A stretch of DNA of 64,000 nt from NCBI GenBank assembly GCA_937858275.1, contig CALLZK010000024.1, forward strand, positions 72,745 through 136,744, written 5' to 3'. The translations under genes and the position numbers were made by a program. Each line of letters begins with the position of its first letter. Within the stretch, counting starts at the first letter, position 1. Below are positions 1-64,000 of this stretch, piece by piece. This DNA comes from an uncultured bacterium (GTDB lineage: Bacteria > Patescibacteriota > Minisyncoccia > Phycocordibacterales > JAACPR01). Below the pieces are notes generated by a model. That model worked only from the letters and a program-made list of their open reading frames with translations, did no database searches and had not been told where the DNA came from.

Positions 1-163
1 CAAAAGTTGTAGCTAACTGCAGAACCGCATCAAAAGCCAAATCATAACTATTTGGCCTAGAAAAAAATTCTCTAAATAAAATAAGGTGGCCAGAAGAAGA
101 AATTGGCAAAAACTCTGTCACCCCTTGAATTATTCCTAAAATTATAGAATTTAAAATTTCCAT
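1..163 (-). CDS. uppP: Undecaprenyl-diphosphatase UppP (BacA), N-terminal fragment; gene continues beyond the window start
   Basis: Reverse-strand translation from the ATG at 161-163 gives [34 protein letters not shown]..., containing the UppP family signature E-F-L-P-I-S-S-x-G-H. The ORF runs off the window edge. Confidence 0.7.
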
Positions 164-196
164 GTTATAATCAATTTAATTAATAATATATCAATT

Positions 197-931
197 ATGA
201 AAAAAAAGGAAATTTTATTTTTTTGTGCATCTTTAATAATATTAGGAGCGATTATTGCCACAGCCATTGTTGTGATTAGAAATAACAAAAATAATCCTCA
301 AACAAAAATAAAAGTTAAGGACGAAATATCCGGCTTATCTTATTCCATAAACACAATATCAGAAGATGATAATGTTTTAGGAAATCCAAATGCAAATGTT
401 GTACTAATCAATTATTCCGATTTTCAATGTCCGCATTGTAGAGAATTTCATTCAACGGTAATCAGATTAGTAGCCAATTATTCAAAAACTGGTGATTTTG
501 CATGGGTATATAGACATTTTCCAACAGAAGAAGCTGTCGGTAAAGCAAAAAACTCTATTTCAAAAAAAGCATCAGTTGCATCAGAATGTGTAAAAGAAAT
601 CTCTGGTCCAACTGCATTTTGGGATTTTATTCATGAAATATATACAAGTCTACCAATAGATTTTGATGAGGCCGACTTACAGACACTTGCTTCAAAAATG
701 AATGTAAATCAAGAGCTTTATTTGAGTTGTATAAATAGCGGAAGATACGATGCTAAAATTCAAAAACACATAGAAGACGGATTGGCCATATCAAAAAAAG
801 ATAAAGATTTTGGTACACCATATAACATATTTATAACAAGAGACGGTCGTCAAATTATTTTACCCGGCCCCCAATCTTATACAACCCTAAATGAATTAGT
901 TAGAATTTATTCTACAACAATTCGTCGATAA
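197..931 (+). CDS. DsbA-family thiol:disulfide oxidoreductase with an N-terminal membrane anchor
   Basis: N-terminal hydrophobic helix. Thioredoxin-fold active site FQCPHC (CxxC) in a DsbA-like context. The upstream TGtTATAAT sits immediately before the ATG. Confidence 0.75.
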   Translation: MKKKEILFFCASLIILGAIIATAIVVIRNNKNNPQTKIKVKDEISGLSYSINTISEDDNVLGNPNANVVLINYSDFQCPHCREFHSTVIRLVANYSKTGDFAWVYRHFPTEEAVGKAKNSISKKASVASECVKEISGPTAFWDFIHEIYTSLPIDFDEADLQTLASKMNVNQELYLSCINSGRYDAKIQKHIEDGLAISKKDKDFGTPYNIFITRDGRQIILPGPQSYTTLNELVRIYSTTIRR

Positions 932-933
932 AA

Positions 934-3915
934 TTATAAATTTTTTATCAAATTACAATACTGACAATCTTTTTTATTGCAACCCAGTTTTAGAATATCG
1001 CCCGAAAATATCTCTTTGGCCATTTTGTTAATTTGCATTTTCAAATCTAATTTATCTTTTTCTTCTACATTAACATAAAATCTCTCAAAATCATTTTTTT
1101 TGTTTTTTTGAACAAAATCTAAATACATTTGATTTATCGAAAAATTATTATCTTTATAATTTTCCAGCAATAATGCATAAAATACTAGTTGTCTTTTTAA
1201 GTTTTCTTTTTCTTGTTTGTCTGTTTTTTCTTTAAAAGTTTTTCCTGTTTTATAATCAACAATATTTATTTTTCCAGATCCAAGTGAATCAATAAATTCA
1301 ATTTTGTCCAAAATACCGCTTAAAATAATGGTTTTTCCAGAATCTAATATTAAATTTTTTGTTATTCTTTGTTCGGTTAAAACATTAAAATAGAAAGTTT
1401 TATGGTGGTTGTCATAATATTGATCTAAAACAGATACTCCTCTTTCTTTATATTTTTTAAAATCTTTACCGATTAAACTAGAATTGATTATATTCTGATT
1501 GAAAAAATTTAACAATTTTGTTTTCGGTAAAATCTTTTGAGATTTAAAGCATTCAACAAAAAAACTTTTTAGAGAGTTGTGGATCAAATTTCCAAAAACT
1601 GAATGAGGTTGATAATCTTCTGGAATTTTTATCAAGCTTCTGAATAAATATTTGTTTGGGCATTCCAAATAATTATTTAAAGCCGTGACACTCAAATTAG
1701 ATTCTAAAAACAAATTTGTAACATAATCTTTGTCTAAAATCTTATTTTTATTTTCAAAATGTGTAATAAAATTTGATACTTCTTTTAAGTTTTTATTTTC
1801 AAAATCTTTGGTATTTATTTTTTCCACACAATCATCGTCAATTTCATCAACAAATTGACTTTTTTCTTTTTCTTTTCCTTGCCAATCTGTGACAGAAAAA
1901 GAAATATTTAATTCTTTTTTTGCACGAGTCATTGCAACATAAAACAATCTTCTCTCATCATCAATATCGCCCTTAAAACTAGATATTGGCAAAGATATTT
2001 TTGAGAAACCCCTACTTTTTTCCCAATTACTTCTTGTGGAATTTATAATATAAACAAACTCAAATTCTAAACCCTTGGATTTGTGGGCGGTTAATAAATT
2101 TACCCCACCAACAATTTCTGGATCATCTGATTTTATATCCAAATTATATTTTAAATAATAATCAACAAATTTTATAAAATCTGTTAAAGAATAATTTTTG
2201 TTAGAATCAATTTGTCTTTTTATTTCATCAAATATTTTATCTATTTTTAGGATTTGTTCTTGACCATTATTGGATTTTAACATGAAAGACAAATACCCCG
2301 TTTCTTGCAAAAATAATTTGAAAAATTCTGCAAAATTTAAATTTTTAGATTTGACCTTCAAATCTTTAATTTTTTCAAAAAAGTTATCAAACTCTTTTAA
2401 TTTATCGTTTTTTAAAATAAATTCTGACAAAAATTCTTTGCCATTTCTATTATAAACATCAAATTCTTTTAAAATTTTTGTAACAACATAGGGATCAAAT
2501 TTCAAAAAATCAATAAATAAAGATCTTGATAAGTATTCGTTTGATATTGGATTTTCTATTAATTTTAATAAATTTATCAAATTAGAAATATTTTTATCAT
2601 TTAATAAATTCTCTTTAGATAAAATTGTATATGGGACTTTATGTTTTACAAATAATTCCTTTAGATCTTCAATTTCTTTATTGGAACGATAAATTATAGC
2701 TATTTGTTCTGGTGCTATTCCGGATTTTATTTTTTGAGAAATATCTTGAGCCAAAAATAACATTTCAAATTTGTAATTAGAAAATTGATAAATTTTTACT
2801 AATTGATCTTTTGTTAAATTAGAATTTAGTTTAAATGACTCAGGTATTGTGTGAGCGATCAAAGAATGTGCTGAATCTAATATTTTTTGACCAGATCTAT
2901 AGTTTTCCAATAAATTAATATAAATAATATCATTATATATTTTATTAAAATGTTTGAATGTTTTTAGACTTGCTCCTTGAAATCTATAAATTGATTGTTT
3001 TTCGTCTCCAACCGTAAAAAGGTTTGGTCTTTTATTTAGATGTTTTGCATCAGTCAAAAACTCTATGATTTTATTTTGACCCTCATTTGTATCTTGATGT
3101 TCATCAACCAAAATATATTGATATTTTTCTTGTAAATCCAATCTAAGATTTTTGTTTTTTTGCAACTGCAACAATACAGACAAAATCATATCGTTGAAAT
3201 CATACAAATTTTGTTCTTTTAATTTGTCTTGATATATTTGAAAAAAATTTGCAATTTGTTTTACTTTTTTAATTTTAGTATCAATTTTATCTTTCTCAGA
3301 AGGTTTTAAATCCCCCTTTTTATAATCGCCAGTATTTTTTTTATAATAAAGGTCATCACTAGATAACATTTCTTTTTCCCATAAAGGAATTCTGGATAAT
3401 AAATCTTTTGGTGATAGGCCTTCTTGTTTTAAATCATTTAAAGCACCGGCAATTTGTTTTAAACTAGAAAAAGGATCATTTGGTGATTGTAAATCGGGAA
3501 AATCATTTTCTTTCATAATTTCTTCTAAAATTTTAAATTTTTGAAAATCAGTTATGATTTTTGAGTATTCCAATTCTTTAAAATAAAAAGAAAATTCACG
3601 AATAATATTTTCCGCGAAAGAATGAAAAGTAAATATGTTAACTCGATAAGCCCTGTCACCAATATAATCCAAAAGTTTTTTTCTCATAGCCATAACACCG
3701 GAATTGGTAAAGGTTAATGCCAAAATATTTTCCGGCATCATGTCAGTTTTCAATAAAATATTAGCAATTCTAAGTGTTAAAATTGTGGTTTTTCCTGTTC
3801 CGGGACCTGCGATAACCATCACAGGACCTTCTATTGTATCAACCGCTTTTTTTTGTTCTTTATTTAAATTTTTATATGCTTTGTCAAAATTAGCACTTGA
3901 TTGTTTTTTGGTCAT
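934..3915 (-). CDS. UvrD/PcrA-family helicase fused to a C-terminal PD-(D/E)XK (Cas4/AddB-like) nuclease domain with a 4-Cys cluster
   Basis: N-terminus has Walker A AGPGTGKTT and UvrD helicase motifs (TFH, VDEHQDTN, QSIYRFQGA). The C-terminal approximately 250 aa has CPNKY...DYKTGK...QLVFY...CNKKDCQYC, typical of RecB-family nucleases with an Fe-S cluster. Confidence 0.8.
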   Translation of the reverse strand: MTKKQSSANFDKAYKNLNKEQKKAVDTIEGPVMVIAGPGTGKTTILTLRIANILLKTDMMPENILALTFTNSGVMAMRKKLLDYIGDRAYRVNIFTFHSFAENIIREFSFYFKELEYSKIITDFQKFKILEEIMKENDFPDLQSPNDPFSSLKQIAGALNDLKQEGLSPKDLLSRIPLWEKEMLSSDDLYYKKNTGDYKKGDLKPSEKDKIDTKIKKVKQIANFFQIYQDKLKEQNLYDFNDMILSVLLQLQKNKNLRLDLQEKYQYILVDEHQDTNEGQNKIIEFLTDAKHLNKRPNLFTVGDEKQSIYRFQGASLKTFKHFNKIYNDIIYINLLENYRSGQKILDSAHSLIAHTIPESFKLNSNLTKDQLVKIYQFSNYKFEMLFLAQDISQKIKSGIAPEQIAIIYRSNKEIEDLKELFVKHKVPYTILSKENLLNDKNISNLINLLKLIENPISNEYLSRSLFIDFLKFDPYVVTKILKEFDVYNRNGKEFLSEFILKNDKLKEFDNFFEKIKDLKVKSKNLNFAEFFKLFLQETGYLSFMLKSNNGQEQILKIDKIFDEIKRQIDSNKNYSLTDFIKFVDYYLKYNLDIKSDDPEIVGGVNLLTAHKSKGLEFEFVYIINSTRSNWEKSRGFSKISLPISSFKGDIDDERRLFYVAMTRAKKELNISFSVTDWQGKEKEKSQFVDEIDDDCVEKINTKDFENKNLKEVSNFITHFENKNKILDKDYVTNLFLESNLSVTALNNYLECPNKYLFRSLIKIPEDYQPHSVFGNLIHNSLKSFFVECFKSQKILPKTKLLNFFNQNIINSSLIGKDFKKYKERGVSVLDQYYDNHHKTFYFNVLTEQRITKNLILDSGKTIILSGILDKIEFIDSLGSGKINIVDYKTGKTFKEKTDKQEKENLKRQLVFYALLLENYKDNNFSINQMYLDFVQKNKKNDFERFYVNVEEKDKLDLKMQINKMAKEIFSGDILKLGCNKKDCQYCNLIKNL

Positions 3916-3943
3916 ATATAATTTAAATTATAAATTCAAAAAA

Positions 3944-5137
3944 TTAATAATTTTTTAGTTTGTCAGAAAATGGATGTTGTCTTATTTTTTCATGGGCTTT
4001 TGATTCAATTTGTCGAATTCTTTCTCTGGTCACACCAAATTTTTTACCAACCTCTTCTAGTGTATGCTGAATACCGTCAACCAAACCGTGCCTAAGTTCA
4101 AGAATTTTTCTTTCTTTTTCAGATAAATCACTCAAAATATCTTTTACTTGCTCTCTTAAAATAGCATGAGAAGCATCTTGATCTGGTGAAGAAATTCCGT
4201 CATCAGCCAAAAAATCACTTAGGGTAGATTTTTCATCTCCCTCATCACCAATCGGACTTTCAAGCGAAATTGTGCTTTGATCAATTTTTTCAATAGTATA
4301 AATTTTTTCAATTTCAAGTCCCATTTCAATAGACATTTCTTCTGGCATTGGTTCTCGTCCAAGATCTTGAGAAAGCCTTCTAAAAACTTGTTTGTATTTT
4401 GCAATAGTTTCAACCATGTGAACCGGAACACGAATAGTTCTTGACTGATCAGCCAATGCTCTAGTTATGGCTTGTCTTATCCACCAAGTTGCATAAGTAG
4501 AAAATTTGTAACCTTTAGTCCAATCAAATTTATCGACCGCCTTGAATAGTCCAATATTACCCTCCTGTATCAAATCAAGTAAAGTCAAATCAGCACTTCT
4601 TCCAACATATTTTTTGGCGATTGAGACAACCAATCTCAAATTAGCCCTAGCAAGAAGATTTTTTGCTTCTTCATCACCAGCTTCTATTCTCTTTGCCAAT
4701 TCCCTCTCTTCTCCAGCCACGATCAGTGGGTATTGTCCAATTTCTTTCAAATACATTTGAATTGAATCATATTGTGATGCAGATCTTCCAGAAAGATATT
4801 TTTTTACATCTTCTAACTCGTCTTTGACTTCCAAAAATCCTCCGCCGTCAAGAACATCAACACCTGCATTTTCTAATTTCTCATAAAATTCAGACAAAAG
4901 AGTGACATCGGTTTCAATATTTGGAAATTCTTTTAAAATCTCGTCGTATGTCACAAAACCTCTTTCTTTACCCTTATCCAAAAGTTTGTTAATTTTTGTT
5001 TCCGTATCTTCTTTCTTGTTTTTTTTGGAAACTGGTATTTTTTCTTTTTTGGTTTTGGTCTTTTTATTTACCTTATTATTGATAACTTTTTTGGAGCTGA
5101 TTTTTGATTTTTTAAATAATTTTTTATTTTTGGACAT
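3944..5137 (-). CDS. rpoD: RNA polymerase sigma-70 factor RpoD
   Basis: Region 2 motifs [18 protein letters not shown] and [16 protein letters not shown]. Region 4 motif [20 protein letters not shown]. Lys-rich N-terminus. Confidence 0.95.
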
Positions 5138-5158
5138 ATTTTTTTAATTATAACAAAT

Positions 5159-6859
5159 TTAATTATTTTTATTAATACCCTGCATCTTTTTTGAAACTTC
5201 ATCTATTTTTTTTAAAATTTCATTTGATATCTTTTCATCACCAGATTTTTCGGCTTGCCGAAGTTCTGCTAATAATTTTTCACGATATCGATTTAGATAT
5301 TTTATTTCTAAATTAATCAAAAGCTCTTTCATCTCTTGATTTATATTTTTTTTATCTAATATATTTTCTTCTAAACTCAAAATCATGGATTCTATATCTG
5401 GTTGTACTGTTTTTACTATCAAATCATACTGATCATTCAAAATGTTTTTTATTTTGATTTGTAAATCATCGACATCAATAATTTTTTGTTTAGAATTTTG
5501 TTGCCACATTAATATTCCAAAAATTCTTTTTTCAATATTTAAAGAATCTTTTTTTATTTTTATTTCGATATTTTCTGTTTTGTTAACAGAATTTGTTTTG
5601 TATCTTTTGATCTCTTCATAAATAATTTCTTCTTTAATATCAAACTGATCACTGACCATTTGAATAAAGTTGGATTGTTCTATATTGTTTGATATTTCTG
5701 ATATGTAAGGAATTATTTGAGTAGATATTTTTTTGGCTACTTGTCTTTTATCGTTTTCAGAAGTTTTAATTTTTTCAATTAAAACTTCTACAATATGCTT
5801 TGAATTTTTTATAATTTTTTTCCACTCATCAACATTATCTTTTATGACATCGGCAGGATCTTTTCCACCAGAAATTGGAGCTATTTTTACATCAAAACCG
5901 ATAGATAAAGCCATTTGCCAAGCCCTTTGAGATGCTTTAAAACCTGCACTATCAGAATCAAATGCAATAATCAAATTTGAAGAAATTCTATAAATCATTT
6001 TTAATTGTTCTTCTGAAAGTGCTGTTCCAGAAGATGCAATAGCATTGCAATAATTAGCCTGATGACACATTATAGTATCCATTTGTCCTTCAACCAAAAT
6101 TGCAAAATCGTATTTTCTAATATATTGCTTGGCCCAATTAAAGCCATATAGAATTTCAGATTTTTTAAATAATGGACCTTCTGGACTATTTAGATATTTC
6201 GCATTTTTTTTATCATCTTGACCAAAAATTCTGCCGGAAAATGCAACCGTTTCTCCAATTGAATTAAAAATTGGAAACATAATCCTACTACGAAATGTAT
6301 CATATTTATCTTTTGATGGAGCAATTTTTATCATTCCAGATTTAAAAATTAAATCCTCTGAAAATTTATTTTGTTTTAAAAACACCAATAAAGATTTCCA
6401 GTCATTTAGGGCATATCCTATTTTCCATTGTTTTATCGTTTTTTCAGATAATCCCCTTTTTTTTAAATAAGATAATGCTTCTGAATTATTTTTTAAATTA
6501 TTTTGATAAAAATCTGTTGAAACCCTCAAAATTTCTTTTATTTGTTTATTCGTCTGATCAGGGTTTTCTGAATTTTTAGATAATTTTATTCCTGTTTTAT
6601 CTGCCAACAACTTTAAAGAATCATAAAAATCTATTCCCTCCATTTTTTGGACAAAAGTAAATATATCACCCTTTTCACCACAACCAAAACAATAATAACC
6701 ATCTCGATCTGGAGAAATGAAAAAAGACGGTGTTTTTTCATTATGAAAAGGACATCTACCTTTGTAATTCTTTCCTGATTTTTCTAATTTTATGTATGTC
6801 TCAACTAATTCTTTGATGCCTAGTCGCTCCTTAATTTTTTGAACATCATTGTGCGACAT
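5159..6859 (-). CDS. dnaG: DNA primase DnaG
   Basis: CHC2 zinc finger CPFHNEKTPSF...CFGCG. TOPRIM region EGQMD...DSDSAG. Sits immediately upstream of rpoD as in the classical macromolecular-synthesis operon. Confidence 0.9.
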   Translation of the reverse strand: MSHNDVQKIKERLGIKELVETYIKLEKSGKNYKGRCPFHNEKTPSFFISPDRDGYYCFGCGEKGDIFTFVQKMEGIDFYDSLKLLADKTGIKLSKNSENPDQTNKQIKEILRVSTDFYQNNLKNNSEALSYLKKRGLSEKTIKQWKIGYALNDWKSLLVFLKQNKFSEDLIFKSGMIKIAPSKDKYDTFRSRIMFPIFNSIGETVAFSGRIFGQDDKKNAKYLNSPEGPLFKKSEILYGFNWAKQYIRKYDFAILVEGQMDTIMCHQANYCNAIASSGTALSEEQLKMIYRISSNLIIAFDSDSAGFKASQRAWQMALSIGFDVKIAPISGGKDPADVIKDNVDEWKKIIKNSKHIVEVLIEKIKTSENDKRQVAKKISTQIIPYISEISNNIEQSNFIQMVSDQFDIKEEIIYEEIKRYKTNSVNKTENIEIKIKKDSLNIEKRIFGILMWQQNSKQKIIDVDDLQIKIKNILNDQYDLIVKTVQPDIESMILSLEENILDKKNINQEMKELLINLEIKYLNRYREKLLAELRQAEKSGDEKISNEILKKIDEVSKKMQGINKNN

Positions 6860-6867
6860 TGTTTGTT

Positions 6868-9800
6868 TTAATATTCTCTAAATTCTTGTACAGAATTTTC
6901 ATATTGTTCTGTTGCTTTTTCTTCAATTTCTTTTGCTTGTTGATTTTTTTTGCTTCCCTTAAAGCCGGTTCCTGCAGGAATCAAACGGCCAAGGATAACA
7001 TTTTCTTTCAAACCATCAAGCGGATCTTCTGCTCCACGAATAGCTGAATTTATTAGAACTTTTGTGGTATGTTGAAAAGATGCGGCTGACAAAAAGCTTT
7101 TTCTTGATAGAGAAACTTCTGTAATACCCAAAACAACGGATTCGGCTTTTGCTTTCATTCCATTATTATTTTCAACTGTCTTATTTTCTTCATTAAAATC
7201 ATCTTTATTTACAATATCTCCATTTGTAAACTTTGTATCTCCACCATCAATAATTCTAACTCTTGAAAACATTTGTCTAACAATAATTTCTATATGTTTT
7301 CTTGAAACAGATTCTCCCTGCAATTCATAAACTTTATTAATTTGGTTGATTATATAATCTTCTGCCTTGTCTTGTCCGGCATATTTGAATATTTCTGATA
7401 TATCCGCAGAACCATCTGTCAAAAATTGTCCTTTCAACACCTCATCTCCAACTTTTACAAGTGGTGTTCTGATATGAGTAACAACATATTCCGAATTTTT
7501 CTTAGTTTTTGCTTTTGTGTCACCTTTTGGAGTAATTATTATTATTTTGTCTTTTCCATCTTCTTTTATTTCTGTCACAAGACCATCAATTTTTGAAATC
7601 AGTGCTGGACTTTTTGGCTTTCTTCTTTCAAAAACCTCTTCCACTCTAGGCAAACCTTGTGTGATGTCTCCACCAACAGAAGCCGTACCTCCAGCATGAA
7701 ATGTTCTCATTGTAAGCTGTGTTCCAGGTTCTCCAATAGCTTGTGCTGCAACAGTTCCAACGGCTTCACCAAGATCTATTAATTCATCTTTTCCAAGGTC
7801 AACACCATAACACTTACTACAAATGCCTCTTTTTGTTTCACATGTTAGAGGTGATCTAACCATAACTTCGGCGACAGTAGAGTCTTCTATCATTTGAGCA
7901 TCTTCTTTTGTAATCAAGTGTCCTTTTTCAAATATTTTTTTACCTTCAGAAATTAAATCTTGTGCCAAAACTCTTCCTTTTATTTTTTTAGCCAAAGAAA
8001 TTTCTATACCAGAATCACTTGTATTTCTTTTTATTGTGATGAATTTTTTTGTACCGCAATCATGCTCTCTAACGATAACATCCTGAGCCACATCGAAAAG
8101 TCTTCTAGTCAAATATCCAGCTCTCGCAGTGTTTAGGGCAGTATCTGTAAGACCCTTTCTTGAACCGTGTGTAGATGTAAAGTATTCTATTGGGCTAAAA
8201 CCTTCTTTACTGCTTGAGATTATTGGGTTTTCAAGCTCTTCTCCTCTTGAGTTTATAATAATACCCTTCATTCCGGCCATTTGAGTAATTTGTCCCAAAG
8301 AACCTCTGGCACCAGACTTCCACATATCGTAAACTGGTCCATTTGAATCCAAGGTATTTGGAATTAAAGATTCTATTTGGGTTTTTGCCCCATGCCAAAT
8401 TGTTGTTAATTTTCTTTTTTTCTCAGCATCTGACAATAAACCTTCGTTGTATTGATTTTTAATTTTTTTGACTTCTTCTAGAGCAGAATTTATTATTGAT
8501 TCTTTTTCGATTGGTATTTGCAAATCATCTATCGCCCAAGTAACTCCTGATTTTGTAGCAAATTTGAAACCGAAATCTTTTATCTTGTCTAGAATTTCAG
8601 GCAAACCATGTAAGCCATATTTGTTAATAAAGTCATTAACAATTTTTGTCATCTTCTTTTTATCAATTTCCTCATTGATAAATGTATAATCATCAGGCAA
8701 GACAGAGTTGAACATTATTCTACCTATTGTTGTTTCTATAGTTTCTTTATCACCATTTATATATTTTGTACCAACTTTTGTTTTTATTAAAATTTTAGCC
8801 CTTAATCCAACAAGACCATAATCGTATGCGGTCATCGCCAAGTTTGGACCAGGAAAAATCATTCCTTCTCCTTTTTCACCATCAACCATTTTAGTAACCC
8901 AAAAACATCCAAGCAAAATATCTAGCAATTTTTGAGAAACTATTGGATCTCCGGATCCTGGCTTCAAAACATTTTTATCGGCAGCCATAATTTCTCTTGC
9001 TTCATATTGAGCAACAACAGACAATGGAACATGAACAGCCATTTGATCACCGTCAAAGTCAGCATTGAAAGCAGTACAAACAAGAGGATGAACTTGAATA
9101 GCATTACCTTCAATTAAAACTGGTTTGAATGCTTGAATACCTAATCTGTGCAAAGTTGGGGCACGATTTAAAAGAACATATTTATCTTGAATTACATCAT
9201 CTAGAATTTCCCAAACTTCCGGAGATTCGTCATCAATTAATCTACCAGCACCTCTTATGTTAAAAGCTAATTCTTTTTTGAGTAATTCAGAAATAATAAA
9301 AGGCCTAAATAACTCCAAAGCCATGTGTTTTGGTAAACCACATTGATTTAATTTTAGTGTTGGACCAATAACAATTACAGATCTTCCAGAATAATCAACT
9401 CTTTTTCCCAGCAAATTACCTCTGAAAAATCCTCTTTTACCCTTCAAGCTGTCGGCTATTGATTTTAGGGGTCTTTTTTGAGCCTGACTTGCCATACTAG
9501 AACTAGAATTATGTCTAATGCTATTATCTAATAATGCATCAACTGCTTCTTGCAAAATTCTTTTTTCATTTCTCAAAATAACATCTGGAGCTCCTATTTC
9601 TTGCAATTTTTTTAGACGATTATTTCTATTTATAACTCTACGATACAAATCGTTTACATCTGATGTTGCCTGTCTTCCACCATCAAGAGCGACCATCGGT
9701 CTAAGTGCTGGAGGAATGACTGGTATGTGTGTCATAAACATCCATTCGGGTCTAATTTCTGACTTAACCATTGCCCTGATCAAACTAATTCTCTTGTTTA

Positions 9801-10551
9801 TTTTTTCTTTTGACAAAGCCGGTGCATCTTTTATTTGATCTTCAAGTTTTTTTAGTAATTCGTTTAAATCTAATTTTTTAAATATTTCATATACAGCTTC
9901 AGCACCAATTTCAGCTTCAAACAAAGATCCATACTTCATGGAATATTTGTGATACACAACCTCATCCAAGACTTGTCCTTGCTGAATTGTGTCTATTTCT
10001 GATTTTGTTTGCAAGTATAAAGATTTTAATTTTTCTTTAGTTTTTTCATCTTGAGCAGTTTTTGTTTTATTTTTAAATTCTGATTCCAAATCATTCAAGA
10101 TTCGCTTTTTTTCATTTTCATGAACTTCGGTTATTAGATATCCTGCAAAATAGATAACTTTTTCAACATCAGATGATTGCATACCAAGCAATGTACTTAT
10201 TCTTGATGGCATACTTCTTAAAAACCAAATATGAGCAACTGGACTTGCCAAAGTTATATGACCCATTCTTTCTCTTCTGACAATAGATCTTGTTACTTCG
10301 ACTCCACATTTTTCACAAACTATTCCTTTATATCTGATGCCACGATATTTTCCACAATAACATTCATAATCTTTTTCTGGACCGAAAATTCTTTCGTCAA
10401 AAAGACCGTTTTTTTCTGATCTTTGAGTACGATAATTTACAGTTTCTGGTTTTGTGACTTCTCCATAAGACCATTCAAGTATTCTATCTGGTGATGCCAA
10501 CTTCAAAAAAATCTTGTCTATTGCTGGTTTTTTGTGTGTTTTTCTTTGCAT
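6868..10551 (-). CDS. rpoC: DNA-directed RNA polymerase beta' subunit RpoC
   Basis: 1227 aa. Zn-binding N-terminus (CYCGKY...CEKCGVEV) and the catalytic NADFDGDQMAVHVP motif. Confidence 0.97.
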   Translation of the reverse strand: MQRKTHKKPAIDKIFLKLASPDRILEWSYGEVTKPETVNYRTQRSEKNGLFDERIFGPEKDYECYCGKYRGIRYKGIVCEKCGVEVTRSIVRRERMGHITLASPVAHIWFLRSMPSRISTLLGMQSSDVEKVIYFAGYLITEVHENEKKRILNDLESEFKNKTKTAQDEKTKEKLKSLYLQTKSEIDTIQQGQVLDEVVYHKYSMKYGSLFEAEIGAEAVYEIFKKLDLNELLKKLEDQIKDAPALSKEKINKRISLIRAMVKSEIRPEWMFMTHIPVIPPALRPMVALDGGRQATSDVNDLYRRVINRNNRLKKLQEIGAPDVILRNEKRILQEAVDALLDNSIRHNSSSSMASQAQKRPLKSIADSLKGKRGFFRGNLLGKRVDYSGRSVIVIGPTLKLNQCGLPKHMALELFRPFIISELLKKELAFNIRGAGRLIDDESPEVWEILDDVIQDKYVLLNRAPTLHRLGIQAFKPVLIEGNAIQVHPLVCTAFNADFDGDQMAVHVPLSVVAQYEAREIMAADKNVLKPGSGDPIVSQKLLDILLGCFWVTKMVDGEKGEGMIFPGPNLAMTAYDYGLVGLRAKILIKTKVGTKYINGDKETIETTIGRIMFNSVLPDDYTFINEEIDKKKMTKIVNDFINKYGLHGLPEILDKIKDFGFKFATKSGVTWAIDDLQIPIEKESIINSALEEVKKIKNQYNEGLLSDAEKKRKLTTIWHGAKTQIESLIPNTLDSNGPVYDMWKSGARGSLGQITQMAGMKGIIINSRGEELENPIISSSKEGFSPIEYFTSTHGSRKGLTDTALNTARAGYLTRRLFDVAQDVIVREHDCGTKKFITIKRNTSDSGIEISLAKKIKGRVLAQDLISEGKKIFEKGHLITKEDAQMIEDSTVAEVMVRSPLTCETKRGICSKCYGVDLGKDELIDLGEAVGTVAAQAIGEPGTQLTMRTFHAGGTASVGGDITQGLPRVEEVFERRKPKSPALISKIDGLVTEIKEDGKDKIIIITPKGDTKAKTKKNSEYVVTHIRTPLVKVGDEVLKGQFLTDGSADISEIFKYAGQDKAEDYIINQINKVYELQGESVSRKHIEIIVRQMFSRVRIIDGGDTKFTNGDIVNKDDFNEENKTVENNNGMKAKAESVVLGITEVSLSRKSFLSAASFQHTTKVLINSAIRGAEDPLDGLKENVILGRLIPAGTGFKGSKKNQQAKEIEEKATEQYENSVQEFREY

Positions 10552-10586
10552 AAATTTTAATTAATTAATTTGATATCTAATAAACA

Positions 10587-13500
10587 TTAATCCTTTTTTT
10601 CTTCTTCATCTTGTTTTTCAGCATGCTCTATATCAATGTCCAAACCAAGTCCTCTCATGTTATTAACTAATACATGGAAAGATGCTGGAATATTTGCTTC
10701 GGTAATAGGTCTTCCTTTTACAATCGCATCAAATGCAGAAGATCGACCAACAATATCATCTGATTTATAAGTCAGCATTTCTCTAAGTGTGTGTGCTGCT
10801 CCGTGACCCAAAAGTGCCCAGACTTCCATTTCTCCAAATCTCTGTCCACCATTTTGAGCTTTACCGCCAAGTGGTTGTTGTGTAATAAGTGAATAAGGTC
10901 CAATTGATCTCATGTGTATCTTGTCTTCAACCATGTGATGTAATTTCATCATATACATATATCCAACCGATATATCTTGTTCAAATTTTTCTCCAGTTCT
11001 ACCATCATACAACGGCATTTTTCCAGTTTCAGAAAAACCAGCTTCTTTTAATTCTTGTCTTATTTCTTCAGTAGTTGCACCGGCAAATGCTGGACAAATA
11101 GCTTGATAATTTAAAGAATTTGCAGCTAATCCAAGATGCAATTCTAAAATTTGACCAAGGTTCATACGACTTGGAACTCCAAGTGGTGTCAAAATTATAT
11201 CTACAGGTGTTCCGTCTTCTGTATATGGCATATCTTCTGCTGGTAAAATTTTTGATATAACACCTTTGTTTCCGTGTCTTCCAGCCAATTTGTCTCCGAC
11301 ACTAATTGGTCTTAGTTGTGCTATTTCAATATGAATTCTTTTTATAATTCCAGAATCTAATTTGTCTCCATTTTCACGAGAAAATATTTTTACCCCAACA
11401 ACCCTACCCCTCAAACCACCCTCGGCTCTTTTTGAAGAATCTTTTACATCTCTTGATTTGTCTCCAAATATTGATCTCAAAAGTCTTTCTTCTGGTGTTA
11501 ATTGTGTTTCACCTTTTGGGGTAATTTTTCCAACCAAAATATCACCCGGCCTAACTTCAGCACCGATTCTAATTATTCCGTCCTCATCTAGATTTTTTAA
11601 TCTTGAATCTCCAACATTTGGAATATCAGAAGTTGTTACTTCTGGACCAAGTCTTGTGTCACGAACATTCACAACAACCTCTTCCATATATATTGATGTC
11701 AAAACATCATCTTTTACAATTCTTTGAGATAAAATAATAGCATCTTCATAGTTTGATCCAGACCAAGACATGAAAGCAACTAAAAGATTTTTACCCAAAG
11801 CAATTTGTCCATTATCACTTGTTGTTGTGTCAGCAAGCAAATCTCCTTTTTTGACCCTATCTCCAACATTAACAATTGGTCTATGGCCGAAAACGGTAAA
11901 GCTGTTTGTTCTTCTTAGATTATCAAGTTCATAATCTGTATTTTTGCTTTTTCCAGTATTTATAGAAATCTTTCTAGCATCAACAAATTCAACAACACCA
12001 GCTTCTTCAGCTCTTATAACTCTGTTAGAATATTTTAAAGCTTCTTCTTCTCTTCCTGTAGCAACTAATGGTGCTTCAGTTTTCAAAACTGGCACAGCTT
12101 GTTTTTGCATGTTGGATGCCATCAGTGCCCTGTTTGCATCGTCATGATCAAGAAAGGGAATCATAGATGTTGCAATAGAAAATGCCTGATTTGGGGCAAC
12201 ATCGATAAAATCAACTTCTGTATTTTTTATAACATTTGGCATTCCATGCATACGGACAGTAATATATTTTTCAACAAAATTATTATTTTCATCTATTTTT
12301 ACAGCAGCATGAGCAATTGCATATTTTTCTTCTTCATGAGCATTCATGTATACAATTTGATTTGTAATTTTTCCATTTTCAACTTTTACATAAGGTGTTT
12401 CTATCATTCCGTATTTATTTGTTCTTGCATAACAAGACAAACGAAGAATCAAACCGATATTTTGTCCTTCTGGGGTTTGGATTGGACAAACTCTTCCGTA
12501 ATGAGATGGGTGCACATCACGAACTTCAAGTCCAGCTCTTTCTCTTGAAAGTCCTCCCGGACCCAATGCTGAAACTGTTCTCAAACTCTCTATTTCAACA
12601 AGCATGTTTTCTTGTTGTAAAAATTGAGATAGTTGATTTGTTGTAAAAAATTCTTTAATTCTGGCCTGAAGTGGTCTTGCGGTGACAAAGTTTGCCGGCA
12701 AAGTATTTGAATTATCAATTGTGGACATTCTATTTTGAATGTTTCTTTTCATTTGTGCCAAACCGACTCTAACTTTTTGTTGTAGTAATTCACCAACAAA
12801 TCTTACTCTTCTTGAACCCAAATGATCAATATCATCAGCTAAAGCATCTGGATTATGATTTAATTCAACAATGTGAGAAATAATAATTGCAATATCTTCT
12901 TTGTCTATGTTTTTTTTCTGCAATGCTTTTTTGTCTGTTGGTAAACCAAATCTATTATTAAATTTGAATCTTCCAACTTCTGACAAATCATATCTTTCTT
13001 CTGACAAAATAGAGTCAACAAACTCTCTTGCATTTTCAAGATTAATCAAATCTCCGTCTCTTAATCTTTTATAAACATCAAGATATGCAACATCAACTTC
13101 TTTTACAGAATCTTTGGCTAATGTTTTTTTGATAGCATCTATTGCTTTTTCTTTACCCTTAAATAAATTTAAAATATCTGAATCTGTATGTGCTCCCAAA
13201 ACTCTTAAAAATGTTGTGGCCAAAAATTTTCGATTTCTGTCTATTCTGACATATACAACATTGTCTTGATCTGTTTCAAATTCTATCCAAGCACCTCGTG
13301 ATGGAATAATTTTTGAACCAAACAAAATTCGTCCCCTGATCAAGTTTGTTGTGAATAACACACCGTATGATCTAGCCAATTGTGGCACAATAACTCTTTC
13401 GACTCCGTTTATAATAAAAGTACCGTGACGAGTCATGATTGGAAATTCAGTCAAAAATATATCTTGCTCTTTTTGTGTTCCCAAAACTTTATTTATAAGT

Positions 13501-13811
13501 TTTGCCCTAACCTTTAGAATTGCTTCGTATGTTAGATGATTAAATCTAGATTCTTTACTTGAAAGTTTTGGATCTTCAAAAATTAAATCGCCAAATTGCA
13601 ATTCATATTTTTTACCAGTGTAATCTTCGATTGAAGAAAATTCCTTGAAAACTTCTTTTAGACCGTCTTTCAATAATGCATTGAAAGATTCAATTTGTCC
13701 TTCAAAAAGATTTGGAAGTTCTAATGCTGGTTTTTTATATTTTGAAAAATATTTTTTTTCTCTTTGACCAACGGTCAACCCATCATCTTTAACAATTTTT
13801 GTTGACTTCAT
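10587..13811 (-). CDS. rpoB: DNA-directed RNA polymerase beta subunit RpoB
   Basis: 1074 aa with conserved beta-subunit blocks (GPGGLSRERAG, NMQRQAVP-like, RFGEMEVWAL). Confidence 0.97.
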   Translation of the reverse strand: MKSTKIVKDDGLTVGQREKKYFSKYKKPALELPNLFEGQIESFNALLKDGLKEVFKEFSSIEDYTGKKYELQFGDLIFEDPKLSSKESRFNHLTYEAILKVRAKLINKVLGTQKEQDIFLTEFPIMTRHGTFIINGVERVIVPQLARSYGVLFTTNLIRGRILFGSKIIPSRGAWIEFETDQDNVVYVRIDRNRKFLATTFLRVLGAHTDSDILNLFKGKEKAIDAIKKTLAKDSVKEVDVAYLDVYKRLRDGDLINLENAREFVDSILSEERYDLSEVGRFKFNNRFGLPTDKKALQKKNIDKEDIAIIISHIVELNHNPDALADDIDHLGSRRVRFVGELLQQKVRVGLAQMKRNIQNRMSTIDNSNTLPANFVTARPLQARIKEFFTTNQLSQFLQQENMLVEIESLRTVSALGPGGLSRERAGLEVRDVHPSHYGRVCPIQTPEGQNIGLILRLSCYARTNKYGMIETPYVKVENGKITNQIVYMNAHEEEKYAIAHAAVKIDENNNFVEKYITVRMHGMPNVIKNTEVDFIDVAPNQAFSIATSMIPFLDHDDANRALMASNMQKQAVPVLKTEAPLVATGREEEALKYSNRVIRAEEAGVVEFVDARKISINTGKSKNTDYELDNLRRTNSFTVFGHRPIVNVGDRVKKGDLLADTTTSDNGQIALGKNLLVAFMSWSGSNYEDAIILSQRIVKDDVLTSIYMEEVVVNVRDTRLGPEVTTSDIPNVGDSRLKNLDEDGIIRIGAEVRPGDILVGKITPKGETQLTPEERLLRSIFGDKSRDVKDSSKRAEGGLRGRVVGVKIFSRENGDKLDSGIIKRIHIEIAQLRPISVGDKLAGRHGNKGVISKILPAEDMPYTEDGTPVDIILTPLGVPSRMNLGQILELHLGLAANSLNYQAICPAFAGATTEEIRQELKEAGFSETGKMPLYDGRTGEKFEQDISVGYMYMMKLHHMVEDKIHMRSIGPYSLITQQPLGGKAQNGGQRFGEMEVWALLGHGAAHTLREMLTYKSDDIVGRSSAFDAIVKGRPITEANIPASFHVLVNNMRGLGLDIDIEHAEKQDEEEKKD

Positions 13812-14051
13812 ATTTTATTTTTATAAACACAAAAAAGTAGGCGGTCTCTTTTTTTATAGAGTTTTTCGCCCTCTCTTAAATTAATTATTTTTTATAATAT
13901 TCTAAAATCCGCATCTGCAGACTTTTTTATTTTTAATATTAAAAACCTAAAATCCGCGATTTCAACCAAAACTCAATCCCCAAAATAGCGTTAATTGATA
14001 GTCTAAATTATTTTTAAACTAATGTCAACTAGTTTTCCACACACGACATAA

Positions 14052-14729
14052 TTAATTTTTACTTTTCCACAACTCTATTTTCTTATGATTACCACTCAAT
14101 AAAACTTTTGGAACTTTATATTTTTTTCCCCAAAAATCCAAAATCTCTGGTCTGGTATAAACCTTATTTGAAGAAACCCTATCTTCTTCTCTTGATAATT
14201 CATTACCCAAAACACCGTCAATTTGTCTTGAGATACAATCAATCAAAATTAATGCCGGCAATTCCCCACCAGTCAAAACAAAAGGTCCAACTGATATTTT
14301 TTCTGTTTTAAAAATTTTATTTACCCTCTCATCAATTCCCTCATAACGACCACAAATTATAATTAAATCTGTTATTTTTGTTTTTTGAACAATTTTTTTG
14401 GCAAAATTTGTATCAAATAATTTTCCACCCGGTGTCAAGAAAATTATTTTAATTTTATTTGCACTATTCAGTTTTTTTGTTTTGTTTTTTTTAAAAACTA
14501 AATTTGATATTTTTTCAATTGCTTTAATAATTGGCTCTGCCTGAATTACCATTCCCGGCCCACCACCATACGGCTTTTGATCTATGCGACGATTTTTATC
14601 TTTGACAAAATCTCTTGGATTATAAAATTTTACATTGATTTTTTTATCAGAAATTGCTCGACCGATAATAGATTCGTTTATATAACCAGACATTGAATCT
14701 GGAAAAAGTGTTATGACATGAAAATTCAT
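14052..14729 (-). CDS. trmD: tRNA (guanine37-N1)-methyltransferase TrmD
   Basis: SPOUT-fold TrmD hallmarks: MNFHVITLFPD...YGGGPGMV...ICGRYEGIDERV...LTGGELPA. Confidence 0.9.
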   Translation of the reverse strand: MNFHVITLFPDSMSGYINESIIGRAISDKKINVKFYNPRDFVKDKNRRIDQKPYGGGPGMVIQAEPIIKAIEKISNLVFKKNKTKKLNSANKIKIIFLTPGGKLFDTNFAKKIVQKTKITDLIIICGRYEGIDERVNKIFKTEKISVGPFVLTGGELPALILIDCISRQIDGVLGNELSREEDRVSSNKVYTRPEILDFWGKKYKVPKVLLSGNHKKIELWKSKN

Positions 14730-14912
14730 ATTTAATAGATTAACTTAATTTACTAAAAAAGCAAAAGCAAATAAAAATAACCCTCTAGTTTTTATCGTTC
14801 CGGTCCTCGTTTCCTTTTTTCGTCAAGTTGCACTTGACTAAAAAAGACTGCGGAGGAACTTAAAAAACTTCGGGTTATTTTTATAATAATTTAGTTTTGA
14901 TTACAAATTAAA

Positions 14913-15221
14913 TTATATTTTTAATTCATCAATTGCCTCATCTACAGAAGTAGTAGATCTTTTTCCACCTTCTGGTTCGTTAATTTTTAGATTAACTCTG
15001 GCATTGTTTTTCATTCCAACAACTCTTAGCAAAGTTCTAATTGCTTTTGCTGTGTTGCCGTCTCTACCGATTATTTTTCCCATATCGGCAGAATTTACAT
15101 TCAAAGTTAGTAATACTCCCATTTCATCAACGGTTCTTTCAATCTTTACATCGTTTGGATTATCAACTAATGTTTTTACAACATATTCTAAAAATTGATA
15201 ATCAAGTTCTTTATCTGACAT
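14913..15221 (-). CDS. KH-domain RNA-binding protein (KhpA/YlqC-like)
   Basis: Single KH motif IGRDGNTAKAIRTLL. Sits at the canonical position between rpsP and trmD. Confidence 0.8.
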   Translation of the reverse strand: MSDKELDYQFLEYVVKTLVDNPNDVKIERTVDEMGVLLTLNVNSADMGKIIGRDGNTAKAIRTLLRVVGMKNNARVNLKINEPEGGKRSTTSVDEAIDELKI

Positions 15222-15320
15222 TTTTTTCTTTCGTTAAACCAATAATGGCAGCATCACCCTTGGTGAACTGCTTGAAATAATTATAATAAAAATAAAATCG
15301 TGAGTCAATTTTATTTTGCT

Positions 15321-15662
15321 TTATTTTGCTGGTTCTGGTGTTGGAGCTGGTGTTTGGCCTGCAACTTCTGGAGATTCTTTTTTTATAGGACTTTTCTTTG
15401 GTAAAACATTTATTTTTTTGCCAGAAATAATTTTTTTATTGATTAATAAATTATGAACTGTATCTGATAATTTTGCTCCGACAGAAATCCAATGTTTTAT
15501 ACGATCAGCATTCAACTTTGTTTCATTTTTATCTCGGGCATCATACGATCCAAGAACTTCTAGAAACTTTCCGCTTTTTGAACTATTTTTGGAATCAGTC
15601 AAAACAACACGAAAAGTTGGTTCGTTTTTCTTTCCTACTCTTTGTAATCTTATTGTTAACAT
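15321..15662 (-). CDS. rpsP: 30S ribosomal protein S16 with a low-complexity C-terminal extension
   Basis: MLTIRLQRVGKKNEPTFRVVL is a canonical S16 N-terminus. The six-frame ORF extends to 15701, but the internal ATG at 15660-15662 lies about 7 nt downstream of a TTGACT-17-TAATAT promoter. A leaderless start is therefore favoured. Confidence 0.8.
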   Translation of the reverse strand: MLTIRLQRVGKKNEPTFRVVLTDSKNSSKSGKFLEVLGSYDARDKNETKLNADRIKHWISVGAKLSDTVHNLLINKKIISGKKINVLPKKSPIKKESPEVAGQTPAPTPEPAK

Positions 15663-15669
15663 GGGGACC

Positions 15670-15698
15670 ATATTATCAATTATCTTTTGTCTAGTCAA
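15670..15698 (-). promoter_or_regulatory. Sigma-70-type promoter for rpsP (TTGACT-17 nt-TAATAT), leaderless configuration
   Basis: On the minus strand the sequence reads TTGACTAGACAAAAGATAATTGATAATAT followed by GGTCCCCATG. The -10 element overlaps the upstream in-frame ATG and no Shine-Dalgarno is present. Confidence 0.5.
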
Positions 15699-15721
15699 CA
15701 TAAATTTGGTAAAGTGTGTAA

Positions 15722-17686
15722 ATGATTAAAAAAGACAATAATACAAATTCAAAAAAAATTATAGAAGGAAAAATTACCACAACCGGAAAAGGACTTGGTT
15801 TTATAGCCAATTTTGATGATAAAGATGATGTTTTAATAGAAAAAAATGATTTAAAAACCGCATTAAATGGCGATAATGTAAGAGTTCAAATTTTACCAGA
15901 AGAAAAAGATGGTAGAACACTAGGAAAAGTTATTGCTGTTTTGGGAAGATTTAGAGAACAATTTGTGGGGACAGTTTTTAAAACTGAAAATATTTGTTTT
16001 GTAAAACCAGATAGTCACAAAATATATACAAATTTTTTATTATCAGATTCTGATATTTTGAAAGTGAAAAATAATGACAAGGTTTTGGTTAAATTTATAA
16101 AATGGGATGAAACAGATTCTGGTCCAACAGTTTCTGTTATAAAAATAATTGGAGAAAAAGGAAATCATGAAACAGAAATTCAATCTATAATTTTTGAAAA
16201 AGGATTTGATGCAAAATTTAAAATAGAAATAGAAAATGAGGCAAAAATTTTAAAAGAAAAATGGTCTCCTATTCCGCAAACAGAAATTGAAAAAAGAAAA
16301 GATTTGCGAAATGAAGATGTAATGACAATAGATCCTGTTGATGCAAAAGATTTTGATGATGCCTTACACATAAAAAAACTGCCTAATGGAAATTTTGAAA
16401 TTGGAATTCACATTGCTGATGTTTCTCATTTTGTAACACCAAATACGGCCCTAGACGAAGAAGCATATCAAAGAGGCTCTTCTGTTTATTTGGTTGATAG
16501 AACAATACCAATGTTACCAGAAATACTTTCAAACGATTTGTGTAGTCTAAACCCGAAAGAAGACAAGTTGGCATTTAGCTCTATTTTTGAAATGAATCAA
16601 AATGCAGAAATTATTTCTCGTTGGTTTGGAAAAACAATTATAAATTCCAAAAAAAGATTTACCTACGAAGAAGCACAAGCAATTTTGGATGCTGGTAGTG
16701 GAATATTTTATGAAGAACTAAATCAATTAAATATTTTAGCCAAAATCTTAAACAAAAGAAACAAAGAGGCTGGGGCAATTGAATTTGAAAAAGAAGAAAT
16801 AAAATTTGAACTGGATCAAAACGGCAGACCTATAAAAATAATAAAAAAAGAACCTTTAGAAACTCATAAATTAGTTGAAAATATGATGCTTTTATCAAAT
16901 CGTGAAGTGGCGAAATTTATTCATGACAAAGGTAAAAAATTTGGCGGAGATCAAAATGTTTTGATTTATCGAGTTCACTCTACACCCGACAAAGACAAAG
17001 TTAATGATTTGGTAAGTTTTGTAAAATTATTGGGTTATAATTTAAAATTAGAAAAAGATGGTGAACTTCGTGCCAGAAATCTCAATGATTTGTTTGAAAA
17101 AATTCAAGGCAGAGACGAAGAGCAGTTAATAAAATCTGTTGCAATCAAAACAATGAGCAAAGCCGTTTATGCAAATGAAAATTCTGGACATTTTGGTTTG
17201 GCATTTGAGTATTATACACATTTCACTTCACCCATCAGAAGATATCCCGATTTGTTGGTTCACAGAGTTTTGGCAAAATTTTTGGATGATAAAAAATTAG
17301 AAAAAAGTGAAATTATTAGATTAGAAAAAGGAGCAATTTTATCAACCGAAAGAGAAATATCGGCCGCTGAAGCAGAAAGAGAGTCCATAAAATATAAACA
17401 AGCAGAATACATGCAAGATCATATTGGTGAAGAATTTGAAGGTATAGTTTCTGGAGTTTCTCCGTGGGGGCTTTATGTTCAAATAAAAGAAACTTTATCT
17501 GAGGGCATGGTTCATATTTCAAAATTAGGAAATGATTATTTCAAATTAGATGAAGAAAAATATCAAATTGTAGGAGAAAAAACTGGACAAATTTTCCGAT
17601 TGAGTGATAAACTAATTGTAAAAATAGAATCTATTGATCTTGAAAGAAATAATATCAATATGGCAGTTATAAAAATCTTAAAATAA
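15722..17686 (+). CDS. rnr: Ribonuclease R / exoribonuclease II family (RNB domain plus C-terminal S1)
   Basis: RNB catalytic motifs DPVDAKDFDDALH and HFGLAFEYYTHFTSPIRRYPDLLVHR. C-terminal S1-like region GIVSGVSPWGLYVQI. Confidence 0.9.
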   Translation: MIKKDNNTNSKKIIEGKITTTGKGLGFIANFDDKDDVLIEKNDLKTALNGDNVRVQILPEEKDGRTLGKVIAVLGRFREQFVGTVFKTENICFVKPDSHKIYTNFLLSDSDILKVKNNDKVLVKFIKWDETDSGPTVSVIKIIGEKGNHETEIQSIIFEKGFDAKFKIEIENEAKILKEKWSPIPQTEIEKRKDLRNEDVMTIDPVDAKDFDDALHIKKLPNGNFEIGIHIADVSHFVTPNTALDEEAYQRGSSVYLVDRTIPMLPEILSNDLCSLNPKEDKLAFSSIFEMNQNAEIISRWFGKTIINSKKRFTYEEAQAILDAGSGIFYEELNQLNILAKILNKRNKEAGAIEFEKEEIKFELDQNGRPIKIIKKEPLETHKLVENMMLLSNREVAKFIHDKGKKFGGDQNVLIYRVHSTPDKDKVNDLVSFVKLLGYNLKLEKDGELRARNLNDLFEKIQGRDEEQLIKSVAIKTMSKAVYANENSGHFGLAFEYYTHFTSPIRRYPDLLVHRVLAKFLDDKKLEKSEIIRLEKGAILSTEREISAAEAERESIKYKQAEYMQDHIGEEFEGIVSGVSPWGLYVQIKETLSEGMVHISKLGNDYFKLDEEKYQIVGEKTGQIFRLSDKLIVKIESIDLERNNINMAVIKILK

Positions 17687-17693
17687 TTTTAAT

Positions 17694-17721
17694 TTGACAA
17701 AATTAAATAAAGAAATAATAT
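17694..17721 (+). promoter_or_regulatory. Predicted promoter TTGACA-16-TAATAT for the small Cys-rich gene
   Basis: TTGACA at 17694-17699 and TAATAT at 17716-17721. AAGGAG Shine-Dalgarno at 17746-17751, 7 nt before the GTG start. Confidence 0.45.
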
Positions 17722-17758
17722 ATTTATTTGAACCAGAACAAAAGAAAGGAGATTTGTA

Positions 17759-18040
17759 GTGAAAAAGCAATATTGCAGGAACAGAAACAAAAACGGGCAA
17801 CGGTGCTCTGGAAAAATAAATCACAGCATCGTTATTCCGATCAAGAAACGAATTCGAACAATTATTGCCGGTTGTCCGTGTGTAATCTGCGGTCTTGTGC
17901 ACTGTTTTAAGACCGGTCGTGTGGCAATTGATTTTGAACATGGTCGAATTTATCACAGACCAAAAATCAAAAAACAATTGCCGAAAAAAGGAATACGTTT
18001 TTGCAGACAGAAAGGGGGTTACAAATACGGTAACATATAA
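17759..18040 (+). CDS. Small highly basic Cys-rich protein (93 aa), function unknown; compositionally atypical gene
   Basis: GTG start with a strong Shine-Dalgarno. Seven Cys including the CPCVICGLVHC cluster. Local GC is about 40-48% against about 25% flanking. Own promoter and an intrinsic terminator. Confidence 0.5.
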   Translation: MKKQYCRNRNKNGQRCSGKINHSIVIPIKKRIRTIIAGCPCVICGLVHCFKTGRVAIDFEHGRIYHRPKIKKQLPKKGIRFCRQKGGYKYGNI

Positions 18041-18044
18041 AAAT

Positions 18045-18095
18045 GACGGGTGTGTTTCTCTGAGACGCACCCGTCTTCTATATTTTTATTTTTTT
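18045..18095 (+). terminator. Rho-independent terminator (GACGGGTG...CACCCGTC followed by a T-run)
   Basis: An 8-bp GC-rich stem followed by TTCTATATTTTTATTTTTTT. Confidence 0.7.
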
Positions 18096-18106
18096 AAAAT
18101 AAAAAT

Positions 18107-28908: not shown

Positions 28909-29562
28909 CTATCTCAAAAATTCTGCTTCAATTACCCATCTTTCTTGTTTTGAACCAAAAGTATTACAAGTTGAAATAGTTATCATTCTTTTTGAATTAT
29001 CAAATCTAACCAAAGCAGAATTTTCATTAACTAATTTTACACTTTTAACTCTGTAATTATATTTTTTACCGGCAGCAAAAACTTCTATCGTATCACCAAT
29101 AGACAATTTATTTAGATTATTAAAAGCTTTGTATGCTTGATTTCGAACATTTTGTAATCCGGAACTGTGACCAAATACAAACATATTTCCTTTTTCGATT
29201 GAACCAGACCCCGGATAATGGACAGCACCTTGCAATAAATATCTATCTAGTTCCACAACATCTCTGGTATTTGGATTTAAAACGGATGTATCTACACCAA
29301 TTTTTGAAATAATTATCCTGTCAGGTCTTGTGTAATTTTGAGCAACTAACTGATCCCTGTCATCTCTTTGATAAAAAACACTATTGTAATCAATCGCATC
29401 AGAATAATTTTCTATAACCTGTTCCTTACCCAAAAAATCTGAAATTCTATAACCCTCTGGTGCCAAACCGGTTAAAGAAAAAATAAAAAAAGAAATTAAA
29501 AAAATAACAGAAAAAATTCCCAAAAAATAAATGATGTCTTTTTTATTAGAATATAAATCCAT
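28909..29562 (-). CDS. Sortase-family transpeptidase
   Basis: N-terminal TM anchor. Catalytic His (VFGHSSG) and a TLxTC-type active site (ITISTCNT), with a downstream Arg in WVIEAEF. Confidence 0.75.
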   Translation of the reverse strand: MDLYSNKKDIIYFLGIFSVIFLISFFIFSLTGLAPEGYRISDFLGKEQVIENYSDAIDYNSVFYQRDDRDQLVAQNYTRPDRIIISKIGVDTSVLNPNTRDVVELDRYLLQGAVHYPGSGSIEKGNMFVFGHSSGLQNVRNQAYKAFNNLNKLSIGDTIEVFAAGKKYNYRVKSVKLVNENSALVRFDNSKRMITISTCNTFGSKQERWVIEAEFLR

Positions 29563-29655
29563 TTTATTAAAAAGTATTAATTAAAATAATAAATCAATTA
29601 TCAAAACAAGTCAAAATTTGCGATTTTTAATCAAAAAAGTTATTATATAAAAATT

Positions 29656-29739
29656 GCGCAGATGGCAGAGCGGTCAATTGCACCAGACTGTAAATCTGGC
29701 GCCCTAAGGGCTACGGGGGTTCAAGTCCCTCTCTGCGCA
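29656..29739 (+). tRNA. tRNA-Tyr (anticodon GTA), type II with a long variable arm
   Basis: Acceptor stem GCGCAGA/TCTGCGC, anticodon loop CTGTAAA, variable arm GCCCTAAGGGC, T-arm GGGGGTTCAAGTCCCTC, discriminator A. Confidence 0.85.
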
Positions 29740-29803
29740 CAAAAAATAAATTGATTAGTTCTACACTGAATGAAATTTTTCGTTTTATTATTGAAAAAAA
29801 TAT

Positions 29804-29833
29804 TTGACAATAGCATATTTTATATGTTATAAT
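29804..29833 (+). promoter_or_regulatory. Promoter TTGACA-18-TGtTATAAT driving island gene 29906-30430
   Basis: Near-identical (about 85% over 33 nt) to the promoter at 38706-38735. It is followed by a 9-bp palindromic hairpin (29842-29864) and an AAAGGA Shine-Dalgarno. Confidence 0.55.
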
Positions 29834-29905
29834 TATTTATAGATTCAAGAATTCATCTTGAATCATTGTTTTTAAAGTTGGTAAAACCGACAGAAAGGAT
29901 GAGAT

Positions 29906-30430
29906 ATGGTAAACAAAAAAATCATATTTTTTGTAAGAAACAACATCAAGATAATTTCGATCACATTGGTGTTGTGCATGTTCTTTGGTATCTTGCTTGA
30001 GAACATGAGAAATCGCCAGCAGTATCTAGAGATTCTGCTGGATGGTGGACGACCGGTGGTATGGTCAGTTCACCCGTGGAATTTTTGGGCAGTAAAAACC
30101 CATAATTCCAACTTCGGTCACCGCTGGATTGAATCCACAGTGATCGTAGAAATTGACATTATAAATTCCAAAAATCGCCAGAAATTGCGAGAGTTGGAAT
30201 TTATAAAGGCCCTTAATGAATTGTTGATTTCCGAAAGGAAATTAAATAAAATGATGGGCCTACCGCCAACAAAAAAAGTTGGCGGTGAAAGAGTTCGACT
30301 GGCAGATGTGCAAGTCGAACAAACCGTGGTCGGCCTAAGCTCTAACGAGTTGGCCACAAGAAAAATCAGAATGTTTCTTGCAGAAATGCAAGACACAAAC
30401 AAAGTCGGGGGAATCGTAATACCCCGATAA
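29906..30430 (+). CDS. Hypothetical membrane-anchored protein (174 aa); GC-atypical island gene
   Basis: One N-terminal TM helix. About 52% GC in a sampled 60-mer. Bounded by a strong promoter and a perfect 9-bp-stem terminator. Confidence 0.55.
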   Translation: MVNKKIIFFVRNNIKIISITLVLCMFFGILLENMRNRQQYLEILLDGGRPVVWSVHPWNFWAVKTHNSNFGHRWIESTVIVEIDIINSKNRQKLRELEFIKALNELLISERKLNKMMGLPPTKKVGGERVRLADVQVEQTVVGLSSNELATRKIRMFLAEMQDTNKVGGIVIPR

Positions 30431-30438
30431 AGAACTTT

Positions 30439-30476
30439 AGACCCCGGCAATTTATTTTGCCCGGGGTCTTTTATTA
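30439..30476 (+). terminator. Rho-independent terminator (AGACCCCGG...CCGGGGTCT followed by a T-run)
   Basis: A perfect 9-bp GC-rich stem, a 13-nt loop, then TTTTATTATT. Confidence 0.8.
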
Positions 30477-30593
30477 TTGAAACAACTAATCCCTATTCAA
30501 CAAATCTAAAACGCGGAATTTCTTTCCCTTCGAAATTAATCATCTCAAAAAACATTTTTTTGAGATTTTCCAGGTTTTATTTCCATAATATTT

Positions 30594-33269
30594 TTATACC
30601 CCAACAACAGAATTTTCTGTAAAGCTAGAAACTTTTTTTCCTCTTTTAACATCAAAAACAAATTGATTATTTTTGTGATCCACCGTAACCACATCTCCAT
30701 CTGCGAGATTTGATTTTATAATAAGCTGGGCTAATGTGTTTAGTATTTTATCTTGAATTAATCTCTTTAGGGGTCGTGCTCCGTAATGAGGATCGTAACC
30801 ATCTTTTGCCAAAATAGAAATAGCATTTGGTGAAATTTTCAAACCAATTCCCTTTTGTTCTAATCTTTTTCTAACTTCATCTAATTGAATATCGGTAATT
30901 TTTTGAATTGAATCCTGACTTAAAATATCAAAAATAATTATGTCATCCAAACGATTCAAAAATTCCGGTCTAAAATTATCTTTTAGTGATTTCATAACAT
31001 TTTGTTTTGCATCTTGATATTGAACATTTGCTGTTTCACCAAAAGAAAATCCAATTTTTTCCATTTTATCAATATACTCTGCTCCAATATTTGAAGTCAA
31101 AATAATTATTGAATTTTTGAAGTTAACCAAACGACCTTTTGCATCAGTCAATCTTCCATTATCCAAAACCTGCAACAAAATATTGAAAACTTCTGGGTGA
31201 GCTTTTTCAATTTCATCAAATAAAATTACAGAATACGGCCTATGACGAATTGTTTCTGTTAAGGTACCAGAATCCTCGTGTCCAACATATCCAGGAGGTG
31301 CTCCAATCATTTTTGAAATAGAATGTTTTTCCATATATTCTGACATATCAACACGAATCAGGGCTTTGTCGTCATTGAACATAAATTCAGCCAATGCTTT
31401 TGTTAATTCTGTTTTACCAACCCCAGTTGGACCAAGAAATATAAAAGATCCGATCGGACGATTTGGGTCAGCAACACCGGCACGAGAACGACGAATTGTA
31501 TCTGCGATTTTGTGAACGGCATTATCCTGGCCGATAATTCTTTTTTTCAAATCATCTTCCATTCTAGATAATTTTGTGGCTTCTTCTTCAAGCATTTTTG
31601 AAACAGGAATACTAGTCCAACGAGACACAACAGAAGCTATGTCTTCTTCGGTTATTTCTTCTTTCAAAATTTGTCTAGAGCTTTGTAACTGCTTTAATCT
31701 TTTTTCTTTTGATTTTAAATCTTTTTCAAGTTGCGGAATCAGACCGTAACGAATTTCTGCCGCTTTTGTTAAATCAACTGCTGATTCAGCACTTTCAGCA
31801 TCAATTCTGGCTCTTTCTAATTTTGATTTTAAATCTTTTATGGCAACGATTGTTTCTTTTTCATTCTTCCATTTTAATTCTAATTCTCTGATTCCCTCTT
31901 TCAAATCAGCAACATCTTTTTCAATCTCTTTTAATCTTTCGGAGGTTTTCTTTGATTTTTTTGATTCATTTTTTAGGGCCTCTCTTTCTATTTCTAATCT
32001 TGTAATTTTTCGACGGGTATTTTCTAATTCTGGAGGCATGTTTTCTAAAGAAATTTTTAATGTTGAAGAAGCCTCGTCAATTAAGTCTACAGCTTTATCT
32101 GGTAAAAATCTGTCTGTTATATAACGGCTAGACAATTCAACAGATGCCACAATTGCATCATCTGAAATTCTTACTCCGTGATACAGTTCATATTTTTCTT
32201 TTAATCCTCTCATTATGGAAATTGCATCTTCGATAGATGGTTCATTTACATGAACTGGTTGAAATCTACGAGTCAGGGCAGAATCTTTTTCAATATATTT
32301 TTGATATTCTTTTAGAGTTGTTGCACCAATAACTTTTATCTCTCCTCTTGCCAATGCTGGTTTTAACATGTTTGAAGCATCCAAAGACCCTTCTGATGCA
32401 CCGGCACCAGAAAGTGTATGAATTTCATCTATAAACAAAATTATTTTCCCCTCAGCAGCAATGGCTTCTTTTATTATTTTCTTTAAGCGATCTTCAAATT
32501 CACCACGATATTTTGTTCCGGCGACTAATCCGCCAAGATCCAAACAGACCAATTCTCTATCTTTTAGAGATTCTGGAACATCACCTTGTGAAATTCTAAG
32601 TGCCAAACCTTCGACTATTGCTGTTTTTCCAACCCCAGCCTCCCCTATCAAAATAGGATTATTTTTGGTTCTTCGAGATAAAATTTGAATTACACGATTT
32701 ATTTCCTGATCTCTTCCAATAACCGGATCTAATTTATTTTGAGAAGCTTTTTCGGTAAGACTTTGTGTATATTTTTTTATAGACTTATAACTTTTTGGGG
32801 ATTTTTCAAAATCACTTTTACTATTTCTAAGATCGTTTAGAATTTTTAAAACCTGAGATTTGTCTATTTTAAAAGTTTCTAAAATTTCTTTTGCGGAACT
32901 TCTAATATCAAAACATGCCAAAAACAAATGCTCTGTAGAAACAAAATTATCTCCCAAAGAACTCGCAATCGTATTTGAATGTTCAATTATTTGAGCAAGT
33001 TCTGGCACCAAATACATTTGAAAAGACGGCGACAAAACTTCTCTGCTTTCCAGATTATCTATTGCATCAAATAATGTTTCTGTTAATAAAACAGAGTCTA
33101 CTCCTATTTTATCCAAGATAGAAGAAACAATACTTTCCTCTTGTGCAACTAAAGCAGTCAATAAATGATTTGGATTAACATGATTTTGACCTCTTTCTAT
33201 AGCAAATTCATGAGACTGTTTTATGGCCTCTCTTGCTTTTGCTGTGAAATTTTTGAATGGTGGCATCAT
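30594..33269 (-). CDS. clpB: Chaperone ClpB (AAA+ disaggregase)
   Basis: Clp_N repeats, two AAA+ modules (GEAGVGKTA and GPTGVGKTE), and a coiled-coil M-domain between them. Confidence 0.95.
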
Positions 33270-33284
33270 ATTTTTTTGTGTTTT

Positions 33285-34130
33285 TTAATTTCTAAATACA
33301 CCCGATGATACAAAATCTTTTATGTTTTGTGAAGGCAAAAAAGAATTTGGTTTTGTTTGATCAAATCCTATTCTAATACCAATTAATTCGCCTTTTAAAT
33401 TTAGTAACATTGCCCCATTATTTATTTTTGTAGGATCCAAATTTGTATCTATTGAATTTAAAATAGTCTTTCCGGAAGATTCAGATTCTCCGGGTGGCAA
33501 ATCTGTCTTATCTAAAGCAGAAACTATACCAGTAGAAACAACATTATTTGATTGACCAGCAAGAGATATGACTGATTGACCAAGTCTAACAGATTGAGAA
33601 TCTCCGACATTTACGGCAGAAAACTTGACCAATCCTTCTGTTGGAATTTTCAAAACTGCAAATGGATTGTTTGGCTCTCTAAATGAAATTGACAAATCTC
33701 TTTCACCAGACACAAATTGTGCTACATAATTATTTCCGGAAATAATATTTCTCGCATCTGCCAACACATGCCCATCCGATGTTATTATAATACCAATTCC
33801 AACAAAAACTTTTAGATCTCCGACTTTGCTGAATATTCTAACCAAACTATCTGAATTTTTTGAAACGGCTTCTACCATTAAATCTTCAGCATTTATAACA
33901 ACAGTTTCAACAACCTTTTCAACCGTGACATTGTTATTTTCATCTTTCACTTCCACAACCCTTTCGACTGTTTTTTCAACTATTCTATTTATTGTTTGTG
34001 TAATTGGTTCTGGTGCTTTTTCTAATAAAGAAACTGTTGTAATGCCAGTTGCAATTGATGTCACAAAACTAACTAATAAAGTTAATAAAACTATTTGTTG
34101 AGAATTTAAGTCTTGCATAATTATTGACAT
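33285..34130 (-). CDS. HtrA/DegP-like trypsin-fold protein without a PDZ domain; catalytic Asp and Ser not conserved (probable pseudoprotease)
   Basis: N-terminal TM. The His box GHVLADARNI is retained. The expected TDLAVLKI is NPFAVLKI, and the GNSGGPL serine box reads INNGAMLL. Confidence 0.65.
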   Translation of the reverse strand: MSIIMQDLNSQQIVLLTLLVSFVTSIATGITTVSLLEKAPEPITQTINRIVEKTVERVVEVKDENNNVTVEKVVETVVINAEDLMVEAVSKNSDSLVRIFSKVGDLKVFVGIGIIITSDGHVLADARNIISGNNYVAQFVSGERDLSISFREPNNPFAVLKIPTEGLVKFSAVNVGDSQSVRLGQSVISLAGQSNNVVSTGIVSALDKTDLPPGESESSGKTILNSIDTNLDPTKINNGAMLLNLKGELIGIRIGFDQTKPNSFLPSQNIKDFVSSGVFRN

Positions 34131-34166
34131 TATAAACTAAAAAAGAAAATAAATAAAGTCAAAAAA

Positions 34167-35372
34167 TTATTGATATATATTTGTTTTTAATATTTTTTGT
34201 ATTGCTTGTATTGTAAAATCAATATGTTTTTTGACCGTTTTTCTACCCATAGTAAATCTAAGTGACGATTTTTGACAACCCGGATTTATAGATTCAATAA
34301 CATAAGAGCTTGTTTCACTAGACAAATTTTTACAAGAAGTTGTAGATGCGCAACAAATTCCCAATTCTGCCAATTGAATAACAGCAAATTCGGCATTTAG
34401 ATTTGGGATACAAAAATTTACATTATTTGGTAATCTATTTTTTAAATCACCATTAATTTTTGTTTCTGAAAATTTATTTTGAATTTGTTCAAAAAAATAT
34501 TTTTGTAAAATAAAAAGTCTTTCAAATTCTTGTTCTCTTTTTTCAACACAAATTTCAAGTGCTTTTGTAAAACCAACAATAAGAGGTAAATTTTCTGTAC
34601 CAGGCCTGATACCAAACTCATGCGAACCGCCATATATAATTGACTCTATTGGAACAAAACTTCTCTTTACCAAAACACCACAACCTTTTGGTCCGTATAT
34701 TTTTGAACCGTCCAATGTCATAAGATCAACCGCAATTTGATTTATATTAATATTTAAATAATTTGGAGCTTGGCTGGCATCAGTATGCAAATAAGGATAA
34801 TCAAATTTTGATTTATTATTATTTTTTTTATATTTTGAAATTGCAACGGAAATTTTTCTAATCGGAAAAATTGTTCCGATTTCATTATTAGCAAACATCA
34901 CAGAAATCAAAATAGTTTCTTTTCTAATTTTGGAGTAAACCAAATTTTCATCAAAAATTCCTTTATCGTTTACTTTTAAATATTCCACATCAAAACCCTC
35001 AGTCTCTAAATATTTGCAAGATTCTAGGACGGCAACATGTTCTATATTACTGACCAAAATATGAGGTTTAAAATCTAAATTATTTTTTATTAATTTTTTT
35101 TTGATTGCCCTTGCAACACCAATTATTGCCAAATTAGCACTTTCTGTACCTCCGGCTGTAAAAATAACTTCGGCGGATTTTGATTGAACAATTTTGGCAA
35201 TTTTTTCTCGACAATTATCAATTACTTTTCTATTTAAAATACCTTCCTCATACAAAGAGGATGCATTATAAAATTTGTCAGAAAAATAAGGCAACATTTC
35301 TTTGACAACTTTTTTATCAACTGGTGTGGTTGATGCATAATCTAAAAAAACCCTATTTGTTTTTAAAAACAT
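34167..35372 (-). CDS. Cysteine desulfurase (class V aminotransferase, NifS/IscS family)
   Basis: VFLDYASTTPVD N-terminus and the PLP-lysine region DGSKIYGPKGCGVL. Confidence 0.85.
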   Translation of the reverse strand: MFLKTNRVFLDYASTTPVDKKVVKEMLPYFSDKFYNASSLYEEGILNRKVIDNCREKIAKIVQSKSAEVIFTAGGTESANLAIIGVARAIKKKLIKNNLDFKPHILVSNIEHVAVLESCKYLETEGFDVEYLKVNDKGIFDENLVYSKIRKETILISVMFANNEIGTIFPIRKISVAISKYKKNNNKSKFDYPYLHTDASQAPNYLNININQIAVDLMTLDGSKIYGPKGCGVLVKRSFVPIESIIYGGSHEFGIRPGTENLPLIVGFTKALEICVEKREQEFERLFILQKYFFEQIQNKFSETKINGDLKNRLPNNVNFCIPNLNAEFAVIQLAELGICCASTTSCKNLSSETSSYVIESINPGCQKSSLRFTMGRKTVKKHIDFTIQAIQKILKTNIYQ

Positions 35373-35394
35373 GTTATATAATAGTTAATTAAAT

Positions 35395-35877
35395 ATGATA
35401 AACATTTTAAGCCCAATAACTATAATATACATTATTTCCGGATTAATTCTAGTATTGATATTTTTATTGATTTGGAACATAAGATTAGAAATAAAAATCA
35501 AAAGACTTCTTAGAGGAAAAAATTCGCATTCAATAGAAGACAGCATTATAAAAATTCAATCTGATTTGAATAATTTACAAATATTCAAAGCCGAAATAGA
35601 AAAACATCTAATAAATGTAGAGAAAAGATTATCTACAAGCATTAGATCCGTAGAAAACATCAATTTTAATGCATTCACCGGACTAGAATCTGGTGGAAAA
35701 AGTTTTGCAACTGTCTTTTTAAATGAAAAAGGAGATGGAATAATACTGTCCAGTCTTCATGCAAGAGACAGAATAAGTGTTTTTGTAAAACAAATAAAAA
35801 AATATAAGTCAAATATTGAATTATCAGAAGAAGAAAAAAATGTTTTGACAAAAGCGAAAGAATCGTGCATTGTTTAG
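35395..35877 (+). CDS. Hypothetical membrane protein (N-terminal TM plus coiled coil)
   Basis: An ORF with one hydrophobic N-terminal helix. No diagnostic motif recognised. Confidence 0.45.
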   Translation: MINILSPITIIYIISGLILVLIFLLIWNIRLEIKIKRLLRGKNSHSIEDSIIKIQSDLNNLQIFKAEIEKHLINVEKRLSTSIRSVENINFNAFTGLESGGKSFATVFLNEKGDGIILSSLHARDRISVFVKQIKKYKSNIELSEEEKNVLTKAKESCIV

Positions 35878-35899
35878 ATTAATAATAAAAAAGATAGAC

Positions 35900-37423
35900 A
35901 TGGATGCAAAACAAAAACAAAATATAATAGAAAGACCGCCTGTTGTAGTCATAATGGGTCATATAGATCACGGAAAATCAAGTCTGCTTGATTTTATTAG
36001 AAAATCAAATGTGGTTTCAAAAGAAGCGGGAGGAATAACACAACACCTTGGTGCTTATGAAATAGAACACAAAAATGCCGAGGGTATAACAAAAAAAATT
36101 ACTTTTCTGGATACACCAGGCCACTCAGCATTTTGCGGTGTTAGAACTCGTGGAGCAAAAGTCGCAGATATTGCAATTTTAATAATTTCTGCCGAAGATG
36201 GAGTAATGCCACAAACAATTGAAGCCCTTGAGTGTATAAAAAAAGATAATTTGTCTTTTATTGTTGCAATAAATAAAATAGATTCCCCAAAGGCAAACAT
36301 AGAAAAAGTAAAAAGTGATCTAATTGAAAATCAAATCTATGTAGAAGGATATGGTGGAACAATTCCGGTTGTAAACATATCAGCAAAAGAAGGAACTAAT
36401 ATAAATGAATTGTTAGATTTAATTTTGGTGGCATCAGAAGTAGAAGGCCTAAAAGCTGACACAGAAAAAATGGCTGAAGGATTTGTAATAGAAACACACA
36501 AAGATAAAAACAAGGGAATTTCTGCAACATTGGTTATAAAAAATGGCACACTAAAACAAGGTCAATTTGTAGCATGTTGCCAGATGTTTTCCCCAATTCG
36601 AATATTTGAGGACCATGATAACAAATCAATAAAATCAGCCACAGTATCAAGACCGGTAAAAATATGTGGCTGGAATGAATTTCCAGTTGTGGGAGAAATT
36701 TTTTACACTTTTAATTCAAAAAAAGAAGCTGAAAAATATTGTGAAGATTATAAATTCAAAATTCAAGAACAAAAAAACAAAGACAATCTCAAAAAACAAA
36801 ACACTGCTTTGGATGAAATTTTTACCGTTCCAATTATTATAAAAGCAGATACTCATGGATCAATAGAGGCCGTAGAACACGAACTAAAAAAAATCAACAC
36901 AATAAATTCCAAAATAAAAATAATCTCAACTGGAACTGGAAATATAACAGAGATAGATGCGAAAACTGCAAGTGGAAATGAAAATACAATTATAGTTGGT
37001 TTTGGAATAGAAATAGACACTAGGGCACAAATTATTATAGACAGAATGAATGTAATTGCAAAAACTTTTGATATAATATATGAGTTGACTGATTGGATTG
37101 AAAAAGAAATAGAAAATAAAAGACCAAGAATAGAAGTTGAAGAAACCACTGGAAAAGCCAAAATTCTAAAAAAATTCAATGAAAATAAAAATATGCAGGT
37201 TTTGGGTGCAAGAGTTTTGGAAGGAAAAATAAAAATATCCAATGATGTCAAAATTTTGAGAAGAAGCGAAGAAATAGGTAGAGCAAGAATTAAAGAATTG
37301 CAAAGTCAAAAACAAAAAGTTGGTGAAGTTGATGAAGGAACAGAATTTGGATTATGTATTGAATCAAAATTTGATATTGTTCCAGGAGACGAAATAGAAA
37401 TTTTTGAAAAAATTAAAAAATAA
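35900..37423 (+). CDS. infB: Translation initiation factor IF-2, short form
   Basis: G-domain motifs GHIDHGKSSLLD, DTPGH, NKID. The six-frame track starts at the TTG at 35870, overlapping the previous stop, so the ATG at 35900 (MDAKQKQ) is preferred. Confidence 0.9.
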   Translation: MDAKQKQNIIERPPVVVIMGHIDHGKSSLLDFIRKSNVVSKEAGGITQHLGAYEIEHKNAEGITKKITFLDTPGHSAFCGVRTRGAKVADIAILIISAEDGVMPQTIEALECIKKDNLSFIVAINKIDSPKANIEKVKSDLIENQIYVEGYGGTIPVVNISAKEGTNINELLDLILVASEVEGLKADTEKMAEGFVIETHKDKNKGISATLVIKNGTLKQGQFVACCQMFSPIRIFEDHDNKSIKSATVSRPVKICGWNEFPVVGEIFYTFNSKKEAEKYCEDYKFKIQEQKNKDNLKKQNTALDEIFTVPIIIKADTHGSIEAVEHELKKINTINSKIKIISTGTGNITEIDAKTASGNENTIIVGFGIEIDTRAQIIIDRMNVIAKTFDIIYELTDWIEKEIENKRPRIEVEETTGKAKILKKFNENKNMQVLGARVLEGKIKISNDVKILRRSEEIGRARIKELQSQKQKVGEVDEGTEFGLCIESKFDIVPGDEIEIFEKIKK

Positions 37424-37424
37424 A

Positions 37425-37760
37425 ATGATAGATAATCACCCTCACAGAAAAGAAAAGATTTTAGAAATTATAACTCATTCAGCATCCGAGTTTATTCAAA
37501 AAGAGTCCAATCAAAACTCAATGATCACAGTTACAAGAGCGGAACTTTCTTCAGACTTTCAAAAAGCCGATATTTTTGTTACAGTTTTTCCAGACGACAA
37601 AGAAGAAAAAGCGATTGAGTTTTTAAAAAGAAACTTGAATGAATTTAGAGATTTTGTAAAATCAAAAACCAGACTTCAGCATATTCCGTGGTTTGATTTT
37701 AAAATAGATCAAGGTGAGAAAAAAAGACAAAGAATTGACGAACTGTCTTTAAAAATTTAA
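37425..37760 (+). CDS. rbfA: Ribosome-binding factor A
   Basis: RbfA-like core ...SMITVTRAELSSDFQKADIFVTVF..., located immediately after infB. The ATG at 37425 lies 1 nt after the infB stop. The six-frame track gives an alternative upstream start at 37404. Confidence 0.8.
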   Translation: MIDNHPHRKEKILEIITHSASEFIQKESNQNSMITVTRAELSSDFQKADIFVTVFPDDKEEKAIEFLKRNLNEFRDFVKSKTRLQHIPWFDFKIDQGEKKRQRIDELSLKI

Positions 37761-37763
37761 AAT

Positions 37764-37835
37764 GGCGTGGTGGCGAAGTGGAAACGCTGCGGTCTGCAAA
37801 ACCGCCATGCGCGGGTTCGATTCCCGCCCACGCCT
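37764..37835 (+). tRNA. tRNA-Cys (GCA)
   Basis: Acceptor stem GGCGTGG/CCACGCC, anticodon loop CTGCAAA, T-arm GCGGGTTCGATTCCCGC, discriminator U as is typical for tRNA-Cys. Confidence 0.8.
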
Positions 37836-37867
37836 CAAGTTTGAAAATATTTTCAAACAAAAATAAA

Positions 37868-37949
37868 GCCCGGGTGGCGGAATTGGTATACGCGCACGAC
37901 TTAAAATCGTGTCCCTTACGGGTTGCGGGTTCGACCCCCGCCCCGGGCA
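37868..37949 (+). tRNA. tRNA-Leu (TAA), type II
   Basis: Acceptor stem GCCCGGG/CCCGGGC, anticodon stem-loop CACGA-CTTAAAA-TCGTG, long variable arm, T-arm GCGGGTTCGACCCCCGC. Confidence 0.85.
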
Positions 37950-38007
37950 CAAATAGAAAGTTTTAAAATTACAAGTGCACTCGCACGACTTTCTATTCAA
38001 ATATTTG

Positions 38008-38050
38008 CGTGTCCCTTACGGGTTGCGGGTTCGACCCCCGCCCCGGGCAC
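38008..38050 (+). repeat. 43-nt direct duplicate of the 3' portion of tRNA-Leu(TAA) (identical to 37908-37950), exactly 100 bp downstream
   Basis: CGTGTCCCTTACGGGTTGCGGGTTCGACCCCCGCCCCGGGCAC occurs twice. The intervening 57 bp contains a 10-bp inverted repeat AATAGAAAGT/ACTTTCTATT. Confidence 0.85.
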
Positions 38051-38061
38051 AATAAAATAAA

Positions 38062-38134
38062 CCGCCCATAGCTCAGTTGGTAGAGCACCCGCCTCTTAAG
38101 CGGAGGGTCGTAGGTTCAAATCCTACTGGGCGGA
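38062..38134 (+). tRNA. tRNA-Lys (CTT)
   Basis: Acceptor stem CCGCCCA/TGGGCGG, D-arm GCTCAGTTGGTAGAGC, anticodon loop CTCTTAA, T-arm GTAGGTTCAAATCCTAC. Confidence 0.8.
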
Positions 38135-38192
38135 CAAAAATAATTTAAAAATCTTGCTTAGTTATGTTTTTATGTGTAATATATTTAACATT

Positions 38193-38273
38193 GCGCGGGT
38201 GGTGAAATGGCAGACACGCTTGCCTTAGGAGCAAGTGCCGCAAGGCATGGAGGTTCAAGTCCTCTCCCGCGCA
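38193..38273 (+). tRNA. tRNA-Leu (TAG), type II
   Basis: Acceptor stem GCGCGGG/CCCGCGC, anticodon stem-loop CTTGC-CTTAGGA-GCAAG, long variable arm, T-arm GGAGGTTCAAGTCCTCT. Confidence 0.85.
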
Positions 38274-38626
38274 CATAAAACAAAGGAGGAGGATGCGAAA
38301 GCATTCTCCGACTTTTGTTTTACAAGCGGAGAGGGCTTGAAAGCCGGACTGAGTAAAAAGAGCGGAGCGATTTTTTACGAAGGAGGCGGGGTCGCGAGTT
38401 TCGAGGCAAAGCCGAGAAAATTTGTGACCAAGTCCTCTCCCGCGCACATAAAACAAAGGAGGAGGATGCGAAAGCATTCTCCGACTTTTGTTTTACAAGC
38501 GGAGAGGGCTTGAAAGCCGGACTGAGTAAAAAGAGCGGAGCGATTTTTTACGAAGGAGGCGGGGTCGCGAGTTTCGAGGCAAAGCCGAGAAAACTTGTGA
38601 CCAAGTCCTCTCCCGCGCACATAAAA
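38256..38626 (+). repeat. 173-bp tandem repeat, about 2.1 copies, each unit beginning with the last approximately 19 nt of tRNA-Leu(TAG)
   Basis: Units at 38256-38428 and 38429-38601, plus a partial third copy at 38602-38626. The full units differ by a single T/C. CAAGTCCTCTCCCGCGCACATAAAA recurs three times. Confidence 0.9.
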
Positions 38627-38705
38627 TCGCAAAAAAATATTTTAATATTATTTTTTGCCATAATTAAATAATCATCAAAAATCAAAATTACTAAAACAAA
38701 TCGAT

Positions 38706-38735
38706 CAATTTCTGATTGACAAAACAGTATTTTAT
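38706..38735 (+). promoter_or_regulatory. Promoter TTGACA-18-TGtTATAAT driving the SPFH-like island operon
   Basis: Same sequence family as 29804-29833. Followed by a 9-bp hairpin (38752-38776), a second hairpin GCCGGACAATCCGGC, and an AAAGGAG Shine-Dalgarno. Confidence 0.55.
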
Positions 38736-38848
38736 ATGTTATAATTAAAGATAGAAAAATAACTCTTTAACCTGTTGTTAAAGAGATTGAACATTGTCAG
38801 AAAGTAAGTTTGATAAAGCCGGACAATCCGGCAAAAGGAGAATGAGTT

Positions 38849-39997
38849 ATGAGTGGATTTTTGATAGTATTTGTGTTTGGCGGGTTAATCTCGGCATTTC
38901 TGGCCATTGTGGCCGGAGCATCTTCTTTTGGAATGTCAAAGGAAGATCATGACAGCGAGGTTCCGCAAGGGCCTCGAATGTTATTCCACTTCCTATCGGC
39001 GATAATTGTCTTTGCAATAACGGTGATTTTATCTTCATTATTGATTGACAAGGTGGGCCTGTTTAACAGACCACTTCCCCTTATTTTGGGGGTAATGTTT
39101 GCCGGAGCGGTTTTCAAGATTCCAGCATTCTACACAGAAGTTGCTGGAAACACCGCCAAAGTCGCGGTTCCGCTTTTTGGTGGAACAATTGGCGACAAGG
39201 GAATTGTTTTGTACCGAATTTTTCTATCTGGTTTCAAATGGAAATTTCCATGGGAAACCTTTGGGAAAGACTCGTCAGTTGACTTGGAGAAAGATACAAC
39301 AATTTCCAAGTCGATTGAGGTTGAGTTTGCTGACGGTATAGGCAAACTAACATGGGTCGCAACTATGCAACCCAACAAAAACAAAATCCAGCAACTTTTA
39401 AACATCGGAATAAATCCCGATGAAAGAAAAAAAGTGTTGGAAGCAGTTTTTACATCATTCTTCAATTCACTCATCGGTGTTGCCTGCAAAGGTGAGAAAA
39501 TCGATGAGATTATGGGTGATCGTAAAAAAATCATCCAAAAGGTCGTTGGAGACAAAGCATCCAACGGTCTGGAAGAAAAAGAACTGATGTACGGCATCAG
39601 CCTTAACTCGTTTGTGATCAGTGATATAGATTACTCAAGCGAGGACAGAAAGAAAGCCAAGGAACAGATGGCTGTTGCAGACATTTTTATGCAAACAGTT
39701 GTTATGATCCTAAAAAGACGAGGTTTTACCGATGAGCAAGTCGGTAAAATTGGAAAAAAAGGTGGAGTTCCGAAGAAAGAATATGCCGAGGCGGTTCGCC
39801 TTGCCAAGATTCTTTCGGACGAGGTCAATGCCTGGGATATCAATATATCGGGTATTGAAAATCTGCAAAATCTTCACCTACCAGCAGATGCCGCAAGAAT
39901 GATGTTTGCTGCTGGTGGCCAGAAAACTGGTCGCCAAGGAAATCAACAAAAACCGTTTTCCGGGCAAAAATCCGGGAACGGGAAAGGGGAAAAATGA
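38849..39997 (+). CDS. Membrane protein with three N-terminal TM helices and an SPFH/Band-7-like (stomatin/flotillin/HflKC-like) domain; Gly/Gln-rich C-terminal tail
   Basis: The hydrophobic N-terminus is followed by a domain that follows the SPFH consensus pattern, ending in ...YGISLNSFVISDIDYSSEDRKKAKEQMAVAD. About 40-53% GC. Confidence 0.55.
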   Translation: MSGFLIVFVFGGLISAFLAIVAGASSFGMSKEDHDSEVPQGPRMLFHFLSAIIVFAITVILSSLLIDKVGLFNRPLPLILGVMFAGAVFKIPAFYTEVAGNTAKVAVPLFGGTIGDKGIVLYRIFLSGFKWKFPWETFGKDSSVDLEKDTTISKSIEVEFADGIGKLTWVATMQPNKNKIQQLLNIGINPDERKKVLEAVFTSFFNSLIGVACKGEKIDEIMGDRKKIIQKVVGDKASNGLEEKELMYGISLNSFVISDIDYSSEDRKKAKEQMAVADIFMQTVVMILKRRGFTDEQVGKIGKKGGVPKKEYAEAVRLAKILSDEVNAWDINISGIENLQNLHLPADAARMMFAAGGQKTGRQGNQQKPFSGQKSGNGKGEK

Positions 39998-40479
39998 GCT
40001 CAACATCACAAACCCAAAAGACAATAAACAAAATAGTCTTTTGGGTAACAATGTTGGCGGTGGTGATAATCATCATCGTCTTCATGCCCAAGTGTGGCAG
40101 TGATCGTAATTCGGGCAGTTGTGCGATACCAGTGTCCTCATCGGACACGAAAACCGCAAAAACAGTGCCGAATTACGGTCCAGCCATCATAAGGTTGGGC
40201 CCCGGGGAAATCACGGACATAATCCTGACGAGGGGCGAATTCTTTGAGTGGAATTGCCCCACTGATGGATTCAAAATCCGAGTGTTTCAAAGAAACGGAA
40301 TGCCTTTCGTTTCCAGAAACACTGATCCGGGTGGATGGGTTTTGAGGATATCGAATTGCATTCGATATCAATGCTGGTTGAAAGATATAACCAGCATGTC
40401 GGTACATGGGATACAATTTGGTGTACCGACCAATCTGTCTTCTGGTGTAGAAATTCAATACACCAGAAACAGAATGTAA
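39994..40479 (+). CDS. Hypothetical membrane-anchored Cys-containing protein (161 aa); possible NfeD-like partner of the SPFH protein
   Basis: Its start overlaps the previous stop (ATGA). One TM helix followed by a beta-rich region with 5 Cys. About 53% GC. Confidence 0.5.
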   Translation: MSSTSQTQKTINKIVFWVTMLAVVIIIIVFMPKCGSDRNSGSCAIPVSSSDTKTAKTVPNYGPAIIRLGPGEITDIILTRGEFFEWNCPTDGFKIRVFQRNGMPFVSRNTDPGGWVLRISNCIRYQCWLKDITSMSVHGIQFGVPTNLSSGVEIQYTRNRM

Positions 40480-40516
40480 AACACACCGTTTCTAACGGTG
40501 TGCCACATGCAATAAC

Positions 40517-40556
40517 CAAGACCTCGTTGCCAACGCACGAGGTCTTTTCTTTTTTA
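40517..40556 (+). terminator. Rho-independent terminator (AGACCTCGT...ACGAGGTCT followed by a T-run); a second hairpin lies at 40482-40503
   Basis: A 9-bp stem followed by TTTTCTTTTTT. It lies between the convergent island operon and gpmI. Confidence 0.7.
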
Positions 40557-40563
40557 CAAAATA

Positions 40564-42054
40564 TTAGATCAAAAGAGAATTACCAGTCATGCAATTTGGT
40601 TTTTTAATTTCAAACAAGTCCAAAACTGTTGGTGCCAAATCAATTAAAGAACCGTTTTTAATTTTAAAATCATTTGAGGTTAATATGCACGGAACCTGAT
40701 TAAGAGTATGAGATGTATGCAATTCTTTTGTTATAGGATCAATATTCAATTCAGCATTTCCATGATCTGCTGTAATAATAGCCACTCCGTTTTTTTTGGA
40801 CAAAGCATCAATTACTCTCTTTAATTCCCCATCAACGACTTCCACGGCTTTTATTATGGCGGAAACATTTGCGGTATGACCAACCATGTCCGGATTTGCA
40901 AAATTTATAAAAATAAAATCTACCCCCTGATTTATTTTTTTTATTGCTTCGTCTGCAATTTCTCTGGCTTTCATCTCTGGAGCCAAATCGTGTGTTGCCA
41001 CATCTTTACGACTAGGAATCAAAATATGTTCTTCTTTTTCAAATGGTTTTTCTACACCACCATTTAAAAAATATGTTGCATGAGGAAACTTTTCAGTTTC
41101 AGCAATATGAACCTGAGATAATCCAGCTTGAGAAATTTCTTTTGCCAAAACGGTTTCTATTTCTTTTGCAGGAAAAGCGACTTGCACATCAAAATCTTGA
41201 CTGTATTCTGTAAATGTCAGTATTTTAATATTTTTTTGTTTTTGTTCTTCTAATAATTTTGAAGTCAACATTCTAACCCTATCTGCTCTAAAATTAAAAA
41301 TTATTACAGCATCATTTTCTGATAATGAACAATTTTGAACCACAAAAGGCTTTATGTGTTCATCGCTTTTTACAATCTCATGTTGTTTTTTAATTTCAGA
41401 AATAATTTCTTCAAAACTTAATTTTAAATTTTTGTTTTGCGATTCTTTCAATAAGTTCAAAAAATTATCTAATCTATCCCAATTATTATCTCTGTCCATT
41501 GAATAATATCTACCAGAAATGGTAGATATAAAAATGTTTGAATTTATTTTTTTGAATAATTCAAATAAAATTTTTATTGAATCTTGTGGGCCACTATCTC
41601 GCCCATCTGTAAAAAGGTGTAGAGCAACTTTTTGTAAATTATTTTTTTTACACAAATCAATTAAAGCATTTAGATGTTCTTGATGAGAATGAACTCCGCC
41701 CTCACCAAGTAATCCCATAATATGCAATGTTGAATTTTTTTCTTTAACAGAATCAAAAATTTTTTTAAATTCTGAATTATTTTCAAAATCGCCATTTTTG
41801 ATTGATTTTGAAATTTTAACCAAGTCAGTATCAATAACTTGACCAGCTCCAATTGTCATATGACCAATTTCACTATTTCCAACTTGTCCCCTTGGCAAAC
41901 CAACATGTTCTTCTCCAGCATGCAATAAACTATGTGGATAATTATTCCATAAGTTATCAAAAAATTCAGTTTTTGATTTTGCAATTGCATTGTTTTCAAA
42001 ATCAACACTGTGACCCCAGCCATCCAAAATTATCAGAGCAACTTGTTTTTTCAT
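40564..42054 (-). CDS. gpmI: 2,3-bisphosphoglycerate-independent phosphoglycerate mutase
   Basis: MKKQVALIILDGWGH N-terminus and conserved iPGM blocks. Confidence 0.93.
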   Translation of the reverse strand: MKKQVALIILDGWGHSVDFENNAIAKSKTEFFDNLWNNYPHSLLHAGEEHVGLPRGQVGNSEIGHMTIGAGQVIDTDLVKISKSIKNGDFENNSEFKKIFDSVKEKNSTLHIMGLLGEGGVHSHQEHLNALIDLCKKNNLQKVALHLFTDGRDSGPQDSIKILFELFKKINSNIFISTISGRYYSMDRDNNWDRLDNFLNLLKESQNKNLKLSFEEIISEIKKQHEIVKSDEHIKPFVVQNCSLSENDAVIIFNFRADRVRMLTSKLLEEQKQKNIKILTFTEYSQDFDVQVAFPAKEIETVLAKEISQAGLSQVHIAETEKFPHATYFLNGGVEKPFEKEEHILIPSRKDVATHDLAPEMKAREIADEAIKKINQGVDFIFINFANPDMVGHTANVSAIIKAVEVVDGELKRVIDALSKKNGVAIITADHGNAELNIDPITKELHTSHTLNQVPCILTSNDFKIKNGSLIDLAPTVLDLFEIKKPNCMTGNSLLI

Positions 42055-42061
42055 ATTTTAA

Positions 42062-43360
<1,299 letters not shown>

Positions 43361-43464
43361 TTAAAATTAAAAATTAATAAAAACCAAAACAAGCCAAATT
43401 ATACACTAAAATATTTTATAAAACAAAATTTACTTTTTTACCAAAAAATTGTAAAATCAGAAAT

Positions 43465-43872
43465 ATGAAAAAAATAATTAAAGAATTCAAAGATTTTGCC
43501 ATTAGAGGAAATTTTATTGATATGGCAGTTGGTATAATTATTGGAGGTGCTTTTGGAACTATTGTAAATTCCTTGGTTAAAGATGTTATTATGCCGCCGC
43601 TTGGTCTTATAACTGGTGGAATAGATTTTTCTGATAAGGTATGGATTTTAAAACAAGCTAGCGAATCTGGTCCGCAAATATCCCTAAATTACGGACTTTT
43701 TATAAATAGTGTCATTAGTTTTTTAATAGTTGCATGGGCAATTTTTGTAGTAATAAAACAAATAAATTTACTTAAGGCCAAAGAAGAAAAGAAGCCGGAA
43801 CCAAAACCAACAGAACCACCTGCCGATATAAAACTACTAACAGAAATAAGAGATATTTTAAAAAACAAATAA
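43465..43872 (+). CDS. mscL: Large-conductance mechanosensitive channel MscL
   Basis: FKDFAIRGNFIDMAVGIIIGGAFGTIVNSLVKDVIMPP is a canonical MscL N-terminus. Confidence 0.9.
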   Translation: MKKIIKEFKDFAIRGNFIDMAVGIIIGGAFGTIVNSLVKDVIMPPLGLITGGIDFSDKVWILKQASESGPQISLNYGLFINSVISFLIVAWAIFVVIKQINLLKAKEEKKPEPKPTEPPADIKLLTEIRDILKNK

Positions 43873-43873
43873 A

Positions 43874-44776
43874 ATGTTATCGAAATTTCAAAAAATCAAT
43901 GTTTTTTCTGAAATTATAATTTTTGTTATTATAATTTTATCCATCATTTACATCATATTTACTCAAACAAACAACAAAAAAGAAATTACGAGTTTGAATG
44001 AGAAAATAAATTCTCAAAATGAAAGTCTTTCCGAAAAAATTACCAATATTGAAAATATTTTAATAGAGGCCACAGATCAAAATTTATCTATCAAAGAAGC
44101 ATTAGAGCAAGCAGAAAAAAAATCAGAGTCTCTGTCAAAACAATTTGATAGAGTTAACAGAAATGTTGGAGAATTAGAAAAGATTACCAAAACAGACAAA
44201 GAGTTATTACAAAAATACTCAAAAGTATATTTTTTGAACGAACATTACAGACCTGCTGATTTAAAAAACATAAAACCAGAGTTTACTTTTAATAGACAAA
44301 GAGAGTATCAAATACATTACGAAGTTTGGCCGTATTTACAAAGTTTATTAGAAGATGCAAAAGACGACGGGCTAAATTTGTTAGTTATTTCTGCATTTAG
44401 ATCATTTCAAGATCAAGCAATTTTAAAAGGTAATTATGTTGTAACATATGGAGCCGGAACAGCAAATCAATTTTCGGCAGATCAGGGGTATTCAGAACAT
44501 CAACTTGGTACCGCGGTTGATTTTACAACACCAATTGTCGGAGCAACATTTTCTGGATTTGAAAAAACAAAAGAATATGATTGGCTTACAAAAAATGCCC
44601 ATAAATATGGTTTTATACTCTCCTATCCACCAAACAACAAATATTATCAATATGAGCCCTGGCATTGGAGATTTGTGGGAGTTAGACTCGCAACCGATTT
44701 GTACAAAGACAAAAAATATTTCTATGATTTAAGCCAAAGAGAAATAGACGAATATATAATTTATTTATTTGACTAA
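43874..44776 (+). CDS. VanY-like D,D-carboxypeptidase (peptidase M15B) with an N-terminal TM and coiled coil
   Basis: Zn-ligand motifs SEHQLGTAVD and EPWHW. Confidence 0.8.
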   Translation: MLSKFQKINVFSEIIIFVIIILSIIYIIFTQTNNKKEITSLNEKINSQNESLSEKITNIENILIEATDQNLSIKEALEQAEKKSESLSKQFDRVNRNVGELEKITKTDKELLQKYSKVYFLNEHYRPADLKNIKPEFTFNRQREYQIHYEVWPYLQSLLEDAKDDGLNLLVISAFRSFQDQAILKGNYVVTYGAGTANQFSADQGYSEHQLGTAVDFTTPIVGATFSGFEKTKEYDWLTKNAHKYGFILSYPPNNKYYQYEPWHWRFVGVRLATDLYKDKKYFYDLSQREIDEYIIYLFD

Positions 44777-44825
44777 AAAAAATAACTTTGTATTATAAAC
44801 CCAAAAGCACAAAGGAGAGTTAAAA

Positions 44826-45245
44826 ATGAAAATTTTGATAATAGACGATAATAGGTCGGTTGCTGAAAAGATGAGTAAAATTATAACCGATTTTCTCATC
44901 GGGGCCGAAGTTACAGTTTGTTCAATGTCTTACAGTCCAGATCAAAGTCCGAGACTTAGGATTCCGGACATTGATACTGTCCAGAGACTTATCGAGAGTC
45001 ACGACCTAATCTTGATAGATCACAATCTTGGACAGATTGAGTTTGATGGTTCAATTTTGGCAAGATTTTGTCAAAAAAATGGTAAATTTCACATAGGAAT
45101 TTCTAGCCATTCATCTTTTTGCAAGACAAATTTTATGGCCAAACATGAACTAGATATTCATCCGGCATTTGTTGAAGCATTCGAAAACATTTTGGCAGAT
45201 ACGATTGCCGAAATGAAGAAAATTCAATTATCCAAAATTAGATAG
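44826..45245 (+). CDS. Orphan response-regulator receiver (REC) domain protein with no output domain
   Basis: MKILIIDDN and the phospho-acceptor context DLILIDHNL. About 45% GC. Own Shine-Dalgarno and terminator. No histidine kinase nearby. Confidence 0.55.
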   Translation: MKILIIDDNRSVAEKMSKIITDFLIGAEVTVCSMSYSPDQSPRLRIPDIDTVQRLIESHDLILIDHNLGQIEFDGSILARFCQKNGKFHIGISSHSSFCKTNFMAKHELDIHPAFVEAFENILADTIAEMKKIQLSKIR

Positions 45246-45279
45246 CGCAAAAAACACAAAAATTTTGCGCTATTTTTTT
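45244..45279 (+). terminator. Rho-independent terminator (AGCGCAAAA...TTTTGCGCT followed by a T-run)
   Basis: A 9-bp stem followed by ATTTTTTTG. Confidence 0.7.
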
Positions 45280-45297
45280 GTGATATAATAAAAGTAT

Positions 45298-46077
45298 ATG
45301 GAATTTTCAACCGCATTATTATTTTCAATTATTATAAATATATTACTTTTTATACCAGCATTTTTATTAAAAACTGATAAATTAACAGATTTGTCTTACA
45401 GTATTTCATTTGCAGCAGTCGCCTTATTTTTATTTTTAAAATCAGAAAAAAATATTTTGGATTATGTTTTATTGATCATGATTTTAGGTTGGTCATTTAG
45501 AATTGGCTTTTATTTATTAAAAAGAATTTTAAAAACAAAAAAAGATGTGAGATTTGACGGAATTAGAGAAAGTTTTTGGAAATTTTTTGGATTTTGGATT
45601 ATTCAAGCAATTAGTGTTTGGCTAATACTTTTACCCACAATTATATTTTTCTTTAATTCAAAAAAAGAAAGTTCTTTATTGTTAATTTTTCTAGGAACAA
45701 TAATATTTTTGATTGGATTAATTATAGAAACTATTGCTGACAAACAAAAATTCGATTTCAAAAATAACTTGGCAAATAAAGACTTGTGGATAGAAACTGG
45801 ATTATGGAAATATTCAAGGCATCCAAATTATTTTGGTGAAATATTAGTTTGGATTGGGATTTTTGTGTTATCTACATCAATTAATATTTCAATGTCTTAT
45901 GTTTTTGTAGGTATAATTAGTCCAATATATATTTTTATAATATTAAGATATTTTTCTGGCATACCACCTCTAGAAAAAAAATATGACCAAAGATTTTCTG
46001 AAAATAAAAATTATTTAAAATACAAACAAAAAACCAATCTATTGATACTTGGTCCAAACAAAAACTTGACAGAATAG
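45298..46077 (+). CDS. Polytopic membrane protein of the ICMT/DUF1295/steroid-5-alpha-reductase-like methyltransferase superfamily
   Basis: Multiple TM helices and the SRHPNYFGE motif characteristic of this superfamily. Confidence 0.6.
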   Translation: MEFSTALLFSIIINILLFIPAFLLKTDKLTDLSYSISFAAVALFLFLKSEKNILDYVLLIMILGWSFRIGFYLLKRILKTKKDVRFDGIRESFWKFFGFWIIQAISVWLILLPTIIFFFNSKKESSLLLIFLGTIIFLIGLIIETIADKQKFDFKNNLANKDLWIETGLWKYSRHPNYFGEILVWIGIFVLSTSINISMSYVFVGIISPIYIFIILRYFSGIPPLEKKYDQRFSENKNYLKYKQKTNLLILGPNKNLTE

Positions 46078-46190
46078 TTTAAAAAGACTATAATAGAAAC
46101 AATCAAATAGCTAATAAAAGTAAGAATTAGAGTCGAGTTTGTATCTTTTGTGTGTTTATTTGAGGATTTATTGGTTTATATTAAATAAAA

Positions 46191-46394
46191 ATGCAAAAAG
46201 GACAAATTGTTCGAATCATGGATAAAGGCTACGGCTTTATAAAACATGAAGGTAGTTCAAAAGATCTTTTTTTCCATTCAAACGAACTTCAAAATGCTCA
46301 GTTTGACGACCTAAAAGGTGGTGAAAATGTAGAATTTGAAATCGCTGAAGGAAAAAAAGGACCTCAGGCTATCAAAGTAAGTGTTATAAAATAA
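46191..46394 (+). CDS. Cold-shock protein (CspA family)
   Basis: 67 aa. RNP1-like KGYGFI and RNP2-like FFHSNE. Confidence 0.9.
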   Translation: MQKGQIVRIMDKGYGFIKHEGSSKDLFFHSNELQNAQFDDLKGGENVEFEIAEGKKGPQAIKVSVIK

Positions 46395-46411
46395 ATTTCA
46401 CTTAAAAATAT

Positions 46412-46440
46412 AAAACCCCGACATTAGTCGGGGTTTTATA
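46412..46440 (+). terminator. Rho-independent terminator (CCCCGAC...GTCGGGG followed by TTTT)
   Basis: A 7-bp GC stem, a 4-nt loop and a T-run. Confidence 0.75.
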
Positions 46441-46461
46441 TTTTTGTAGACTACAAATTAT

Positions 46462-46704
46462 CTATCCGTAAACGGTTCTTAGGGCGATTCTAATTATAGA
46501 AAATACCCCCATCATAATGACCATTCCGACAATACCCCACAAAATATGTCTTTTGCCAGTTTCTCTACCATCTGCAGATTCAGCATCTCTTATAAATTCA
46601 AAGACACCCCACAGAAAAATAACAAATGCAACTGCAAATACAACAAATATTAATGGGTTTATTATGACATTTGATAATCTTTGTATGAATATTTCTATGG
46701 TCAT
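46462..46704 (-). CDS. Small two-helix membrane protein, pilin-like (TrbC/VirB2-like) paralog 6; no signal peptide
   Basis: Two hydrophobic helices joined by a charged loop (RDAESADGRETGKRH). Paralogous to the five upstream genes. Confidence 0.5.
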   Translation of the reverse strand: MTIEIFIQRLSNVIINPLIFVVFAVAFVIFLWGVFEFIRDAESADGRETGKRHILWGIVGMVIMMGVFSIIRIALRTVYG

Positions 46705-46715
46705 TTTATTTTTTA

Positions 46716-47051
46716 TTACAAACCAGGAATTGTAGGTACTGCTGTTGTTCCACCGGTTCCTATACCAAATGTTGATGCCAACAATTCAATAATTCCCCAA
46801 ACGGAGACTATCACAAACAAGCCCACTATACCCCAAATCATAAAAGATTTTGCTTCAGATTGTCCGTCAGCATCTTTTGAAAGAATATATTTTATAACAC
46901 CCCAAATGAATGTTAATAAAGCAATACCAATCAAAATTGGAACCAAAGAACTAATTATTCCACCTATTGTATTTACTCCATCTGTTAATGTCTGAGCAAA
47001 AGACACAACAGGTAAAATGAAAGCAACTAATAAATAAGAAACATGTTTCAT
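46716..47051 (-). CDS. Pilin-like (TrbC/VirB2-like) small membrane protein paralog 5
   Basis: Signal peptide ending SFA-QTL, then helix, a charged loop SKDADGQSEAKS, a second helix, and a Gly/Thr-rich tail. Confidence 0.55.
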   Translation of the reverse strand: MKHVSYLLVAFILPVVSFAQTLTDGVNTIGGIISSLVPILIGIALLTFIWGVIKYILSKDADGQSEAKSFMIWGIVGLFVIVSVWGIIELLASTFGIGTGGTTAVPTIPGL

Positions 47052-47166
47052 GTTAAATTTAAATTTTAAGAATGTTATTAATAATACATTTGAACTATCT
47101 TAAATAGCTCAGTATTAATTATATATTATTAAATATTAAATAACAATAAAAATAGTGTGGATTGTT

Positions 47167-47430
47167 TTATAATCTAATTATTGGTATTCCAAAAGAAAAT
47201 CCAAATGTACCCGATACCATAGAAACTATTCCCCAAAAAGAAACCATCACAAAAAGACCAATTATTCCAGCCGCAATATATCTCAAACTTTCTTTCCTTT
47301 TTTCTTCGCTATCAGAATTTGTAAGGTATATAACAAGACCATACAAAAAGACAACTAGTGCTATTGCGATGATGAATAAAGCAACATATCCAGACAAAAC
47401 TGTTATTCTATAAAATACCTGCTGAAGCAT
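47167..47430 (-). CDS. Pilin-like small membrane protein paralog 4; no signal peptide
   Basis: Two TM helices joined by the loop TNSDSEEKRKESLRY. Confidence 0.5.
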   Translation of the reverse strand: MLQQVFYRITVLSGYVALFIIAIALVVFLYGLVIYLTNSDSEEKRKESLRYIAAGIIGLFVMVSFWGIVSMVSGTFGFSFGIPIIRL

Positions 47431-47486
47431 AATTTTATTTATTTAATTAATTATATAATAACACAAATTATTAATATCGTAATACC

Positions 47487-47840
47487 CTATGGCCTTAAAG
47501 ACCTTATTGATTCTGGTTGTGTTGGCAGAGAAACATTTCCAACTCTAAAAGTTCTCTGTAACATAACAACCAAACCCCAAACAGATACCATTACAAAAAG
47601 GAATATTATACCGTAGACTATCACCGAAACCGCATTCTTTTTTTCTGATTCACTGGTTGATATTACATATTTTATTATACCCCAAATAAAAGCGACTAAA
47701 CCAAGACCGATGATTAGGGGTATGATATATATTTTTATTATGAGCGATAAATAAATAAAAAAATCATTTAAGTTACCAATTGATTGGGCATATGATATGT
47801 TTGGTAAAAAAATTAAAGCAAATTTTAAAAATATATTCAT
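47487..47840 (-). CDS. Pilin-like small membrane protein paralog 3
   Basis: Signal peptide ending SYA-QSI, then two helices and the loop STSESEKKNAVS. Confidence 0.55.
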   Translation of the reverse strand: MNIFLKFALIFLPNISYAQSIGNLNDFFIYLSLIIKIYIIPLIIGLGLVAFIWGIIKYVISTSESEKKNAVSVIVYGIIFLFVMVSVWGLVVMLQRTFRVGNVSLPTQPESIRSLRP

Positions 47841-47844
47841 AATT

Positions 47845-48192
47845 TTATATATTAACTCCCAATCCTCTGGCAGTACTTACAATAATATTACTTAGCAATT
47901 GAGCACCAAGCAAAACAATTGCCCCGATAACTGTCCACAAGAACACACTTTTTGCTTGATTTATTTTTTCTGGATTACCCCTTGCTGCGATAAATAGAAA
48001 TCCGGCATAAATTATGGCAAGTACCACAATCACAGTTCCAACTGTTACAACAACATCTAATATTCTATTTATCAGAACCCCCATATTACTAACCCCTATC
48101 GGATCATTTAGTCCGCTATTTAATGTTTGACCAAATGTAATTGTTGGTAAAAGTATTGTTGTCAAAAAACCTGTTTTAATTATTTGTTTCAT
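47845..48192 (-). CDS. Pilin-like small membrane protein paralog 2
   Basis: Signal peptide ending TFG-QTL, then two helices and the loop ARGNPEKINQAKS. Confidence 0.55.
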   Translation of the reverse strand: MKQIIKTGFLTTILLPTITFGQTLNSGLNDPIGVSNMGVLINRILDVVVTVGTVIVVLAIIYAGFLFIAARGNPEKINQAKSVFLWTVIGAIVLLGAQLLSNIIVSTARGLGVNI

Positions 48193-48193
48193 A

Positions 48194-48607
48194 TTATCTA
48201 ATTACTCTGTTATAAAGTTCTATTATTTCTCTACCTGTTGGAGTAGATTTTAAACCAAAAGCCGCAGCTATTAAATCAACAATCAAATAAGCCGATATTG
48301 CAAACAAAAAACCAAATAATATTTTTTTGAATACACCATGAGCTTTTGATATTTGGGAGGAATTGCCAGCAGCTGTCATATACAAAAATCCTGCCCAAGC
48401 AAAACCTATTGCCGACAGAACTAAACCGATATTTATTGCAAATTTTATTATATTGACCAATAGTGTTCCAACCGCATTCAAATCACATTTAGGTCCACCA
48501 TCAGCTCTTGGTCCGACACATGGGACTAGTCCCGCGAAAGACTGTAGAGGTATGAAAACGGTAAAACAAATTAAAAATATTTTGATTAGGTTTTTTCTGA
48601 AATTCAT
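48194..48607 (-). CDS. Pilin-like small membrane protein paralog 1
   Basis: Signal peptide ending SFA-GLV, a Cys pair (CVGPRADGGPKC), then two helices and the loop AAGNSSQISKAHG. Confidence 0.55.
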   Translation of the reverse strand: MNFRKNLIKIFLICFTVFIPLQSFAGLVPCVGPRADGGPKCDLNAVGTLLVNIIKFAINIGLVLSAIGFAWAGFLYMTAAGNSSQISKAHGVFKKILFGFLFAISAYLIVDLIAAAFGLKSTPTGREIIELYNRVIR

Positions 48608-48612
48608 ATTAT

Positions 48613-49926
48613 TTATTTTAACATATTTGAAATTTCTTGGTGAGCCCTTTGTACAGATCTGTTAACATCCAAATTTCCTACTAAAACAGATTCTATCATA
48701 CTTTTAAAAATATTACTTGTCTCAGAAACTCCCGGATCAAGAAAAGGAATAGAAAAAAGTGCGGATCGATTAAAAACTTCAGCATACGATAAGTTTTCTG
48801 TCGGAATAACAACATCTCTTCTGACGGTTGGAAGTCCGGTCAACTCTGATAATATTTTTATGTTTTGTGGTTCTATTAATTTTAAAACATTATTAAAAGA
48901 ACTGGATATTTTTGATGAATTTCTTGATATTGCAATTAAATTCATTTGTCCAAGAGTTTTGTTTATTTCAATATTATTTCCAAAAGCTTTTGATTGTGGT
49001 AAAACCGCAACATCAAAATTTAAGTTTGGATTTTTTTGCAAAATAATATCTCTTTCACTAGCATATCCAATATAAAAAACCAAATCACCGGACAGAAACA
49101 TTTGCTTGGAAGAAGGCATTGATCTATTCCAAGTATACACATCTCGTGTTGGATTAGAAAACTGCAAAAAGAAACTCAAAGCAGCATCAGCTGGTCGTGT
49201 AGAAAAATTAAAATGTTTATCCAAAACAGATTCAAACGTATTACTTGTTTGATCTAATGTAATTAAATTATTTCCAGCCTGTTGAATCATTGCAATTAAA
49301 ACTTCTTTTGCGTTGTCAATGTTTTGATATTCACCCAAAGCTATTACTGGTCTTGAAATATTTGCGGCGGTATCCCTTCTGACTAATCTTGGTATTATGG
49401 AAAAAAGATCATCCCAAAATCTTGGAGGAGATGAGATGCCGTCATTATTTAAAATTGTTCTATTCCAATACATAACCAAGGGATCTATGGTTAGTGGAAA
49501 TCCAATTATTCCATTGTTTCTAAGTAAGACCTCCGCTGATTCTATAAAACTATCTTTGTATTTTTTGTTAGTAAAAAACTTGTAATCAATAAGAAAAAGT
49601 TTATTTTGATGTTTTAAGGTCAAATCATCTGGAATGATTACAATGTCTGGACCAGTGCCAGCAGCCATGGCATCTATCCATCTTTTTTCAAATTCATCAG
49701 GTTCTATCTCTGTGTATTTAAAATTAACAGACTCCCTTTCTGCTTCGTTTATTCTCTTACTCCATTCGTTTACAATTTTTGATGGAATAATGCCCCAAAT
49801 TTCAACGGTTGATTTTGACTGACTTTCTTGTCCTCTTTGCAAAGCAAAAACCGCAACCGATCCAACAATAATAAAAATAGCGACACCCAAAGTTATTATT
49901 TGAAATGTAGACATTTTATCATTCAT
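48613..49926 (-). CDS. Extracellular solute-binding protein (ABC SBP family 1-like) with an N-terminal TM anchor; no cognate permease or ATPase adjacent
   Basis: VEIWGI...AAGTGPDIV...YWNRTIL...SSPPRFWDDL follows the SBP_bac_1 consensus. Confidence 0.7.
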   Translation of the reverse strand: MNDKMSTFQIITLGVAIFIIVGSVAVFALQRGQESQSKSTVEIWGIIPSKIVNEWSKRINEAERESVNFKYTEIEPDEFEKRWIDAMAAGTGPDIVIIPDDLTLKHQNKLFLIDYKFFTNKKYKDSFIESAEVLLRNNGIIGFPLTIDPLVMYWNRTILNNDGISSPPRFWDDLFSIIPRLVRRDTAANISRPVIALGEYQNIDNAKEVLIAMIQQAGNNLITLDQTSNTFESVLDKHFNFSTRPADAALSFFLQFSNPTRDVYTWNRSMPSSKQMFLSGDLVFYIGYASERDIILQKNPNLNFDVAVLPQSKAFGNNIEINKTLGQMNLIAISRNSSKISSSFNNVLKLIEPQNIKILSELTGLPTVRRDVVIPTENLSYAEVFNRSALFSIPFLDPGVSETSNIFKSMIESVLVGNLDVNRSVQRAHQEISNMLK

Positions 49927-50453
49927 AATGTTTTAAAAATTAATCCATAATGATGATCTCCGGCATTTATCTCTTTTTCAAAGACAAAATTAGCATTTTC
50001 AAACATAGTTCTGGCAACATCTGGTTTTATGACACTTCCCGGTGTTGGACCAAGGCCACCAAAAGAATCAGTCCAATCAATCAAAAGAATTTTTCCGGTT
50101 TTTCTCTTTAAAATACGATTGGCTTCGGTCAAAAAAGATTCTGGTTTTTCTATTTGAAATAAAACATTTGCAATTAAAACACGGTCAACAGAATGGTCTC
50201 TGATTTTTGTACCACCAATCTCGTCTAAATCACCCCATATGAATTTTATATTTTTCAATCCCCTATTTTCCGATTCTATTTTTAACTTATCCAATAATTC
50301 TTTTTGAACCTCTACAGCATATACTGAACCTGATGGACCAACAATTTCTGACAAAAGCATAGTGTAAAATCCAACACCAGAACCAAGATCTGCAACAGAC
50401 ATTCCTGGGTCTATATGAAATTGTTGTAAATTTGTAATTGGATCTGAAAACAT
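49923..50453 (-). CDS. Class I SAM-dependent methyltransferase
   Basis: Motif I VADLGSGVGFYT plus acidic post-I and motif II regions. Confidence 0.75.
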   Translation of the reverse strand: MFSDPITNLQQFHIDPGMSVADLGSGVGFYTMLLSEIVGPSGSVYAVEVQKELLDKLKIESENRGLKNIKFIWGDLDEIGGTKIRDHSVDRVLIANVLFQIEKPESFLTEANRILKRKTGKILLIDWTDSFGGLGPTPGSVIKPDVARTMFENANFVFEKEINAGDHHYGLIFKTL

Positions 50454-50540
50454 TATTTATTAATTATACAATACAAAGAATATAAAACCAAAATACTGTT
50501 TGGGGAAAAGTCTAATTAGTTTTTTTATTTTAAATTAAAC

Positions 50541-53021
50541 TTAAAAAGTAATTAACGATGCAATATGGTCACCATCTTTTAATTTCATAACTCTAACACC
50601 CTGTGTTTGCCTACCAAGTATAGGTATTTCGTCTATATCTATTCTAATAACTTGTCCTTTTTCAGACATTGCAACAACCTCATCAGTTTCTTCTGTGACA
50701 ACTGCTGCGGAAATTATTTTACCTATTTTATCTGTAACTTTTGCAGTTTTTATTCCAGAACCGCCTCTTTTTTGAACCTTATACTCATCAAGCGGTGTTT
50801 GCTTACCAAATCCATTTGAAGAAAAAACTAAAAGATTGTTATTTTTGTACTCTTTTTTGATAGTTAAAGTGCAGACGACTCTATCTTTTGAATTTATATT
50901 TATTCCCCTAACCCCAGATGCGCCACGACCCATTTCACGAATGTCAGATTCTTTGAACCTGATAGATTGGCCCTGATTTGTGACAACAACAACATCATCT
51001 CCTTTTGTGACAAAATGAGCGGAAATTAGTTTGTCAGAATCTTTCAATTTTATAGCAATAATTCCATTTTTTCTGACATCGTGAAAACTTTCCGCATCTA
51101 CTTTTTTGATAACACCATTTTCGGTCATCATCATCACAGACATTCCGTCTGTTTTTTTCAATTCTTTGGGCATTGCCAAAACAGAAGTAATTAATTCATC
51201 AGAACTAATGGATAAAAAGTTGGCAATAGATTTTCCTTTTGTAGCCCTTTTACCCTCGGGAATTTCATACATTTTTATTTGATAGACTTTTCCTTTGTTT
51301 GTAAAAAATAACAAATCGCTATGTGTCGTGGTGTACACTAATCTTTTTACAAAATCTTCTTCTTTTGTATCAAGATCTATAACACCAACACCACCTCTTC
51401 TTTGTTTTTTGTATTCATCTGGATTAGTTCTTTTTATATAACCACCATTTGTCAAAACAAGAACACTTTCTTCATCTGGAACAATATCTTCTATGGAAAT
51501 ATTTTTTACACCACCAGAAATTATTTTTGTTTTTCTATCGTCAGAATATTTATTTCTCACATCTGTCAATTCTTTCTTTATTAAATTTCTCATCTTTGTA
51601 TTGCTTTTTAGCAAATCTTCCAATTCTGAAATAAGTTTTTGAACTTGCAATAACTCGTCTTCTATTTTCTTTCTTTCAAGACCAGCCAGCTTTTGTAATT
51701 TCATTTCCAAAATTGCCGTCGCCTGAATTTCGCTAAATTTGAATCCCTTCATCAAATTAAGATGAGCAGTTGGTGTATCTTTTGAGGCTTTTATAATTTT
51801 TATTATTTCATCAATATGATCTAATGCTTTTTTAAGCCCAATCAAAATATGTTCTCTAGCTTTCGCTTTTGCCAAATCAAATTTTGTTCTTCTGGTAACA
51901 ACTTCAAAACGATGTTTTACAAATTGTTCTAAAATTGATTTTAGACCAAGAGTTTGGGGAACCCCATCAACTAATGCCACCATATTATAATGAAAAGCTT
52001 CTTCTAATTGGGTGTGTTTGTAAATATAATTTAAAATATTTTGAGGATGAGCACTTGATTTTATATCAATAACTATTCTTATTTCATCAGTTGACTCATC
52101 TCTTAGACCTTTTATACCTTCTATTTTTTTCTCTGAGTGTAATTCGGCAATTTTTGAGATTAAATCAGATTTGTTAACTCTGTATGGTATTGATGTTATT
52201 ACTATTTGACTAGAGCCAGATTTGTCTTCGACAATTTCTGCTTCTCCTCTAGTTATAACACCACCTCGACCAGAGGCATATGCTGTATATATGCTTTTTT
52301 TATCAAAAGCCAATCCGCCAGTTGGAAAATCTGGACCCTTAACAAATTGCATTAAATCTTCCGTGGTGGCTTTTGGATTTTCTAAAATACAAATTGTGGC
52401 ATCTATTATTTCTCCTAAATTATGCGGTGGTATGTTTGAAGCCATTCCAACAGCAATACCAAGTGTTCCATTCAAAAGTAAGTTTGGAACATTAGAAGGA
52501 AGAACAACTGGTTCTTTTTTTGTTGAATCAAAATTTGGTCTAAAATCAACTGTGTCTTTTTCCAAATCTGTCAGAAGTTCTTCTGATAATTTACTCATTT
52601 TTGCCTCAGTATAACGATATGCAGCAGGCGGATCACCGTCAACAGAACCGAAGTTTCCTTGTCCCAAAACAAGTGGATATCTAATAGAAAATGTTTGAGC
52701 CAATTTTACCATAGCATCATAAACAGAAGCATCTCCATGAGGATGATAATTACCGATAACATCTCCAACTACTGTAGCTGATTTTTTGAATTTTGCAGAC
52801 GATGTTAAATTCATTTTGTTCATTGAAAACAAGATTCTACGATGAACTGGTTTTAGACCATCTCTAACATCCGGCAAAGCTCTTGCCGTTATAACAGACA
52901 TGGCATAATCAAGATATGATTTTCGCATCTCATCACTGATTGGTGACTCGATTATTTGTCCGACCAACTTTGGCTCTTCTTGTTGATTATTTTTATTTTT
53001 ATCTAAATCGTTTTTTTTCAT
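50541..53021 (-). CDS. gyrA: DNA gyrase subunit A
   Basis: [29 protein letters not shown] with the active-site Tyr region, and C-terminal beta-pinwheel repeats. Confidence 0.97.
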
Positions 53022-53036
53022 ATTTTTTAAATTTTA

Positions 53037-53252
53037 TTAAAATGCATTTTTTACGGTATTAATCATTGCTGGAAATGGTGAATTTTCTTGCGACACATCA
53101 GAAATTTCTTTTACAGAATTACTAAAATTTGTAAAAAACCAAAAAATAAATATTATAATTGTGAGAATTATTGCCAAATTAAAAGAAATTATATTCTTTT
53201 GGGTATCACTTTTATTTTTTCTTATATATTCTAAATAATTTAGAAATCCCAT
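53037..53252 (-). CDS. Small hypothetical membrane protein (71 aa)
   Basis: ORF with one hydrophobic segment immediately upstream of gyrA. No other support. Confidence 0.3.
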   Translation of the reverse strand: MGFLNYLEYIRKNKSDTQKNIISFNLAIILTIIIFIFWFFTNFSNSVKEISDVSQENSPFPAMINTVKNAF

Positions 53253-53257
53253 AAAAT

Positions 53258-53887
53258 TTATTTTAAAATTACTATGTCGCTCTCTTTGCCCTCTAAATCC
53301 TTTTTCTTTATAACTAATTTTTCAACAGGTTTTATACCATCTTCTCCAGCTTCTTTCAAAAATCTTTTTAGGGAATCTTTTTGTCCGACCTGTCCGTAAT
53401 GAATTGGTATAATAATTCCCGGCTCTCTTTTTGCAGCAAAATCATATGCTTCTTCTGCTTCCAAAACTCCATCACCACCAATCGGCACAAAAATAATATC
53501 AACTTCCCCTATTTCTTCTTTTATTTCATTTGGAATATTTGTATCAGAAATAGCACCAGTAAATAAAATATTTATTCCTTCAACATTTAAGGAATATACC
53601 GTATTAATTTTTTCTTTTCCGCCATAATTTGTTTTTGTGGGAAAGCCTCTTATAAAAAATCCTTTGACTTCGTATTCTCCGGGACCGTCTATAACAACTG
53701 GTGTTTGATCATTTCTGGTTGCGGTCTCTACACCATTTAAATCTGGATGATTTGTCGTAATTAACACAATATCAGAACCAAAACTGGTACTAGAAAAATT
53801 GGATTTTTTTGAAGGTGGATTTATGGCAACAGTAATATTGCCTTGATTTATTTTGACAGTTTGAATATTGTCGTAAGTTATAATCAT
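53258..53887 (-). CDS. Metallo-beta-lactamase-fold hydrolase (UPF0173-like)
   Basis: SDIVLITTNHPDLNG resembles the HxHxDH region of MBL-fold proteins. Confidence 0.6.
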   Translation of the reverse strand: MIITYDNIQTVKINQGNITVAINPPSKKSNFSSTSFGSDIVLITTNHPDLNGVETATRNDQTPVVIDGPGEYEVKGFFIRGFPTKTNYGGKEKINTVYSLNVEGINILFTGAISDTNIPNEIKEEIGEVDIIFVPIGGDGVLEAEEAYDFAAKREPGIIIPIHYGQVGQKDSLKRFLKEAGEDGIKPVEKLVIKKKDLEGKESDIVILK

Positions 53888-53986
53888 ATAGAAAAGTATT
53901 ATATCAAACTTATTTTTTTAATGCTATTTACTTTTATTAAAAAATATGTTTATAATTTTGTGTTCATTGATTATTATTAACACTAA

Positions 53987-54071
53987 AAAATTTCAGTAAC
54001 CCTGTCGGCAAAAACCGCATGTATAGAAAAAGTAAGTAAAGAACCGACAAACCTGAAATTTTTTCATAAAA
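53987..54071 (+). promoter_or_regulatory. Extended imperfect hairpin in the rpsA 5' leader that occludes the translation start region
   Basis: A perfect 12-bp inverted repeat AAAAAATTTCAG/CTGAAATTTTTT plus an inner 6-bp TGTCGG/CCGACA. The right arm ends 10 nt before the ATG and no Shine-Dalgarno is present. Confidence 0.45.
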
Positions 54072-55175
54072 ATGAAAAAAATAGAAAAAAGTAATAAAGA
54101 AGAGGTTGTTTCAGAATTTATAAGTAATTTACCCAACCCCCCAATGGTAGGAGATGTTGTTGAGGGACCAATAGTTGCCATAGACAAGGCTTCTGTTTAT
54201 ATAGATCTTCACCCTTTTGGAACTGGAATTATAATGGGTAGAGAATATATAATTGCCAGAGATTTAATTAGAAAAATTCATGTTGGAGATATTGTTAGTG
54301 CGAAAGTTTCTGATTTAAAAAATGATGACGGCTATATAGAATTATCTCTGAAAGAAGCAAAACAAGCTTTGATTTGGAACGAGGTAGAAAAAGCAATCAA
54401 AGAAAAAACAACTTTAGAATTAGTTGTGCAAGATGCCAATAAGGGAGGTTTGCTTATGAGTTGGCAAGGTGTTCAGGGTTTTCTACCAGCATCTCAATTG
54501 AGACCAGAAAATTATCCAAGAGTAATGGATGGTGATAAGGTGAAAATTCTTGAAGAACTTAAAAAATTAATTGGGCAAAAATTAGATGTAATAATTATTG
54601 GTGCCACATCAAACGATGGAAAATTAATCTTCTCTGAGAAAGGTTCTTCTACAGAAAAATCTCCAGAACACAAAATTGGTGAAATAAAACAAGAAAATAA
54701 ATATAAAGTTGGAGATATATTAGAAGGAGAAGTCACTGGAATAGTAGATTTTGGTATTTTTGTTAAAATCTCAAATGAAACAGAAGGATTGGTACATATT
54801 TCAGAAATAGACTGGTCACTAGTTGAAAATCCAAGAACACATGTAAATGTTGGGGATCAAATAAAAGTAAAAATTATAGAAATAAAAGATGGAAAAATAT
54901 CTCTATCAATCAAGGCACTCAAAGAAAATCCTTGGGTTGAAGCTGGAAGAAAATACAAAAAAGGCATGGTTGTCAAAGGAATAATAATAAAACACAACAA
55001 ACACGGTGCTTTGGCGTCAATTGAAGAAGGAGTTGCGGGACTTGTCCACATTTCAGAATTTAAAGATATTGCCGAACTTAGAGAAAAACTAGAATTAGGA
55101 AAAGTTTATGATTTCAAAATAACTTTATTTGAAGCAAAAGAACAAAAAATGACACTTTCAAATAAATTAGATTAA
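54072..55175 (+). CDS. rpsA: 30S ribosomal protein S1, short four-S1-domain form
   Basis: Repeated S1 motifs: GDVVEGPIVAI, GDIVSAKVSD, GDILEGEVTGIVDFGIFVKI, GMVVKGIIIKHNKHGALASI. Confidence 0.85.
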   Translation: MKKIEKSNKEEVVSEFISNLPNPPMVGDVVEGPIVAIDKASVYIDLHPFGTGIIMGREYIIARDLIRKIHVGDIVSAKVSDLKNDDGYIELSLKEAKQALIWNEVEKAIKEKTTLELVVQDANKGGLLMSWQGVQGFLPASQLRPENYPRVMDGDKVKILEELKKLIGQKLDVIIIGATSNDGKLIFSEKGSSTEKSPEHKIGEIKQENKYKVGDILEGEVTGIVDFGIFVKISNETEGLVHISEIDWSLVENPRTHVNVGDQIKVKIIEIKDGKISLSIKALKENPWVEAGRKYKKGMVVKGIIIKHNKHGALASIEEGVAGLVHISEFKDIAELREKLELGKVYDFKITLFEAKEQKMTLSNKLD

Positions 55176-55759
55176 TTAAATTTATTCATCGCAATCATAT
55201 ATCCGTCCAAAACAATCGACTCGACTGAGTCGATTGTTTTTTTGATGATCTTTTTCATATCGACAGATTCTTTTTTATTAAAATTACCCAAAACATGATT
55301 TACAACTTCTTTTGATCCTGTGGGTTTTTTTATTTTACCAGAAGGTGTTGTTGGAGAAATTCCGATTTTTATTCTAATAAAATCAATGGTTTTTATAGAT
55401 TTGATAATTGATTCAATACCCAAATGACCGCCGCTTTTTTTACCAAAAACTATTTTTTGAGCTCCAAAACCCATATCAAGATCATCGTGTATTACAACCG
55501 TGTTTAGTGCTTTATTTTTATTATCAATAATTTTTTTTAAAGAAATACCCGATCTGTTCATATAAGCATCTGGCAAAATTAAAGTAACTTTTTGTTTTTC
55601 AATTTTTCCAACAGAAATCAAGGCATTAATTTTTTTTTCATATTGAAAATCTTCAAAAGAAAATTTTTTAGCAATTTGAAAAACTATGTCTCTTCCAATA
55701 TTATGCCTTGTGCCAATATATTTTTCTTCGGGATTCCCCAAACCGACTATGTATTTCAT
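55172..55759 (-). CDS. pth: Peptidyl-tRNA hydrolase
   Basis: MKYIVGLGNPEEKYIGTRHNIG with the catalytic His. Confidence 0.9.
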   Translation of the reverse strand: MKYIVGLGNPEEKYIGTRHNIGRDIVFQIAKKFSFEDFQYEKKINALISVGKIEKQKVTLILPDAYMNRSGISLKKIIDNKNKALNTVVIHDDLDMGFGAQKIVFGKKSGGHLGIESIIKSIKTIDFIRIKIGISPTTPSGKIKKPTGSKEVVNHVLGNFNKKESVDMKKIIKKTIDSVESIVLDGYMIAMNKFN

Positions 55760-55825
55760 ATTCTTTTAATTATGAATTTTAAAATGACTTGTGTCAAATC
55801 AAAAACTAGATTAAAATAGAAAAAC

Positions 55826-56380
55826 ATGTTTAGTGTAAAAGATATAAAAGAAACCGCACTATTTATTTTGGTGACAATAATTGTCGTTTTACCAATAAGA
55901 ATTTTTGTGGCTCAACCGTTTGTTGTCAGCGGAACATCAATGTATCCAACTTTTGATACGGGACATTATCTTATAGTTGATCAGATTACATACAAATTCT
56001 CTTCCCCAAAAAGAGGAGATGTTGTGGTTTTCAAATACCCAGAAGACACAAGTAAGTATTTTATAAAAAGAATTATAGGATTGCCTGGCGAAACGGTTGA
56101 AATAAAAGATAATGTGGTCAAAATAATAAAAGAAAATGACGGAAATGTAATAGAACAATATCTGGAAGAGCCATATGTAAAATTACAATCAAATAACATT
56201 TCTTTTTTAAAACTAAATGATAATGAATATTTTGTAATGGGAGACAATAGATCGGCCAGTTTGGATTCTAGATTTTGGGGCCCTTTAGATAAAGAATTTA
56301 TAAAAGGTAGAGCACTTATCAGAATTACACCGGTTAAAAAAATTGGCATTTTACCAGGAGATGTGAATTTTAATTTTTAA
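55826..56380 (+). CDS. lepB: Signal peptidase I
   Basis: Catalytic-Ser box VSGTSMYPT, Lys box KRIIGLPGE, and GDNRSASLDSRFWG. Confidence 0.9.
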   Translation: MFSVKDIKETALFILVTIIVVLPIRIFVAQPFVVSGTSMYPTFDTGHYLIVDQITYKFSSPKRGDVVVFKYPEDTSKYFIKRIIGLPGETVEIKDNVVKIIKENDGNVIEQYLEEPYVKLQSNNISFLKLNDNEYFVMGDNRSASLDSRFWGPLDKEFIKGRALIRITPVKKIGILPGDVNFNF

Positions 56381-56390
56381 TAAATAAATT

Positions 56391-57563
56391 ATGAAAAAAA
56401 CAAATAAACAAGAAGGAAATAATATTTTAAAGTCAGAATTAATTGCTAAATATTTTGGTTTTATAAAAACACAACCAGAAGAAGTCACAAAAGAAGATGA
56501 AAAAGTCACAAGTGCAATAAGTCGACAAAAAAATTATATTTCTGAAAATTTACCATCAATTTCTGAAATGTATGCCCTGCTTAGAAGATATAAAGATGAC
56601 AAAGAAAAAGAAATGGTTGAGCCAGATGTTATTTATTATGAGGGATCAGCATCAGGAAAACATCCAAAACATAGAAAAAAAAGTGGCGAGGAATTGATAA
56701 ATTTACAAATTATAAATGTTAATGGCAGTATTGCAGAGGCGGTTATAATTCAAACCATAAAAACAATTTTAGCAGAACATGGTATAAAAAACATAATTGT
56801 AAAATTAAATGATATTGGCGACAGAGACTGTTTAAATGCATATTATAGAGAAGCTACGAATTACTACAGAAAAAACATAAACGAATTAAATAATCATTGC
56901 CGTCAATTATTTAAGGAGGGTGTTCACGAACTTGTAACAAGAGGTAAAAATCAATGTACAACAATTCATGAAAATGCCCCAAAACCGATGGATTTTTTGG
57001 ATGAGGAATCAAGAAAAAGATTCAGTGAGGTTTTGGAATTTTTAGAAACATTAGATATACAATACGAAGTTGATCATTCCATACTTGGTGATCCGAATTA
57101 TTCAACACATACAGTTTTTGAAGTAATGGACAAAGAAACTGAACGAATTTTTTCTTCCGGGGGTCGATATGATTCTTTGGCTAGAAAAAGTGGTTTGAGA
57201 AAAGACATACCATCTGTTGGTGCTCTTTTAAATTTACCAAATCCACAAGTGGTTTCATCAAAAATAATCAAAAAATTTGATAAAGCAAATTTCTTTTTCC
57301 TACAAATTGGATATATGGCAAAATTAAAATCTCTTCTTGTTATAGAAGAGTTTAGAAACAAAAATATTCCAGTTATACACAAATTATATCGTGACAGATT
57401 AAGTAGTCAGATATCTTCCGCAAAAAAATCTAGTTCTGAACATTTTATAATAATGGGACAGAAAGAAGCACTTGCCGACGAATTGATTGTTAGGGATAGA
57501 GAAAGCAAATCTCAAAAAATAGTTAAGTTCAAAGACTTATTTGAATATATAAAATCTTTATAA
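56391..57563 (+). CDS. Histidyl-tRNA synthetase-like paralog with a degenerate class II catalytic core and an intact anticodon-binding-like C-terminus (HisZ-like)
   Basis: HisRS motif-3-like SSGGRYDSLA and a class IIa anticodon-binding-domain-like tail (IIMGQKEALADELIVRDRES). Motif 2 (the FRxE / RxxxGRxREF pattern) is not recognisable. Confidence 0.6.
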   Translation: MKKTNKQEGNNILKSELIAKYFGFIKTQPEEVTKEDEKVTSAISRQKNYISENLPSISEMYALLRRYKDDKEKEMVEPDVIYYEGSASGKHPKHRKKSGEELINLQIINVNGSIAEAVIIQTIKTILAEHGIKNIIVKLNDIGDRDCLNAYYREATNYYRKNINELNNHCRQLFKEGVHELVTRGKNQCTTIHENAPKPMDFLDEESRKRFSEVLEFLETLDIQYEVDHSILGDPNYSTHTVFEVMDKETERIFSSGGRYDSLARKSGLRKDIPSVGALLNLPNPQVVSSKIIKKFDKANFFFLQIGYMAKLKSLLVIEEFRNKNIPVIHKLYRDRLSSQISSAKKSSSEHFIIMGQKEALADELIVRDRESKSQKIVKFKDLFEYIKSL

Positions 57564-57641
57564 ATTCAGAATACGGCAAAAACTCACAATAATCCTAAAA
57601 AATTTGCCAGTTTTAACACAATATGATAATGTACTGACAAT

Positions 57642-57887
57642 ATGGCCACAAATGTAGAATTAACAAAAAATAAAAACGAAAATAATTTAAATTTACTAAA
57701 AAGATTTGGTAGAAAAGTTCAAGAATCTGGGGTTTTACAATACAAAAGAAATATTAGATATGCAGAAAGACCAATGTCTGATTATGTCAAAAAGAAGAAA
57801 AAACTAAAATCTTTAACAAAAAAGAAAGAAATAGAAAAATTAGTAAAATTAGGAAAACTAAACATAAAATCAAAAAAGGGTAAATAA
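57642..57887 (+). CDS. rpsU: 30S ribosomal protein S21
   Basis: LLKRFGRKVQESGVLQYKRNIRYAERPMSDYVKKKK parallels the S21 consensus. Confidence 0.75.
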   Translation: MATNVELTKNKNENNLNLLKRFGRKVQESGVLQYKRNIRYAERPMSDYVKKKKKLKSLTKKKEIEKLVKLGKLNIKSKKGK

Positions 57888-57894
57888 TTTGTAA

Positions 57895-58275
57895 ATGTTT
57901 GAAATATCTAATCAGAGCAATATAAAAGCTCCATCAAACTTTTCGAAATATAAAGAAATAAAAGAAATGGTGCTGGGAAAATCATTTGATTTATCAGTTT
58001 GTTTTATTGATCCAAAAAAATCAAAAAAAATAAATAAAGATTTGAGGAAAAAAAACAAACCAGCAAATGTTTTGAGTTTTTGTCTGGACAAAAATTCTGG
58101 AGAAGTTTTGATAAATTTGGATACAAAAAAAGAGGCTCGGAAATTTAATATGTCTCACAAAAAATATATTGCATTTCTTTTAATACACGGATGTCTTCAC
58201 ATAAAAGGTTTTGATCATGGCGAAAAAATGGATTTGGAAGAAAAAAAATTTTTAAAAAAAATCAAAAACCTATAA
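57895..58275 (+). CDS. ybeY: Endoribonuclease YbeY
   Basis: Zn-binding motif HGCLHIKGFDHGE. Sits upstream of ftsA as part of the conserved neighbourhood. Confidence 0.85.
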   Translation: MFEISNQSNIKAPSNFSKYKEIKEMVLGKSFDLSVCFIDPKKSKKINKDLRKKNKPANVLSFCLDKNSGEVLINLDTKKEARKFNMSHKKYIAFLLIHGCLHIKGFDHGEKMDLEEKKFLKKIKNL

Positions 58276-58361
58276 AACAAGTTGAGCAAAAAATTCTAGG
58301 CAGAAGTTATACACATGCAAATTTATATTTTTTAATGTAAAATACAGTTTATAATATTAAT

Positions 58362-59582
58362 ATGAGCAAAATAGCTGTTGGCATAGATATAGGAACATAT
58401 CAAATAAAAGTTGTGGTCTCCAAAAAAAACGACGATTCTTCTTTTCTACCACAAATAATAGGGCTTGGATATGCCGAATCAAAAGGCATGAGACATGGAT
58501 ATATAATAAATCAAAACGATGCCATAAAAAGTATTAGAAAAGCTATAAAACAGGCAGAAAAAACAAGTAACATAAAAATAGAAAAAGCTTTTGTCTCTAT
58601 CGGCGGAATAGGACTTTCAAGTCACAGTTCTGTTGGTTCTGTTATGATTTCAAGAGCAGATAATGAAATTACTGATTTGGATGTAGAAAAAGCCCAAAAA
58701 GAAAGTCTTTCCAATATACCAAAAAATATTTTACAAAATAGAAAAATAATTCATCCAATTCCAATAGAATACAAAGTCGATGGAAAATCTATTTTAGGAA
58801 AAGATCCTGTTGGTCTAAAAGGTATAAATTTAGAAGTTAAAATGCTTTATGTAACTTGTTTAATTCATCATTTTCAAGAAATAATTCAAACAGTTGAAAA
58901 TTCTGGAATAGAAATATTAGATGTTGTCGCATCTCCAATTGCTGCTGGGATTGTCTCGCTTTCAAAAACTGAAAAAATTGCCGGCTGTGTTTTGGCCAAT
59001 ATCGGATCAGAAACTGTATCAATTGTTGTATACGAAGATGATTTGCCGATTTCCTTAGAAGTCTTCCCTATTGGTTCAAATGATATTACAAATGATATAG
59101 CTCTTGGTCTAAAAATATCTCTAGAACAAGCCGAAAAAATAAAAAAAGAAAAAGAAATTTCAAACATCAATTCAGAAATTCCAAAAAAGAAATTGAATGA
59201 CATAATCTCAGCAAGATTTTATGACATATTTGAATTAATAGATGCTCACCTAAAAAAAATCGGCAAAAGTGGTTTGTTACCAGCCGGAATAATTATAACA
59301 GGTGGTGGATCTGGAATATTAAACATATCGGAAATTGCAAAATCTTCTTTAAAAATTCCATCAAAAGTTTTTCAAGTCAACAAATTAAATGAAGAATCAA
59401 ACAAAAACTCAGAAAATCAAAATGTTAAAATAAAAGATTCAACATGGTCTGTGGCATACGGACTTTGTGTTCTTGGTTTTTTCAATGAAGAAAGCGGATT
59501 TACAAAATCAGATTCTAGTTTTAGACTAATAAAGAAAATATTTATAAATATAAAAAATTGGCTAAAAAAATTCCTACCATAA
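58362..59582 (+). CDS. ftsA: Cell division protein FtsA
   Basis: Actin-fold N-terminus VGIDIGTYQIKVVV. Located immediately upstream of ftsZ. Confidence 0.88.
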   Translation: MSKIAVGIDIGTYQIKVVVSKKNDDSSFLPQIIGLGYAESKGMRHGYIINQNDAIKSIRKAIKQAEKTSNIKIEKAFVSIGGIGLSSHSSVGSVMISRADNEITDLDVEKAQKESLSNIPKNILQNRKIIHPIPIEYKVDGKSILGKDPVGLKGINLEVKMLYVTCLIHHFQEIIQTVENSGIEILDVVASPIAAGIVSLSKTEKIAGCVLANIGSETVSIVVYEDDLPISLEVFPIGSNDITNDIALGLKISLEQAEKIKKEKEISNINSEIPKKKLNDIISARFYDIFELIDAHLKKIGKSGLLPAGIIITGGGSGILNISEIAKSSLKIPSKVFQVNKLNEESNKNSENQNVKIKDSTWSVAYGLCVLGFFNEESGFTKSDSSFRLIKKIFINIKNWLKKFLP

Positions 59583-59640
59583 CCAAAAAACAATCAAATT
59601 ATTTCAAAAAATACAACAAAAACTCCAACACATAAAAAAC

Positions 59641-59668
59641 TTGCTTTTTTCTATTTTCGGTCTAATAT
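59641..59668 (+). promoter_or_regulatory. Predicted ftsZ promoter TTGCTT-16-TAATAT
   Basis: Hexamers at 59641-59646 and 59663-59668 within the 146-bp ftsA-ftsZ spacer. Confidence 0.35.
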
Positions 59669-59728
59669 GTAATCACCTATTAAAAGTTGAGGGAATTATA
59701 AGTTTATATAATAATTTTTATTGATAAT

Positions 59729-60916
59729 ATGCCACAAATAAAACCAGAAATAGAAACTTTTGCCAGAATAAAAGTCATAGGAGTTGGTGGTTCTGGAAGA
59801 AATGCCATTGAACACATGGTTAATTCAAAAGTAAAAGGTGTTGAATTTATAGTTGCAAACACCGATGCTCAAGACCTTCACCACAGTCAAGCAAAAAGAA
59901 AAATCCACATCGGTAAAAATCTAACTAAGGGGTTGGGTACTGGAATGAATCCAGATCTTGGCAGAAGAGCAGTTGAAGAAACAAAAGAAGAAGTCCAAGA
60001 AGCAATAAAAAATGCCGATATGGTTTTTCTAACATGCGGTCTTGGTGGAGGAACTGGTTCTGGTGGAAGTCCTGTAATGGCTCAAATTGCAAAAGAATCC
60101 GGAGCATTAACTGTGGCAGTAGTCACAAAACCTTTCTTTTTTGAGGGTAGACAAAGAATGAAAATTGCGGAGGAGGCACTTGATCAGTTAAGAAAAGAAG
60201 TTGATGCGATAATTGTAATTCCAAATGATAGACTTTTGAGTAATATTTCAAAAGATACAACTGTAAGTAATGCTTTTGCAATGTGTGATGATGTTTTGAA
60301 ACAATCAGTAGAAGGAATATCAGATCTTATTACAACTCCCGGGGTCATTAATATAGACTTTGCCGACATCAAATCAATATTAAAAGAAGCCGGCTCTGCT
60401 CTTATGGGTATTGGAATAGCTAATGGCGAAAAAAGAGCCGAAGAAGCTGCAAAAATGGCTATTAATTCCCCACTATTAGATATTTCAATAAATGGCGCTA
60501 GAGGAGTTTTGTTTTCAATAGCCGGTGGAGAAGATTTGACCATGTTTGAAATACAAGAAGCAGCAAAAGTTATTACAGAGTCTATGGATCCAGATGCAAA
60601 AGTAATATTTGGTACAGTAAAAGACGACAAATTAAAAAAGGGCGACATAAAAGTAACCATCATTGCAAGTGGTTTTCCAGAAAATTCAATAAAAAGACCC
60701 CTGTTTAATTCATCAGCAACAAACTCAAGTAATCAAGAAAAAACAGAAAAAAATAACGAACCGGAAGAAAAATCAGGAAAAATATTTAACTCACTTTTAG
60801 TTAATCATGCAAAAGAAGAAAAAGATGAACCGAAACCAGAAATAAAAAAAATAGATGAGGATGACGATGAATGGGGTGCTGTTCCGGCCTTTTTGAGAAG
60901 AAGCAAAATAAAATAA
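59729..60916 (+). CDS. ftsZ: Cell division GTPase FtsZ
   Basis: Tubulin signature GGGTGSG, the GVGGSGRNA motif, and an acidic C-terminal tail. Confidence 0.97.
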   Translation: MPQIKPEIETFARIKVIGVGGSGRNAIEHMVNSKVKGVEFIVANTDAQDLHHSQAKRKIHIGKNLTKGLGTGMNPDLGRRAVEETKEEVQEAIKNADMVFLTCGLGGGTGSGGSPVMAQIAKESGALTVAVVTKPFFFEGRQRMKIAEEALDQLRKEVDAIIVIPNDRLLSNISKDTTVSNAFAMCDDVLKQSVEGISDLITTPGVINIDFADIKSILKEAGSALMGIGIANGEKRAEEAAKMAINSPLLDISINGARGVLFSIAGGEDLTMFEIQEAAKVITESMDPDAKVIFGTVKDDKLKKGDIKVTIIASGFPENSIKRPLFNSSATNSSNQEKTEKNNEPEEKSGKIFNSLLVNHAKEEKDEPKPEIKKIDEDDDEWGAVPAFLRRSKIK

Positions 60917-60921
60917 AAAAC

Positions 60922-60956
60922 AAAAAGTCTGGATTATATCCAGATTTTTTGTTTTT
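60922..60956 (+). terminator. Rho-independent terminator after ftsZ
   Basis: Hairpin GTCTGGAT...ATCCAGAT followed by TTTTTTG. Confidence 0.7.
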
Positions 60957-60973
60957 ATGATATTATATGATTT

Positions 60974-61903
60974 ATGATTTATGATTTAATAATTATTGGC
61001 GGTGGACCTGCCGGTGTTGCAGCAGGTGTTTATTCTGCACGAAAACAACTTAAAACTGCTCTTATTACAAAAAGTTTTGGTGGTCAAAGTATTGATTCTT
61101 TGGGTATAGAAAATTGGATTGGCGATATAAAAATTAGCGGTATTGATTTGGCTAACAAACTGGAAAATCATGTTAGAGCTTATGCTGGAGAATTTGTTGA
61201 TATAAAAAAGAATGAGTGGGTTTTGGAAATAAAACAAATTGAAAAAAATAAATTTGAAATAAAAACAGACAAAAATTCATACTTATCAAAAACTGTTTTA
61301 ATAGCATCCGGATCTTCAAGGAAAAAAATATTAGCAAAAAATGCCGATTTGTTTGAACACAAAGGATTAACATATTGTGCCAGTTGTGATGGGCCATTTT
61401 TTAAAGACAAAATAGTGGCAGTTGTTGGTGGTGGAAATTCGGCACTTGAGGCAGTTATGCAATTATTGGCCTATACAAAAAAAGTTTTTTTGATACATCG
61501 CAGAAATGAATTTAGAGCAGATCCTGTAACTGTAGAAAATATAAAAAAAGATTCAAAATTAGAAATAATTTATAATTCAGAAATTGTCGAAATATTAGGA
61601 AACAATTTTGTGACAGGCTTAAAGTATAAAGATAAAAATACTAATAATGAGACAGAAATATATGTTGATGGAATTTTTGTCGAAATAGGATCAAATCCTG
61701 CTTCTGATTGTGTAAAAAATTTGATAAATTTAACCGAGGACGGACACATCATAACAGACAGAACAAATCAAAGGACTAGTGTGGAAGGAATTTGGTCTGC
61801 TGGTGATGTGACCGATGTAAAATATCATCAAAATAATATAGCTGTTGGAGATGCGGTTTTGGCACTAGAAGATATTTACAGTTATATAAAAAGCAATCAA
61901 TAA
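60974..61903 (+). CDS. trxB: Thioredoxin reductase
   Basis: FAD motif GGGPAG, redox CASCDG, and NADPH motif GGGNSA. Confidence 0.92.
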   Translation: MIYDLIIIGGGPAGVAAGVYSARKQLKTALITKSFGGQSIDSLGIENWIGDIKISGIDLANKLENHVRAYAGEFVDIKKNEWVLEIKQIEKNKFEIKTDKNSYLSKTVLIASGSSRKKILAKNADLFEHKGLTYCASCDGPFFKDKIVAVVGGGNSALEAVMQLLAYTKKVFLIHRRNEFRADPVTVENIKKDSKLEIIYNSEIVEILGNNFVTGLKYKDKNTNNETEIYVDGIFVEIGSNPASDCVKNLINLTEDGHIITDRTNQRTSVEGIWSAGDVTDVKYHQNNIAVGDAVLALEDIYSYIKSNQ

Positions 61904-61909
61904 TAATTG

Positions 61910-61983
61910 TGGGCGATACAGGACTTGAACCTGTGACCTTCTCAACGTCAATGAGACGCTCTAGCCAACTGAGCTAATCGCCC
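61910..61983 (-). tRNA. tRNA-Val (GAC)
   Basis: The reverse complement gives acceptor stem GGGCGAT/ATCGCCC, D-arm GCTCAGTTGGCTAGAGC, anticodon loop TTGACGT, and T-arm ACAGGTTCAAGTCCTGT. Confidence 0.85.
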
Positions 61984-62034
61984 AAACTTTTATAAATAAT
62001 ATCAAAAAAAATATAAAAAACAAATTAAAAAACG

Positions 62035-62075
62035 AGCACCGTATTTCAAGTGCTCGTTTTAAATTTTAAGGTTGC
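62035..62075. terminator. Bidirectional hairpin terminator (AACGAGCAC...GTGCTCGTT) flanked by A- and T-runs
   Basis: A 9-bp stem with A-rich 5' and T-rich 3' flanks. It sits between convergent transcription units. Confidence 0.6.
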
Positions 62076-62108
62076 AGACCCAGAGTTATTACTCTGGTTT
62101 ATTCCTCT

Positions 62109-62465
62109 TTATTCTTCCGATTTTTGAGGAATGCTTGTTTTGATAGCAAATATCAAAACAAGAGAAGCAATTACAATATTGCCAAACTGTTCTATATTTA
62201 TACCAAAAATTCCGCCGCTTGCCATGGTCCCAATCAGAAAAAATGTGACAACGAACCAATTGGTTCGATCAAGCATTCTGTCCAAAAATACGGCGATGAG
62301 TCCCACGATCCACAAAAAGAAGCACAGGACCGATGTCGTTTTCTCCAAATTACTTGGAATTTGAAAAAATCCCAAATAAATGCTTGTTTCTACAAAAAAA
62401 ACGATTGCTAAAACGAGAAAAAATCCCGCCCGAGCAAATTTCAGTCCGATTCTCTCTTTTTCCAT
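62109..62465 (-). CDS. Hypothetical small polytopic membrane protein (118 aa)
   Basis: ORF with 3-4 predicted TM helices. No recognisable family. Confidence 0.45.
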   Translation of the reverse strand: MEKERIGLKFARAGFFLVLAIVFFVETSIYLGFFQIPSNLEKTTSVLCFFLWIVGLIAVFLDRMLDRTNWFVVTFFLIGTMASGGIFGINIEQFGNIVIASLVLIFAIKTSIPQKSEE

Positions 62466-62669
62466 AATTTCCCACCTTTCTGTGTGTTGTTGTTAAAAAA
62501 CTTTTCAGTCTTAAATACTAACATACTATATATATTTTGTCAAAATAATATATTTGATGAAAAATTTACAGAAAATTAAAATTATTAATTTCAAACATTT
62601 AACAAAGTACATATTTTTAAAGATATTTTTTGCTTTTTAAAATAAAATTTGATATTATCTTATTTTGAT

Positions 62670-62741
62670 GGCCCTATCGTCTAACGGTTAGGACAGCGCC
62701 TTTTCAGGGCGTAAATCGGGGTTCGATTCCCCGTAGGGTCA
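62670..62741 (+). tRNA. tRNA-Glu (TTC)
   Basis: Acceptor stem GGCCCTA/TAGGGTC, anticodon stem-loop GCGCC-TTTTCAG-GGCGT, T-arm CGGGGTTCGATTCCCCG. A putative TTGCTT-17-TATTAT promoter lies upstream. Confidence 0.85.
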
Positions 62742-62759
62742 CAACACAATCTTCATAGC

Positions 62760-63953
62760 ATGAAAAAAATCCTAGCAATAGAAACAAGTTGTGATGAGAC
62801 AGCTTTGGCTATACTAGAATTTTCTGATAGCAAATTCAGTAAAATAGAAAATTTAGAGTATAAAATCATAGCCAATTCTATAAATTCACAAGTAGAAATA
62901 CATCAAAAATATGGTGGTGTATATCCTAGTTTGGCAAAAAGAGAACATGCAAAAAATATTGTTCCCCTTTTTGAAAAAATTTTAAAAAAAGCAAAATATG
63001 TTTTTGATGATGAAAAAGAATTAAACAAAGAAAAGATAGAAAGATGCAAAATAATTTTAGAAAGAGAACCAGAATTATTTGAAAAATTTGAAAAACTGAT
63101 TGTCAAAATAAATAATTTGAATATTGATCTAATTTGTGTCACAAGCGGTCCGGGCCTAGAACCAGCACTTTGGGTTGGAATAAATTTTGCTCGTGCAATT
63201 TCTTATTATTTTGATATACCAATGTTGCCAGTAAATCACATGGAAGGTCACATATTTTCTATAATTAAAGAATCACAAAAAATAGAAGAAAATATTTTTC
63301 AATTCCCCGCTATTTCACTTTTAATATCTGGTGGTCATACTGAGTTGGTATTAATAGAAAATATTGGTAAATATAAAATTATTGGAAAAACCAAAGACGA
63401 TGCTGTTGGCGAAGCATTTGATAAGGTTGCTAGAATTTTAAATTTACCATACCCAGGCGGACCTCATATTTCAATTTTGGCGAATAATGCTAGAAATAAA
63501 AACACTCAAAATAATTTTAGATTGCCAAGACCAATGATCAAAGAAAAAAATTTTGATTTTTCTTTTTCTGGTTTAAAAACAGCAGTTTTATATTTATCAC
63601 AAAAAATATTATTAGAAAAAAATATAAAAGAATTAGACAATGAAACAAAAGAAGCGATTGCTTTAGAATTTGAAAATGCGGTCACCGAAGTTTTATTATT
63701 AAAAACCAAAAATGCTTTATTGGAACACAATTCAAATACTTTAATAATTGGTGGCGGGGTTATTGCCAATCAATTTATTAGAGAAAGTTTTAAAAAAATA
63801 CAAACAAATAAAACAAAAGTTTTTTTTCCAGAAAAAGAACTTTCTACCGATAATGCAGTAATGATTGGTGTGGCTGGTTTTATAAAAAGTTTTTCACAAA
63901 ATGGTCAGGTGTGTCCGGAAATTAAAGCTGAAGGAAATTTAGTTTTAAAATAA
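62760..63953 (+). CDS. tsaD: tRNA N6-adenosine threonylcarbamoyltransferase TsaD (Kae1/YgjD family) with an approximately 40-aa insertion
   Basis: ASKHA-fold N-terminus ILAIETSCDETA. YGG, ICVTSGPG and HMEGH metal-binding blocks. The extra segment is YVFDDEKELNKEKIERCKIILEREPELFEKFEKL. Confidence 0.88.
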   Translation: MKKILAIETSCDETALAILEFSDSKFSKIENLEYKIIANSINSQVEIHQKYGGVYPSLAKREHAKNIVPLFEKILKKAKYVFDDEKELNKEKIERCKIILEREPELFEKFEKLIVKINNLNIDLICVTSGPGLEPALWVGINFARAISYYFDIPMLPVNHMEGHIFSIIKESQKIEENIFQFPAISLLISGGHTELVLIENIGKYKIIGKTKDDAVGEAFDKVARILNLPYPGGPHISILANNARNKNTQNNFRLPRPMIKEKNFDFSFSGLKTAVLYLSQKILLEKNIKELDNETKEAIALEFENAVTEVLLLKTKNALLEHNSNTLIIGGGVIANQFIRESFKKIQTNKTKVFFPEKELSTDNAVMIGVAGFIKSFSQNGQVCPEIKAEGNLVLK

Positions 63954-64000
63954 ACATTTCTAACACATATTACTGTCAATCTATTAAAAGTGCCGGAAGT

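Follow-up and report, generated by a model that had tools for sequence, protein, structure and literature searches.

An unannotated gene for a small, basic, cysteine-containing orphan protein at the convergent rnr/smc junction of three related Paceibacterota genomes

In the window, by which we mean the whole stretch of 64,000 nucleotides analysed here, the stop codon of rnr (15722..17686, plus strand) is separated by 420 nt from the stop codon of the convergent gene smc (18107..20386, minus strand). The upstream gene encodes a 654-aa RNase R, for which Pfam OB_RNB/CSD2/RNB/S1 matches are on record under the identical product P0004. For the downstream gene, SMC_N/AAA_23 matches are on record for an identical gene; its longest ORF comprises 759 codons and gene callers arrive at a product of 748 aa. 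Between the two lies a CDS for a basic, Cys-rich protein of 93 aa on the plus strand (17759..18040, GTG start, TAA stop), which appears in the ORF list and is matched by two orthologues. The product contains 7 Cys and 24 Lys+Arg (26%), in agreement with the original prediction of 93 residues with 7 Cys and about 25% Lys+Arg, and has a pI of 10.5 and a net charge of about +22. A sigma-70-type promoter (17694..17721, plus strand), with TTGACA at 17694, a spacer of 16 nt and TAATAT at 17716, reached 10 of 12 matches in a promoter scan, and a Shine-Dalgarno sequence AAGGAG (17746..17751, plus strand) is located 7 nt upstream of the GTG start. An intrinsic terminator (18045..18100, plus strand) is situated between the convergent stop codons and consists of a 14-bp, 8-GC hairpin (18045-18075) followed by a T-rich tract; the hairpin folds at -24.2 kcal/mol with a z-score of -7.0. 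Promoter, Shine-Dalgarno sequence, GTG-initiated ORF and terminator were all found in the places expected from the original prediction of a complete stand-alone unit.

When 1.84 billion cluster representatives were searched exhaustively with phmmer, three proteins matched, and of these P0002 alone is a genuine homologue; it has 91 aa and shares 49% identity with the window protein over residues 5-91 (E 1.6e-16). P0002 is encoded by PKA60_00325 in a Candidatus Paceibacterota MAG, and NCBI gives it no name beyond hypothetical protein. The two other matches, P0001 (4132 aa, E 2e-49) and P0003 (723 aa, E 4e-7), were rejected as tandem-repeat artefacts, as their scores sum 39 and 11 weak repeat matches, respectively; such sums are a pitfall when reading exhaustive phmmer output. 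The gene for P0002 sits between rnr and smc in the loci L081 and L082. In L081, the gene order is trmD, khpA, rpsP, rnr (plus strand), the small gene (plus strand), smc (minus strand), rnc, nusB-NUDIX, rpmF and rnhB, and the flanking genes rnr and smc are 78% and 71% identical to those of the window. P0002 was called from an internal ATG; translation from an upstream TTG yields MKKMKC, which aligns with MKKQYC at the start of the window protein. A third member of the family was found via close relatives of RNase R: in L083, where rnr is 77% identical, a gap of 504 nt without a called gene contains an uncalled orthologue of 103 codons with a GTG start (3140-3451) at the rnr/smc junction.

Searches beyond these loci extended the family no further. 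A word-indexed protein search with the window protein gave no candidates, and the same kind of search with a two-sequence profile retrieved P0002 only. At the nucleotide level, comparison of the segment with 80 GTDB loci chosen by their rnr genes produced chance matches only, and a protein profile run against six-frame translations of 95 loci plus the window gave matches confined to the three carrier genomes. In the JGI metagenomes, profile-derived patterns yielded 600 junk matches and a 43-bit N-terminal pattern none. No homologue of the small protein was found in a scan of IMG/VR, tblastn against phage records returned one chance match (E 0.7) and tblastn against plasmid records no match. 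On the strength of these searches, the small gene constitutes an orphan family that so far is confined to three related Paceibacterota genomes and always located at the convergent rnr/smc junction. The genome of the window and that of L081, whose rnr genes are 78% identical, were both assembled from run SRR2107180, so that two related species with diverged copies of the gene co-occur in one sample.

The expression signals recur in the orthologues. In L081, the promoter hexamers and the spacing of 16 nt are identical to those of the window although the sequence of the spacer has diverged, and in L083 the promoter reads TTGACT-17-TAGGAT. AAGGAG or GGAG is kept upstream of the start in all three orthologues, and none of them starts with ATG (GTG at 17759 in the window, TTG at 5992 in L081 and GTG at 3140 in L083). 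The combination of non-ATG starts with a good GGAG may point to a deliberately low rate of translation initiation. A hairpin followed by a U-run is present 3' of the stop codon in each of the three genomes, and the sequences of these hairpins are unrelated; a simple terminator scan flagged that of the window only and missed those of L081 and L083. As far as can be judged from these sequence elements, the small gene is an independently transcribed unit with conserved expression signals, which are kept in function rather than in sequence.

The composition of the segment is unusual for its genome. The ORF has a mean GC content of 39%, compared to 31% for the whole window, and around the gene GC peaks at 43-44% in 100-nt windows and ranges from 35 to 40% in 200-nt windows; the elevation that had been predicted is real, whereas the figure of 40-48% given for it was somewhat overstated. 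The codon adaptation index of the 93-codon ORF is 0.47, compared to 0.70 +/- 0.06 for the 34 long ORFs of the window, and its GC content at codon positions 1, 2 and 3 is flat (0.41/0.40/0.38), whereas the long ORFs show 0.43/0.31/0.20. The high GC3 is shared by the orthologues: it amounts to 0.38-0.39 in the window (17759-18037), in L081 (5992-6273) and in L083 (3140-3448), whereas rnr and smc on either side have values of 0.17-0.28 (binomial p for the three genomes 3e-6, 6e-3 and 1e-3). This elevation persists despite saturated synonymous divergence. The 93-codon ORF is overlapped by ORFs of 60 and 75 codons in the other plus-strand frames and by one of 130 codons on the antisense strand. Its length alone is within chance expectation; it is the conservation in two other genomes, as seen in the alignments, that lifts the ORF above chance.

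The pattern of substitutions bears on whether the conserved product is a protein or an RNA. When the intergenic DNA of the window and L081 was aligned with MAFFT without reference to any frame, mismatch frequencies at codon positions 1, 2 and 3 of the ORF were 0.39, 0.28 and 0.57. Indels within the ORF measured 3 and 12 nt and were in frame, whereas those outside measured 3, 4, 7 and 12 nt. The codon-position pattern was found in all three pairs of genomes (chi-square p 1.1e-4 to 1.7e-4). Across the same three pairs, pN/pS of the small gene was 0.41-0.49 with saturated synonymous sites (pS 0.74-0.86), compared to a pN/pS of 0.21 for rnr and 0.30 for smc. Differing synonymous codons are used at 24 of 31 invariant residues, for example AGG, CGC and AGA for the same Arg, and for Cys both TGC and TGT occur, varying from genome to genome, indicating that conservation acts at the amino-acid level. 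The frame of the 93-codon ORF is also the only one that is open in all three genomes. These conservation statistics are thin in that they rest on three sequences only; judged by them, the segment is a genuine protein-coding gene under purifying selection at the protein level.

The alternative of a structured non-coding RNA in which the ORF is incidental is extremely unlikely in the face of this codon periodicity and the in-frame indels, although several properties of the segment would fit it. The window RNA folds better than shuffled sequences (z -4.0 when the terminator is included and -3.3 when the fold is limited to the ORF), GC is raised in an AT-rich genome, codon usage is atypical and several frames are open across the segment. 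Folding is not conserved, however: the z-scores of the ORF alone are -3.3, -2.1 and +0.2 in the three orthologues, and RNAalifold gave only a weak consensus for the 415 alignment columns (-12.5 kcal/mol), to which covariation contributes unfavourably (+1.9). At gathering scores, Rfam detected only tRNAs in the window and nothing at the small gene, and with the limit relaxed to E 10 the segment gave noise, the best score being 19.9 bits against a threshold of 52 (gathering scores 37-376). RNase P RNA, tmRNA, 6S RNA and SRP RNA, which had been suspected initially, were rejected on the negative results of Rfam and ARAGORN, the latter of which detected no tmRNA. The check for a non-coding RNA that accompanied the original prediction, by Rfam and by homologue alignments, therefore came out on the side of a protein: no Rfam match, in-frame indels, variation at third positions and no conserved structure.

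Public annotations of the segment lack the gene or place one on the wrong strand. The window is identical to, or one base off, contigs in ENA ERZ794913, Logan SRR2107180 and NCBI GCA_035327505.1 (DAOLDF010000010.1). NCBI calls no gene between rnr and smc in this genome, and the Logan calls for L083 contain nothing at the site of the orthologue. In L085 and L087 (ENA and Logan), the antisense ORF of 130 codons (17678..18070, minus strand) is called as a 130-aa product, and naive longest-ORF tiling picks it as well. In L081, stop codons interrupt this antisense frame, leaving no open run longer than 63-65 codons, and in the alignment of the window with L081 its most variable site would be codon position 1. 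By these comparisons, the antisense ORF is not a gene; it probably stays open because the real gene makes little use of those Leu and Ser codons that read as stops on the opposite strand. Exact-sequence look-ups did not find the 93-aa product on record, owing to the wrong-strand call or the missing call.

In a neighbour-joining tree of rnr, the three carriers form a single clade. Among the sister clade and other relatives, the gap between rnr and smc measures 20 nt in L089, 35 nt in L088 and 42 nt in L050, and in the more distant L093 it is reduced to 3 nt; these gaps of 3-42 nt in close relatives bear out the earlier view that the segment interrupts a conserved neighbourhood. In L084, a gap of 544 nt has unrelated content, including an ORF for a 75-aa hydrophobic protein on the other strand. 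The promoter-gene-terminator cassette was probably gained once, in the common ancestor of the carriers. Convergent rnr and smc genes are common across 80 GTDB representatives, with gaps of about 10 to 1400 nt that contain unrelated ORFs. The gap contents differ by lineage, with an ORF of 279 aa in L010 and one of 221 aa in L018. From these gene arrangements, the convergent rnr/smc junction looks like a recurrent insertion hotspot across Patescibacteria. Because insertions at this permissive junction are frequent, the position of the gene says little about a functional connection with rnr or smc.

The three proteins have a pI of 10.2-10.5 and a net charge of +15 to +22, and those of the window and L083 comprise 93-103 aa. 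In the three-way alignment, four Cys are invariant, C6 (17774-17776), C16 (17804-17806), C41 (17879-17881) and C44 (17888-17890; all plus strand), spaced C-x9-C-x24-C-x2-C, together with two His, H48 (17900-17902) and H66 (17954-17956; both plus strand). Further residues shared by all three are R7, N8, R9, R15, G18, I20, N21, K30, R31, P40, L46, G53, A56, I57, D58, G62, R63, P75 and K76. They form the motifs C-R-N-R-x5-R-C-x-G-x-I-N, P-C-x2-C-x-L-x-H, G-[KR]-[IV]-A-I-D-x3-G-R-[IV]-x-H and P-K-[KR]-x-I-[RH]-[FY]. Four of the seven Cys of the window protein are conserved, and exactly these four are present in P0002, which is a whole-length orthologue at the same junction and differs in having only the invariant Cys and in its annotation as hypothetical. 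Within the stretch CPCVICGLVHC that had been highlighted in the original prediction, C41, C44 and H48 are conserved and the other Cys/His of the motif are not. The N-terminus, MKKQYCRNRNK, is polar and basic without a signal or leader, and the maximum 19-residue hydropathy in the two orthologues is 0.57 and 0.86. Neither of them contains a hydrophobic stretch, indicating a soluble cytoplasmic protein. In two independent AlphaFold2 runs, one each for the window protein and P0002, five beta strands were predicted in matching order and helices were absent; the pLDDT values were low (63.6 and 55.0, respectively).

The earlier impression that the protein belongs to no recognised family was confirmed, as no significant match was found in Pfam, NCBIfam, PHROGs, PADLOC or PDB profiles; Pfam, NCBIfam and PADLOC matched no family at all and no PDB sequence profile scored better than E 0.28. 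PHROGs contributed a weak match of the window protein to phrog_2255, an HNH endonuclease family (E 0.049, residues 5-62). An HNH endonuclease was rejected, as the profile matches only one of the three orthologues, the residue that would serve as the catalytic His, His22, is replaced by Thr in the other two and no helix is predicted; the HNH models of Pfam did not match the small protein. A twin CX9C protein was likewise rejected, since C-x9-C occurs only once and the models lack helices. With regard to the two knuckles of a zinc ribbon, C41-x2-C44 is the sole CxxC knuckle and the other invariant pair is C6-x9-C16.

The explanation that we favour, with a probability of roughly 55%, is that the gene encodes a lineage-restricted small protein that binds a metal, likely zinc, through four Cys and binds nucleic acid. 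The four Cys, with or without the participation of His, would coordinate a metal ion with a structural role, most likely Zn2+, which would stabilise a small beta-rich fold, and the Lys/Arg-rich surface together with the C-terminal tail would bind RNA or DNA. Metal binding and the nucleic-acid ligand, like the single gain of the gene, are what we infer. The original prediction of a Zn-ribbon nucleic-acid binder would hold in part: the four invariant Cys, the charge of +15 to +22 and the all-beta model are consistent with it, whereas the presence of one canonical CxxC only is not. The C-x9-C spacing of the first Cys pair, which is not a canonical zinc knuckle, is a point against the zinc reading, and the low AlphaFold2 confidence as well as the atypical codon usage and GC3 are points against the explanation as a whole. 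These proteins might also be the founders of an undescribed Cys4(His2) family that binds metal and nucleic acid, with a fold unlike known zinc ribbons. Such a family would have been born or captured at the rnr/smc junction within a single Paceibacterota subclade, and its persistently GC-rich third positions would reflect a further constraint, for instance a function of the mRNA itself or translation that is slowed in a regulated way. We consider this version unlikely.

Among the rivals to a metal- and nucleic-acid-binding protein, the highest-ranked is a zinc-finger micro-protein that binds a protein partner instead of nucleic acid, candidates being RNase R, the ribosome, RNA polymerase or SMC. 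Its small size and the four Cys would suit such a role, in each of the three genomes the gene directly follows rnr on the same strand, and small zinc-finger regulators of the CPxCG type are documented in haloarchaea (PMC2253796). However, with its own promoter and terminator the gene is not co-transcribed with rnr by design, its position is probably an accident of insertion at a junction that holds unrelated genes elsewhere, and the strong positive charge (+15 to +22) would be more usual in a protein that binds nucleic acid, so that we regard a protein-binding role as possible, though on the unlikely side. More doubtful than this, and ranked next, is that the gene is cargo of a selfish or defence insertion at a permissive convergent-terminator site, be it a solitary toxin, an anti-phage or anti-defence factor, or the remnant of a degenerate HNH-type nuclease. 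In favour of such cargo, codon usage and GC3 look foreign, and in comparison with the sister clade the segment is an insert, located at what appears to be a recurrent insertion site. The weak match to phrog_2255 would also fit, but it is limited to one of three orthologues, with His22 replaced by Thr in both others and no helix predicted. The site contains no ORF for a partner antitoxin, no repeats and no integrase, PADLOC gave no match and phage, plasmid and IMG/VR searches found no homologue. A pN/pS of 0.41-0.49 over saturated synonymous divergence also points to long-term maintenance of the gene. For the toxin considered in the original prediction in particular, both a partner gene and a PADLOC match are missing. 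The same prediction had listed the precursor of an antimicrobial peptide, and a secreted peptide or bacteriocin would be in keeping with a small, cationic, Cys-rich product. It is nevertheless very unlikely: a signal or leader at the N-terminus is absent, the low hydropathy maxima of the orthologues leave no conserved hydrophobic segment, three of the seven Cys in the window are not conserved, and the neighbours are rnr and smc, without genes for processing or maturation, export or immunity. Like the non-coding RNA, with which it shares the last place in the ranking, this precursor is essentially excluded.

Several known systems resemble the putative metal- and nucleic-acid-binding protein in part. 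Brz of Halobacterium salinarum is a small zinc-finger protein of the CPxCG type (PMC2253796). The protein described here resembles such zinc-ribbon/CPxCG proteins in its small size, its four Cys and one knuckle of the form (S/C)PCxxC(G/H), and its gene resembles Brz-type genes in standing alone in an apparently intergenic region where annotation easily misses it. It differs from them in its bacterial host (Patescibacteria), in having one canonical knuckle, in its length of 93-103 aa and in its long basic tail, and no match in sequence or structure to zinc-ribbon families was found for it. The likeness to HNH (beta-beta-alpha-Me) proteins, a Cys pair and a beta hairpin followed by CxxC and His, is superficial, as the candidate catalytic His varies, no alpha helix is predicted and two of the three proteins lack the profile match. 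In size, high positive charge and the beta-rich build of the low-confidence model, the protein is reminiscent of Cren7/Sso7d, and Cren7-DNA complexes were among the non-significant Foldseek matches (E 3.8-5.1). This analogy concerns the mode of action only, since Cren7/Sso7d proteins are archaeal, lack a Cys4 site and have no significant similarity to the small protein. The ribosomal proteins bL31, bL32, bL33, bL36 and uS14 are likewise small and basic with a Cys4 site and are RNA-binding zinc-ribbon proteins. Zinc-ribbon ribosomal proteins are near-universal in bacteria, in contrast to a gene found in three genomes only, with poor codon usage and no Pfam or NCBIfam match. In addition, bL32 has a separate gene nearby (22148-22369 in the window), whose L081 counterpart matches Pfam Ribosomal_L32p.

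The analysis adds a small real gene to genomes whose annotation lacks it or has it on the wrong strand, and it may serve as a worked example of how a small orphan gene can be told from a non-coding RNA and a shadow ORF with three genomes. It also documents the gain of a gene at a convergent-terminator junction that appears to be a recurrent insertion site across Patescibacteria. The gene was previously unannotated and is of a familiar kind, a small, basic Cys4 orphan protein, which will not surprise specialists. Hypothetical proteins restricted to one lineage abound in this group, and the impact of one more is modest unless a specific function emerges, for example as a partner in RNA decay or chromosome organisation.

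Some features of the neighbouring DNA deserve mention. On the minus strand of the window, an ORF of 308 aa (21124-22050) encodes an apparent NusB-NUDIX fusion, whose orthologues in L081, L082 and L089 have Pfam NusB and NUDIX matches. The SMC protein comprises only 748-759 aa in the window, as in all relatives fetched, whereas bacterial SMC proteins typically have about 1150-1200 aa, pointing to a shortened coiled coil. Further downstream, four tRNA genes, for Cys, Leu, Lys and Leu, are clustered at positions 37764-38274, and the naive ORFs 37749-38000 and 38145-38477, both on the minus strand and overlapping the tRNAs, are probably spurious.

Follow-up and report, generated by a model that had tools for sequence, protein, structure and literature searches.

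The block adjoining the tRNA-Tyr gene of the window, the whole stretch of 64,000 nucleotides that was analysed, is a genuine, autonomous and lineage-specific expression cassette in the ~31% GC genome of an uncultured, ultra-small bacterium of Candidatus Paceibacterota (CPR), and its main feature is a sense transcript tiled end to end by hairpins. The best reading, which we hold with as much doubt as confidence, is that of a lineage-specific, moron-like or PeSL-like cassette which expresses an envelope protein from an mRNA of exceptional structure.

Anatomy of the cassette and its product

The promoter-to-terminator block comprises 686 bp between tRNA-Tyr and clpB, 42 nt downstream of tRNA-Tyr. 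Its features and those of its neighbours, in positions of the window, are as follows.

29656-29740, + strand: tRNA-Tyr, anticodon GTA (ARAGORN; Rfam tRNA model, 59.5 bits), the upstream neighbour, outside the insert
29783-29802, + strand: left copy of the flanking direct repeat, TTTTATTATTGAAAAAAATA (family D5 of the repeat search, 18/20 identical)
29804-29833, + strand: sigma-70 promoter with consensus extended -10 (hexamers 12/12, plus TG)
29842-29864, + strand: 9-bp hairpin, then UUGUUUUU, within 1-2 nt of the predicted transcript 5' end
29893-29898, + strand: Shine-Dalgarno sequence AAAGGA, 7 nt before the ATG, read from the sequence
29906-30430, + strand: CDS of the 174-aa ORFan (ORF call)
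30439-30480, + strand: intrinsic terminator, a G+C-rich 12-bp stem with one bulge (30439-30469) plus a U tract
30469-30488, + strand: right copy of the flanking direct repeat, TTTTATTATTGAAACAACTA, overlapping the terminator U tract
30542-30566, strand not applicable: 11-bp A+T hairpin just beyond the clpB stop codon
30594-33269, - strand: clpB

The promoter consists of TTGACA (29804-29809) and TATAAT (29828-29833) separated by 18 nt, with TG at 29825-29826, and transcription of the cassette is predicted to start at ~29840. The left repeat copy lies directly upstream of the -35 box, where an AT-rich UP-like element would be placed, and the hairpin at 29842-29864 may act as a 5' stabiliser or attenuator. 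The terminator hairpin is followed by UCUUUUAUUAUU and was not picked up by a simple terminator scan. The A+T hairpin at 30542-30566 is probably the native clpB terminator, outside the insert; a hairpin between tRNA-Tyr and clpB is also present in the relative L002. A preliminary description of this DNA had reported a self-contained single-gene unit next to tRNA-Tyr, and its tRNA, promoter and CDS were all confirmed, the unit having its own promoter, Shine-Dalgarno sequence, ORF and terminator. The terminator hairpin and U tract were likewise confirmed, but they are not strictly "perfect" as had been stated, as one C is bulged. An integron gene cassette was considered and rejected, for the unit has its own strong promoter, no integrase and no attC at its 3' end, where a plain G+C stem and U tract without RYYYAAC/GTTRRRY cores were found.

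The 174-aa protein has a basic N-terminus and one transmembrane helix (~residues 16-31; hydropathy peak 13-31), preceded by four basic residues that form a predicted positive-inside anchor. Its C-terminal domain of 140 aa is basic (pI 10) and predicted to face outward. Both the homology search and the structure prediction proposed earlier for this protein were run: a word-indexed search of 5.8 billion clustered proteins and phmmer over the full 1.84 billion representatives each returned only the protein itself, and single-sequence AlphaFold (AF2) gave an uninformative model with a pLDDT of 43. The protein clusters held no relative of at least 90% identity offering closer synteny. Searches by tblastn against phages and plasmids gave no match, as did INPHARED phages. 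The earlier statement that the product has no recognisable domain held in Pfam, NCBIfam, PADLOC and the PDB as well as in PHROGs, where the best hit (E = 0.35, a family of unknown function) was not meaningful. As judged from these sequence searches, the protein is an ORFan. Sie-type proteins of temperate phages are ~160-190 aa long, with an N-terminal anchor, an external C-terminal domain and their own constitutive promoter. The 174-aa protein resembles them in its small size, N-terminal anchor and predicted external domain, but has no sequence similarity to the Sie families of PHROGs and PADLOC. We infer that the product is an envelope-exposed accessory protein, and a superinfection-exclusion-like or envelope-protective role would be the most likely function, although no more than a guess. 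As an envelope or exclusion factor, the protein would be relevant to the dealings of these episymbionts with phages or hosts.

A coding transcript tiled by hairpins

According to predicted folding, ~17 near-perfect hairpins of 9-15 bp each cover the whole mRNA. The fold reached z = -15.1 against dinucleotide shuffles and z = -13 to -17 against 20-, 40- and 80-nt block shuffles, and because the block shuffles keep these values the z-score is no artefact of patchy composition. The hairpins are built largely via synonymous codon choice: synonymous-codon shuffles gave z = -11.3 and -13.7 with a minimum free energy 53% past expectation, the 174-codon gene being the most extreme of 68 genes surveyed in this way (median z -0.5). 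Long runs of z < -4.3 occur within the window only in the Tyr islet and in the island next to tRNA-Leu, and a scan of 1.38 Mb of other loci found no comparable structured run. A structured run at the locus L017 was set aside as a further case, being probably rRNA (~52% GC, no long ORF).

The structure is biased towards the sense strand (z = -19, against -12 for the antisense), with 79 G.U pairs in the sense and 36 in the antisense fold. Folds restricted to Watson-Crick pairs contain 77 G.U juxtapositions versus 21 A.C, where composition predicts roughly equal numbers; the G.U excess could partly stem from a C-to-T bias on the non-template strand. Stems do not exceed 15 bp, and GNRA loops occur. 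The hairpins share no k-mers beyond chance and are all unique sequences, so they were rejected as copies of REP-, MITE- or RPE-like repeats. Rfam returned only tRNAs at gathering score, and relaxing to E <= 10 added only terminator-like chance matches. In the literature search, no description of hairpin-tiled bacterial coding genes was found.

Pervasive pairing of coding sequence by synonymous choice is a property of GORS RNA viruses and of LinearDesign-type mRNAs, where it goes with persistence of the RNA and a longer functional half-life. The 174-codon CDS resembles both in being pervasively paired through synonymous choice. It differs in being a chromosomal bacterial gene, and the energy excess in the predicted folds, 27-53% past synonymous shuffles, is larger than in GORS viruses.

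Related cassettes and the nature of the structured transcript

The promoter core at 29804-29833 matches that at 38716-38745 in 28/30 positions, in agreement with the sharing noted earlier, and its 20-nt core TATTTTATATGTTATAATTA is identical at 38728-38747. The window contains two occurrences of this core and no more, against 0.00 expected by chance. The units related to the Tyr cassette are listed below.

38275-38629, + strand: tRNA-Leu island, part 1, two tandem 174-nt non-coding units after tRNA-Leu(TAG)
38716-40550, + strand: tRNA-Leu island, part 2, with the shared promoter (38716-38745), a 5' hairpin, two ORFs and two terminator hairpins
38763-38785, + strand: 5' hairpin of the Leu island, the analogue of the hairpin at 29842-29864
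38849-39997, + strand: 382-aa SPFH/Band-7-like membrane protein (Pfam Band_7, E = 6e-6), also an ORFan
39994-40479, + strand: 161-aa membrane-anchored protein, overlapping the 382-aa ORF
62109-62543, - strand: more distant cassette between tRNA-Glu and tRNA-Val

The tRNA-Leu island belongs to the same class as the Tyr cassette, since it has the same promoter and the same hyper-structure. Its genes have GC3 of 0.42 and 0.51, fold z of -9.6 and -14.2 and synonymous-shuffle z of -8.9 and -11.8, and the 161-aa protein has a weak PHROG match to a Sie-like family (E = 0.029). Each of the 174-nt units ends in a copy of the tRNA 3' end, AAGTCCTCTCCCGCGCACATAAAA, of which there are three in all, and these units are highly structured too (z = -8.5 for one unit, -12.3 for the whole stretch). 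The cassette at 62109-62543 has a promoter of the form TTGACA-17-TAGTAT with TG (62543-62515), the shared leader ACAGAAAGG, terminators and a 118-aa multi-pass membrane ORFan of moderate structure (GC3 0.37; synonymous-shuffle z -4.4 and -3.2). One further exact promoter match, sharing 25 specified positions, was found in metagenomes at the locus L082, where it precedes an ORFan that has a membrane anchor and a terminator behind it, the unit being inserted in antisense orientation between rplB and rpsS. At z = -1.3 this cassette has no hyper-structure, and the promoter is thus separable from the structure. BLASTP detected no similarity between the 174-aa protein and any of the 382-aa protein, the 161-aa protein and the L082 ORF. 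The promoter with its leader gave only generic promoter noise in blastn against phages, and neither the promoter pattern nor the 174-aa protein is present in IMG/VR viral contigs.

Given such structure, the functional product might be a large structured RNA, non-coding or dual-function, with the ORF secondary or untranslated. The fold of the islet is stronger than that of tRNA- or rRNA-containing windows of the same scale (240-nt windows, z = -8.8 and -11.5 versus -5.7 to -6.5 over the tRNA cluster), the structure favours the sense strand, and the 174-nt tRNA-Leu units are equally structured while non-coding. OLE, GOLLD and ROOL are G+C-rich structured RNAs of A+T-rich genomes, sometimes located by tRNAs, and Rickettsia palindromic elements place palindromes inside reading frames. 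The present unit, G+C-rich from promoter to terminator and next to a tRNA in an A+T-rich genome, is like GOLLD and ROOL in these respects, and it shares with the Rickettsia elements palindromes in frame. It differs from all of them in having no Rfam match even at E <= 10, a full ORF, and hairpins that are all unique and form no repeat family. Moreover, the 174-codon ORF spans exactly from the Shine-Dalgarno sequence to the terminator and is not a chance one, as 20,000 randomisations that preserved structure and composition never produced a stop-free run of at least 174 codons (mean 57, maximum 158). Its product has a typical positive-inside transmembrane anchor, and the likewise structured sister island encodes a Pfam SPFH domain in one of two translationally overlapping ORFs. 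An RNA gene is therefore an improbable account of the locus.

It is still less probable, and in our view very unlikely, that the hairpins are a neutral mutational product without RNA-level function, arising for example from template-switch quasi-palindrome correction in very highly transcribed DNA. Such an origin would fit stems that are mostly perfect Watson-Crick, an antisense strand that also folds well, and the fact that every affected unit has or adjoins a very strong promoter. Yet orf233, the L082 ORF and a cold-shock gene are strongly promoted and unaffected, the stems are short and include GNRA loops, and both the reading frames and a recognisable protein domain survive dense hairpins. 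The G.U excess over A.C also argues against it, as transcription-associated strand bias usually yields a smaller excess.

Base composition, insertion site and origin of the cassette

The GC content of 29656-30480 is 38.7% and that of the CDS 40.6-40.8%, compared with 31.0% for the whole window; the preliminary description, with about 52% and roughly double the background, had overstated it, the best 100-nt windows of the islet reaching 0.48-0.51. The true compositional anomaly is in the third codon positions, where the GC of the 174-codon gene is 0.47 against 0.15-0.24 in host genes. GC and GC3 anomalies in an A+T-rich genome are a standard cue of transfer, yet RNA structure can produce or maintain the same. 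Because the GC excess accompanies extreme mRNA structure, the compositional case for acquisition is weakened, and composition-based island calls in CPR genomes need a structure control. An instance is uvr242 (L083:1386-2114, same genome), which is GC-rich and structured (GC 0.44, z = -8.9), while its 67% identical orthologue at the same uvrB/uvrA locus of another genome (L093) is not (GC 0.365, z = -1.6). GC excess alone is thus no proof of transfer, and high GC is here no sure sign of foreign DNA, as it can overlie an inherited gene. The converse notion, that G+C-rich foreign DNA always scores as structured, was rejected on a 1291-aa gene of 42% GC in the same genome (z = -0.6 and +1.6).

These observations bear on the possibility that the gene is a native, fast-evolving lineage gene, its GC excess a by-product of selection or mutation for hairpins, which L002 lost or never had. 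At the synonymous differences between uvr242 and its orthologue, G/C sites are mostly paired (38/47) compared with A/T sites (10/23), and an A+T-rich 96-aa gene (L086:12978-13268) is structured as well (z = -6.8), both in line with a native origin. The islet is also fixed and invariant in all assemblies: it is present in 9/9 contigs with an identical sortase, with 1.8 kb identical in four assemblies and not one empty site among the nine contigs. On the other hand, uvr242 has a homologue, whereas the 174-aa protein is an absolute ORFan in the databases searched, and the promoter is duplicated between two cassettes. In a comparison meant to show whether the G+C excess is restricted to paired sites, the GC3 of the gene at unpaired sites (0.27) exceeds that of the host (0.18), though shuffled controls showed nearly as strong a paired/unpaired bias. 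The locus is empty in L002, and a direct repeat flanks exactly the promoter-to-terminator block. We regard a native origin as unlikely, if the least unlikely of the rival accounts.

The synteny check at the tRNA-Tyr locus that had been proposed rests on L002, the closest relative available and the only, distant, comparator (identity 70% for ClpB, 51% for sortase, 63% for ThrRS). The order sortase, tRNA-Tyr, clpB is conserved there, but the gap between tRNA-Tyr and clpB is 47 bp, against 853 bp here. As L002 is distant and the sole comparator, the gene may instead have been lost in its lineage. The repeat that brackets the cassette (14/20 nt) has an exact 14-mer core, TTTTATTATTGAAA, that occurs exactly twice in the 64-kb window, both times at the cassette flanks, and its match quality was reached in 1/1000 Markov shuffles and 2/978 empirical low-GC segment pairs (p ~0.001-0.002). 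Recombination at this repeat is expected to give the circle junction ...CCCGGGGTCTTTTATTATTGAAAAAAATATTTGACAAT..., and the predicted empty junction (...AATTTTTCGTTTTATTATTGAAACAACTAATCCC...) was not found in metagenome contigs. No comparable flanking direct repeat was found at the Leu and L082 cassettes. The "small acquired cargo gene" of the preliminary description stands as a lineage-specific ORFan unit at a locus that is empty in L002, while the compositional argument for it has lost force.

The route of acquisition proposed earlier, integration at a tRNA hotspot, fared worse. Tyrosine-integrase-type islands, including tycheposon-like arrays, are found next to tRNAs, and the unit would accordingly be the remnant of a tRNA-targeting integrative element (a prophage or genomic island with a tyrosine integrase and tRNA-Tyr as its target) in which all but one cargo gene has been deleted. 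Like such islands, it has a tRNA neighbour, a lineage-specific gene and atypical composition, and it is absent at the orthologous locus of L002, the single distant comparator. It also has its promoter in common with the Leu island, and the tRNA-Leu loci carry tRNA 3'-end repeats, three copies in the tRNA-Leu(TAG) island and a 42-nt 3' duplicate (38010-38051) at tRNA-Leu(TAA), which means that tRNA-directed integration has occurred in this genome. At tRNA-Tyr, however, the search for a partial tRNA 3' repeat beyond 30480 found none; the one candidate, a weak match at 30640-30672 (76% identical), lies inside C-terminal clpB coding sequence conserved in L002 and was rejected. The insert begins 42 nt past the tRNA, the flanking repeat is unrelated to tRNA-Tyr, and the Leu promoter cassette is distal to the last tRNA-fragment copy. 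Of the genes called up to 4 kb to the left and right of the sortase gene, none has an integrase or recombinase Pfam match, and no phage genes lie near the cassette, whose neighbours are a protease, ClpB, sortase, ThrRS, an ORFan and DnaE. With neither a tRNA-Tyr fragment repeat nor an integrase, classical tRNA-targeted integration is not supported, and the remnant appears about as improbable as the RNA gene.

The moron-like or PeSL-like cassette that we favour has parallels in phages. PeSL cassettes of T4-type phages consist of a strong sigma-70 promoter and stem-loop beside ORFans, and they move by recombination between cassette repeats, also as mini-circles (Arbiol et al. 2010, PMC2839356). 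The present unit is similar in its consensus-strength sigma-70 promoter, AT-rich upstream tract, stem-loop terminator and small ORFan, and in a regulatory sequence that recurs between cassettes with unrelated cargo. It differs in lying in a bacterial chromosome and not in a phage hyperplastic region, with two or three promoter copies; PeSL ORFans are not known to carry hairpins along their entire coding region, and PeSL-type mobility would here run through the flanking repeat. Phage morons, described by Hendrix and colleagues, are autonomous promoter-gene-terminator units in prophages that often encode constitutive membrane proteins. The unit is moron-like in that one gene of deviant composition, under a promoter and terminator of its own, stands between conserved neighbours, but it has no surrounding prophage and no phage homologue, and its promoter is absent from viral contigs. 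No donor sequence or homologue of the cassette was found in the databases searched.

Under the favoured reading, the block would be a small cassette of moron or PeSL type that was taken up through recombination at the short AT-rich repeat and not by means of a tRNA-directed integrase. Its strong promoter, 5'-terminal stem-loop and hairpin-saturated coding region may then give high and durable expression, with little single-stranded RNA left open to endonucleases, 3' exonucleases or Rho.

More tentatively, and with clearly less confidence than for the cassette itself, we suggest that the Paceibacterota genome may carry a new class of protein-coding genes, whose mRNAs are selected for near-full double-strandedness as chains of 9-15-bp hairpins, with energies 27-53% past synonymous-shuffle expectation and an RNA-level purpose, some of them on shared-promoter cassettes. 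Candidate purposes are resistance to nucleases and Rho, keeping a few envelope proteins made amid bulk mRNA destruction; a second function of the RNA; and an RNA stage in cassette spread. If such a class exists, a natural bacterial CDS is folded as otherwise only structural, viroid-like RNAs or computer-designed mRNAs are, and local G+C excess in A+T-rich CPR genomes marks not only foreign DNA but also structured mRNAs. Such a gene would open the influence of structure within coding regions on mRNA life and protein yield to a direct test, native against synonymously recoded sequence. Promoter-ORF-terminator cassettes with a shared promoter are, in addition, a possible entry route for ORFan membrane proteins into CPR genomes. 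These genomes are otherwise poor in recognisable mobile elements.

A self-contained unit between tRNA-Tyr and clpB

The tRNA-Tyr islet lies among housekeeping genes in a window of ~31% GC, with DnaE, ThrRS and a sortase upstream and ClpB downstream. All parts named in the preliminary description (tRNA-Tyr, promoter, CDS and terminator) were found, although the terminator, described there as perfect, has one bulged base in the stem of its hairpin.

Features of the tRNA-Tyr locus
27165-28907, + strand: ThrRS, upstream of the islet
28909-29562, - strand: sortase, upstream of the islet
29656-29740: tRNA-Tyr(GTA)
29804-29833: promoter TTGACA-18-TATAAT with extended -10 TG, 12/12 consensus positions
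7 nt 5' of the ATG: AAAGGA (SD)
29906-30430: ORF, 174 aa
30439-30469: terminator hairpin, 12-bp G+C-rich stem with one bulged base, then U tract
30594-33269, - strand: ClpB, downstream of the islet

The unit is an autonomous cassette encoding a membrane-anchored ORFan protein. Four basic residues at the N-terminus precede a single hydrophobic helix (~residues 16-31) and a basic 140-residue domain (pI 10), for which the positive-inside rule predicts an N-in, C-out topology. Neither a lipobox nor an obvious signal-peptidase site was seen when the 174-aa sequence was inspected by eye. Database entries from Candidatus Paceibacterota MAGs list the protein as hypothetical (HMO78658.1 and others). 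The homology search proposed earlier identified it as an ORFan: it had no relative but itself among 5.8 billion clustered proteins, matched only itself when phmmer was run in full on 1.84 billion representatives, and gave no match in INPHARED phages, PLSDB plasmids or IMG/VR, nor in Pfam, PHROGs, NCBIfam, PADLOC or PDB, in agreement with the earlier statement that it has no recognisable domain. A single-sequence AlphaFold model, at pLDDT 43, was uninformative. An antisense ORF of 110 aa (30118-30450, minus strand) opposite the gene is most simply read as a mirror image, not a gene, since the sense sequence is rich in palindromes.

In the closest genome of the GTDB species set, L002 (63%, 70% and 51% identity for ThrRS, ClpB and sortase, respectively), the order sortase(-), tRNA-Tyr(+), clpB(-) is kept, and tRNA-Tyr is separated from the clpB stop codon by 47 bp with a single hairpin, versus 853 bp here. 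The site is therefore vacant in this relative, supporting acquisition as judged from one distant comparator. Moreover, a direct repeat brackets the promoter-to-terminator block (TTTTATTATTGAAAAAAATA at 29783-29802, TTTTATTATTGAAACAACTA at 30469-30488). Of 1000 Markov shuffles, one reached a flank-to-flank match of this quality, as did two of 978 random low-GC segment pairs from the window, and the exact 14-mer of the repeat occurs within the 64 kb only in the two flanks.

Adjacency to tRNA-Tyr would fit a decayed tRNA-integrating element, and the preliminary description had proposed a tRNA integration hotspot. That proposal was not supported: the insert starts 42 nt beyond tRNA-Tyr, no integrase is present among the neighbouring genes, and no repeat of a tRNA-Tyr fragment was found downstream of the islet. 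The only match to a partial tRNA-Tyr 3' repeat beyond 30480, a weak candidate at 30640-30672, was rejected as clpB coding sequence that is also present in L002. Together with the single distant comparator, these data favour insertion at a short AT-rich repeat over tRNA-directed integration. The islet is present on 9/9 contigs with an identical sortase, leaving no unoccupied allele among them, and four independent assemblies are identical over 1.8 kb. The predicted empty junction had no match in metagenome contigs, and protein clusters held no relatives at >=90% identity.

An ORFan of 215-233 aa (26278-27164; ORF 26361-27062, minus strand) is placed antisense in the dnaE-thrS interval and has a TTGACA promoter, an SD site and a terminator of its own. 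In L002, dnaE and thrS are only 46 bp apart, making this another single-gene insertion. Its GC3 is 0.33 and its mRNA is not hyper-structured (z, the folding-energy z-score against shuffled sequences, about -1.3 to -1.9).

A hairpin-tiled, sense-biased mRNA

An orphan gene beside a tRNA is by itself routine; it is the hairpin-tiled mRNA that merits follow-up. The predicted transcript (29840-30480) folds at -246 kcal/mol versus -154 +/- 6 for dinucleotide shuffles (z = -15.1), as a chain of ~17 local hairpins, each of 22-38 nt and 9-15 bp and several with GNRA loops, spanning the leader, the entire CDS and the terminator. Block shuffles that kept local composition (20, 40 and 80 nt) gave z of -13 to -17, with sortase and clpB segments at ~0. 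Synonymous-codon shuffles that kept the protein and codon usage gave z = -11.3 and -13.7; the structure is encoded through synonymous sites.

The structure is also extreme within the genome. In a 240-nt sliding scan (window background z -0.7 +/- 1.9), long runs below z -4.3 were confined to 29641-30600 and 38161-40680, the latter in the Leu island, a related unit 3' of tRNA-Leu(TAG). A synonymous-shuffle survey covered 68 genes in 84 kb of the genome and gave a median z of -0.5 (interquartile range -1.8 to 0.6). The 174-aa gene was the strongest outlier, its MFE exceeding expectation by 53%, followed by the 161-aa (-10.8) and 382-aa (-8.2) genes of the Leu island. A 1291-aa gene of 42% GC ~2-7 kb right of the window (L086:13281-18035), in a compositionally foreign block and probably itself foreign, is unstructured (z -0.6 and +1.6), showing that G+C-rich DNA is not automatically flagged as structured. 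No comparable coding runs emerged when 1.38 Mb from 80 other loci was scanned by a cheaper method; the structured windows there were isolated ones, at terminators, tRNAs, thrS leaders and one probable rRNA. Hairpin-tiled mRNA is shared by the tRNA-Tyr islet, the Leu island and a small number of further genes in the genome, and full-text literature searches gave no description of hairpin-tiled bacterial coding genes.

Such heavy structure could mean that the locus encodes a structured RNA and that its ORF is incidental. However, when the sequence was randomised under the predicted pairing scheme, with pair and loop composition held constant, a stop-free run of at least 174 codons arose in 0 of 20,000 randomisations (mean 57, maximum 158), indicating that the ORF is real and not a chance product.

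The hairpins have no sequence in common, either with one another or between the islands, which rules out copies of a palindromic repeat element. A less likely source of such tiling is neutral palindrome-generating mutation. The sense RNA outfolds its complement in each of the island segments (tRNA-Tyr unit, -246 vs -215 kcal/mol; z -19 vs -12). Over the four protein-coding island segments (the tRNA-Tyr transcript and three Leu-island pieces), G.U pairs number 79 in sense and 36 in antisense. In folds with wobble pairs forbidden, 77 G.U versus 21 A.C juxtapositions were counted at 1x1 mismatches and helix ends, where composition predicts roughly equal numbers. The better sense folding and the excess of G.U over A.C point to a constraint on the sense transcript and not on double-stranded DNA, although a C-to-T bias on the non-template strand may contribute part of the G.U excess.

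Beside the 1291-aa gene, which has faint or weak acetyltransferase Pfam matches, lie an HTH/XRE gene and a 128-aa gene with GC3 0.51. A gene for a 96-aa small membrane protein directly upstream of a tRNA (L086:12978-13268, minus strand; GC 0.25) has a synonymous-shuffle z of -6.8; strong mRNA structure here is therefore not confined to G+C-rich genes. A stand-alone 139-aa gene with its own promoter and terminator (44826-45245; GC3 0.32) has moderately raised structure (z -3.4 to -3.6), and its product (MKILIIDDN...) looks like a response-regulator receiver domain.

Composition and related cassettes

The GC content of about 52%, roughly double the background, given in the preliminary description is incorrect: the interval measures 38.7% and the CDS 40.6-40.8%, with peak 100-nt windows at about 0.5. 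The true compositional anomaly is in third codon positions, with GC3 of 0.47 versus 0.15-0.24 in typical host genes. Among the 52 long ORFs of the window, comparable values are limited to the two genes of the Leu island (0.42, 0.51) and a shadow ORF (38145-38477; 0.48) that overlies the tRNA-Leu repeats, and a few are intermediate (0.32-0.37). When GC3 was compared between paired and unpaired sites, shuffled controls showed nearly the same bias as the native gene.

A native gene whose GC is driven by structure would also be G+C-rich, and a gene ~10 kb left of the window bears on this reading. This gene, uvr242 (L083:1386-2114, minus strand), lies between uvrB and uvrA and encodes a 242-aa divergent P-loop-kinase-like protein, with GC 0.44, GC3 0.42, fold z -8.9 and synonymous-shuffle z -6.7 to -7.3. 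Its sole homologue found (L093:120-854, SRR22077921; 67% identical) is found at the corresponding locus of another genome, where the uvrB end and the terminator are also the same, but it has GC 0.365 and is unstructured (z -1.6). Synonymous differences between the two are paired at 38/47 sites where uvr242 has G/C and at 10/23 where it has A/T. Judged from this pair of sequences, high GC and hairpins are overlaid on an inherited gene in at least one case, and composition alone therefore cannot establish acquisition of the islet. The earlier observation is partly confirmed and its interpretation partly supported: acquisition draws on the vacant site and the flanking repeat, while the compositional argument is insufficient alone.

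The earlier link to the 38.7-kb island through a common promoter was borne out. The 30 nt of the tRNA-Tyr promoter recur at 38716-38745 with two mismatches, including an identical 20-nt stretch that covers non-consensus spacer positions; these are the only copies in the window (0.00 expected by chance). The second copy drives two overlapping genes, one for a 382-aa protein whose SPFH/Band-7 match is weak though above threshold (E = 6e-6), the other for a 161-aa membrane-anchored protein. The two leaders are also alike, each with a 5' hairpin, CAGAAAG and, at the start codon, GA(A)TGAGnTATG.

When 241 million metagenome records were searched for exact matches to the 25 specified promoter positions, one contig was returned, L082 (CEPX01150511.1, 1-1283). 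Its promoter is followed by an SD site, the gene for a 156-aa ORFan anchored in the membrane at its N-terminus, and a terminator. Lying antisense between rplB and rpsS, this unit has a higher G+C content than its flanks (55% GC vs about 41% in the rpsS flank). The single hit may be due to chance, yet the architecture agrees with that of the tRNA-Tyr cassette. A ~120-nt element with a perfect 20-nt inverted repeat (1010-1029, 1106-1125) lies beside it and abuts the rplB stop codon.

In addition, a diverged cassette (62109-62543, minus strand) stands alone between tRNA-Glu and tRNA-Val, with a related extended -10 promoter, the same ACAGAAAGG leader as the tRNA-Tyr and Leu units, a gene for a 118-aa multi-pass membrane ORFan (GC3 0.37; synonymous-shuffle z -3.2 to -4.4) and two terminator hairpins.

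Two tandem 174-nt non-coding units lie 3' of tRNA-Leu(TAG) (38258-38629). The end of each copies the last ~24 nt of that tRNA and its trailer, so that AAGTCCTCTCCCGCGCACATAAAA occurs three times. Each unit folds into a long GAAA-capped hairpin and a domain pairing the tRNA-end copy with an internal complement (z = -8.5), with no match in Rfam. At tRNA-Leu(TAA) (37868-38051), a 42-nt duplicate of the 3' part lies ~60 nt on (38010-38051), and the bases just 5' of it are similar to the anticodon-arm region; the duplicate may be a scar of integration, or else a second copy of the tRNA that is truncated or interrupted.

A possible mode of expression and role

We infer that recombination at the short AT-rich repeat brought in a moron-like cassette. 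Among documented systems, PeSL cassettes of T4-type phages are the closest analogue: their ORFans are flanked by consensus sigma-70 promoters that carry stem-loops, and inter-cassette recombination shuffles genes and releases mini-circles (PMC2839356).

Little of the tRNA-Tyr transcript would remain single-stranded, given the hairpin 1-2 nt from its predicted 5' end, its hairpin-saturated body and its terminator. Scarcity of single-stranded RNA hinders nucleases and Rho, and here should impede 5'-end-dependent and internal endonucleases, 3' exonucleases and Rho, while stems of <=15 bp would fall under the typical RNase III substrate size. The expected result would be durable, high expression of an envelope-exposed protein. 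As a guess by analogy, the 174-aa protein might have a superinfection-exclusion-like or envelope-protective role, given its size, topology, moron-like expression and the weak Sie-like PHROG match (E = 0.029) of its sister, the 161-aa protein of the Leu island.

Follow-up and report, generated by a model that had tools for sequence, protein, structure and literature searches.

The window, that is the whole 64-kb stretch of DNA analysed here, contains a cluster of tRNA genes for which ARAGORN and Rfam both give the order Cys, Leu(TAA), Lys(CTT) and Leu(TAG), in agreement with the initial annotation (Table 1). Two tRNA 3′ ends are duplicated within this cluster. The copy of the tRNA-Leu(TAA) 3′ end, initially described as 43 nt long, is an exact match of 45 nt (37908-37952 and 38008-38052) at a spacing of 100, and the 57-nt spacer contains the reported 10-bp inverted repeat. 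At tRNA-Leu(TAG), TRF assigns a period of 173 with 99% matches to positions 38256-38626, which confirms the tandem array of 2.1 copies. It consists of two full units (38256-38428 and 38429-38601), whose sole mismatch is 38421 T versus 38594 C, and the 25-nt start of a third (38602-38626). The repeated segments do match tRNA 3′ ends: the 25-nt repeat at Leu(TAG) comprises 18 nt of the tRNA, from C56 in the T-loop to the discriminator, and 7 nt of trailer, and the two downstream copies (A2 and A3) are identical to the first (A1) at 25/25 positions. No further match to either tRNA end occurs elsewhere in the window, and shuffles gave 0 matches. A coding role of the unit was dismissed, as 173 cannot be divided by 3 and the ORFs shift frame from one unit to the next; the same frame change rules out a tandem repeat within an endless ORF.

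Table 1 Features of the tRNA cluster and the adjoining array (positions within the window).
Feature	Position	Strand	Basis
Promoter-like site TTGACG-17-TAAAAT, candidate promoter of the tRNA operon, directly 5′ of tRNA-Cys	37735..37763	+	consensus scan only
tRNA-Cys(GCA)	37764..37836	+	ARAGORN, Rfam
tRNA-Leu(TAA); proximal repeat copy 37908-37952 (last 43 nt plus 2 nt of trailer)	37868..37950	+	ARAGORN, Rfam
57-nt spacer with trailer/terminator-like hairpin, arms 37952-37961 / 37988-37997	37951..38007	+	
Distal exact copy of the tRNA-Leu(TAA) 3′ part; with 37979-37991 a partial pseudo-tRNA without anticodon loop	38008..38052	+	
tRNA-Lys(CTT)	38062..38135	+	ARAGORN, Rfam
tRNA-Leu(TAG); repeat copy A1 38256-38280 (T-loop C56 to discriminator, then CATAAAA)	38193..38274	+	ARAGORN, Rfam
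P1 copy 1: A-tract, GC hairpin with GAAA loop, U-tract; intrinsic-terminator-like	38277..38322	+	terminator scan, relatives
anti copy 1: GCGGAGAGGGCTTGAA, antisense of tRNA positions ~54-70, one G.U, one bulge	38326..38341	+	
Motif core copy 1: P3 (GCC-GGA...GA-GGC), P4 (GGUCGCGAGUUUC-GA-GGCAAAGCC-GA-G-AAAAUUUGUGACC)	38342..38429	+	
A2: direct tRNA 3′ end copy; 3′ strand of closing helix P2 (copy 1) and start of unit 2	38429..38453	+	
P1 copy 2	38450..38495	+	unit identity, terminator scan
anti copy 2	38499..38514	+	unit identity
Motif core copy 2	38515..38602	+	covariance-model match, pattern
A3: third tRNA 3′ end copy; closing helix of core copy 2	38602..38626	+	repeat search
AT-rich palindrome after the array	38626..38661	+	inverted-repeat scan
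Promoter-like site TTGACA-18-TATAAT (perfect), of the downstream gene, not of the element	38716..38745	+	consensus scan
Band_7/SPFH-like gene and small ORF; native, syntenic, fast-evolving pair, 44% GC	38849..40479	+	Pfam, relatives

Each 173-bp unit is composed of a native terminator hairpin, P1, which occupies the first ~47 nt, and a module of ~125 nt. P1 was matched by the terminator scan in both units (38288-38309 and 38461-38482, tail GACTTTTGTT) and is the positional orthologue of the Leu(TAG) trailer hairpin in four relatives (L006, L007, L010 and L012), where it occurs without any repeat. The hairpin of L006 shows a compensatory change relative to P1 and retains the GNRA loop. With its GC-rich stem, its U-tract, its location at the end of a transcription unit and its conserved position, P1 appears terminator-like, of the intrinsic (Rho-independent) type. 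The module behind it opens with an antisense copy of the tRNA end ('anti'), which the initial annotation had missed and which pairs with 14 nt of the tRNA-Leu(TAG) end. It is followed by a motif core, to which a covariance model gave matches at 38332-38437 (53 bits, E = 7e-10) and 38505-38610 (55 bits, E = 2e-10), and by the next copy of the tRNA end (A′).

As an alternative, the initial annotation had considered that the GC-rich unit might be a small structured RNA, and this proposal was borne out. The unit folds well beyond its shuffles, with z = -8.8 on the plus strand and z = -3.75 on the minus strand. Together with the downstream A copy it is predicted to close into a three-way junction of -79.9 kcal/mol, and for the window's RNA two near-degenerate states are predicted (-121.3 vs -114.0 kcal/mol). 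The single difference between the units keeps the pairing, as the T at 38421 forms a G.U and the C at 38594 a G-C pair. The closing helix P2 measures ~14 bp in the window and is followed by GCACA, a geometry that resembles an acceptor/T-arm minihelix and is found likewise in other members of the same type (type 2, see below). The consensus scan revealed no evident promoter of the motif's own.

The module belongs to a conserved family of structured RNAs associated with tRNA genes in Patescibacteria (CPR). The core of these RNAs, ~88 nt long, lies on the tRNA-sense strand and forms a three-way junction from P3 and P4, both of which contain a tandem G.A internal loop. Its pattern, AGCCGGA...GAGG-NNN-GGUC...UUUCGAG...GA-G-AAAA...GACC, matches the window at 38342-38405 and 38515-38578. 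A first genome-wide scan with 20-mers gave five matches, four of which were chance matches in high-GC genomes. The one real match lies in a Saccharibacteria MAG (L018), which carries several copies of a homologue behind tRNA-Lys(TTT) with the same fold as in the window; the two share a 21-nt identical strand of P4 even though the MAG belongs to another CPR class. A degenerate pattern built from the window and this one homologue was then run on metagenomes and yielded 47 loci, of which ~38 have in common a 3′ half that the pattern did not contain. The search of relatives, metagenomes and phage proposed in the initial annotation thus produced homologues in the Saccharibacteria MAG and in metagenomes, but no phage form: five scans of viral contigs gave zero matches, and a phage origin was discarded on these grounds.

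Within the family, the pairing is maintained while the sequence changes. In the model alignment, 96.2% of the cells are paired compared to 80.5% in shuffles (0/500), double-sided changes occur in 18 of the 23 pairs, and the covariation score reaches 0.41 vs 0.05-0.10 for slid controls, these counts resting partly on an alignment fitted by the model. P2 covaries as well, in 7/7 pairs. Pairwise identity of the core falls to 53% with the pairing kept; the sequence of P4 and the junctions is highly conserved, and conserved G.U pairs exist on the tRNA-sense strand only. Both checks that had been suggested for the unit, folding and covariation, came out positive. The distribution is patchy: the motif is missing from the Leu(TAG) site of the closest relatives, several copies may occur per genome, and tandem or multiple copies are common at other loci of the family.

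No Rfam 15 match overlapped the core, neither in permissive mode (window, L018, L046, L025 and L035) nor in gathering mode (20 loci), and known ribozymes, riboswitches and tRNA-like families were rejected accordingly. Weak matches to the tmRNA, YrlA and mascRNA models fell on tRNA genes and on the Leu(TAA) copy only. A description of the family was not found in the searched literature either. By Rfam 15 and this literature, the RNA family is apparently new to description.

The family is closely tied to the neighboring tRNA. Of 29 non-redundant copies, 21 are preceded by a tRNA gene on the same strand at a distance of 38-67 nt, with more than 10 tRNA species represented; about a quarter of the copies have no detectable adjacent tRNA. 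Some copies are located between the tRNAs of one operon or behind each successive tRNA, and a terminator-like hairpin always precedes the core. In the window, tRNA-Leu(TAG) ends 67 nt before core copy 1, with P1 in between. The 5′ flank of the core pairs with the end of its own tRNA over 11.3 bp on average, compared to 6.6 +/- 0.3 bp with permuted tRNAs (for example GGACAGC/GCTGTCC and CGCACCCATAAG/CTTATGGGTGCG). These helices are almost purely Watson-Crick, with 0 G.U pairs in 15/21, a purity that also fits copying at the DNA level. In eight members of a second type (type 2), the 3′ flank copies the tRNA end in addition; L024 carries a Leu(TAG)-linked type-2 copy that resembles the one in the window. 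In the majority (type 1), P2 spans just 4-7 bp; the helix formed with the upstream tRNA end and trailer exceeds this and reaches as much as 20 bp. In many genomes, more than 10 tRNA species are followed by the same order of elements, from the tRNA end through the antisense copy and the core to the sense copy.

These findings bear on the reading of the initial annotation, which took the duplicated tRNA 3′ ends for scars of integrase-mediated insertion and excision and the array for a very recent event or an active element. Integrative elements would accordingly have inserted into the T-loop of Leu(TAG) and the anticodon stem of Leu(TAA), and would since have been mostly lost or would be mini-elements mobilised in trans. 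The direct repeats do begin at these two places, and T-loop and anticodon-loop are reportedly the two classical places at which integrases use tRNA genes as target sites. As at the tRNA att sites of islands and prophages, the repeats start from the T-loop or anticodon stem and leave the tRNA intact; the A-X-A-X-A layout could come from integration of a dimer, and in another lineage (L028) a large serine recombinase gene abuts tRNA-Leu(TAG). However, the ancestral trailer of Leu(TAG), P1, follows the first repeat copy and not the last, and the 148 bp between the array repeats harbor, besides the terminator, a conserved RNA that displays compensatory changes and G.U pairs specific to one strand. 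Across the family the direct repeats range from ~4 to 25 nt, and in most members they amount to just 4-7 nt. An antisense copy that covaries with the tRNA is no requirement of att sites. The array also lacks cargo, since the GC-rich genes downstream are native orthologues and not part of an island. That no integrase is present, as initially stated, was confirmed by a Pfam search of 50 large ORFs across the whole window, which returned only housekeeping genes and no Phage_integrase, Resolvase, transposase or RT domains. All assemblies of the strain carry the array, and none shows an empty site. The native P1, the RNA-type covariation, the layout behind more than 10 tRNAs and the lack of an integrase or a viral copy speak against the integrase scar and the recent or active element at this site, and for the 173-bp array the att reading has largely been refuted. 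Here the duplicated tRNA 3′ end is no att scar but belongs to the RNA as a built-in part, namely A′, the partner of 'anti'. For the two duplications taken together, insertion of integrative elements appears very unlikely.

For the tandem arrangement itself, unequal recombination between the 25-nt repeats offers the best explanation. A layout A-P1-anti-core-A′ would have come first, with 25-nt direct repeats 173 bp apart, and unequal recombination or replication slippage between these repeats would have turned it into the A-X-A-X-A layout of 2.1 copies. Another explanation would be an assembly artefact, in which only one unit is real or the copy number is misassembled. Correspondingly, three of five short-read assemblies of the strain (L002, L003 and L004) are interrupted precisely within the array, by a break or by a gap of 100 Ns, and for this reason the exact copy number is uncertain. 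The window and the L001 assembly, on the other hand, are identical base for base at 2.1 copies. Moreover, the units differ by the T at 38421 and the C at 38594, and the C variant adjoins the distal flank in L002 and L003, so two distinct copies do exist in the reads. Multiple or tandem copies are frequent at other loci of the family as well, and even a single unit would retain the A-X-A′ structure and the motif. The presence of at least two copies is therefore solid, and an artefact is highly improbable; the check for such an artefact, raised in the initial annotation, found interruptions in three assemblies but agreement on 2.1 distinguishable copies in two.

The duplication at tRNA-Leu(TAA) is an older partial pseudo-tRNA and separate from the 173-bp array. 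In addition to the distal copy, positions 37979-37991 of the spacer match 37890-37902 of tRNA-Leu(TAA) (tRNA positions ~22-34) at 12/13 nt, a similarity that had escaped the initial annotation; the spacer folds with z = -5.2. In the near-identical strain L003, the distal copy has diverged strongly, at nine positions, so that this duplication is not very recent. An old att scar is compatible with the data at this site: the repeat starts in the anticodon stem, and the trailer behind the distal copy (CACAATAAA...) matches the trailers of relatives, so that the ancestral trailer follows the distal repeat as expected for attR. A group I intron remnant in the pseudo-copy (classic 34/35 site; considered in view of PMC13011429) was not supported, as the junctions misfit, with positions 35-39 absent, and no RNA resembling an intron was detected.

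Overall, a native P1 joined to a conserved, tRNA-linked structured RNA, which was multiplied by recombination into an array and acts in cis on tRNA transcripts, is probably the best explanation of the locus. The architecture, as read from sequence, points to a direct functional link with tRNA transcripts, be it processing, insulation of tRNA operons, a switch or mimicry. The function we consider most likely, although only tentatively, is that of a cis-acting module of tRNA-operon transcripts in processing or as a switch, a model that builds on architecture and thermodynamic prediction and assumes transcription past the terminator-like hairpin. The module would be made by read-through of P1. 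'Anti' could then pair either with the real tRNA end, which would extend the terminator hairpin, or with A′ to give the closing helix P2. At first, 'anti' would keep the 3′ end of the tRNA and the trailer bound in a long duplex; as the core folds with A′, the strands would subsequently be exchanged and the tRNA end set free. This exchange would produce an acceptor/T-arm-like minihelix that may be cut by RNase P, RNase Z or RNase III, and the cut would separate the tRNA from the downstream RNA. The window encodes RNase III, an RNB exonuclease and YbeY. A role as cis-regulatory leader was rejected, as the genes downstream of the motif are unrelated and often convergent.

The motif might also be a stand-alone gene for a small stable RNA, acting in trans or as part of an RNP, that resides in tRNA operons only for expression and excision and whose closing helix mimics an acceptor/T-arm minihelix. 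In type-2 members, P2 indeed consists of the acceptor 5′ and T-stem 5′ strands paired to the T-stem 3′ strand, acceptor 3′ strand and discriminator, some type-2 copies (L027 and L043) have no nearby tRNA, and the spacing from the motif to the flanking tRNAs is tRNA-like. The high conservation of P4 and the junctions, together with two tandem G.A motifs typical of protein-binding sites, would also suit such an RNA. Yet the short P2 of the type-1 majority does not resemble a minihelix, their pairing to the upstream tRNA end and trailer being the longer one, and a gene of this kind fits poorly with a terminator-like hairpin that always precedes the core and with the lack of an evident promoter. 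We therefore regard a stand-alone gene as rather doubtful.

The patchiness, the multicopy state and the P4 common to a different CPR class point to mobility or spread by horizontal routes, neither of which is accounted for by an RNA gene of strictly vertical descent. These features could be produced by a non-autonomous mobile element, MITE/CIME-like or RNA-guided, in which 'anti' and A′ are target-derived or target-guiding and the RNA structure serves the element. Presence or absence of the motif differs among related species, it is found behind many different tRNAs with several, at times tandem, copies per locus, and the copies in L018 are mosaic, with identical first halves and differing P4 hairpins. 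The perfect Watson-Crick pairing of the tRNA:anti helices, the identity of A′ to the tRNA end including the 7 nt of trailer in the window, and an IS200-like TnpA that adjoins one copy can be read in the same way. Nevertheless, no protein is common to the loci, and A′ reproduces the tRNA end in the sense orientation and does not duplicate the insertion point behind the hairpin. 'Anti' is specific to its target at each site, a sequence that a cut-and-paste element could not carry, and the core has been under long-term compensatory evolution. An origin as mobile element thus seems not very likely. As a still less probable possibility, the motif could be an RNA device acting on the preceding tRNA, such as a cis ribozyme or nuclease platform that makes or gates the tRNA 3′ end by strand exchange, or an RNA-guided mobile element that targets tRNA 3′ ends with 'anti' as guide. 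If true, an RNA device of this type would represent an RNA-based step of tRNA 3′ maturation or quality control in genome-reduced CPR bacteria.

Several known systems share features with the motif. In E. coli, the 3′ETS-leuZ of the glyW-cysT-leuZ operon is a short unstructured sponge for sRNAs; it is likewise an RNA from the trailer of a tRNA operon, also with Cys and Leu, and is functional, whereas the motif is a conserved three-way junction of ~90 nt with a tRNA-complementary flank and has no sequence relation to it. The mascRNA at the MALAT1 3′ end, the tRNA-like domain of tmRNA, viral 3′ TLS and YrlA are non-tRNA RNAs with an acceptor/T-arm-like helix and a tRNA-type 3′ end. By analogy, the motif might serve as a recruitment site for RNase P, RNase Z or the CCA-adding enzyme, in line with an RNA whose end it may define. 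Unlike these RNAs, it has no cloverleaf and no T-loop, the respective bases being fully paired with the antisense strand, and it copies the neighboring tRNA and not a fixed sequence. With attenuators and the expression platforms of riboswitches it shares a segment 2 ('anti') that can pair with segment 1 (the tRNA end) or segment 3 (A′), a folded domain between segments 2 and 3 and a terminator-like hairpin within one of the alternatives. The motif differs from them in that it lies behind a tRNA and not in an mRNA leader, with heterogeneous genes downstream.

The location directly after a terminator hairpin, the richness in hairpins, the multiple copies and the patchy occurrence are also known from group IIC introns, MITEs/CIMEs and the PATEs of IS200/IS605. 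Unlike group IIC introns, the motif has no Rfam match to domain V/VI, no associated reverse transcriptase and a core of just ~88 nt. Such an intron, which the post-terminator site and the 5′ GUGCG might suggest, was rejected, as this pentamer corresponds to the antisense strand of the tRNA end and changes along with the tRNA (UGUCCG, UGUGCC, UUGCGGG). Correspondingly, the Rfam search gave no Intron_gpII match at the motif loci, and group II introns have been reported to be absent in Patescibacteria (PMC13011429). The hallmarks of a MITE or other transposon-derived repeat are lacking as well: there are no conserved terminal inverted repeats and no target duplication of fixed length, and the flanks differ at every locus and track the neighboring tRNA. 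IS200/IS605 derivatives (PATE, omega-RNA) were likewise not supported, as L057 alone has a TnpA nearby, the hairpins lack sequence conservation and the tRNA gene is uninterrupted.

If it is indeed undescribed, the family constitutes a new class of structured RNA that is fairly widespread in Patescibacteria, a group with an almost unexplored RNA biology. A conserved three-way junction framed by two copies of a tRNA 3′ end, one antisense and one sense, and placed at the end of a terminator hairpin is an unusual architecture, and the motif offers a testable handle on the maturation of polycistronic tRNAs in genome-reduced bacteria. The motif is also relevant to annotation, which routinely takes duplicated tRNA 3′ ends as att scars that delimit islands; here one is part of an RNA. 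In this window, the att reading would wrongly delimit an island around native genes. The Band_7-like gene and the adjacent gene for a 161-aa protein have a GC content of 44% compared to a background of 30%. A genomic island behind tRNA-Leu(TAG) was nevertheless rejected, as relatives possess orthologues at the same place (31-32% identity) and no further att copy was found. The Band_7-like gene at first looked like an ORFan, until these orthologues were identified in the relatives.

The tRNA cluster lies on the + strand immediately 3' of infB-rbfA, and what the initial annotation had observed of its repeats was confirmed as a whole. The final 43 nt of tRNA-Leu(TAA), extended by 2 nt, recur exactly at 38008-38052 with a spacing of 100; in the 57-nt spacer after this tRNA the 10-bp inverted repeat was found as reported, and the predicted fold of the spacer scores z = -5.2. 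At tRNA-Leu(TAG), TRF returned a tandem array (38256-38626; period 173, 2.1 copies, 99% identity) with one mismatch between the units (38421 T vs 38594 C). Its layout is A-X-A-X-A: A (25 nt) starts at C56 in the T-loop of the tRNA, runs through the discriminator and includes CATAAAA after it; X spans 148 nt. The repeat matches of both tRNA ends were never reproduced by shuffled sequence. In the 50 ORFs spanning the entire window, Pfam identified housekeeping genes only and detected no integrase, transposase or RT.

Positions of the tRNA genes, the downstream gene pair and the divergent patch (window coordinates unless stated)
Feature	Position	Strand	Remark
tRNA-Cys	37764-37836	+	
tRNA-Leu(TAA)	37868-37950	+	
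tRNA-Lys(CTT)	38062-38135	+	
tRNA-Leu(TAG)	38193-38274	+	
Band_7/SPFH-like gene and next ORF (161 aa)	38849-40479		44% GC in a 30% GC genome
Divergent ~200-bp patch around tRNA-Leu(TAA)	L003 5165-5340 vs window 37861-38053		

The duplicated tRNA ends were absent in all relatives examined at the cluster. All relatives continue after tRNA-Leu(TAG) with 'CACA-TAAAACAAA-hairpin-TTTTGTTTT', and the hairpin reads GGAGGATAC-GCAA-GTATTCTCC in the relative L006 vs GGAGGATGC-GAAA-GCATTCTCC in the window, a compensatory change that keeps the GNRA loop. Because all relatives possess this trailer hairpin and it shows such a change in L006, P1 (38277-38322) is evidently the native terminator-like trailer hairpin of tRNA-Leu(TAG). 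The remaining 106 nt of the unit (Y) have no counterpart in the relatives or elsewhere in the window. Y starts with GCGGAGAGGGCTTGAA (anti), which is antisense to the T-loop, T-stem and acceptor 3' strand of the tRNA, the pairing including a single G.U and a single bulge. With the A copy behind it, Y is predicted to form a three-way junction of P2 (anti:A), P3 and P4 (-79.9 kcal/mol, z = -8.2); predicted folding of the opposite strand is poor. In these CPR genomes, tRNA terminator hairpins often reach into the last tRNA nucleotides (CACA...UGUG) even without the motif (relative L007, 9741-9830; type-1 loci), and this extension may be a general feature of these tRNA 3' ends.

Scanning 185,579 species genomes with a P4 20-mer yielded one real homologue, a Saccharibacteria MAG (L018), in which the module stands behind tRNA-Lys(TTT) and the terminator of that tRNA, is present 2-3 times and shares one predicted fold with the window copies. 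A degenerate pattern was then built from the conserved pieces; its local matches were only the four known copies. Matches to the pattern were returned from 47 metagenome contigs, with none among viral contigs; 9 high-GC matches among the 47 are due to chance, and the conserved 3' half, which is not part of the pattern, follows in about 38. A member at 50% GC likewise belongs to Patescibacteria. From an alignment of 28 non-redundant members we derived a covariance model, whose 45 hits supplied the pairing statistics. Here, 96.2% of the cells were paired vs 80.5% in shuffles (0/500), double-sided changes occurred in 18 of 23 pairs, and the covariation score was 0.41 vs 0.05-0.10 with slid partners; conserved G.U pairs were confined to the tRNA-sense strand. 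Within the family, the copies in the window have diverged (53-55 bits vs 100-115 typically; core identity 53-71%); their nearest match is a copy linked to tRNA-Leu(CAG). The fallback suggestion of a small structured RNA was borne out. Rfam 15 contained no matching family in gathering or permissive mode, and no description of the motif was found in the searched literature, where the nearest paper deals with group I introns in anticodon loops (PMC13011429); this tRNA-linked RNA family is apparently new. At locus L026, a LOOT RNA (Rfam RF03000, 82.6 bits; 8371-8484, - strand) is encoded ~220 nt away from a motif copy and on the strand opposite to it.

A same-strand tRNA end is located 38-67 nt upstream of the motif in 21 of 29 non-redundant copies, the linked tRNAs including Lys, Leu, Arg, Val, Trp, Pro, Gly and others. 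In some cases the copy is located between tRNAs of one operon, e.g. before Leu(TAG) in a cluster of the same tRNAs as in the window (Cys-Leu-Lys-motif-Leu(TAG); loci L020 and L028), and in L045 three tRNAs in a row each have a copy behind them. One long, nearly perfect hairpin of 20-28 bp with an A-tract/U-tract interior starts with the last 3-4 acceptor bases of the tRNA and ends at the base preceding the core (P3 + P4); the 5' flank of the core is therefore antisense to the tRNA end and its genomic trailer. This flank covaries with the tRNA end (GGACAGC/GCTGTCC, CGCACCCATAAG/CTTATGGGTGCG, CCCGCAACG/CGTTGCGGG), and their helix averages 11.3 bp vs 6.6 ± 0.3 bp with permuted tRNAs. The flank 3' of the core is a repeat of the tRNA end, short (CACAA-like) in type 1 members and 13-25 nt long, starting at C56, in type 2 members (the window, L024, L034, L044, L046, L054, L057 and L061). 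P2 (anti:A', the copy 3' of the core) covaries in 7/7 pairs, and L024 has a type-2 copy linked to Leu(TAG), as in the window. Since the flanks track the neighbouring tRNA across the family, P2 covaries and L024 is alike, the repeated tRNA 3' end is intrinsic to the design of the RNA, and an att scar is not needed as explanation; the integrase reading of the 173-bp array is not supported. In L044 and L051, a type-2 copy follows a tRNA with anticodon UUA (ARAGORN 'tRNA-Stop(tta)'; L044 3081-3154, L051 844-917). The 3' end of this tRNA is that of tRNA-Lys(CTT) in relatives; it is possibly a tRNA of ochre-suppressor-like or recoding type on a CPR metagenome contig.

A and A' are direct repeats of 25 nt at a distance of 173 bp, and unequal sister-strand exchange or slippage between them may have produced A-X-A-X-A. 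The T/C difference between the units keeps P4 pairing (G.U to G-C), and tandem or clustered copies are found at other family loci too. A serious rival is that the motif is a mobile, possibly RNA-guided, element: its distribution is patchy, it is missing in the closest relatives, copies are mosaic, P4 is near-identical across CPR classes and the tRNA:anti helices are purely Watson-Crick, but no protein is common to the loci, and a site-specific anti would be unable to travel with a cut-and-paste element. We prefer a model in which the motif would act in cis as a module of tRNA read-through transcripts. Anti would have two mutually exclusive partners, the tRNA end or A'. In the window RNA, anti is predicted to pair with the real tRNA 3' half (p = 0.95; MFE -121.3); the alternative state 'cloverleaf plus closed motif' is predicted at -114.0 kcal/mol. 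Core and A' would draw anti away from the tRNA end; this would leave minihelix-like or long-duplex structures as possible substrates for RNase P, RNase Z or RNase III. The window encodes RNase III, an RNB exoribonuclease and YbeY. A role as gene-specific leader was also considered; the heterogeneous downstream genes count against it.

The tRNA-Leu(TAA) duplication is a different thing. The stretch 37979-37991 is identical at 12 of 13 positions to tRNA-Leu(TAA) positions ~22-34 and forms, with the distal copy, a partial pseudo-tRNA with 16 nt in place of the 5 nt of the anticodon loop; the covariance-model search found no motif core there. The first part of the spacer resembles the native trailer hairpin of the relatives. 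Behind the distal copy comes an ancestral-type trailer, the arrangement expected of an attR, but no element is present. An att scar and a tandem tRNA duplication that has since decayed account for the copy equally well.

Among other assemblies of the strain, L001 shows no difference from the window, L002 and L004 start inside the array or at its end, and L003 (GCA_035327505.1) has 100 N within it. Because the C variant of the distal unit was seen independently in other assemblies, the array has at least two units, with the exact copy number uncertain. The MAG L003 carries ~13 differences within ~200 bp, of which 9 affect the distal Leu(TAA) copy with its trailer, 3 the Leu(TAA) spacer and 1 the Cys-Leu spacer; elsewhere it matches the window, the 5 kb upstream showing 1 mismatch and the 1.1 kb downstream none. 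Such a patch has the appearance of an allele that was imported or converted, through a short tract of recombination or gene conversion, or of chimerism in the assembly. Both diverged alleles carry the Leu(TAA) duplication, which therefore is not 'very recent'.

Proteins flanking the cluster carry the name Candidatus Paceibacterota, i.e. CPR/Patescibacteria. The GC content is ~30% in the window and 44-52% in the tRNA/array region and two downstream genes. Relatives located via IF-2 (78-69% identity) keep the gene order clpB, protease, aminotransferase, DUF4446, infB, rbfA, tRNA cluster, Band_7-like gene, small ORF. In a word-based search among 5.8 billion proteins, the Band_7-like protein found no match but itself; a first impression of an ORFan was overturned by orthologues in the same place in relatives. 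Because the gene order is shared and the Band_7-like proteins align at 31-32% identity, gene and small ORF are a native, fast-evolving pair and not island cargo; for IF-2, identity to syntenic orthologues is 73%.

The tRNA cluster is a rearrangement hotspot among relatives: L007/L008 (8235-9524) carry an N_methyl (pilin-like) gene, GC-rich and glycine-rich, as an insertion between tRNA-Lys and tRNA-Leu(TAG), 3/4 tRNAs are inverted in L012 (6892-7972), and five contigs of relatives end within the cluster. A small T4SS_pilin-like gene array (window 46716-48604) is also found downstream of the cluster in relatives L006, L007, L010 and L012. A 390-aa ORF (window 56391-57560) with an HGTP_anticodon domain weakly matches the tRNA-synt_His family (E = 1e-8) and may encode a divergent HisRS or HisZ-like paralogue. 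At family locus L057, 105 nt separate a type-2 copy from the start of a downstream gene for an IS200-like Y1 transposase (TnpA; 4412-4861); no other motif locus has such a gene. In L028, from another CPR lineage, a large serine recombinase gene (Resolvase + Recombinase + Zn_ribbon_recom; ~9833-11470, - strand; also in L032 and L037) abuts or overlaps tRNA-Leu(TAG) of a Cys-Leu-Lys-motif-Leu cluster, which suggests a real integrated element at this tRNA in that lineage.

Follow-up and report, generated by a model that had tools for sequence, protein, structure and literature searches.

Why should two separate GC-rich islets of one AT-rich bacterial chromosome carry nearly the same promoter and 5' leader? 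The window, that is, the whole 64-kb stretch of DNA analysed, belongs to a member of Candidatus Paceibacterota (CPR) and has a GC content of 31%; features lie on the plus strand unless the minus strand is named. Islet 1 (0.8 kb) begins 63 nt past the 3' end of tRNA-Tyr(gta) (29656-29740, identified by ARAGORN and Rfam), and islet 2 (1.9 kb) follows tRNA-Leu(tag) (38193-38274), the last gene of a Cys/Leu/Lys/Leu tRNA cluster. The neighbours of the islets are housekeeping genes, including ClpB, ThrRS, sortase, a short IF-2, RbfA, iPGM and enolase. The window sequence, both promoters included, recurred in four independent assemblies, indicating that the two promoter copies are no assembly artefact. 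Comparison contigs were retrieved through ClpB homologues (89, 81, 81, 77 and 77% identity to the window ClpB), and the backbone flanking both islets was syntenic across all of these relatives. The contigs from relatives are designated L011 (sister species), L012, L014, L140, L141 and L142, of which L140 and L141 have 77% ClpB identity; L143 and L144 belong to the same genome as the window and lie beyond its left and right ends, respectively.

It was observed that the site at 29804-29835 (TTGACAATAGCATATTTTATATGTTATAATTA) and the site at 38716-38747 (TTGACAAAACAGTATTTTATATGTTATAATTA) were identical at 28 of 32 positions and had the exact 20-mer TATTTTATATGTTATAATTA in common. When the comparison was anchored at the -35 box and extended to the start-site region ATAGA, 33 of 40 positions were identical, and the stretch of the spacer adjoining the -10 box matched at 12 of 12. 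The predicted islet-1 promoter (29804-29833) consists of the -35 box TTGACA (29804-29809), an 18-nt spacer, TG at 29825-29826 and the -10 box TATAAT (29828-29833), and the predicted islet-2 promoter (38716-38745) has the same -35 box, spacer length, TG and -10 box. Both therefore have perfect hexamers (6/6 and 6/6), TG at -15/-14 and TATGT before TATAAT; within 25-45 kb they were the only promoters with 12 of 12 hexamer positions and a TG. These results agreed with the earlier note, which had claimed near-identical TTGACA-18-TGtTATAAT leaders at these positions. In its consensus string, the letter count of the variable block was wrong, and the string found no match until corrected. By every sequence criterion, both would be sigma70-type promoters with an extended -10 element (TGn, or TRTGn in low-GC Gram-positives). 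A review reported that TGn promoters tend toward 18-bp spacers and that AT-rich spacers increase activity (PMC2613000). The likely reader of both is the primary sigma factor RpoD, encoded at 3944-5137 on the minus strand and containing regions 1.1-4 (Pfam Sigma70_r1_1, r1_2, r2, r3 and r4).

The first alternative is that both genes arrived independently at the best sigma70 promoter in an AT-rich genome, the extra identity being due to chance and composition. A scan for the frame alone (TTGACAA-N12-TATGTTATAAT) in viral contigs returned at least 120 loci with, among the matches listed, at least 111 distinct spacers, whose columns were close to background (about 0.3 chance match per position). 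Since this frame occurred in at least 111 unrelated phage promoters with random spacers, the hexamers, the 18-nt spacing and TATGT represent a generic strong-promoter design, which fixes 18 of the first 32 positions and leaves 22 free in the 40-nt block. In addition, native promoters of this genome often carry TGTTATAAT, and exact matches to TTGACA-N6-TATTTTATATGTTATAAT occurred in the unrelated L001, L002 and L003 at about the chance rate for generic promoters (two genome matches, one metagenome match and no viral match in public collections). Against convergence, 15 of the 22 non-frame positions were identical between the islet promoters, with a P of about 5e-4 to 7e-4 calculated from one pair of sites. 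Three perfect TTGACA-N16-19-TATAAT sites were found in the window against 0.18 expected, and the third, which drives the cold-shock (csp) gene at 46191-46394 (CSD domain), had a spacer and leader unrelated to those of the islets. Furthermore, the islet-1 promoter was nearer to the islet-2 promoter of the same genome than any islet-2 orthologue was (29, 28, 24 and 24 of 40). These results, together with the leader alignment described below, make convergence an unlikely explanation of the whole likeness; part of the spacer identity could nevertheless be convergent, given AT-rich DNA and selection for strong promoters.

Several candidate relatives of the shared promoter were rejected. L001 (a Clostridiales MAG) and L002 (a low-GC contig with the promoter after tRNA-Trp) are probably chance matches to the generic frame. 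L003 presented a striking cassette, but its leader showed no homology. As a separate observation, rplB and rpsS are separated in L003 by a cassette (CEPX01150511.1, 376-1000) running antisense to them, in which an orphan TM-protein gene with GC3 0.66 is preceded by a perfect TTGACA-18-TGTTATAAT promoter and followed by a terminator. A looser viral scan turned up TATTTnnTATG spacers in the promoters of unrelated phages; these promoters were not accepted as relatives because phage spacers were otherwise random in the frame-only scan. Between the islets themselves, the promoter block was the sole BLASTN match (E = 7.5e-7 in a pairwise search), and tblastx and blastn revealed no coding similarity outside it; islet 1 was therefore no longer regarded as a possible decayed copy of the SPFH-like gene of islet 2.

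The likeness extended into the leaders. The alignment of the leaders alone, after the -10 box, scored 37 compared with 18.5±3.4 for shuffled sequences (z = 5.5; 0 of 500 shuffles reached the score), and the two leaders were collinear as far as the CAGAAAG element. Thus, the similarity did not disappear outside the hexamers, as the earlier note had allowed that it might. A hairpin with a 9-bp stem and a 5-nt loop follows each promoter, as had been claimed: GATTCAAGA-ATTCA-TCTTGAATC at 29842-29864 in islet 1, located 1-3 nt from the predicted 5' end, and CTCTTTAAC-CTGTT-GTTAAAGAG at 38763-38785 in islet 2. These first hairpins occupy non-homologous positions in the leader alignment. Both islets also have a second small hairpin immediately 5' of the Shine-Dalgarno (SD) sequence, within 29877-29899 in islet 1 (GTTGG-TAAAA-CCGAC at 29877-29891, then the SD AGAAAGGA) and 38818-38840 in islet 2 (GCCGG-ACAAT-CCGGC at 38818-38832, then the SD AAAGGAG at 38834-38840). 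A shared element followed by an AAAGGAG-type SD had been proposed for both leaders. Both elements exist, GACAGAAAG at 29889-29897 and the SD-like GTCAGAAAG at 38797-38805; in islet 1, GACAGAAAGGA proved to be the SD itself, and in islet 2, GTCAGAAAG is collinear with the islet-1 SD in the alignment and lies 45 nt 5' of the real SD.

Both leaders folded better than shuffled sequences (z about -3; islet 1, z = -3.0). Comparison of the first hairpin of islet 2 with that of L011 showed that the loop CCTGTTG was kept, that four of the nine stem pairs were changed on both sides and a fifth had become a wobble, and that all nine pairs remained intact. The stem sequences differ among the three leader hairpins, with compensatory changes, which argues for a structure acting as RNA rather than a DNA operator common to the copies. 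The islet-2 and L011 hairpins start 10-15 nt from the predicted 5' end, so the classic role in 5'-end protection is uncertain there, and their conserved loop CCUGUUG may be recognised in some other way. No comparable leader hairpin was present in L012. Rfam searches at permissive thresholds with both leaders and the X element (described below) gave nothing credible, and neither leader had a match near the gathering score. The first hairpin was rejected as an attenuator or terminator, because a T run follows it only in islet 1 and the reading would be no shared feature; an upstream ORF read in the islet-2 leader was likewise discarded, showing no conservation in L011. Separately, ATAACTC at 38759-38765 of the islet-2 leader is exactly complementary to GAGTTAT at 38844-38850, a segment reaching into the start codon. 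In the minimum-energy fold, the two are paired, which would mask the islet-2 start region; the pairing was not conserved in L011 and is thus probably incidental.

Islet 2 contains an SPFH/Band-7-like membrane protein gene (38849-39997; 382 aa, GC3 0.42), a partner gene (39994-40479; 161 aa, N-terminal TM helix, GC3 0.51) and an intrinsic terminator predicted at 40520-40556 (GACCTCGT...ACGAGGTC and a T run). The 382-aa protein matched Pfam Band_7 with 26.8 bits against a gathering cutoff of 23.6 (E = 6e-6) and was the only one of its group to pass; Pfam returned no match for the L012 and L014 orthologues. The 161-aa partner weakly matched the 189-aa partner in L014. An SPFH-like gene lies directly after tRNA-Leu(tag) in five species, namely that of the window, L011 (2-709), L012 (3648-4850), L014 (2279-3370) and L140 (3205-4143), with a protein identity of 21-38% compared with 77-89% for ClpB. 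The promoter of this gene matched at 12 of 12 hexamer positions in all five species, always with a spacer of 18 nt, and in L011, L012 and L014, no other 12/12 promoter occurred within 13-22 kb. The spacers of the orthologous promoters diverge with distance, suggesting that the spacer sequence per se is under no strong constraint. The GC3 of the SPFH-like gene was 0.42 against a host median of 0.195 in the window, and 0.49/0.27, 0.46/0.22, 0.60/0.40 and 0.37/0.24 in the other species, which is about 0.2 above the host in five species of differing GC content. GC3 was not raised in the highly expressed native genes FtsZ and csp. Repeated allele replacement, biased gene conversion or another cause may account for the constant offset. 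Collectively, these results indicated that islet 2 is no recent import and has long been resident in the clade, where it is syntenic and evolves fast. Because a perfect promoter was retained while the protein diverged to this extent, the operon may serve a highly expressed function at the surface or membrane that is under diversifying pressure in these episymbiont-type bacteria.

Islet 1 contains one gene (29906-30430) encoding a 174-aa protein with an N-terminal TM helix, followed by an intrinsic terminator predicted at 30440-30476 (GACCCCGG...CCGGGGTC and a T run). The GC contents at the three codon positions (0.45/0.30/0.47) fit a coding sequence in which the third position is raised. The gene is an ORFan: a word-indexed search and a full HMMER search against 1.84 billion representative proteins returned only the protein itself, and AlphaFold on the single sequence gave a pLDDT of 43. 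L012, L014 and L140 have nothing between ClpB and tRNA-Tyr, and L011 and L142 have another gene there, so islet 1 is a lineage-specific insertion. Its promoter carries the window-specific spacer state TATTTTATATG, which differs from the L011 state. The earlier description of the genes as foreign-looking thus calls for qualification, islet 1 being such an insertion and islet 2 an old resident. Searches of the islet proteins against PHROGs, PADLOC and viral loci revealed no phage-family, defence-family or viral relatives, and the word-indexed protein search gave self-matches only.

The two islets belong to a larger set of compositionally atypical units. Native genes of the window had a GC3 of 0.14-0.27 (median 0.195), and seven genes in six transcription units stood cleanly apart: 17759-18040, 26361-27062, 29906-30430, 38849-40479, 44826-45245 and 62109-62465. 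Each of these six units had a TTGAC[AT] -35 box and a -10 box compatible with it. Among the 29 native units with promoter room, such a -35 box was found in three (Fisher p = 5e-5), or in four if csp, whose promoter overlaps the preceding gene, is counted. The motif is therefore not the generic promoter of native genes, most of which have only TGTTATAAT-like -10 regions. All six atypical units also have an AAAGGAG-type SD and a GC-stem terminator. The claim that related -35 regions precede other GC-atypical genes was thus confirmed, with TTGACAAAACA 5' of 26361-27062 and TTGACAAAAT 5' of 17759-18040. The latter is a Cys-rich gene of 93 aa (unit 17694-18040; GC3 0.37) with an TTGACAAAAT-type promoter, an SD and a terminator. 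The former, on the minus strand, encodes 233 aa (unit 26361-27094; GC3 0.32), has the -35 box TTGACAAAAC and a terminator, and is missing from the ThrRS-DnaE gap of L012. The unit at 44769-45245 encodes 139 aa (GC3 0.33); it combines a TTGACT-16-TATTAT promoter with an SD and a terminator. A third cassette of the same style lies at 62109-62543 on the minus strand, between tRNA-Glu and tRNA-Val and with terminators just 3'; it has the promoter TTGACAAAATATATATAGTATGTTAGTAT at 62543-62515, the SD CAGAAAGGTGG and a 118-aa multi-TM gene (GC3 0.37), and its promoter closely resembles the L011 form (TTGACAAAAT..ATAGTATGTTAGTAT). Comparison of the cassette proteins with Pfam, PHROGs and PADLOC gave no match except Band_7. 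Outside the window, 20 kb of this genome yielded no additional copy of the module and contained four more GC3-atypical genes without such a promoter; given these exceptions, the association of the -35 box with GC3 is not absolute.

Further atypical loci were observed in the vicinity and in relatives. About 8 kb left of the window (L143, 1386-2114), a 242-aa gene of no known family with GC3 0.42 separates uvrB from uvrA; it shares their orientation and lacks its own consensus promoter. About 3.5-8 kb right of the window (L144), inverted repeats of about 160 nt (13364-13521 and 17797-17953; 93-96% complementary) flank a 4.3-kb GC3-atypical segment encoding a 1291-aa protein and an HTH protein, beside tRNA-Arg(cct). 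A called 128-aa gene in this region (GC3 0.51) overlaps a repeat arm and the tRNA and may thus be no real gene. In L140 (17112-19804) and L141 (10618-13310), the ThrRS-DnaE gap, where the window has its 233-aa gene, is occupied by a diversity-generating retroelement with bAvd and a reverse transcriptase, together with a gene of 196 aa whose GC3 is 0.57; no sequence similarity was found between this retroelement region and the 233-aa gene region.

Signs of recombination were found at the tRNA 3' ends near the islets. Between tRNA-Leu(tag) and the islet-2 promoter lie two tandem 173-nt units (38256-38626), designated X, which are 99% identical and each terminate with 25 nt copied from the 3' end of tRNA-Leu. 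One X unit folds at -80 kcal/mol (z = -7.6), with the internal GCGGAGAGGGCUUG pairing with the tRNA-end copy. Its homologue in L011 (13363-13475) occupies the tRNA-Tyr site and terminates in a sequence resembling the tRNA-Tyr 3' end. X could be a miniature integrative element or a structured RNA of unknown kind; a viral scan with its core gave only chance matches to GC-rich coding DNA. Duplicated tRNA 3' ends were found at 38256, 38429 and 38602, and also at 37908 and 38008. At the last two positions, the 3' 45 nt of tRNA-Leu(taa) are exactly duplicated (37908-37952 and 38008-38052) around a 55-nt insert holding a 9-bp inverted repeat (ATAGAAAGT/ACTTTCTAT), which looks like an integration/excision footprint. 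The same tRNA cluster is an insertion hotspot in relatives (L011, 1904-5085; L014, 3625-5130; L140, 4784-5266), where its members are separated, depending on the relative, by a 3.2-kb block that includes a NUDIX gene, by a pilin-like gene or by a gene for an HNH endonuclease.

These observations bear on the second alternative, in which both cassettes were imported with their promoters from one donor pool, either a GC-richer relative or a mobile element using tRNA 3' ends. Such an origin would fit the position of both islets just 3' of tRNA genes with similar 3' ends, the copies of tRNA 3' ends that mark recombination at three tRNAs, the presence of X beside tRNA-Leu in the window and, in L011, at the tRNA-Tyr site, and the atypical GC3 of all cassettes. 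Patescibacteria are also reported to exchange genes mainly among themselves (PMC12455944). However, the islets contain only the 174-aa, 382-aa and 161-aa genes and no integrase or recombinase domain, and no tRNA-end repeat was found at their distal boundaries (near 30430-30600 and 40480-40560), the repeats bounding only the X units. The search results for phage, defence and viral relatives given above also count against import, and the synteny of islet 2 in five species, with a GC3 that tracks the host at about +0.2, is unlike a recent common donor. Because islet 2 and its promoter are old and islet 1 is new with the window-specific spacer state, copying within the lineage is favoured, and a joint import appears improbable.

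The third alternative, that the spacer or the start-site ATAGA is an operator for a repressor or activator, or that the promoter is the target of an alternative sigma factor, draws on the 12/12 spacer identity, the 5-3-5 palindrome CATAT-TTT-ATATG read in the islet-1 spacer, the occurrence of TTGACAAAA in four of the six atypical units as well as in L011 and L140, and a spacer slightly above optimal length, but is very unlikely, since the palindrome is lost in islet 2 and no spacer dyad is conserved, the spacer varies freely among orthologous promoters, the hexamers are of the primary sigma factor type, no DNA-binding gene lies in or beside the cassettes, the hairpin stems differ between copies and covary without a common operator, and no Rfam cis-regulatory family matched either leader.

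We therefore favour, with a probability of roughly 60%, the reading that both sites descend, as related copies, from a single promoter-leader module and that the cassettes which they head are self-contained and moron-like. The earlier note had offered either a duplicated mobile module or a binding site for a dedicated regulator; similarity that passes the hexamers into spacer and leader, and is stronger between the islets than among orthologues, supports the first half, and the drifting orthologous spacers without a conserved dyad speak against the second. The likeness is real and non-random, and its molecular basis is ordinary. The proposed module would consist of a near-perfect sigma70-type promoter with a TRTGn extended -10 element, stem-loops 1 and 2 and a strong SD, and would head units of promoter, leader, gene or genes and terminator for GC3-atypical, mostly membrane proteins of no known family. 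It would be ancestral to the SPFH-like operon after tRNA-Leu(tag) in this Paceibacterota clade, and a copy, most likely made inside this lineage, would now drive the lineage-specific ORFan after tRNA-Tyr. The similar 3' ends of tRNA-Tyr and tRNA-Leu, between which the X element also moved, may have aided the copying. From the sequence, we infer the direction of copying as well as promoter activity, start sites and hairpin function. RpoD holoenzyme would be expected to fire strongly without an activator, with region 4 on the -35 box, region 3 on the TG and region 2 on the -10 box, which are the textbook assignments of sigma contacts. The leader stem-loops would act on RNA through stability or processing, the SD would give efficient translation, and the terminator would insulate neighbouring genes.

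A single simple recent duplication is insufficient, as the core is very similar but the leader is more diverged: in the core promoter, islet 1 is more like islet 2 than L011 is, whereas in the leader, it is less so. Gene conversion or selection on the core promoter would be needed to reconcile the two. A bolder extension, to which we give only slight credence, is that the module is the conserved head of an undescribed class of Paceibacterota cassettes, which have their own promoter, are GC3-rich, lack an integrase, relocate or are rebuilt at the 3' ends of tRNA genes, perhaps using X as a recombination or processing module, and keep new or fast-evolving membrane proteins under strong constitutive expression.

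Almost nothing is known experimentally about transcription signals in CPR/Patescibacteria. For one CPR genome, the present results suggest a rule in which native genes mostly use -10 or extended -10 promoters and accessory atypical genes carry full consensus -35/-10 promoters with their own terminators, which would make the full promoter a cheap sequence marker for accessory cassettes. The points of interest are this association of the -35 box with GC3 in a CPR bacterium, the long-kept promoter of the SPFH-like gene and the signs of tRNA-3'-end recombination beside both islets.

Compared with known systems, the islets resemble tRNA-linked islands of tyrosine integrases in their location 3' of tRNA genes, the duplicated tRNA 3' ends nearby and the variation of insertion content among relatives; they differ in measuring only 0.8 and 1.9 kb and in lacking an integrase. 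In operator-in-spacer promoters of the MerR-like or repressor-controlled kind, the spacer contains a regulatory site, whereas no dyad was conserved among the orthologous promoters here. Stem-loops at the 5' end that stabilise mRNA, and the SD-like STAB-SD, are known from E. coli ompA, B. subtilis aprE and B. thuringiensis cryIIIA. Islet 1 shares with them a stable stem-loop near the 5' end, and islet 2 an SD-like GTCAGAAAG far from the start codon, whose function here is putative; the offset of the islet-2 and L011 stem-loop from the predicted 5' end and its conserved loop set it apart from the 5'-end stabilisers. Phage morons are independent promoter-gene-terminator units with deviant composition (PMC3594210). 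The islets lie outside any prophage between housekeeping flanks, have no PHROG match and, for islet 2, occupy one site across species, unlike morons; in common with them, they have their own promoter and intrinsic terminator by sequence, a deviant composition (GC3 of 0.42-0.51, the median being 0.195), a small protein of accessory or membrane type and, for islet 1, a presence that varies among close relatives. The closest match of the promoters themselves is the sigma70/sigmaA extended -10 type, with the same TTGACA and TATAAT, TG within TATGT and an 18-nt AT-rich spacer. They depart from its norm in that most native units here have no -35 box, the full form being nearly confined to the GC3-atypical cassettes and csp, and in that the two islet copies share spacer and leader beyond what RNA polymerase contacts need.

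Follow-up and report, generated by a model that had tools for sequence, protein, structure and literature searches.

The stretch of DNA analysed here, a 64-kb window from the metagenome-assembled genome of a member of the Paceibacteria (Parcubacteria) within the CPR/Patescibacteria, carries on its minus strand six tandem pilin-like genes (46462-48607), whose products in the ORF list of the window are 80-137 aa long (Table 1). An earlier note, made from the sequence, had reported six consecutive minus-strand ORFs, and all six were recovered where it had placed them. Gene callers predicted each of them in public assemblies and orthologous arrays, with 35-70% identity, exist in more than 80 other genomes, so that the six ORFs must be real and not products of chance. 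Alignment of the six products revealed a shared core composed of a hydrophobic helix, a charged loop and a second hydrophobic helix (the loops quoted in the note were found in the sequence). Conservation is highest in the helices and lowest at the termini. The copies are divergent, with pairwise identities of 13-42% (mean 26.4% over all six) and p3 and p5 forming the closest pair. The AF2 model of p5 is a two-helix hairpin (helices 3-57 and 61-95; pLDDT 80.5, above 90 over the core), and alignment, hydropathy and this model together define a core of ~70 residues, two hydrophobic helices joined by a short polar loop, which is the architecture of the PF18895 family.

Table 1. Features of the pilin array and its surroundings, in positions of the 64-kb window
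Feature	Position	Strand	Description
p1	48194..48607	-	137 aa; class-1 pilin, array position 1
p2	47845..48192	-	115 aa; class-2 pilin, array position 2; most TrbC/VirB2-like copy
p3	47487..47840	-	117 aa; middle copy, expanding class-5-like group
p4	47167..47430	-	87 aa; leaderless middle copy
p5	46716..47051	-	111 aa; class-5 pilin, penultimate; candidate major subunit
p6	46462..46704	-	80 aa; leaderless class-6 pilin, array end
Spacer upstream of p5	47052..47166	-	115 bp; promoter-like site and ATCCACA
Hairpin, flanked by A/T runs	46404..46445	.	GC core 46416-46433
Solute-binding-protein homologue	48613..49926	-	437 aa; PF01547 SBP_bac_1; membrane-anchored, MalE/oligosaccharide-type fold
Class I SAM methyltransferase	49923..50453	-	176 aa; PF13847, PF08241, PF13649
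Peptidase_S26 gene	55826-56380		in 64-kb window

A signal-peptide-like segment was seen at the N-terminus of p1, p2, p3 and p5, in agreement with the earlier count of four in six, and p4 and p6, which are already the longest possible ORFs, have no such segment. The putative cleavage sites, each preceded by an h-region, are LQSFA↓GLV in p1, TITFG↓QTL in p2, NISYA↓QSI in p3 and VVSFA↓QTL in p5. Glutamine had been noted after the cut in all four, which held for three (SFA↓QTL, SYA↓QSI and TFG↓QTL) and failed for the fourth (SFA↓GLV). Between the signal peptide and the two-helix core of p1, in the predicted extracellular segment, lies a Cys pair, CVGPRADGGPKC.

PF18895 (T4SS_pilin) was the top Pfam match for all six copies, with E-values from 1.4e-9 to 2.9e-4. 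Three scored above the gathering cut-off of 26.6 bits, namely p2 (38.3 bits, E 1.4e-9), p5 (38.2 bits, E 1.6e-9) and p4 (34.9 bits, E 1.7e-8), and three below it, namely p6 (24.1 bits, E 3.7e-5), p3 (23.1 bits, E 7.7e-5) and p1 (21.3 bits, E 2.9e-4). Positional orthologues of the weaker copies have PF18895 matches on record in two related arrays (L011 and L012), that of the 151-aa class-1 orthologue in L011 being strong, and the profile was present in 41 of the 41 homologues found for p5. PF04956 (TrbC) was the second match for p2 (24.5 bits, E 3.1e-5) and p1 (15.4 bits, E 0.022); it had no Pfam match in p3-p6, and no copy reached its cut-off of 27.9 bits. Judged by these profiles, the six copies are related to VirB2/TrbC but are not PF04956 members by the curated threshold. 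The best NCBIfam match for five of the six was NF045849, the Mbov_0395 pilin-like family, with alignments that covered nearly the whole model (p4 37.7 bits, p5 31.0, p2 29.7, p6 26.2 with E 4.6e-6, p3 15.0); p1 had no match to it, and all six fell below the 40-bit cut-off of this equivalog model. The note's proposal of a TrbC/VirB2-like pilin family was thus borne out, and membership in the VirB2-like T4SS_pilin family is established at the level of sequence profiles.

The same searches bear on whether these might instead be holins, bacteriocin-immunity proteins or small membrane proteins of unrelated origin whose likeness to pilins is one of hydrophobicity only. A better match to holins or immunity proteins, named in the note as a result that would count against a pilin identity, did not appear: the single holin match in PHROGs was a weak one to p4 (E 0.027, 15.6 bits), with none for the other five, and holin and immunity families were absent from the Pfam matches of all six copies at E up to 1. 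Beyond that one weak match, such an identity could appeal to the fact that helical hairpins are indistinguishable in fold searches, which were uninformative and returned generic helical hairpins only. Set against this are the pilin profile, better by several orders of magnitude for all six copies, the failure to find phage, lysis or bacteriocin genes nearby, and the position of the locus in a conserved core chromosomal block. A holin or immunity identity is effectively refuted by the profile comparison, and we attach next to no probability to it. A sequence search of the PDB with a profile from a 45-sequence pilin alignment returned insignificant GPCR segments and no solved pilin.

The related arrays made it apparent that the copies are of different kinds, with an order across species of class 1, class 2, a number of class-5 copies and a leaderless class 6. 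The best matches of p1 in 67 other loci were mostly at the most upstream array positions, positional orthologues of p2 stood directly after class 1, and the best matches of p3 elsewhere were mostly class-5 genes. Of 84 loci, 68 had the best match of p5 in the penultimate position and 75 had that of p6 as the final gene of the array. Classes 1, 2 and 6 keep their position, length and leader status across most arrays, whereas species differ in the number of their class-5 copies (about 1 to 6). In other species the pilin core is fused to subtilase or FN3-like domains at upstream array positions. Because each paralog is usually closer to same-position genes in other species than to its neighbours (for classes 1, 2 and 6 as close or closer, at a median of 35-45% identity), the four classes are, on these sequence comparisons, ancient and in a fixed order. 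Recent tandem duplication was rejected on the same grounds, since even the closest pair within the array shares only 42% identity, a similarity equalled or exceeded by positional orthologues from other species.

Paralog-based variation of antigens or host range has been proposed for the VirB2 proteins of Bartonella and Anaplasma, and the earlier note had raised antigenic variation through paralog diversity for the copies found here. By this account, which a published survey also suggests for such arrays (PMC12102498), the copies would be interchangeable variants of one pilin, and the low identity within the array, the poorly conserved termini and the changing number of class-5 copies between species would all be in keeping with it. 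The constancy of classes 1, 2 and 6 argues against it, as does their greater or equal similarity to positional counterparts, a pattern that marks their roles as ancient and non-redundant. As the paralog classes are old and ordered by position, simple antigenic variation is not favoured and we consider it highly unlikely; only the class-5 copies could fit such a model.

Positional conservation extended to the two leaderless copies, which the note had suspected of being truncated. A leaderless protein of ~80-90 aa occupies the last position in 75 of 84 related arrays, with a median length for class 6 of 88 aa, and p4-like leaderless counterparts of ~87-101 aa recur at the same position in five arrays of closer relatives (L009, L016, L018, L023 and L032). 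Since leaderless forms recur by position, p4 and p6 are conserved types, and truncation was rejected.

The junction before the penultimate gene also proved to be a conserved property of these arrays, with a median length of 100 bp, and at least 60 bp in 81% of 79 arrays, compared with medians of 3-15 bp at the other junctions. In the present array a strand-specific motif, ATCCACA, lies at 47156-47162 in this p5 spacer, which also contains a promoter-like site (TTGTTA-17-TATAAT, 47146 to 47118). The motif was present in 20 of 65 spacers, where 0.8 would be expected, and is not enriched over the 64-kb window as a whole. A promoter call from scan statistics was rejected, as the region has 33 promoter-like sites compared with 37.9 in shuffled sequence, and it is the conservation of the spacer, not the scan, that suggests an internal promoter. 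At the other end of the array, the hairpin listed in Table 1 lies between the p6 stop and the stop of a convergent cold-shock gene; its RNA fold has an energy of -27 kcal/mol (z -8.3 versus shuffles), and it probably serves as a bidirectional terminator at the end of the pilin operon.

Upstream, the stop codon of the solute-binding-protein homologue is 5 bp from the p1 start. Its AF2 model (pLDDT 91.7) shows a complete binding-protein fold behind an N-terminal helix (residues 7-33), and the best solved structural matches are oligosaccharide-binding proteins (E ~1e-21). In 72 of 75 loci a homologue immediately precedes the array, separated from it by a median of 2 bp and overlapping it in 22 cases, and the 437-aa protein is a conserved partner of the pilin array. 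The methyltransferase gene overlaps the binding-protein gene by 4 bp, and is for that reason probably part of its transcript; methyltransferase homologues were found upstream of the array in 59 of the 75 loci. The resulting block, gyrA-(methyltransferase)-binding protein-pilins, is conserved in ~80 Paceibacteria species, and in those loci the binding-protein gene is flanked by the pilins and, at its other end, by the methyltransferase gene or gyrA, and not by ABC permease genes.

The machinery expected of a type IV secretion system (T4SS) was sought at several distances from the array. In accord with the earlier note, neither VirB4 nor VirD4 is present in the 64-kb window, where the ORFs of at least 400 aa are all housekeeping genes or the binding protein, and the 10 kb beyond either end of the window held housekeeping genes and no T4SS-related genes. 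The 10-kb flanks of the related arrays were screened for ORFs of at least 400 aa that were unmatched to the genes of this contig and had a Walker A motif, with Pfam searches of the candidates, and no VirB4-like gene emerged; the one large ORF with this motif that had remained unexplained proved to be a PrkA kinase. A solitary pilin in one related locus (L076) adjoins dnaG, a sigma-70 gene and a UvrD-family helicase gene. In the tables of a published survey, five of the six array-bearing assemblies that could be matched are listed as VirB4-negative, several of them being clearly partial, and these tables have no entry for the MAG GCA_035327505 (PMC12102498). One of the assemblies counted there among the VirB4-negative genomes, GCA_000996205.1, has VirB3 and TrsD ~100 genes from its listed VirB2, the single VirB2 entered for it, an example of how copies escape generic thresholds. 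The survey records VirB4 in 2,417 of 3,035 Patescibacteria assemblies and places pilin genes near virB4 in only 1,135 of 1,948 assemblies; in the passages of its table covered here, VirB4 is listed for most assemblies of the Zambryskibacteria, a lineage that carries the same array type (PMC12102498).

Based on these results, we think it probable that the locus encodes six differentiated VirB2-like subunits in one chromosomal operon behind a binding protein, to be stored in the membrane and polymerised by a T4SS encoded elsewhere. The four copies with a leader would enter the membrane via Sec and lose the leader to signal peptidase I, with cleavage after (S/T)(F/Y)(A/G); a Peptidase_S26 gene is present in the window. 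p4 and p6 would insert as uncleaved hairpins. In the membrane, the N- and C-termini of all six would face outwards and the loop, with its Lys/Arg residues, inwards. A VirB4/VirB3/VirB6-type machine related to the monoderm MPF-FATA systems, and encoded elsewhere in the genome, would then extract and polymerise the pilins into a pilus-like filament or a short conduit for contact with the host cell. Roles can be assigned to the classes by inference only. Class 5, which is better conserved than the other classes, differs in copy number between species and possibly has its own promoter, is the likely bulk subunit. Minor or tip roles are likely for classes 1 and 2, based on their longer extracellular N-terminal segments, the class-1 Cys pair and the fusions to large domains at upstream positions elsewhere, and class 6 may be a leaderless base or initiator subunit.

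To our knowledge, no filament has been seen for any Patescibacteria T4SS, and a pilus is treated in the literature as a possibility only (PMC12857230). The pilins might be T4SS proteins that form no extended pilus and instead line a heteromeric sleeve or channel through the thin CPR wall, comparable to the pilin-like proteins of Mycoplasma ICEs. Among the curated NCBIfam models the closest is that of the ICE protein Mbov_0395 (37.7 bits, cut-off 40), p4 and p6 are leaderless like the ICE proteins, and the survey places the Patescibacteria VirB4 clade inside the monoderm MPF-FATA class, whose systems have no pili (PMC12102498). Such a sleeve nonetheless fits poorly with the other four copies, whose long cleavable-type leaders are typical of VirB2/TrbC pilins, or with the fusions to large extracellular domains in other species, which suggest display away from the cell, and a fixed-order set of six to eight subunits exceeds the apparent need of a membrane sleeve. 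We regard it as unlikely, if worth keeping in view.

The operon might also be a self-contained apparatus independent of any T4SS, in which binding protein and two-helix oligomers would act together where the cell meets its host, for example in capture and uptake or in adhesion. The binding-protein gene and the array often have overlapping stop and start codons, the binding protein is not accompanied by ABC permease genes, the searches around the arrays yielded no T4SS gene, and most of the matched assemblies are listed as VirB4-negative. Yet the block is syntenic, so the adjacency may be no more than inherited gene order, one genome listed as VirB4-negative still has VirB3 and TrsD, most Zambryskibacteria assemblies in the table passages covered are VirB4-positive, and elsewhere the pilin family is embedded within T4SS clusters (PMC10633639). 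We find such a device improbable. Equally doubtful to us is a more elaborate version, a distinct gyrA-adjacent apparatus of the Paceibacteria, either VirB4-independent or one in which a VirB2-type filament works with the oligosaccharide-binding protein to capture glycans from the host, with four ancient pilin classes and a bulk subunit controlled via the DnaA-box-like ATCCACA.

The preferred reading, of differentiated pilins served by a distant T4SS, has its nearest precedents within the Patescibacteria, which account for a large share of bacterial diversity and live attached to other microbes. In Southlakia epibionticum ML1, the only genetically tractable species among them, the T4SS and the pilin series within its cluster are essential for the attached lifestyle (Wang et al. 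2023, PMC10633639), and that array likewise has six copies (PMC12857230). The survey described 441 tandem arrays of 2-11 divergent VirB2-like pilins in 383 Patescibacteria assemblies, defining an array as 2-11 pilin genes in tandem or one non-pilin gene apart, with PF18895/PF04956 matches at i-E below 0.001 and coverage above 50% (Quinonero-Coronel et al. 2025, PMC12102498). The six genes here are adjacent, all have E below 0.001 and cover ~73-96% of the 71-position PF18895 profile; they are chromosomal, in a monoderm CPR organism, and their structure is kept as their sequence diverges, with a mean identity of 26% compared with 25% (maximum 54%) for the published arrays. The present array differs from that of S. 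epibionticum in being outside a T4SS cluster, in the gyrA/methyltransferase/binding-protein/pilin block, and in class from the arrays of the survey, which are most abundant in Microgenomatia and Saccharimonadia (PMC12102498). The locus is a further example of these published arrays (PMC10633639, PMC12102498, PMC12857230), to which it adds a few new details: the gyrA-linked block, the old and ordered classes, and the conserved ~100-bp spacer with ATCCACA before the penultimate gene. The available part of the survey makes no mention of the four-class order, the promoter-like internal spacer or the linkage to a binding protein (PMC12102498). In the Paceibacteria, the largest CPR class, the pilins are a vertically inherited, ordered, multi-class operon with a binding protein, apart from the ATPase genes, and neighbourhood surveys centred on virB4 will miss such arrays. 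The fixed order of the classes also provides hypotheses for modelling and genetics, in which one class would form the bulk, others would serve at the tip or as adaptors and a leaderless one would lie at the base.

More distant comparisons show both likeness and difference. VirB2/TrbC pilins have a leader that is cut by signal peptidase I, with cyclisation or acetylation added in some systems. The VirB2/TrbC/TraA proteins of PF04956 share with the array the long cleavable-type leader, the two hydrophobic helices and the short polar loop; unlike them, the pilins here score below the TrbC cut-off, comprise six different subunits and not one, have no adjacent VirB5, VirB1, TraF-type cyclase or TraX, and belong to a host with no outer membrane. 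Mbov_0395 (NF045849) of the Mycoplasma ICEs is of about 80 aa, leaderless and two-helical, as are the shortest copies here, but is a single-copy gene of a mobile element and not a chromosomal array, and the scores to its model remain below 40 bits. By analogy, and not homology, the array is reminiscent of type IV pili and type II pseudopili in its differentiated subunits, fixed gene order and one bulk candidate, although fold and processing are unrelated, with neither a prepilin peptidase motif nor a single N-terminal helix joined to a globular head.

The six tandem paralogs that an earlier note had read from the sequence as TrbC/VirB2-like pilins are all present as minus-strand ORFs at 46462-48607 (p1 to p6, numbered in transcription order), with intergenic gaps from p1 to p6 of 1, 4, 56, 115 and 11 nt. 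The start of p1 lies 5 bp from the stop codon of a gene for a 437-aa membrane-anchored, MalE-like solute-binding homologue (hereafter the binding protein), which overlaps by 4 bp a gene for a 176-aa methyltransferase, preceded in turn by gyrA. On the 3' side of p6 is a strong hairpin (-27 kcal/mol, z -8.3) common to a convergent cold-shock gene. All six proteins share an alignable core of two helices joined by a charged loop, at a mean pairwise identity of 26% (range 13-42%). Signal-peptide-like N-termini occur in p1 (SFA↓G), p2 (TFG↓Q), p3 (SYA↓Q) and p5 (SFA↓Q), so that the cleavage motif previously attributed to four copies is exact in three, p1 being the exception; p4 and p6 have no signal peptide and their ORFs cannot be extended.

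Features of the pilin array, its counterparts in related loci (L-numbers) and other features of the window
Feature	Location	Strand	Remarks
p1	48194-48607	minus	137-aa ORF, first transcribed
p2	47845-48192	minus	115-aa ORF, second transcribed
p3	47487-47840	minus	117-aa ORF, third transcribed
p4	47167-47430	minus	87-aa ORF, fourth transcribed
p5	46716-47051	minus	111-aa ORF, fifth transcribed
p6	46462-46704	minus	80-aa ORF, sixth transcribed
Binding-protein gene	48613-49926	minus	437 aa
Hairpin 3' of p6	46404-46445
Cys pair of p1	p1 residues about 30-41
Window spacer	47052-47166	minus	equivalent spacers in L009-L093
ATCCACA motif	47156-47162		within window spacer
Large pilin-core fusion genes	L079:4722-6347; L045:6664-8877; L033:7544-8704; L013:7067-9996; L034:8383-9810
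Split arrays	L034:8383-13615; L050:8332-13678
DsbA-like gene	197-931
Four-tRNA cluster	37764-38274		Cys, Leu-UAA, Lys-CUU, Leu-UAG
110-aa ORF	38145-38477		overlaps last tRNA of cluster
139-aa protein gene	44826-45245
GC skew minimum	52000-54100
HisRS-like gene	56391-57563		390 aa; the normal 410-aa HisRS is at L002:7326-8558

Membership of the pilin family, the central claim of the earlier note, was borne out by profile searches. PF18895 (T4SS_pilin) was the best Pfam match for all six proteins (E 1.4e-9 to 2.9e-4), its curated cut-off being exceeded by p2, p5 and p4, and PF04956 (TrbC/VirB2) ranked second for p2 (24.5 bits) and p1. The closest NCBIfam model was the "Mbov_0395 pilin-like conjugal transfer protein" of a Mycoplasma ICE, matched by five copies, all below threshold (best score 37.7 against a cut-off of 40). 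PF18895 was also present in all 41 database homologues of p5, and AF2, given an alignment of 45 sequences, modelled p5 as a two-helix hairpin (pLDDT 80.5, core >90). The alternative that these small proteins are holins drew from a PHROGs search of p1-p6 a single, insignificant match.

Arrays of this type, and the hypothesis of the earlier note, are already known from Wang et al., from the 2025 survey of Quinonero-Coronel et al. (PMC12102498) and from a 2025 review that highlights a six-gene array (PMC12857230). In the survey, 3,035 Patescibacteria genomes were searched with PF18895, PF04956 and other profiles, which yielded 441 pilin-gene arrays (2-11 genes each, mean identity 25%) spread over 383 assemblies and most abundant in Microgenomatia and Saccharimonadia; VirB4 was found in 2,417 of the assemblies, and pilin genes near virB4 in 1,135 of 1,948 (PMC12102498). 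The portion of the survey available makes no mention of the gyrA/binding-protein linkage or the positional classes seen here, and the present array adds some undescribed lineage-specific features to the published type. Paceibacteria-type arrays also seem to be under-detected in the survey, since its Table S3 has one VirB2 for GCA_000996205.1, in which our family HMM found at least four tandem pilins (locus L069).

The window itself is core chromosome (rpoB/C, dnaG, a sigma-70 gene, dnaE, gyrA, ftsA/Z, IF2, enolase, etc.). The earlier observation that it holds no VirB4 or VirD4 stands, and neither these nor VirB6 was found in the 64 kb or in 10 kb read past either end. Among large ORFs in the 10-kb flanks of related loci that were unmatched to genes of the window contig, none was VirB4-like; a Walker A motif occurs in just one of them, which encodes a PrkA kinase. 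Six array-bearing assemblies could be matched by name to the published table, one VirB4-positive and five negative, a figure that deserves little weight because several are partial and Zambryskibacteria are, in the portion of that table available, mostly VirB4-positive. GCA_000996205.1 is scored VirB4-negative, yet VirB3 and TrsD lie about 100 genes away from the VirB2 listed for it, and perhaps VirB4 too is under-called in fragmented Paceibacteria MAGs.

Scanning one genome per species with a pattern made from a conserved pilin peptide gave 435 confirmed related sites, and 80 of these, plus four from a protein look-up, were examined. Their arrays, delimited by the family HMM, comprise 3-10 pilin ORFs (mode 6, next 5 and 4) in a conserved gene order: MBL-fold hydrolase, gyrA, (methyltransferase), binding protein, pilins. 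The binding-protein homologue is immediately 5' of the array in 72 of the 75 loci with enough sequence (median gap 2 bp, the genes overlapping in 22 loci), and gyrA and the methyltransferase are upstream in 62/65 and 59/75 loci, respectively. The binding protein is predicted to have a membrane helix at its N-terminus and, with confidence, a fold of the MalE type (pLDDT 91.7), and the solved structures nearest to it are of oligosaccharide-binding proteins (E about 1e-21); its neighbours in the examined loci are methyltransferase/gyrA and pilins, with no ABC permease genes among them.

The order of the pilins is likewise conserved. For p6, the best match elsewhere is the final array gene in 75 of 84 loci, typically encoding a leaderless protein of about 80-90 aa; for p5 it is the penultimate one (68 of 84 loci), and p1 and p2 find their best matches mainly at the upstream end of the array. 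Both p3 and p4 group with p5. When pilins are given the number of the window paralog nearest to them, the patterns 1-2-5-5-5-6, 1-2-5-5-6 and 2-5-5-6 recur most often. Positional counterparts across species have median identities of 35-45%, at least as high as those between neighbours in the same array, and on these sequence comparisons the paralogs are old and ordered. Conservation is highest in the helices, intermediate in the loop and lowest at the termini. A Cys pair, C-x(5-12)-C, followed by D/N/S and an aromatic residue, is conserved in class-1 pilins just N-terminal of the first helix; a DsbA-like Thioredoxin_4 protein encoded in the window could form this extracellular disulfide. In some other Paceibacteria, the most upstream genes encode large proteins (269-737 aa) in which the pilin core is C-terminal to extensive extracellular regions, some with a Peptidase_S8 subtilase or Pur_ac_phosph_N (FN3-like) domain, which suggests pilin subunits bearing enzymes or adhesin-like domains. 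Two loci have the array split into two three-pilin groups, with about 1.7 kb of other sequence between.

Most likely, the pilins would be inserted via Sec, four of them being cleaved by signal peptidase, and stored in the membrane as hairpins until assembly by a monoderm-type T4SS encoded elsewhere, with class 5 supplying the bulk of the subunits, and classes 1, 2 and 6 specialised ones. The analysis establishes the membership of the family, the architecture, the operon layout, the synteny and the positional orthology; the processing, the dependence on VirB4, the formation of a filament and the class roles are what we infer for this system.

The junction 5' of the penultimate pilin gene is a conserved spacer (median 100 bp; ≥60 bp in 81% of arrays), whereas all remaining junctions have medians of 3-15 bp. 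The best minus-strand promoter-like site predicted, TTGTTA-17-TATAAT, lies in the window spacer, and extended -10-like TGnTAnAAT sequences are also common in spacers. The motif ATCCACA occurs in 20 of 65 spacers (0.8 expected), in a single orientation and mostly no farther than 25 nt from the preceding stop codon, and is not enriched across the whole window. It resembles a DnaA box, with a perfect TTATCCACA in locus L012.

Several other features of the window were observed. Its cumulative GC skew is minimal at about 52-54 kb, beside a divergent gene pair (53887 and 54072) that lies some 5 kb 5' of the pilin operon, and this might be a replication origin; there is no dnaA nearby and the skew largely tracks gene strand. 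A 139-aa protein begins like a response-regulator receiver domain (MKILIIDDN…), had no Pfam or NCBIfam match at E up to 0.001-0.01, and is kept in L010, the closest relative, beside the DUF1295 gene. The 110-aa ORF at the tRNA cluster is probably spurious. Besides a normal histidyl-tRNA synthetase (410 aa), which the contig encodes just outside the window, there is within the window a second and divergent protein of HisRS type (390 aa, matching tRNA-synt_His weakly) that looks like a HisZ-like paralog; histidine synthesis is not expected in the source organism.
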